In this document: positions 1 through 14,047 of the stretch, piece by piece
How the letters are laid out: each line of letters begins with the position of its first letter
How positions within the stretch are numbered: position 1 is the stretch's first letter
Assembly: GCA_050178385.1 (NCBI GenBank)
Contig: JBFXGD010000087.1
Coordinates: forward strand, 1 to 14,047
From: Calditrichaceae bacterium
GTDB lineage: Bacteria > Calditrichota > Calditrichia > Calditrichales > JBFXGD01
Direction: 5' to 3'
DNA length: 14,047 nucleotides
Made by a program: the position numbers and the translations under genes
Notes under the pieces: generated by a model
What the model saw: only the letters and a program-made list of their open reading frames with translations
Databases searched by the model: none
Told to the model about the DNA's origin: nothing

Positions 1-309
1 AAAGATGACAATGAGCGGCCTTACTTTACAAAGATCTTCATCCTTGCAAACGCTCATTATTCGATGCTTATTGATTCATTCACCTTTAAAGATGACGAAT
101 ACATTTCTATTTTACCAAAACAAATACTTGAACTGATTGAAAAAAGAACACGGATTCCTGAAGAGATTCACTCTCTCAAGCCGGAAATTTTTCAACTTCT
201 TATACCGTTAACTCAATATCTGGAGATTCGACAAGTCGCCCTTGAATCCTCCCCCCTCGTGGAATCGATCCATGAGCGTATATTTCAATCACTGGAAAAT
301 ATAAAATAA
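1..309 (+). CDS. 3' part of a hypothetical protein (truncated by the window edge)
   Basis: Frame 1 is open from base 1 (KDDNERPYFTKIFILANAHYS) into the listed 64..309 ORF and ends at TAA 307-309, 21 nt before the next gene. No family recognised. Confidence 0.6.
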   Translation, partial: KDDNERPYFTKIFILANAHYSMLIDSFTFKDDEYISILPKQILELIEKRTRIPEEIHSLKPEIFQLLIPLTQYLEIRQVALESSPLVESIHERIFQSLENIK

Positions 310-330
310 ACAAAATATGAGGGAAAAGTA

Positions 331-801
331 ATGAAGACATTAAGAGATTTACTCGATGTGGCCATCCAGCAGGAGATCAATTCACAGGATCTTTACAGAA
401 AAGGGTTAAAAGTTATTAAAGATCCTGAGAGCCAAAAATTTCTGAAAGAACTTGTTAAAGAAGAGGAAGAGCACGAAAAAATGCTTTACAATATCAAGGA
501 AACCGGTCTATATGATCTGGATGTGGTCGTTAAAGATGATTCCATTTTTAAGAGCGGAGAATCTTCTCATGATGTTCAGGACGAGGCTTTTAAGGAAGAC
601 TGGACGATGGAAGAAATACTGAATCTTGCCCTAAAACGTGAATACCGGGCGAATCAGATATTTGTTGCCGCATCCAAGACAGCAAGGGATACAGAACTGA
701 TTACTTTGCTTAAAAATCTGGCTGAAGAAGAGATCAACCATCATAAAAACATCGAGAAAAAGTATAAAATCCAGACCGGATCATTCGGACCGGAGATATA
801 G
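331..801 (+). CDS. Ferritin-like / rubrerythrin-family diiron protein without a rubredoxin domain
   Basis: Duplicated helix-pair pattern AIQQE...EEEEH and ALKRE...EEINH gives two E + ExxH ligand sets. No CxxC rubredoxin tail. GAGGGA RBS at 319-324. Confidence 0.85.
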   Translation: MKTLRDLLDVAIQQEINSQDLYRKGLKVIKDPESQKFLKELVKEEEEHEKMLYNIKETGLYDLDVVVKDDSIFKSGESSHDVQDEAFKEDWTMEEILNLALKREYRANQIFVAASKTARDTELITLLKNLAEEEINHHKNIEKKYKIQTGSFGPEI

Positions 802-826
802 TCAGGGGAATATATATACCTGACTA
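799..826 (+). terminator. Stem-loop overlapping the stop codon of the ferritin-like gene (possible terminator or mRNA 3' stabiliser)
   Basis: TAGTCAGG (799-806) pairs with CCTGACTA (819-826) around a 12-nt loop. No U-tract follows. Confidence 0.35.
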
Positions 827-1229
827 GCAGAATCCAGGACAAAGGAACCGCGGGAATAACATACGGAATGGAAGATTTAGCACGAAATATTTTTTGTATG
901 TACCAGTGAAATTCCCCTTTTATCTTGTCTGACATTTTTATTTCCGGAATTAGATCACAATGTTTTTAGTAAAATAATAGTCATGATCTGATTAAATGAT
1001 TGAATTTCTCTGCATATATTTTCTATTTTACAATGATCCGGAATAGAAAGATCACACTGGATTCAGACGAAAAATAGATATGTGGGATAGCCTACTTCCA
1101 GACCGCGTCTGTTTCTGAAAAATACATAAAATTACACTCGGAGCCGCTGGCTTGACACTTTTGCTTATTCGCCAATTTCGCGCAAAGAGATTCATTCTCG
1201 CTTCGCGTTCTATCCTGTTTTCGCTCATT

Positions 1230-1805
1230 TTACAATTGGAAAAAATAGATGTCTCGTTTACCTATGATTATACCAAGCGGTATACCAATTATTGCTCCTA
1301 AAAAACCTCCTGCAAACGAATAATAAACGGCAACCTCTGTTCTGGGAGCCGGATCTTCTCCATCTAAATTAGCATTGTAGCCTATAAATCCACCAATCCC
1401 CATACCAAGTGCCGCCCCTGCAAACAAGCCATCCTTACCTCCCCTAAACCGGCTTTTAAACTCCACTTTCTCTATATCGTTATTGGCGATCATCCTATTT
1501 TCTGCCAATATTGATATATTAGAATTGTGCTCAATTGTTGCTTTATCTGATTCATGACCGATCAGATTAATGGAAGTAGAATCCTTAAGAATTTTTAATT
1601 TATTTCCAACATAAATATTACCATTCTTTAAAAAAATTTTAATCCGGCCATCACTACCCCGGTTATTAAGTGAATGAATCTCTGCTTTTTGGGATGAAAC
1701 ATCGTTAAAATTAATATGGTGGGTATATGTACAGCCTAATATTAAAGCCCAAAACAGGAAGCATGAAAATAGTAGGTAGAAATACATATTAATTTGGGGG
1801 AACAT
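1230..1805 (-). CDS. Putative lipoprotein with two C-terminal glycine-zipper-like hydrophobic segments
   Basis: Hydrophobic N-terminus ending in lipobox-like LILG-C. C-terminal GLFAGAALGMGIGGFIG and FAGGFLGAIIGIPLGIIIG. The true start could be the second Met (MYFYLL). Confidence 0.65.
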   Translation of the reverse strand: MFPQINMYFYLLFSCFLFWALILGCTYTHHINFNDVSSQKAEIHSLNNRGSDGRIKIFLKNGNIYVGNKLKILKDSTSINLIGHESDKATIEHNSNISILAENRMIANNDIEKVEFKSRFRGGKDGLFAGAALGMGIGGFIGYNANLDGEDPAPRTEVAVYYSFAGGFLGAIIGIPLGIIIGKRDIYFFQL

Positions 1806-1864
1806 GTTTTTTTTCCTTAATCATGTCTTCGCTAAAATTTATCTCATTTGTCTAAATGATCATT

Positions 1865-2320
1865 TTATTGACCCGCTAACTCTATTTCCATCTCCAGACT
1901 TCCCCAGGACCTCGATGGACAGCCTCCCTCAGAATACTTGTAATTCACATCCAGTGTATAGAGCGAATCCCTGAAGCCTTCCGCGGACGCTACAAAACTG
2001 TATTTACCCGGTTGAGTGCCAAAAGAACAGGGAACTTCGCAAATCAGCGTGCTGTCCCGCAGAATAACATTTGATGACTGATCCATTAGAATATTAAGAT
2101 CAGCCTCAATCCCGTCAATTCTTATAGAGTAAAGCTCTATGCTGTCAATTCCCTGCAGGGTCGCGGCATCTTTCACAGCAATCACACTAAGGATCGGTTC
2201 TTCATATATATGCACACACGGGCCCGCAGAGTCATTGTCACAGGAGATTATTAAAATATAAATTGTCAAACAAATCAACAAAGCCTTCCAGGAAAGCAAC
2301 TCATGATAATAACATTTCAT
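1865..2320 (-). CDS. Putative lipoprotein with a beta-rich (PEGA/carboxypeptidase-regulatory-like) domain
   Basis: Signal ends in LIIS-C followed by DNDS. VKDAATLQGI and PGKYSFVASAEGF resemble CarboxypepD_reg/PEGA-like beta-sandwich motifs. The mature part has four further Cys. Confidence 0.65.
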   Translation of the reverse strand: MKCYYHELLSWKALLICLTIYILIISCDNDSAGPCVHIYEEPILSVIAVKDAATLQGIDSIELYSIRIDGIEADLNILMDQSSNVILRDSTLICEVPCSFGTQPGKYSFVASAEGFRDSLYTLDVNYKYSEGGCPSRSWGSLEMEIELAGQ

Positions 2321-2400
2321 TTTTTTAATCTCACTGAAAAAGGATGGTCATCAGTTTCAATTTTTTAAATAAAGCATACTGAAAATATGGCAGCTAACAA

Positions 2401-2430
2401 ATAATATACTATTGCTCATCTTAAATGCAA
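2401..2430 (-). promoter_or_regulatory. Candidate sigma70-type promoter for the lipoprotein pair
   Basis: Minus strand TTGCAT (2430-2425), then TATATT at 16-nt or TATTAT at 18-nt spacing, ~80 nt upstream of the ATG at 2320. The region is AT-rich, so a chance match is possible. Confidence 0.35.
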
Positions 2431-2598
2431 AACAGAAAAAAAACAAAACTTTTCAGATAAATCATAATTCCCCAACCGATGCGCCTTCACTGTATCTACT
2501 GGTAACCAGGAATGTTCTCACCCGGTCCATATTGATCATTTTTTCACTTATTTGAATTTTCTTGTAAAGATCATTTAACAAAAGTCGAGATTAAGAAT

Positions 2599-2617
2599 AA
2601 GTTAACACCGTTAACTT
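2599..2617. promoter_or_regulatory. Perfect 8-3-8 inverted repeat AAGTTAAC-ACC-GTTAACTT, candidate transcription-factor operator
   Basis: Read directly from the sequence. It lies in the divergent intergenic region, ~130 nt upstream of the T9SS gene start. Confidence 0.45.
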
Positions 2618-2744
2618 GATTTAATAAAAATGCTAATCGAATAGATATAAGTACAATCTCACTACAAGGTAAAATAATTTTTTCCTTTTATAAATTTCCA
2701 TACAAATAAATACGGCAGAATTATTTAATCTTAAGGAGAAGTGT

Positions 2745-5204
2745 ATGTACAAATTTTTACTGGTATTATTTCTGACTTCTTTTGCGCTCGCATCATCTAT
2801 CGATGTTTCCGGAACGATTGCAACCGATTCAGTGTGGGAGGCTGACACAGTTTTTGTCAAAGGTGATATTTTAATCGAAAACGGTGTTCATCTGAGCATC
2901 AATCCCGGTACGACTATTATTGCGGAAGGATTCTACAAGATTGACGTCCAGGGTTCAGTTCAAGCGGTCGGCACCTCCGTCGACTCGATTAAATTTACAG
3001 CATCCAACACAACCGAAGGGTGGAACAGAATTCTGTTCTCCGGAACGCCTGTTTCAAATGACAGTTCCTTGTTTGATTACTGCATTATTGAATACGGCAA
3101 ACCATTTACTAATTCAAATAATCCGGACGGTGGCGCTTTTTACATCACTGGCTTTTCAAAACTGAGTATTCGTCATTCCGATATTCGTCTTAATCACGGA
3201 AGTAATGCCGCAATTATTATTGATAATAGTTCCGTTCTCATTGAGAACTGCAGCATTCATGATAATAACAATTACGGTATGCTGATCGGTGGCAGTGGTT
3301 CCCTACCCGGGATTTACAATAATAAAATATTTGACAATTCAGGATCAGGCGTTTATACCGGATACTCAAATCAGGCGGATTTTGTAAACAACCTGATATT
3401 CAACAATTCCGGTTATGGGATATACAGCTATCAGTCAAATTCACGTTTTATTAACAATACTATAGTGGAAAATCAAGACGGAGGAATTAATTTCCGGATG
3501 AATTCGGTAAATGACCTGTACAATAACATTATTTATGGCAATGTGGGCACACAGGTTCAATTAGAAACTACCTGTGATCCTAATTTTTACAATTGCAATA
3601 TACAGGGCGGTACAGAAAATTTTAACGGTGACGGCGCCGGAGTCGAATATACGGGCGCTTACAGCAATTGTCTTGATAATGATCCACTCTTTATGAATAG
3701 TGAAGATGATCCTTATGCCCTCCAGGAGCTCTCTCCCTGCCGGGATAGGGGATATAACGGTATTTATGATGCTTCCCTGCCGGCGCTTGATCTATCCGGC
3801 AAACAACGGCTAAGCAACAGATTGATCGATATCGGCGCGTATGAATATTATATCAAAACAGATATCGTTTCAGGAGTATGGTCAAAAGAAAATTCACCAT
3901 ATCTGATAGACGGAAATCTCTTTATTGAAGACGGTAGCACACTGACCATCGAACCCGGCGTCGAGATAATATTCCAGGGATTTTTCCAGATCGATGTGCA
4001 GGGAACTCTTATCGCGGAAGGGACGGAGAGTGATTCAATTAAATTCACCGCGGCCAATCAGCAGGAAGGCTGGAGCCGGATTGTTTTTATTAATACTCCC
4101 GCGAACAATGACACATCGGTTTTTTCCTACTGTATTGTGGAATACGGAAATCCTTGGAGAAATCTTGACAATAGCAATAAGGATGGAGGGGCGTTTTACA
4201 TTACAGGATTTTCAAAACTCAGTATTCGGCATTCCGATATTCGTTATAATCATGGCGTCAATACAGCCGTCTATATGGATAATAGCTCCCCCGTTATCGA
4301 AAACTGCGGCATTCATGATAATTTTAGCTATGGTATGTTGATTGGTGGAAGCGATTCCCAACCGAAAATTTTCAACAATAAAATATTTAACAATTCATCA
4401 GCCGGCGTTTATACCGGATACTCCAATCAGGCGGATTTTGTCAATAATCTAATATTCAATAATTCCGGTTATGGGATATACAGCTATCAATCCAATTCAC
4501 GTTTTATTAACAATACAATAGTGGGAAATCAAAACGGAGGAATTAATTTCCGGGCGAATTCGGTAAACGATTTGTACAATAACATTATTTATGGAAATGC
4601 AGGCACACAGGTTCAATTAGAAACCACCTGTGATCCTGATTTTTACTACTGCGACATTGAAGATGATTCTTCAGGTTTCAGCGGTGACGGAGCCGGAACT
4701 GAATATAGCGGGATTTATTCCAATTGCCTGGACGTCAACCCGGAATTCGCGGATTCACTGCTCTACAACCTTTCGGAAGGTTCCGGGTGTATCGATGCCG
4801 GAACGCCGGATACAACCGGATTAAATTTGTATCCATTAGCGATAAACGGTGTTGACAGAGTTTACGGTAACCGGATTGACATCGGCGCCAGCGAATTCGG
4901 AATTCCTACCGCGATTCAAGATGACGGCTTTATGATAGCCGATTTTAAATTAAATCAAAATTATCCGAACCCGTTTAATCCGGAAACGACCATTAAATAC
5001 TCTATCTCCCGACCGGGCCATGTTAATGTAATTGTTTATAACATCCTTGGTCAAACTGTGGCGCGCCTGGTCGACAGAAATCAGGCCACCGGAAGCTACC
5101 AGGTAAAATTTGACGGTTCAAATCTCTCAAGCGGACTCTATTTTTATAGACTTTCCGTTGATAACCGCGAAAGTTCGATTAGAAAAATGATGCTGATAAA
5201 GTAA
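2745..5204 (+). CDS. Secreted right-handed parallel beta-helix repeat protein with T9SS type A C-terminal sorting domain
   Basis: AAGGAG RBS at 2733-2738 and a Sec signal (MYKFLLVLFLTSFALA). Beta-helix repeats (IENCSIHDN, NNLIFNN, INNTIV.N) occur in two modules ending DIGAYE and DIGASE. The CTD reads LNQNYPNPFNPETTIKY...LSSGLYFYRL...RKMMLIK. Confidence 0.9.
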   Translation: MYKFLLVLFLTSFALASSIDVSGTIATDSVWEADTVFVKGDILIENGVHLSINPGTTIIAEGFYKIDVQGSVQAVGTSVDSIKFTASNTTEGWNRILFSGTPVSNDSSLFDYCIIEYGKPFTNSNNPDGGAFYITGFSKLSIRHSDIRLNHGSNAAIIIDNSSVLIENCSIHDNNNYGMLIGGSGSLPGIYNNKIFDNSGSGVYTGYSNQADFVNNLIFNNSGYGIYSYQSNSRFINNTIVENQDGGINFRMNSVNDLYNNIIYGNVGTQVQLETTCDPNFYNCNIQGGTENFNGDGAGVEYTGAYSNCLDNDPLFMNSEDDPYALQELSPCRDRGYNGIYDASLPALDLSGKQRLSNRLIDIGAYEYYIKTDIVSGVWSKENSPYLIDGNLFIEDGSTLTIEPGVEIIFQGFFQIDVQGTLIAEGTESDSIKFTAANQQEGWSRIVFINTPANNDTSVFSYCIVEYGNPWRNLDNSNKDGGAFYITGFSKLSIRHSDIRYNHGVNTAVYMDNSSPVIENCGIHDNFSYGMLIGGSDSQPKIFNNKIFNNSSAGVYTGYSNQADFVNNLIFNNSGYGIYSYQSNSRFINNTIVGNQNGGINFRANSVNDLYNNIIYGNAGTQVQLETTCDPDFYYCDIEDDSSGFSGDGAGTEYSGIYSNCLDVNPEFADSLLYNLSEGSGCIDAGTPDTTGLNLYPLAINGVDRVYGNRIDIGASEFGIPTAIQDDGFMIADFKLNQNYPNPFNPETTIKYSISRPGHVNVIVYNILGQTVARLVDRNQATGSYQVKFDGSNLSSGLYFYRLSVDNRESSIRKMMLIK
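2805..4895 (+). repeat. Intragenic tandem duplication: module 1 ~2805-3845, module 2 ~3867-4895
   Basis: Both copies share DSIKFTA, DGGAFYITGFSKLSIRHSDIR and GVYTGYSNQADFVNNLIFNNSGYGIYSYQSNSRFINNTIV. Cores 3348-3590 and 4404-4646 align without gaps at offset 1056 nt, with 21 mismatches in 243 nt by manual count. Confidence 0.95.
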
Positions 5205-5226
5205 TAAGAGACCTGATATAAACTTC

Positions 5227-5257
5227 AAACGGCAATCCTTTCAGATTGCCGTTTTTT
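5227..5257 (+). terminator. Rho-independent terminator after the T9SS gene (possibly bidirectional with convergent yjjG)
   Basis: AAACGGCAATC-ctttca-GATTGCCGTTT 11-bp stem running into a T6 tract, 22 nt after the stop codon. Confidence 0.85.
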
Positions 5258-5289
5258 ATTTTAAACTTATATTTATTTCAACTATCAGC

Positions 5290-5970
5290 TTAGAGTAATG
5301 AAATCAGTTCATCCAGATTCCTGATTTCAAAATTAATTGAATTTCCCGAATTATTTTCGATACCGGAGGGATTGAACCAGCAGGTATCGATGCCATAATT
5401 TGAGCCACCGGCCATGTCAGATGTCAGGCTGTCACCCACCAGTAGAACATCTTTCCGGTCCGGATGATTCAGAATTTTAAAGACTATATCGAAAATACGT
5501 TTATCGGGTTTAGCGAAACCAACTTCTTCGGAAATAATCACATCATTAAAATAATGACCAATCGTGGAATTTGATATTCTCGGCCGCTGAACATTCTTCA
5601 AACCGTTTGTGATTAAAAAAAGCTGATATTTGGCGGAAAGATATTTTAATACATTTTCAGAGCCGTCAATCAAATCCGTCCCCTGAGCGAGATAGTTCAG
5701 ATAAACCCTGCTAAAACTGACCGGATCAATCGGTATGCCTGTTTCCGTACCCAATTGTTCAAATCGTTTCACCTTAAGATCAACCTGTGTGACATTACCG
5801 GTCTCATACTGACGCCAAAGAGCGGAGTTCAGGTTTCTGTATAACTGCAAATATGACGTTTCATACGCGAATCCAAACTTTACAAATGCAGCTTTCAGGG
5901 CTTTCGTTTCCGCTTTGTCATAGTCAAACAAAGTACCGTCTAAGTCGAACAGGATATATTTGTACGCCAT
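5290..5970 (-). CDS. yjjG: YjjG-family HAD-superfamily pyrimidine 5'-nucleotidase
   Basis: HAD motifs: I FDLDGTLFD, II LITNG, III KPD, IV VGDSLTSD. YjjG-like IISEEVGFAKPD and GIDTCWFNP. Confidence 0.85.
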   Translation of the reverse strand: MAYKYILFDLDGTLFDYDKAETKALKAAFVKFGFAYETSYLQLYRNLNSALWRQYETGNVTQVDLKVKRFEQLGTETGIPIDPVSFSRVYLNYLAQGTDLIDGSENVLKYLSAKYQLFLITNGLKNVQRPRISNSTIGHYFNDVIISEEVGFAKPDKRIFDIVFKILNHPDRKDVLLVGDSLTSDMAGGSNYGIDTCWFNPSGIENNSGNSINFEIRNLDELISLL

Positions 5971-6034
5971 TCATAATTCCCGTGTTATTTGGAATCGTAA
6001 TAAATCTGTCTCCGCAAATACTAAGTGGAAAATC

Positions 6035-6826
6035 TTATAAGGAATCGAGAAATTTCACATAGGAATCGTATCTGATTTCGGAAATTTCACCATCGTTCAC
6101 AGCTTGTTTGACAGCGCATTTAAGCTCTGTCAGATGCAGACAATCCCGGAATTTACAAAATTGATCAAATTCGCGGAACTCACGAAAATAAAACCGGGCC
6201 TCATCCCGGTGAATATCAATAAAATCGATCAACTTAATTCCCGGAAGATCTAACACCTCTGTATCTTTGTCAAGTTTATAAATTTTAAGGCTGGTGGTTG
6301 TATGACGCCCCTTGTTGGTAAGATCGCTCACTTCACCGGTCTCAATCTCAAGATCCGGTGAAATCCTGTTTAGCAAACTGCTTTTTCCCACACCGGAATG
6401 CCCGGCAAACGCTGAACGGTGTCCTTTCATCAGACTGTGAAGTTCTTCAATTCCCTCACCGGTCACAGCCGATGTGGCAATCGTCGAATAACCTATATCT
6501 GTGTACAAACTGACAAAAGAATCAATTTCCGTTCGGTCTTCAAGTAAATCAGTTTTATTCAGACAAATAATCGGTTCTACCTCTTCCAACTCGGCAAGCA
6601 CGAGAAACCGGTCTATCAGGCCGGACTTAAAAGGAGGAGATACAAAGGATGAAACGATCAGAATGCGATCCAGATTTGGCGCCAGATGCCGAATATAGGG
6701 TATTCTTTTTTCAAGATATTTTGGCAGGTCTTTTCCGTGGATAATCTCTTTTTTCTCTTTGCGGTCCTGTTTCTCCCTTAAAAAATACTGGATTTTCTTT
6801 TGTTGACGTTTTGTAATGTTTTTCAT
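6035..6826 (-). CDS. rsgA: Ribosome small subunit-dependent GTPase A (circularly permuted GTPase), apparently lacking the OB-fold domain
   Basis: Permuted motif order G4 NKTD, G5 TSA, G1 GHSGVGKS, G2 GRHTT, G3 DLPG. C-terminal Zn site CKFRDCLHLTELKC, then the RYDSY tail. Confidence 0.9.
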   Translation of the reverse strand: MKNITKRQQKKIQYFLREKQDRKEKKEIIHGKDLPKYLEKRIPYIRHLAPNLDRILIVSSFVSPPFKSGLIDRFLVLAELEEVEPIICLNKTDLLEDRTEIDSFVSLYTDIGYSTIATSAVTGEGIEELHSLMKGHRSAFAGHSGVGKSSLLNRISPDLEIETGEVSDLTNKGRHTTTSLKIYKLDKDTEVLDLPGIKLIDFIDIHRDEARFYFREFREFDQFCKFRDCLHLTELKCAVKQAVNDGEISEIRYDSYVKFLDSL

Positions 6827-6834
6827 ACGCTCTA

Positions 6835-8151
6835 TTATAAGTTTTTTTTATCAAGATAATCAAGTATCATCTTTTCCCGTGATACCGGTGTATCCGAACA
6901 AGATACCGCCGCGGAAAGCCGCTCAACAGCCGATTGAACCACATGTTCTTTATCGGTGTAAACCGTCATCAGCTTATCACCCTTTATGACTTTATCGCCC
7001 GTTTTTCTATTCAATATAATCCCGGCTTTGGGATCGATAATATCTTCTGATTTTTCTCTTCCGGCGCCCAGGGTGATTGCAGTCAGCCCAACTTCCAACG
7101 CGTTGATCCCCGAAATAAATCCTGTATTGCCGGCCAGAACATCGGATTGAAATTTTGCTTTCGGATACATCTCCGGTTTTTTCACATACGATACATCACC
7201 GTTCTGTTCCGCCACAATTTCCAGAAACTTTTCCCACGCTTTTCCGGATTTGATCATTTCCCGTGATATTTTCATACCTTCTTCAATAGACTCGGCTTTT
7301 TTACCGAGATATATCATTGTTCCGCTAAGGTAGTGTGTCACTTCCATCAAATCATCAGGACCCTCGCCTTGCATACATTCAAAGCACTCCACCATCTCCA
7401 GCCAGTTCCCAACCGTATTGCCCAATGGTTCGTTCATGTTGGTGATATAGGCAACCGTCGGTTTCCCCGCTCTTTCCCCAATGGCAATCAGGCTTTTCGC
7501 CAGTTCAACCGATTTTTCATATGACTGCATAAAAGCGCCGTTTCCCGTTTTCACATCCAGCACCAGCGCGTCAATCCCTTCGGCCAGTTTTTTACTCATA
7601 ATGCTTGCCGAAATCAGCGGAATGGACTGAATGGTCGCCGTCACATCGCGTAATGCATAAATCTTTTTATCCGCGGGGGCAAGAGATGCCGTCTGACCGA
7701 TCAGACATACGCCTGTTTTTTTAATCTTTTCACGATATTCATCAATGGAATAATCCACACGGAAACCCGGGATGCTTTGGAGTTTATCCAACGTGCCCCC
7801 TGTGTGACCAAGTCCTCGTCCCGATATCATCGGTACCGGCACACCTGCCGCCGCCACAATGGGAGCCAGAATGATTGATACCTTATCACCCACTCCACCG
7901 GTGCTGTGCTTGTCAACCTTGATACCCGGCACCTGAGTTAAATCGGCTGACTCACCTGAATGAAGCATCGTATTGGTTATTGCCAGCGTCTCCCTTGTAT
8001 TCATACCCTGCAAAAAAATAGCCATGAGCCAGGCAGCAACCTGATAATCGGGAATATCGCCCCGGGTGTATCCGTCGATCATGTAACTGATTTCCTGATC
8101 TGTTAATTCTCCCCCGTCCCGCTTCCTGCTTATAATCTCGTATGCCGTCAT
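6835..8151 (-). CDS. pdp: Pyrimidine-nucleoside (thymidine) phosphorylase
   Basis: Signatures DKHSTGGVGDK, SGRGLGHTGGTLDKL, ASIMSKK and LDVKTGNGAFM. The start is revised from 8244 to the ATG at 8151, because MTAYEIISRKRDGGEL matches the family N-terminus and GGAAAG lies upstream. Confidence 0.93.
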   Translation of the reverse strand: MTAYEIISRKRDGGELTDQEISYMIDGYTRGDIPDYQVAAWLMAIFLQGMNTRETLAITNTMLHSGESADLTQVPGIKVDKHSTGGVGDKVSIILAPIVAAAGVPVPMISGRGLGHTGGTLDKLQSIPGFRVDYSIDEYREKIKKTGVCLIGQTASLAPADKKIYALRDVTATIQSIPLISASIMSKKLAEGIDALVLDVKTGNGAFMQSYEKSVELAKSLIAIGERAGKPTVAYITNMNEPLGNTVGNWLEMVECFECMQGEGPDDLMEVTHYLSGTMIYLGKKAESIEEGMKISREMIKSGKAWEKFLEIVAEQNGDVSYVKKPEMYPKAKFQSDVLAGNTGFISGINALEVGLTAITLGAGREKSEDIIDPKAGIILNRKTGDKVIKGDKLMTVYTDKEHVVQSAVERLSAAVSCSDTPVSREKMILDYLDKKNL

Positions 8152-8256
8152 AGTATAAAATTCTTTCCGTTTATAAATATCCGTCTGATTGATGAAAAGG
8201 ATTCCCGGCCCGGTTATAATCCGGGGTTTCTTAATAAATCGCACATTGAGGATTGA

Positions 8257-9114
8257 TTAGTAATCTGAAGATTTCGCCTGACCGTTGCTTACGATTGCCA
8301 CACTCGCGCTCGCGCCGATCCTTGTCGCGCCGGCTTCCACCATTTTGCAAGCCTCATCGTAAGTGCGTACACCACCGCTTGCCTTAACGCCCATGCGCGG
8401 CCCGACCACCTGACGCATCAACGCAACATCCTTAACGGTCGCGCCACCGCTGCTGAAGCCGGTTGAAGTTTTGACAAAATTAGCTCCCGCCCGTTGGGAA
8501 ATCACGCAGGCGGTCACCTTTTCTTCGTCGGTTAGAAGACACGCTTCGATGATCACTTTTACAACACGCCGGCCCGCTGCTCTCACAACCGCGCGGATAT
8601 CACGTTCAACCATATCATAATCACCCGATTTCAGGGCGCCGACATTAATTACCATATCAATTTCTTCGGCTCCGCGGTCCACCGCCGCCTGAGTTTCGGC
8701 CGCTTTAATTTCAGGAAATGTCGCCCCAAGTGGAAAACCAACCACCGTGCATACTTTAACCTTTGAATTCCTAAGTTTTCTGCTTGCCAGAGATACCCAA
8801 AAAGGATTGATGCACACAGATGCGAAATTATTTTCGAGCGCTTCGTCACAAATTTTTTCAATGTCGTCCCTGGTGGAGTCGGGTTTCAGGAAAGTGTGAT
8901 CGATCCATCTGGCCATTTCATATTTAGGAGGGCAACTTGGCGCAACTGTACCAACACGGCTCGCGCCAAATGAAACCAGATCATTCGCTCCTTCGTAAGT
9001 GAAAGGCTTGCAGCTTTTTGGGCATTCCTCACAATTGCTGCAGTTTTCCAGATTCGACTCGCTTATAACCTGAGATATAATACTTTCGATGATTTCAGAT
9101 GTTATACTTGACAT
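8257..9114 (-). CDS. deoC: Deoxyribose-phosphate aldolase (DERA) with ~65-aa N-terminal extension
   Basis: [24 protein letters not shown], Schiff-base [24 protein letters not shown] and a C-terminal Tyr tail. The catalytic domain starts at about residue 66. Confidence 0.95.
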
Positions 9115-9191
9115 AGTTCAGCCTGATTTTTAATTATTACTTTAATTTTATTATATGATAAATTCTGTTCCACACAATTCATTCACCCGGA

Positions 9192-9467
9192 TCAGGTTTC
9201 AACAATATCCACATTGTCCACCACGCCCACGATTACCGCCTGGACAGGAATTTCATTATCGTTAAAAATGATTCTCGCGGAACCTCCCTCTCTCATCACA
9301 AGCACCTTGTCACCCATACCGGCCTGAACGGTATCCAGCGCTATGAAGGCCTTGCCTTCGGCCTGATCCGATAAATCCAGAGGCTGGACGATCATCAGTT
9401 TTTTGCCTTTGAAATGACTGTTCTTAACGGTGGATACTATATCACCGAGCACTCTGCAAATAATCAT
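9192..9467 (-). CDS. EutN/CcmL-family bacterial microcompartment vertex (BMC-P) protein
   Basis: 91 aa: MIICRVLGDIVSTVK...GKKLMIVQP...ALDTVQAGMGDKVLV...GGSAR...PVQAVIVGVVD matches the EutN/CcmL pattern. AGGA RBS; 13 nt from the upstream stop. Confidence 0.93.
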   Translation of the reverse strand: MIICRVLGDIVSTVKNSHFKGKKLMIVQPLDLSDQAEGKAFIALDTVQAGMGDKVLVMREGGSARIIFNDNEIPVQAVIVGVVDNVDIVET

Positions 9468-9480
9468 ATAGTCCTACATA

Positions 9481-10833
9481 TCACACTAATTGTTTAATTT
9501 CATCCATAAACCGATTTGCCAGGGCTTTTGCATCAGTATCCGTCTCGGCCTCCGCCATAACCCTTACGATTGGTTCCGTATTAGACTTGCGCAGGTGCAC
9601 CCAGCTCTTGTCAAAATCGATTTTTACACCATCCAGTAAATTGATATCTTCACCGGCATATTTTTTAGCTATCTTTTCCAGAACCGTGTCGGGATTCATC
9701 CCTTCAATATCCACTTTCATTTTCACGATGGTATACTGTGGCAGTGATTGATGAAGTTCAGATAATTTCCCGCCAAATTCAAGCAAATGCTGTAAGGTCA
9801 ATGCGACAGCCAGAGGCGCGTCACGCCCAAGATGAAGTTCCGGCAGGATAACCCCGCCATTTCCTTCGCCGCCGATAATCGCGTCATACTCGGCCATCAT
9901 TTCGGCGACATTAATTTCTCCGACCTTACTGCGGAGGAACATGCAATTGTAATATTTTGCGATATCTTCAGAGGCCATTGATGTGGACATATTCACTACC
10001 ACGCGCCCCATTTTCTTTGAAAGTATCAATTTCACGGCGAGTGCCAGAGTATATTCTTCTCCGATCGGTTCACCGTTCTCGTCAACAATGGCACAACGGT
10101 CCACATCCGGGTCAACGGCAAAACCGAGATCAGCGCCCGCTTCTATTACCGCTCGGCTTAACTGTGTAAGATTCTCAGGAAGCGGTTCAGGAGTGTGAGC
10201 AAACTGCCCTGTAGCATCGTCATTTATGGCGATAACTTCACAACCCATTTTACGCAGCAGCTGAGGTATAATCAGTCCACCGGCGCCATTTACCGTATCG
10301 ATTACAACCCGAAATCCCCTTTCACGCAGTTTCTGCAAATCAATATAGGGAAGATTAAGAACCGATTCGATATGGCGTTCATTTGCCCGTTCATCACTTA
10401 CTTCATCACCAAGATTCTGCCAGGTTTTTAAGCTGAATTCACCGTTATCGGCCATTTCATAAACCTGCCCGGCTTTCTCCGGACTTAAAAACCGGCCGTT
10501 TGAATCCATAAATTTCAATCCGTTCCATTGAACCGGATTATGACTGGCGGTAATGGCGATGCCGCCTTCTGCCTTATAGTATTCAATGGACATCTGCACA
10601 GTCGGCGTGGGAACAATCCCTATATCAATCACTTTGCAGCCTGTTGCCATCAGACAGCCCTTCACGATTGACAGAACAAAAGGTCCCGAAACTCTTGAAT
10701 CCCGTCCGACAACAACTGTACCGCCATTTAAATAGGTACCGTAAGCAAGGGTATATTTCTGTATTATTTCAGGTGTAAGGGTACTTCCTATTTCTCCGCG
10801 TACGCCCGATATTGAAACCATTAGCGTGGACAA
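9481..10833 (-). CDS. glmM: Alpha-D-phosphohexomutase family enzyme (GlmM / PMM-PGM type; exact substrate uncertain)
   Basis: Phosphoserine loop ITASHNP, metal loop DPDVDR, sugar loop GGEGNGG and C-terminal RKSNTEPIVRV. TTG start with AGGAGG RBS at 10845-10840. The family is certain; the gene symbol is less so. Confidence 0.75.
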   Translation of the reverse strand: MSTLMVSISGVRGEIGSTLTPEIIQKYTLAYGTYLNGGTVVVGRDSRVSGPFVLSIVKGCLMATGCKVIDIGIVPTPTVQMSIEYYKAEGGIAITASHNPVQWNGLKFMDSNGRFLSPEKAGQVYEMADNGEFSLKTWQNLGDEVSDERANERHIESVLNLPYIDLQKLRERGFRVVIDTVNGAGGLIIPQLLRKMGCEVIAINDDATGQFAHTPEPLPENLTQLSRAVIEAGADLGFAVDPDVDRCAIVDENGEPIGEEYTLALAVKLILSKKMGRVVVNMSTSMASEDIAKYYNCMFLRSKVGEINVAEMMAEYDAIIGGEGNGGVILPELHLGRDAPLAVALTLQHLLEFGGKLSELHQSLPQYTIVKMKVDIEGMNPDTVLEKIAKKYAGEDINLLDGVKIDFDKSWVHLRKSNTEPIVRVMAEAETDTDAKALANRFMDEIKQLV

Positions 10834-10880
10834 GAAAAACCTCCTGTCAAAAGATAACCGATTCCATAACTTAATCTAAA

Positions 10881-10909
10881 AATATAAACTTAAACTGTTA
10901 TAAATACAA
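10881..10909 (-). promoter_or_regulatory. Candidate sigma70-type promoter for the mutase-BMC-P-deoC-pdp-rsgA-yjjG run
   Basis: Minus strand TTGTAT (10909-10904), 17-nt spacer, TATATT (10886-10881), ~48 nt upstream of the TTG start. Confidence 0.5.
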
Positions 10910-11092
10910 GGACTCGATGCCGATTTTAAAGGCATTTTTCCCTTTTTCAAACTATTAAATCCGCAATTTTAACCACATTTCAAAAAATAAACTGATTAAG
11001 AGCAACGTACAATGGACCGGCGAAAAAATATTTTCAGACATTTGGAAATAAATCCCGGCTTATTAAAAATGGCGGGTGATTTTAAAGCAAAT

Positions 11093-13057
11093 TCAGATTT
11101 TTGTCATCAGAACACTAATTTGATCCGGATGACCAAGCACAATAAGTTGATCACCCGCGGAAATCCGTTCTTCGGATGAAGGATTTGAAATCACATTTTT
11201 TGCCCTGATAATTGCCAGCAGTGTCACGCCGTATTTTTTGCGAAGTCCGATCTCTGAGAGTGTTTTATCCGCAAAACCGGAAACCTGATTCACCGTCATT
11301 CGGCTCACCCGGACATCGGGGAGCTTTAAATCATCCAGTGCATGTACCGACCAGTCCGGCTTTCTGAGTTGGTTATATCCATCGGCCCGAACTTCGGAGT
11401 TGAGCGCGTCTATGAGTTCATCGGAAATCAAAAATCTTTTTAGGACGCGGGTAAAAATTTCAATGGATGACTCAAATTCTTCTGCGACGATTTCATCGGC
11501 GCCAAGCTCCCGAAGCGGTTCGATCTCCCTCACAAAACGGGTTCTCACGATGATATAAAGTTCTGGATTTTCAAGCTTTGCCAGAAAAACAATCCTTCTC
11601 ACAGCCGCAGCATCGGACACCGCGACTACCATTACCCTGGCCAAATGTATCCCCGCCTGCTTCAGAACAGACCGCTGGCAGGCATCCCCAAAATAAATCG
11701 GTTCACCTTTAAATCTTTCCTTTCTTACCGTCTCCGGATTCATTTCGAGTATGAGATAAGGAATTTGCGCCGATCGGGCTGTGTGAGCCAGATTTCTCCC
11801 GCTTAATCCGTATCCGGCAATAATAAGATGTTTTTCAAGTGTTTTTGTCGCGTTGTATTCTGAGAATTTCCTGTTCTTCAGTCCGGCAGGAAGCGGTAAA
11901 AAATTTGCAATTCTGTCTGAATATTCACCTATTCTAATCAGAAAGGGTGTGAAAATCATGGTTAGAATCGTGACCGACAAGAAAATCTGATAAAATTCTC
12001 CGGAAATTAACGCCTGACTGTAGCCTTCTTTTGCCAGAACGAATGAGAACTCACCTATTTGAGCCAGCGCCAGAGCCACAAATACAGCTGTACGCAATGG
12101 GTATCCCAAAATCAAAGCAGCAGCTCCGGATGTAAATAATTTTAGCAAGACGAGTGCAAGAAGAACAAAAATTATTATTTCATAGTGATTGAGAATCGTC
12201 CTGATATCCAGCAGCATCCCCACCGATACAAAGAAGAAACTTAAAAAGATATCACGAAACGGCAATATATGCGAAATGGCGTTATGACTGTATTCTGATT
12301 CTGAAATCATCAGACCAGCTAAAAACGCTCCCAGCGCCAATGATAGTCCGATCATTGATGTCAGCCAGGCAATGGCGAAGGCAAGAAAGACGATGCTTAA
12401 CAAAAAGAGTTCACGAAGCTGGGTTTTTGCAATCTGAAAAAATATTTTGGGTATCAGCCAGCGGGTTCCCACAAAAACAAACACGACCAGCAGGGTGGCT
12501 TTACCGAGGAGCAACGCGATATAACTGGTGTTAATCTGACTGTTGCCGGATAACAGAGGCGTTAAAATCATCATTGGAACTATAACAATATCCTGAAAAA
12601 TCAGGATACTCAGAGATGTCCGCCCGTGAGGCGCGTCGATCGCCGAAGATGCCTGTAACTGATTTAACACAATCGCGGTGCTGCTCAAAGCAACCAGAAA
12701 TCCAAAAAAGATTGATTTTTCCCAGCTAAAATCAAAAAGTTGCGCGATAACCGCTGTTAGCAGAATAGTCAGTCCGACCTGTATCGAGCCGCCGACCAAA
12801 ACGGTCCGTCTTAATTCAAACAAATGTTTAAATGAGAATTCCAGCCCGATAGAGAACAACAGGAGAATAACGCCTATTTCCGCCATAACTTCAACTTCAT
12901 GCATGGCGCTAACAAGTGAAAGCCCTGCCGGTCCGGCCAGGACTCCCGTAATCAAAAACCCAACGATCGGGGGTATTTTTAACTTACTGCAAATAAAGGA
13001 AACAGGAATTGATAGCCCTAGAATTATAACTATCTCAACAAGAAGCGGTATTTCCAT
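11093..13057 (-). CDS. CPA2-family cation:proton antiporter (Kef/YbaL-like) with TrkA_N and TrkA_C domains
   Basis: Multi-TM N-terminal domain with AEIGVILLLFSIGLE, LSSTAIV, ILIFQD, LGAFLAG and QIGEFSFVL. Rossmann IIAGYGLSG and YFGDA follow, then RCK_C-like KTLSEIGLRKKYGVTLLAIIR...GDQLIVLG. Confidence 0.92.
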   Translation of the reverse strand: MEIPLLVEIVIILGLSIPVSFICSKLKIPPIVGFLITGVLAGPAGLSLVSAMHEVEVMAEIGVILLLFSIGLEFSFKHLFELRRTVLVGGSIQVGLTILLTAVIAQLFDFSWEKSIFFGFLVALSSTAIVLNQLQASSAIDAPHGRTSLSILIFQDIVIVPMMILTPLLSGNSQINTSYIALLLGKATLLVVFVFVGTRWLIPKIFFQIAKTQLRELFLLSIVFLAFAIAWLTSMIGLSLALGAFLAGLMISESEYSHNAISHILPFRDIFLSFFFVSVGMLLDIRTILNHYEIIIFVLLALVLLKLFTSGAAALILGYPLRTAVFVALALAQIGEFSFVLAKEGYSQALISGEFYQIFLSVTILTMIFTPFLIRIGEYSDRIANFLPLPAGLKNRKFSEYNATKTLEKHLIIAGYGLSGRNLAHTARSAQIPYLILEMNPETVRKERFKGEPIYFGDACQRSVLKQAGIHLARVMVVAVSDAAAVRRIVFLAKLENPELYIIVRTRFVREIEPLRELGADEIVAEEFESSIEIFTRVLKRFLISDELIDALNSEVRADGYNQLRKPDWSVHALDDLKLPDVRVSRMTVNQVSGFADKTLSEIGLRKKYGVTLLAIIRAKNVISNPSSEERISAGDQLIVLGHPDQISVLMTKI

Positions 13058-13165
13058 CTCAACATTTCCGGTAATGAATGGTATATCCTTCGAATAATTT
13101 AAACATCAGGAGCATGATTTTACTAATTTGTCTGTGAGTCTTCCAGAAAACCACCGGGAGTTATT

Positions 13166-13300
13166 TTATTCAACAAAGAGACCGATGGCGATGATACACA
13201 TCAAAAGGAATGCAAAAAGAACCAGTATCCAGATTCCATCGACCTGGTTGTTTGTCTTTTTGTCCGGTTCGGATGTTTTGTTTGATTTCTTTTCAGTCAT
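13166..13300 (-). CDS. 44-aa single-pass membrane microprotein (not in the ORF track)
   Basis: Manual translation gives MTEKKSNKTSEPDKKTNNQVDGIWILVLFAFLLMCIIAIGLFVE*. AGGAG RBS 5 nt before the ATG. Same strand as both neighbours. Confidence 0.75.
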   Translation of the reverse strand: MTEKKSNKTSEPDKKTNNQVDGIWILVLFAFLLMCIIAIGLFVE

Positions 13301-13391
13301 AATTACTCCTAATATTCATATTATAGAGGACTTAGCGCATACAGTTCTTCCTTACTTATAAAAACGCCTTTTGTTTCATCTTTTCGAATGA

Positions 13392-13766
13392 TTAGTCACA
13401 ATTCTTAAACACATCTATTAACCGGTCAATCAACCGATCGACATTGGCGAGAATCGCCGAAATATCATCACCGGTTAAATCATCATAATGAATTCCGGCT
13501 GAAACAGCTACGTTTCTTCTTAAGGCCTTACTTAACCTGTATGCAGCTTTTTTTACAAGATCATCCTCCTTATGGCCGTGAACGGAAATAACCGACGAGT
13601 TTGCCTTTGCCTTATCCAGGTCATAGCAAATCCCCAAACCGATTGCTCCGATATGAGATTCACCACCGCTGATTATTATCTGAAGATCTCTTCCCACCTC
13701 AAGACAGAGCAGGTTGACCCGCTGCTTCTCTTTGCCTTCTTCAAATTCGATTTGTTTTTTATTCAT
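13392..13766 (-). CDS. LpdD-like (prenylated-flavin chaperone / proteasome-assembly-chaperone-like fold) small protein
   Basis: Motifs VGRDLQIIISGGESHIGA, GHKEDDL and VAVSAGIHYDDLT match my recollection of the LpdD-like family. Confidence 0.65.
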   Translation of the reverse strand: MNKKQIEFEEGKEKQRVNLLCLEVGRDLQIIISGGESHIGAIGLGICYDLDKAKANSSVISVHGHKEDDLVKKAAYRLSKALRRNVAVSAGIHYDDLTGDDISAILANVDRLIDRLIDVFKNCD

Positions 13767-13917
13767 GAAACAATTGAAATTAAATCATTTAAGATCATTA
13801 ATTAGTATTATTCTCGTGAACAAATCTAGTTATTAGAATGTTTTTCGGAAAACCTGCGTTAGTTTCTTTTAGACTCTTTGATAAATAATATAGATAAATT
13901 ATTCCGAGGTAACAAAT

Positions 13918-14047
13918 ATGCGCATCCGGTTTATTATATTTTTCATTCTTCTCGTGTTACAAGCCGGCTGGACCGGACGTACTGTCTCTGATTTCAAATT
14001 AAAAAATATCGACAATTCCTGGACCACTTATTCTGAAGTAAAAGGCG
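13918..14047 (+). CDS. 5' part of an exported TlpA/redoxin-like thioredoxin-fold protein (truncated by the window edge)
   Basis: GAGGT RBS at 13906-13910. MRIRFIIFFILLVLQAGWTG signal, then VSDFKLKNIDNSWTTYSEVKG, typical of the segment preceding the redoxin active site. The CxxC itself is outside the window. Confidence 0.6.
   Translation, partial: MRIRFIIFFILLVLQAGWTGRTVSDFKLKNIDNSWTTYSEVKG

Follow-up and report, generated by a model that had tools for sequence, protein, structure and literature searches.

Vertex gene and extended deoC as a probable satellite of a dispersed SPU-like microcompartment in Calditrichales

A gene for a bacterial microcompartment (BMC) vertex protein and a gene for an extended DeoC lie side by side in a Calditrichaceae genome, within the class Calditrichia. 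Together they probably form a satellite of a single SPU-like microcompartment whose genes occupy five chromosomal places; the neighbouring glmM, rsgA and yjjG would be co-located housekeeping genes. This reading, to which we give a probability of about two in three, draws on gene content, linkage, motifs and trees, and all enzymatic roles, encapsulation and co-expression discussed here are predicted from these. The window analysed is a contig of 14,047 nucleotides (JBFXGD010000087.1, here C87). An earlier note on this DNA had linked a microcompartment to the catabolism of deoxyribose-5-phosphate, and the link is supported. Two of the refuting conditions given there did not overturn it: BMC hexamer genes are present in the genome, the vertex gene adjoins deoC in 16 of 29 genomes of the order, and deoC adjoins pdp in 17 of 27 (vertex adjacency was read on fetched loci labelled by tblastn). 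What is new is the dispersal of the SPU parts, which are present across the 30 order genomes as a main hexamer locus without vertex genes, a remote RpiB and further separate loci.

The run consists of six genes on the minus strand of the window. A GlmM-type mutase gene (10833-9481; TTG start; PGM/PMM family) is followed by a EutN/CcmL (BMC-P) vertex gene (9467-9192; PF03319, 93 bits), deoC (9114-8257; over the TIGR00126 cut-off), pdp (8151-6835; TIGR02644, 560.7 bits against a cut-off of 409), rsgA (6826-6035; over the TIGR00157 cut-off) and a gene of the YjjG family of pyrimidine nucleotidases (5970-5290; over the TIGR02254 cut-off). For pdp the ATG at 8151 was taken, as a longer GTG frame from 8244 is unsupported by relatives. 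The co-orientation of the genes and the gaps of 13, 77, 105, 8 and 64 nt between them, both described earlier, agree with the ORF coordinates. The candidate promoter before glmM (10909-10881, minus strand) is also real. A generic promoter scan did not pick it up. Of the 17 order relatives with a glmM start inside the fetched locus, 15 show its -35/-10 pattern at a distance of 35-47 nt ahead of that gene (shuffled mean 0.06), a count that is partly circular because the pattern was derived from those same sequences. The element is near-identical in the closest relative. With 159 copies of the pattern genome-wide, and with matches close to where 74 unrelated ORFs begin, the glmM promoter looks to be of the housekeeping type. 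At the other end, the reported terminator exists as a hairpin between convergent genes (5227-5254), but its U-tract is on the plus strand, where it acts for the convergent gene 2745-5204. A terminator specific to the six-gene run was rejected on these grounds, and the hairpin is at best a shared, bidirectional one. The complete six-gene order occurs in one of the 30 order genomes. Inspection by eye of the sequences upstream of the dispersed loci showed the generic promoter pattern alone and no operator common to them. Taken by itself the run is ordinary, and it does not amount to a feeder operon complete in itself.

Judged by its sequence, the mutase is likely an archaeal-type GlmM, that is, a housekeeping alpha-D-phosphohexomutase and not a phosphopentomutase. 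It scores 537.7 bits against the Arch_GlmM model TIGR03990 (cut-off 439), which archaeal-type GlmM proteins exceed in 59 of 60 relatives. Its domains are PGM/PMM only, without membership of the DeoB family. Motif III reads GEGN, like the GEEN of hexomutases and unlike the AAEP of the PGM-family pentomutase, and the protein matches hexomutases at E 1e-93 and the solved pentomutase at E 1e-54. It is the sole GlmM candidate in the genome, in which no gene exceeds the TIGR01455 cut-off. A true phosphopentomutase, DeoB, is encoded on contig C3 directly before two further vertex genes, a position that deoB holds in 13 of the 20 order genomes that have it; searches found no DeoB in the remaining 10 of the 30 order genomes, nor in any of the 12 genomes of family f7. 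A phosphopentomutase role for the mutase was rejected on motif III, family membership and the DeoB on C3. Ten of the 30 order genomes have a YjjG-family gene, and only G016 has it at the pdp/deoC locus, so that yjjG, rejected as a conserved part of the run, is a genus-specific addition. With the mutase and yjjG thus placed, the earlier proposal of a complete path from dNMP to acetaldehyde within the run is not supported. RsgA is a ribosome-assembly GTPase. The copy here lacks the N-terminal OB-fold, the GTPase domain being its only Pfam match; the short N-terminus is common to 10 relatives, and the gene is likely a housekeeping passenger.

DeoC (DERA) is encoded once in the genome. Its model shows the DERA fold, and the catalytic residues D153, K215 and K244 are intact and invariant in 41 aligned rows. 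The protein carries about 65 extra N-terminal residues; 58-74 residues precede the barrel in all 26 Calditrichales-type rows. In the model this extension comprises an amphipathic helix (residues 6-19, at a low pLDDT of about 65), a variable linker and a conserved helix-strand unit (38-58). HHalign relates it to the extension of SPU3 DERA at 87.5%; compared with AldDH, its best match is the N-terminal peptide, at only 3%. Full-length extended DeoC is present in 30 of 30 order genomes, with the extension at high identity. Ten DeoC-bearing genomes have no vertex gene among the matches listed, and in six of these DeoC is short. In G002 and G003, which are devoid of shell genes, DeoC nevertheless bears a helical extension of 64 residues; by HHalign it is not homologous. 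Pdp, single-copy and without extension, is likely cytosolic, where it would convert nucleosides to (deoxy)ribose-1-phosphate.

BMC-P was found in all 30 order genomes, BMC-H/T in 29. The present genome has five vertex genes. The protein of the run falls together with the final vertex gene of SPU3-like loci in sister orders (branch 97/92), on a branch that also contains vertex genes from unrelated triplets, and two of the three vertex types group with members of the SPU3 triplet; direct descent from the sister-order triplet is not shown by the tree. In genus g3 (all 7 genomes) and several others no vertex gene lies beside deoC, and the loci read there carry a triplet of a different, PVM-like type.

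The main shell locus is on contig C161. It encodes a EutK-like hexamer, ParA, a EutQ-N-like protein, PTA, further hexamers and an acylating AldDH, followed in most main loci by EutJ, PduS and PduT. On C161 the hexamers are two standard ones and the EutK-like one of 188 residues, with a tail of roughly 100 residues; a PduT-type trimer is present in the genome. Genome-wide searches proposed earlier recovered BMC-H genes, the AldDH and RpiB (the latter two on C161 and C86), while PduL was looked for and not found. Main-locus AldDH is present in 26 of 30 order genomes and is nearer to the AldDH of SPU3-like loci than to the PVM-like type. The 14 main loci read gave no hit for vertex genes, DeoC or EutABC, and the Tdp trimer is absent from the main locus, unlike SPU3-like loci. 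In one genome that is 98% complete (G057), vertices and the extended forms of DeoC and RpiB persist, but searches found neither a hexamer nor an AldDH.

An extended RpiB, remote from the shell loci, is the second enzyme with SPU marks and is found in 27 of 30 order genomes. Asp stands in place of its catalytic Cys (D141, without variation in 29 of 29), a change reported for all SPU RPIs; 16 RpiBs of the housekeeping type keep Cys, and such a Cys-type enzyme is usually present alongside. The tree splits the housekeeping type from the extended and SPU3-fused RpiBs at 100/99. A profile of the N-terminal domain matches only three ORFs in the genome, of which the other two are in BMC loci. HHalign pairs this domain with the EutQ-N-like protein of the main locus at 99%, and 16 of 29 domain members match the EutQ model. 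Helices H1 and H2 of EutQ bind the shell in Salmonella, and the domain is likely EutQ-like and shell-binding. Because RpiB here would have gained such a domain, the finding bears on the role of the near-inactive SPU RPI.

The arrangement in sister orders is contiguous. Among 19 loci from other orders there are 7 complete and 2 partial SPU3-like loci, with the order RpiB-DeoC fusion/T/H/P/AldDH/T/P/P. Their neighbours are again glmM and pdp, and in G027 the SPU3-like locus lies between the two. Adjacency of glmM and pdp is old: outside the order it occurs in 18 of 29 genomes. In the present genome AldDH, DERA and RPI are on C161, C87 and C86, respectively, and only in G058 do these genes lie within 4 kb of each other. 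The system is therefore SPU-like in its presumed working, not a formal SPU locus. Several observations count against the satellite reading: the low model confidence of the DeoC helix and the failure of an encapsulation-peptide profile to list it, the extended DeoC of the shell-less G002 and G003, the gene content of G057, the vertex genes away from deoC in genus g3 and others, the order genomes in which DeoB was not found, the vertex tree, and the want of PduL and of a main-locus Tdp trimer.

A general mechanism can be proposed. (i) Nucleosides would be taken up via NupC-type transporters. (ii) Pdp and purine phosphorylases would release deoxyribose-1-phosphate in the cytosol. (iii) DeoB would make deoxyribose-5-phosphate, which would enter the shell. 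(iv) The shell would consist of C161 hexamers and PduT, capped by vertices from the satellite loci. (v) Main-locus AldDH and PTA would convert acetaldehyde to acetyl-CoA and acetyl-phosphate. (vi) PduS and PduT would recycle NADH. A bolder version is less likely than not: the order may build a constitutive DNA-sugar organelle from five housekeeping loci, with the altered RpiB serving through its EutQ-type domain as an adaptor between DeoC and shell, an undescribed loading route, and with part of the DeoC extension being a duplicate of the helix-strand unit that closes the aldolase barrel.

Other readings are less probable. DeoC might be a salvage enzyme of the ordinary, cytosolic kind, with the vertex gene left as a relic of a broken-up SPU locus and the main-locus compartment handling another aldehyde. 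The housekeeping-type promoter is in keeping with this, as are the 13 of 29 order genomes without vertex-deoC linkage, 3 of them accounted for by contig ends. Where no vertex gene was found, glmM and pdp are linked in 7 of 13 genomes and deoC is near glmM in 5 of 10. An encapsulation-peptide profile built on AldDH N-termini also misses DeoC, whose N-terminus is not in the best 25 matches among 4464 N-termini. Such a relic is nonetheless rather unlikely, as the DeoC extension is kept throughout the order and absent from most shell-less relatives, and the Asp-type RpiB with its BMC-type domain is kept despite the usual Cys-type enzyme. The run might instead be a dedicated feeder operon, in which the mutase would act as phosphopentomutase and, with YjjG, Pdp and DeoC, complete the path from dNMP to acetaldehyde. 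It has short gaps and one conserved promoter, and the old glmM-pdp adjacency is also found in family f7, in which DeoB was not found. Thermococcus has a pentomutase of the PGM family, and the hexose-type relative of that enzyme shows low pentose activity. The hexose motif and better hexomutase score of the sole GlmM candidate, the true DeoB elsewhere and the near-unique gene order make a feeder operon improbable.

The vertex protein could also serve an ethanolamine compartment, its deoC neighbourhood being incidental, since contig C95 carries eutABCL with hexamers and an AldDH. The C95 locus, however, comes with a vertex gene of its own, and among five relatives tested EutB was found only in the congener and not in the single-contig genomes G004 and G005. 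The C95 AldDH nests inside the main-locus clade and therefore looks like a recent duplicate. Vertex genes of the window's type also lie beside deoC in G004, G013 and G014, which lack eutBC. Service to the EUT locus is thus very improbable and was rejected. The preferred reading is the satellite of a dispersed SPU-like compartment. Its consequence would be a candidate function for a compartment that two catalogues, as far as consulted, leave unassigned (as 'MIC' in 2014, and as 'fragmented, omitted' or else FRAG3 in 2021). The proposed function is testable, and the lineage has a cultured member. Other FRAG types might be approached by genome-wide searches for remote SPU-marked enzymes (Asp-type RpiB, EutQ-N domain), reaching beyond the neighbours of shell genes.

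Several described systems resemble this one. Likeness to SPU loci, especially SPU3 and SPU6, extends to an N-extended DERA with intact catalytic triad, an Asp-type RPI, an acylating AldDH that bears an N-terminal peptide, at least three vertex genes and a BMC-Ts (Dwyer et al. 2024, PMC11585597; Sutter 2021); in SPU6 a short protein resembling EutQ occurs as well, along with EutJ and EUT modules. The genes here differ in occupying five loci instead of one, in an unfused RPI with a EutQ-H1/H2-like domain in place of the classical helix peptide, in having no Tdp trimer or PduL, and in the position of pdp and deoB beside vertex genes. The 'MIC' locus of Caldithrix abyssi (Axen et al. 2014, PMC4207490), in the part consulted, shares with C161 an AldDH, a PTAC of the pta type and also PduS, and neither locus contains a signature enzyme; here the remote DeoC is a candidate for that enzyme and the remote RpiB for its partner. 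In literature titles and abstract openings, none among the matches listed ties pdp, deoB or extended RpiB to Calditrichota compartments. The possible novelty seen earlier in the feeder arrangement is reduced by two sources, each consulted in part. A vertex gene beside an aldolase gene is catalogued for Calditrichaeota as FRAG3 (Sutter et al. 2021, PMC8217296), with a pfam01791 aldolase adjoining BMC-P, shell genes in several places and a vertex triplet; the function is left open, and RpiB, DeoB, Pdp and AldDH are not named in the text seen. The present genome has two standard hexamers plus the EutK-like one, PduS/T, PTA and AldDH; as its C161 hexamer set departs from the FRAG3 description, it is only FRAG3-like. 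G056 fits that description better, and the catalogue gives the corresponding shell genes of Caldithrix LF13 the label 'fragmented (sat) (omitted)' and not FRAG3. A cytosolic feeder from dNMP to deoxyribose-5-phosphate has been proposed for SPU-type compartments, among them one of Hodarchaeales, in which nucleotidase, phosphorylase and pentomutase precede DERA and AldDH inside the shell (PMC12747264, a preprint, in the part consulted). The proposed route is the same as here. The archaeal compartment genes lie in one operon and include a vertex protein with DNA-binding tails, and the feeder enzymes are placed in the genome, not beside shell genes.

The run at 5290–10833 is best read as a probable FRAG3-like satellite of an organelle resembling the sugar-phosphate-utilising (SPU) type, with its genes split between several places, and not as a formal SPU locus. 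An earlier note's description of it as a microcompartment-linked catabolism operon stands in part. Re-reading of the open reading frames (ORFs) confirms six minus-strand genes with gaps of 13, 77, 105, 8 and 64 nt. Curated models identify the products, in order of transcription, as archaeal-type GlmM, an EutN/CcmL vertex protein, DeoC, Pdp, RsgA and YjjG. The roles of YjjG, Pdp and RsgA, and of PTA and NupC below, are presumed from family assignment. A pattern matching the promoter candidate at 10909–10881 lies upstream of glmM in 15 of 17 relatives (shuffled mean 0.06), the sequences from which it was itself derived. Because the pattern also occurs close to 74 unrelated ORF starts, this is likely a housekeeping promoter. 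The hairpin proposed as the terminator of the run has its U-tract facing the convergent gene; for the run it would at best be a terminator shared in both directions. Convergent with the run, at 2745–5204 (plus strand), is a gene for a beta-helix protein of 819 residues, which contains an internal repeat and carries a T9SS-type sorting domain at its C-terminus. Upstream lie genes for a CPA2/Kef-type potassium antiporter (11093–13057, minus strand) and a PAC_bac (proteasome-chaperone-like) protein (13392–13766, minus strand), a pair not found adjoining glmM in other genera. RsgA (6035–6826), the genome's only copy, has a basic helical start in place of the N-terminal OB-fold, as in 10 relatives read.

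Conservation was assessed throughout in a phylum sample of 60 genomes, 30 from the same order including a congener. The vertex protein is 98% identical to that of one relative (Calditrichaceae) and 72% to that of another (Calditrichia). The core glmM–vertex–deoC–pdp–rsgA is intact in 11 of the 30 order genomes, a count in which nine loci were only approximately 3–4 kb wide and rsgA could fall outside the view. The six-gene form is confined, among these 30, to the congener; the yjjG family is present in 10 and at this locus in one. Vertex gene and deoC adjoin in 16/29 order genomes (three misses are at contig ends), deoC and pdp in 17/27. All seven genomes of genus g3 have glmM–deoC alone, and in the loci read from genomes of this kind the vertex triplet is of another, PVM-like type. 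In the loci read, several genera (L095, L100, L103, L107) lack the native triplet and have a PVM-like one, with or without PVM-like locus enzymes.

DeoC is single-copy, has the DERA fold, keeps D153, K215 and K244, and has matches that begin at residue 1 in 30/30 order genomes. Its N-terminal extension comprises an amphipathic helix at residues 6–19 (modelled with low confidence) and a conserved element at 38–58 (8941–9003). By HHalign this element scores 87.5% against the SPU3 DERA extension and 86% against the enzyme's own last helix–strand unit, with five control proteins at 3% or less, which suggests an origin by internal duplication. No mention of such an origin was found in the available text of Dwyer 2024 (PMC11585597). 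Ten DeoC-bearing genomes are without a detected vertex gene: six have a short DeoC, two an unrelated helical extension (G002, locus L083; G003, locus L080; no shell genes found in either) and two long frames (incomplete assemblies). The helix is a putative encapsulation peptide; a peptide profile derived from the acylating aldehyde dehydrogenase (AldDH) did not pick it out.

The mutase had been assigned the conversion of deoxyribose-1-P to deoxyribose-5-P, and this pentomutase reading is rejected. The protein is over the Arch_GlmM cut-off, and its motif III, GEGN, resembles hexomutase GEEN and differs from AAEP of the solved PGM-family pentomutase (motifs as compared in the text available of PMC11641776). 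A true DeoB is encoded on contig C3, immediately 5' of two other vertex genes; this deoB-then-vertex pairing recurs in 13 of the 20 order genomes that have deoB. Mutases of the window type exceed the cut-off in 59/60 relatives, including the ones that have neither DeoC nor shells. A classical GlmM is missing from the genome, whose two other PGM-family genes both fall under the cut-off. Adjacency of glmM and pdp also occurs outside the order (18/29 genomes of other orders) and is old; since, in addition, DeoB was not found in 10/30 order genomes, the mutase may have a side activity on pentoses.

A search for BMC-H/T genes, AldDH and RpiB, recommended earlier, located all of them on other contigs (C161, C86); genome-wide there are 15 BMC-domain matches and five vertex genes. 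The main locus, on C161, encodes a EutK-like hexamer, ParA, a 100-residue EutQ-N-like protein, PTA, two hexamers, AldDH, EutJ, PduS and PduT, and contains neither a vertex gene nor a signature enzyme. Its core was read in 13 relatives, in some of which EutJ, PduS and PduT are absent or elsewhere. Among the 30 order genomes, shell hexamers occur in 29 and the main-locus AldDH in 26; the G057 assembly has no hexamers and no AldDH. A second PduS/PduT pair lies on C206, and a PduT fragment matching the C161 copy ends C263. The ethanolamine locus on C95 (L089) is main-locus-like with eutABCL added and, among genomes tested, is found in this genus only. EutB occurs in one of five relatives tested; G004 and G005, whose genomes are single contigs, are among those where it was not found. 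Because the C95 AldDH falls within the main clade and EutB is so restricted, this locus appears to be a recent duplicate of the main one. A fourth locus, on C34 (L091:3082–5300), has a vertex gene of a distinct clade, then genes for an ACT protein, whose N-terminal helix is amphipathic, and DUF711. It is kept in G004, G005 and G056, there with PduS/T in between; a similar ACT protein is listed for FRAG4 in the catalogue portions available (Sutter 2021, PMC8217296). Possible further cargo, encoded far from shell genes, is an iron-type alcohol dehydrogenase (C175:5204–6400) that begins with a short, peptide-like helix.

The main new result is an extended RpiB on C86 (L129:1267–1938, between hutH and guaB). 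This second RpiB carries an N-terminal domain of approximately 45 residues and is present in 27/30 order genomes. Asp occupies the catalytic Cys position in 29/29 aligned copies; housekeeping-type RpiB retains Cys (16/16). The tree splits the housekeeping type from extended and SPU3-fused RpiB at 100/99 (12 of 29 extended rows used). According to the text available of Dwyer 2024 (PMC11585597), all SPU RPIs share the Cys-to-Asp change, along with negligible isomerase activity and DERA binding in SPU6. Against the whole genome, an N-domain profile finds three ORFs: the extended RpiB, EutQ and the main-locus EutQ-N-like protein. HHalign gives 99% (to the main-locus EutQ-N-like protein) and 96% for the domain, and the EutQ model matches 16/29 members. 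The domain corresponds to the first, shell-binding part of Salmonella EutQ, in which helices 1–2 are described as binding the shell and the next two cargo peptides (PMC12487888, as available).

A working model can be proposed. (i) NupC-type transporters would take up nucleosides. (ii) Purine phosphorylases encoded elsewhere, together with cytosolic Pdp and DeoB, would feed deoxyribose-5-phosphate to encapsulated DeoC. (iii) Acetaldehyde would be converted to acetate via AldDH, PTA and acetate kinase. (iv) PduS/T would recycle NADH. Promoters of housekeeping type suggest constitutive expression. An apparent nucleoside salvage cluster at C27:22207–28244 has family matches to a purine phosphorylase and to a NupC-type transporter, ORFs resembling cytidine deaminase, uridine kinase and thymidine kinase (recognized by eye), and no shell gene.

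Among 19 loci from other orders, a contiguous SPU3-like locus is complete in seven and partial in two. In family f5 a sigma factor gene and glmM lie after it or at its flanks, and shell-less f5 genomes retain short deoC, sigma, glmM and pdp. In G027 it lies between glmM and pdp; in G058 the main locus is approximately 2 kb from glmM. Given this linkage to sigma, glmM and pdp in sister orders, the window and the C3 locus, with its vertex pair and sigma gene, both appear to be remnants of an SPU3-like neighbourhood, the order of events being read from gene order. The vertex tree recovers matching clades, but not direct descent; the base of the DeoC tree is unresolved.

Parts of this picture have precedents, cited here from the portions of each source available. 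The full feeder route was already proposed (PMC12747264), and a DNA-degrading role was suggested for compartments of other phyla (PMC9324843). Dwyer 2024 (PMC11585597) defined the SPU marks, named deoB as the upstream step and excluded fragmented loci; a search across five of its six supplements gave one SPU3 row from Calditrichaeota. Sutter 2021 (PMC8217296) remarked of FRAG3 in Calditrichaeota that the aldolase adjoining the vertex gene 'could give a clue', and left Caldithrix LF13 as fragmented and omitted. The C161 locus has the same arrangement as the Caldithrix locus of Axen 2014 (PMC4207490), named MIC for want of a signature enzyme.
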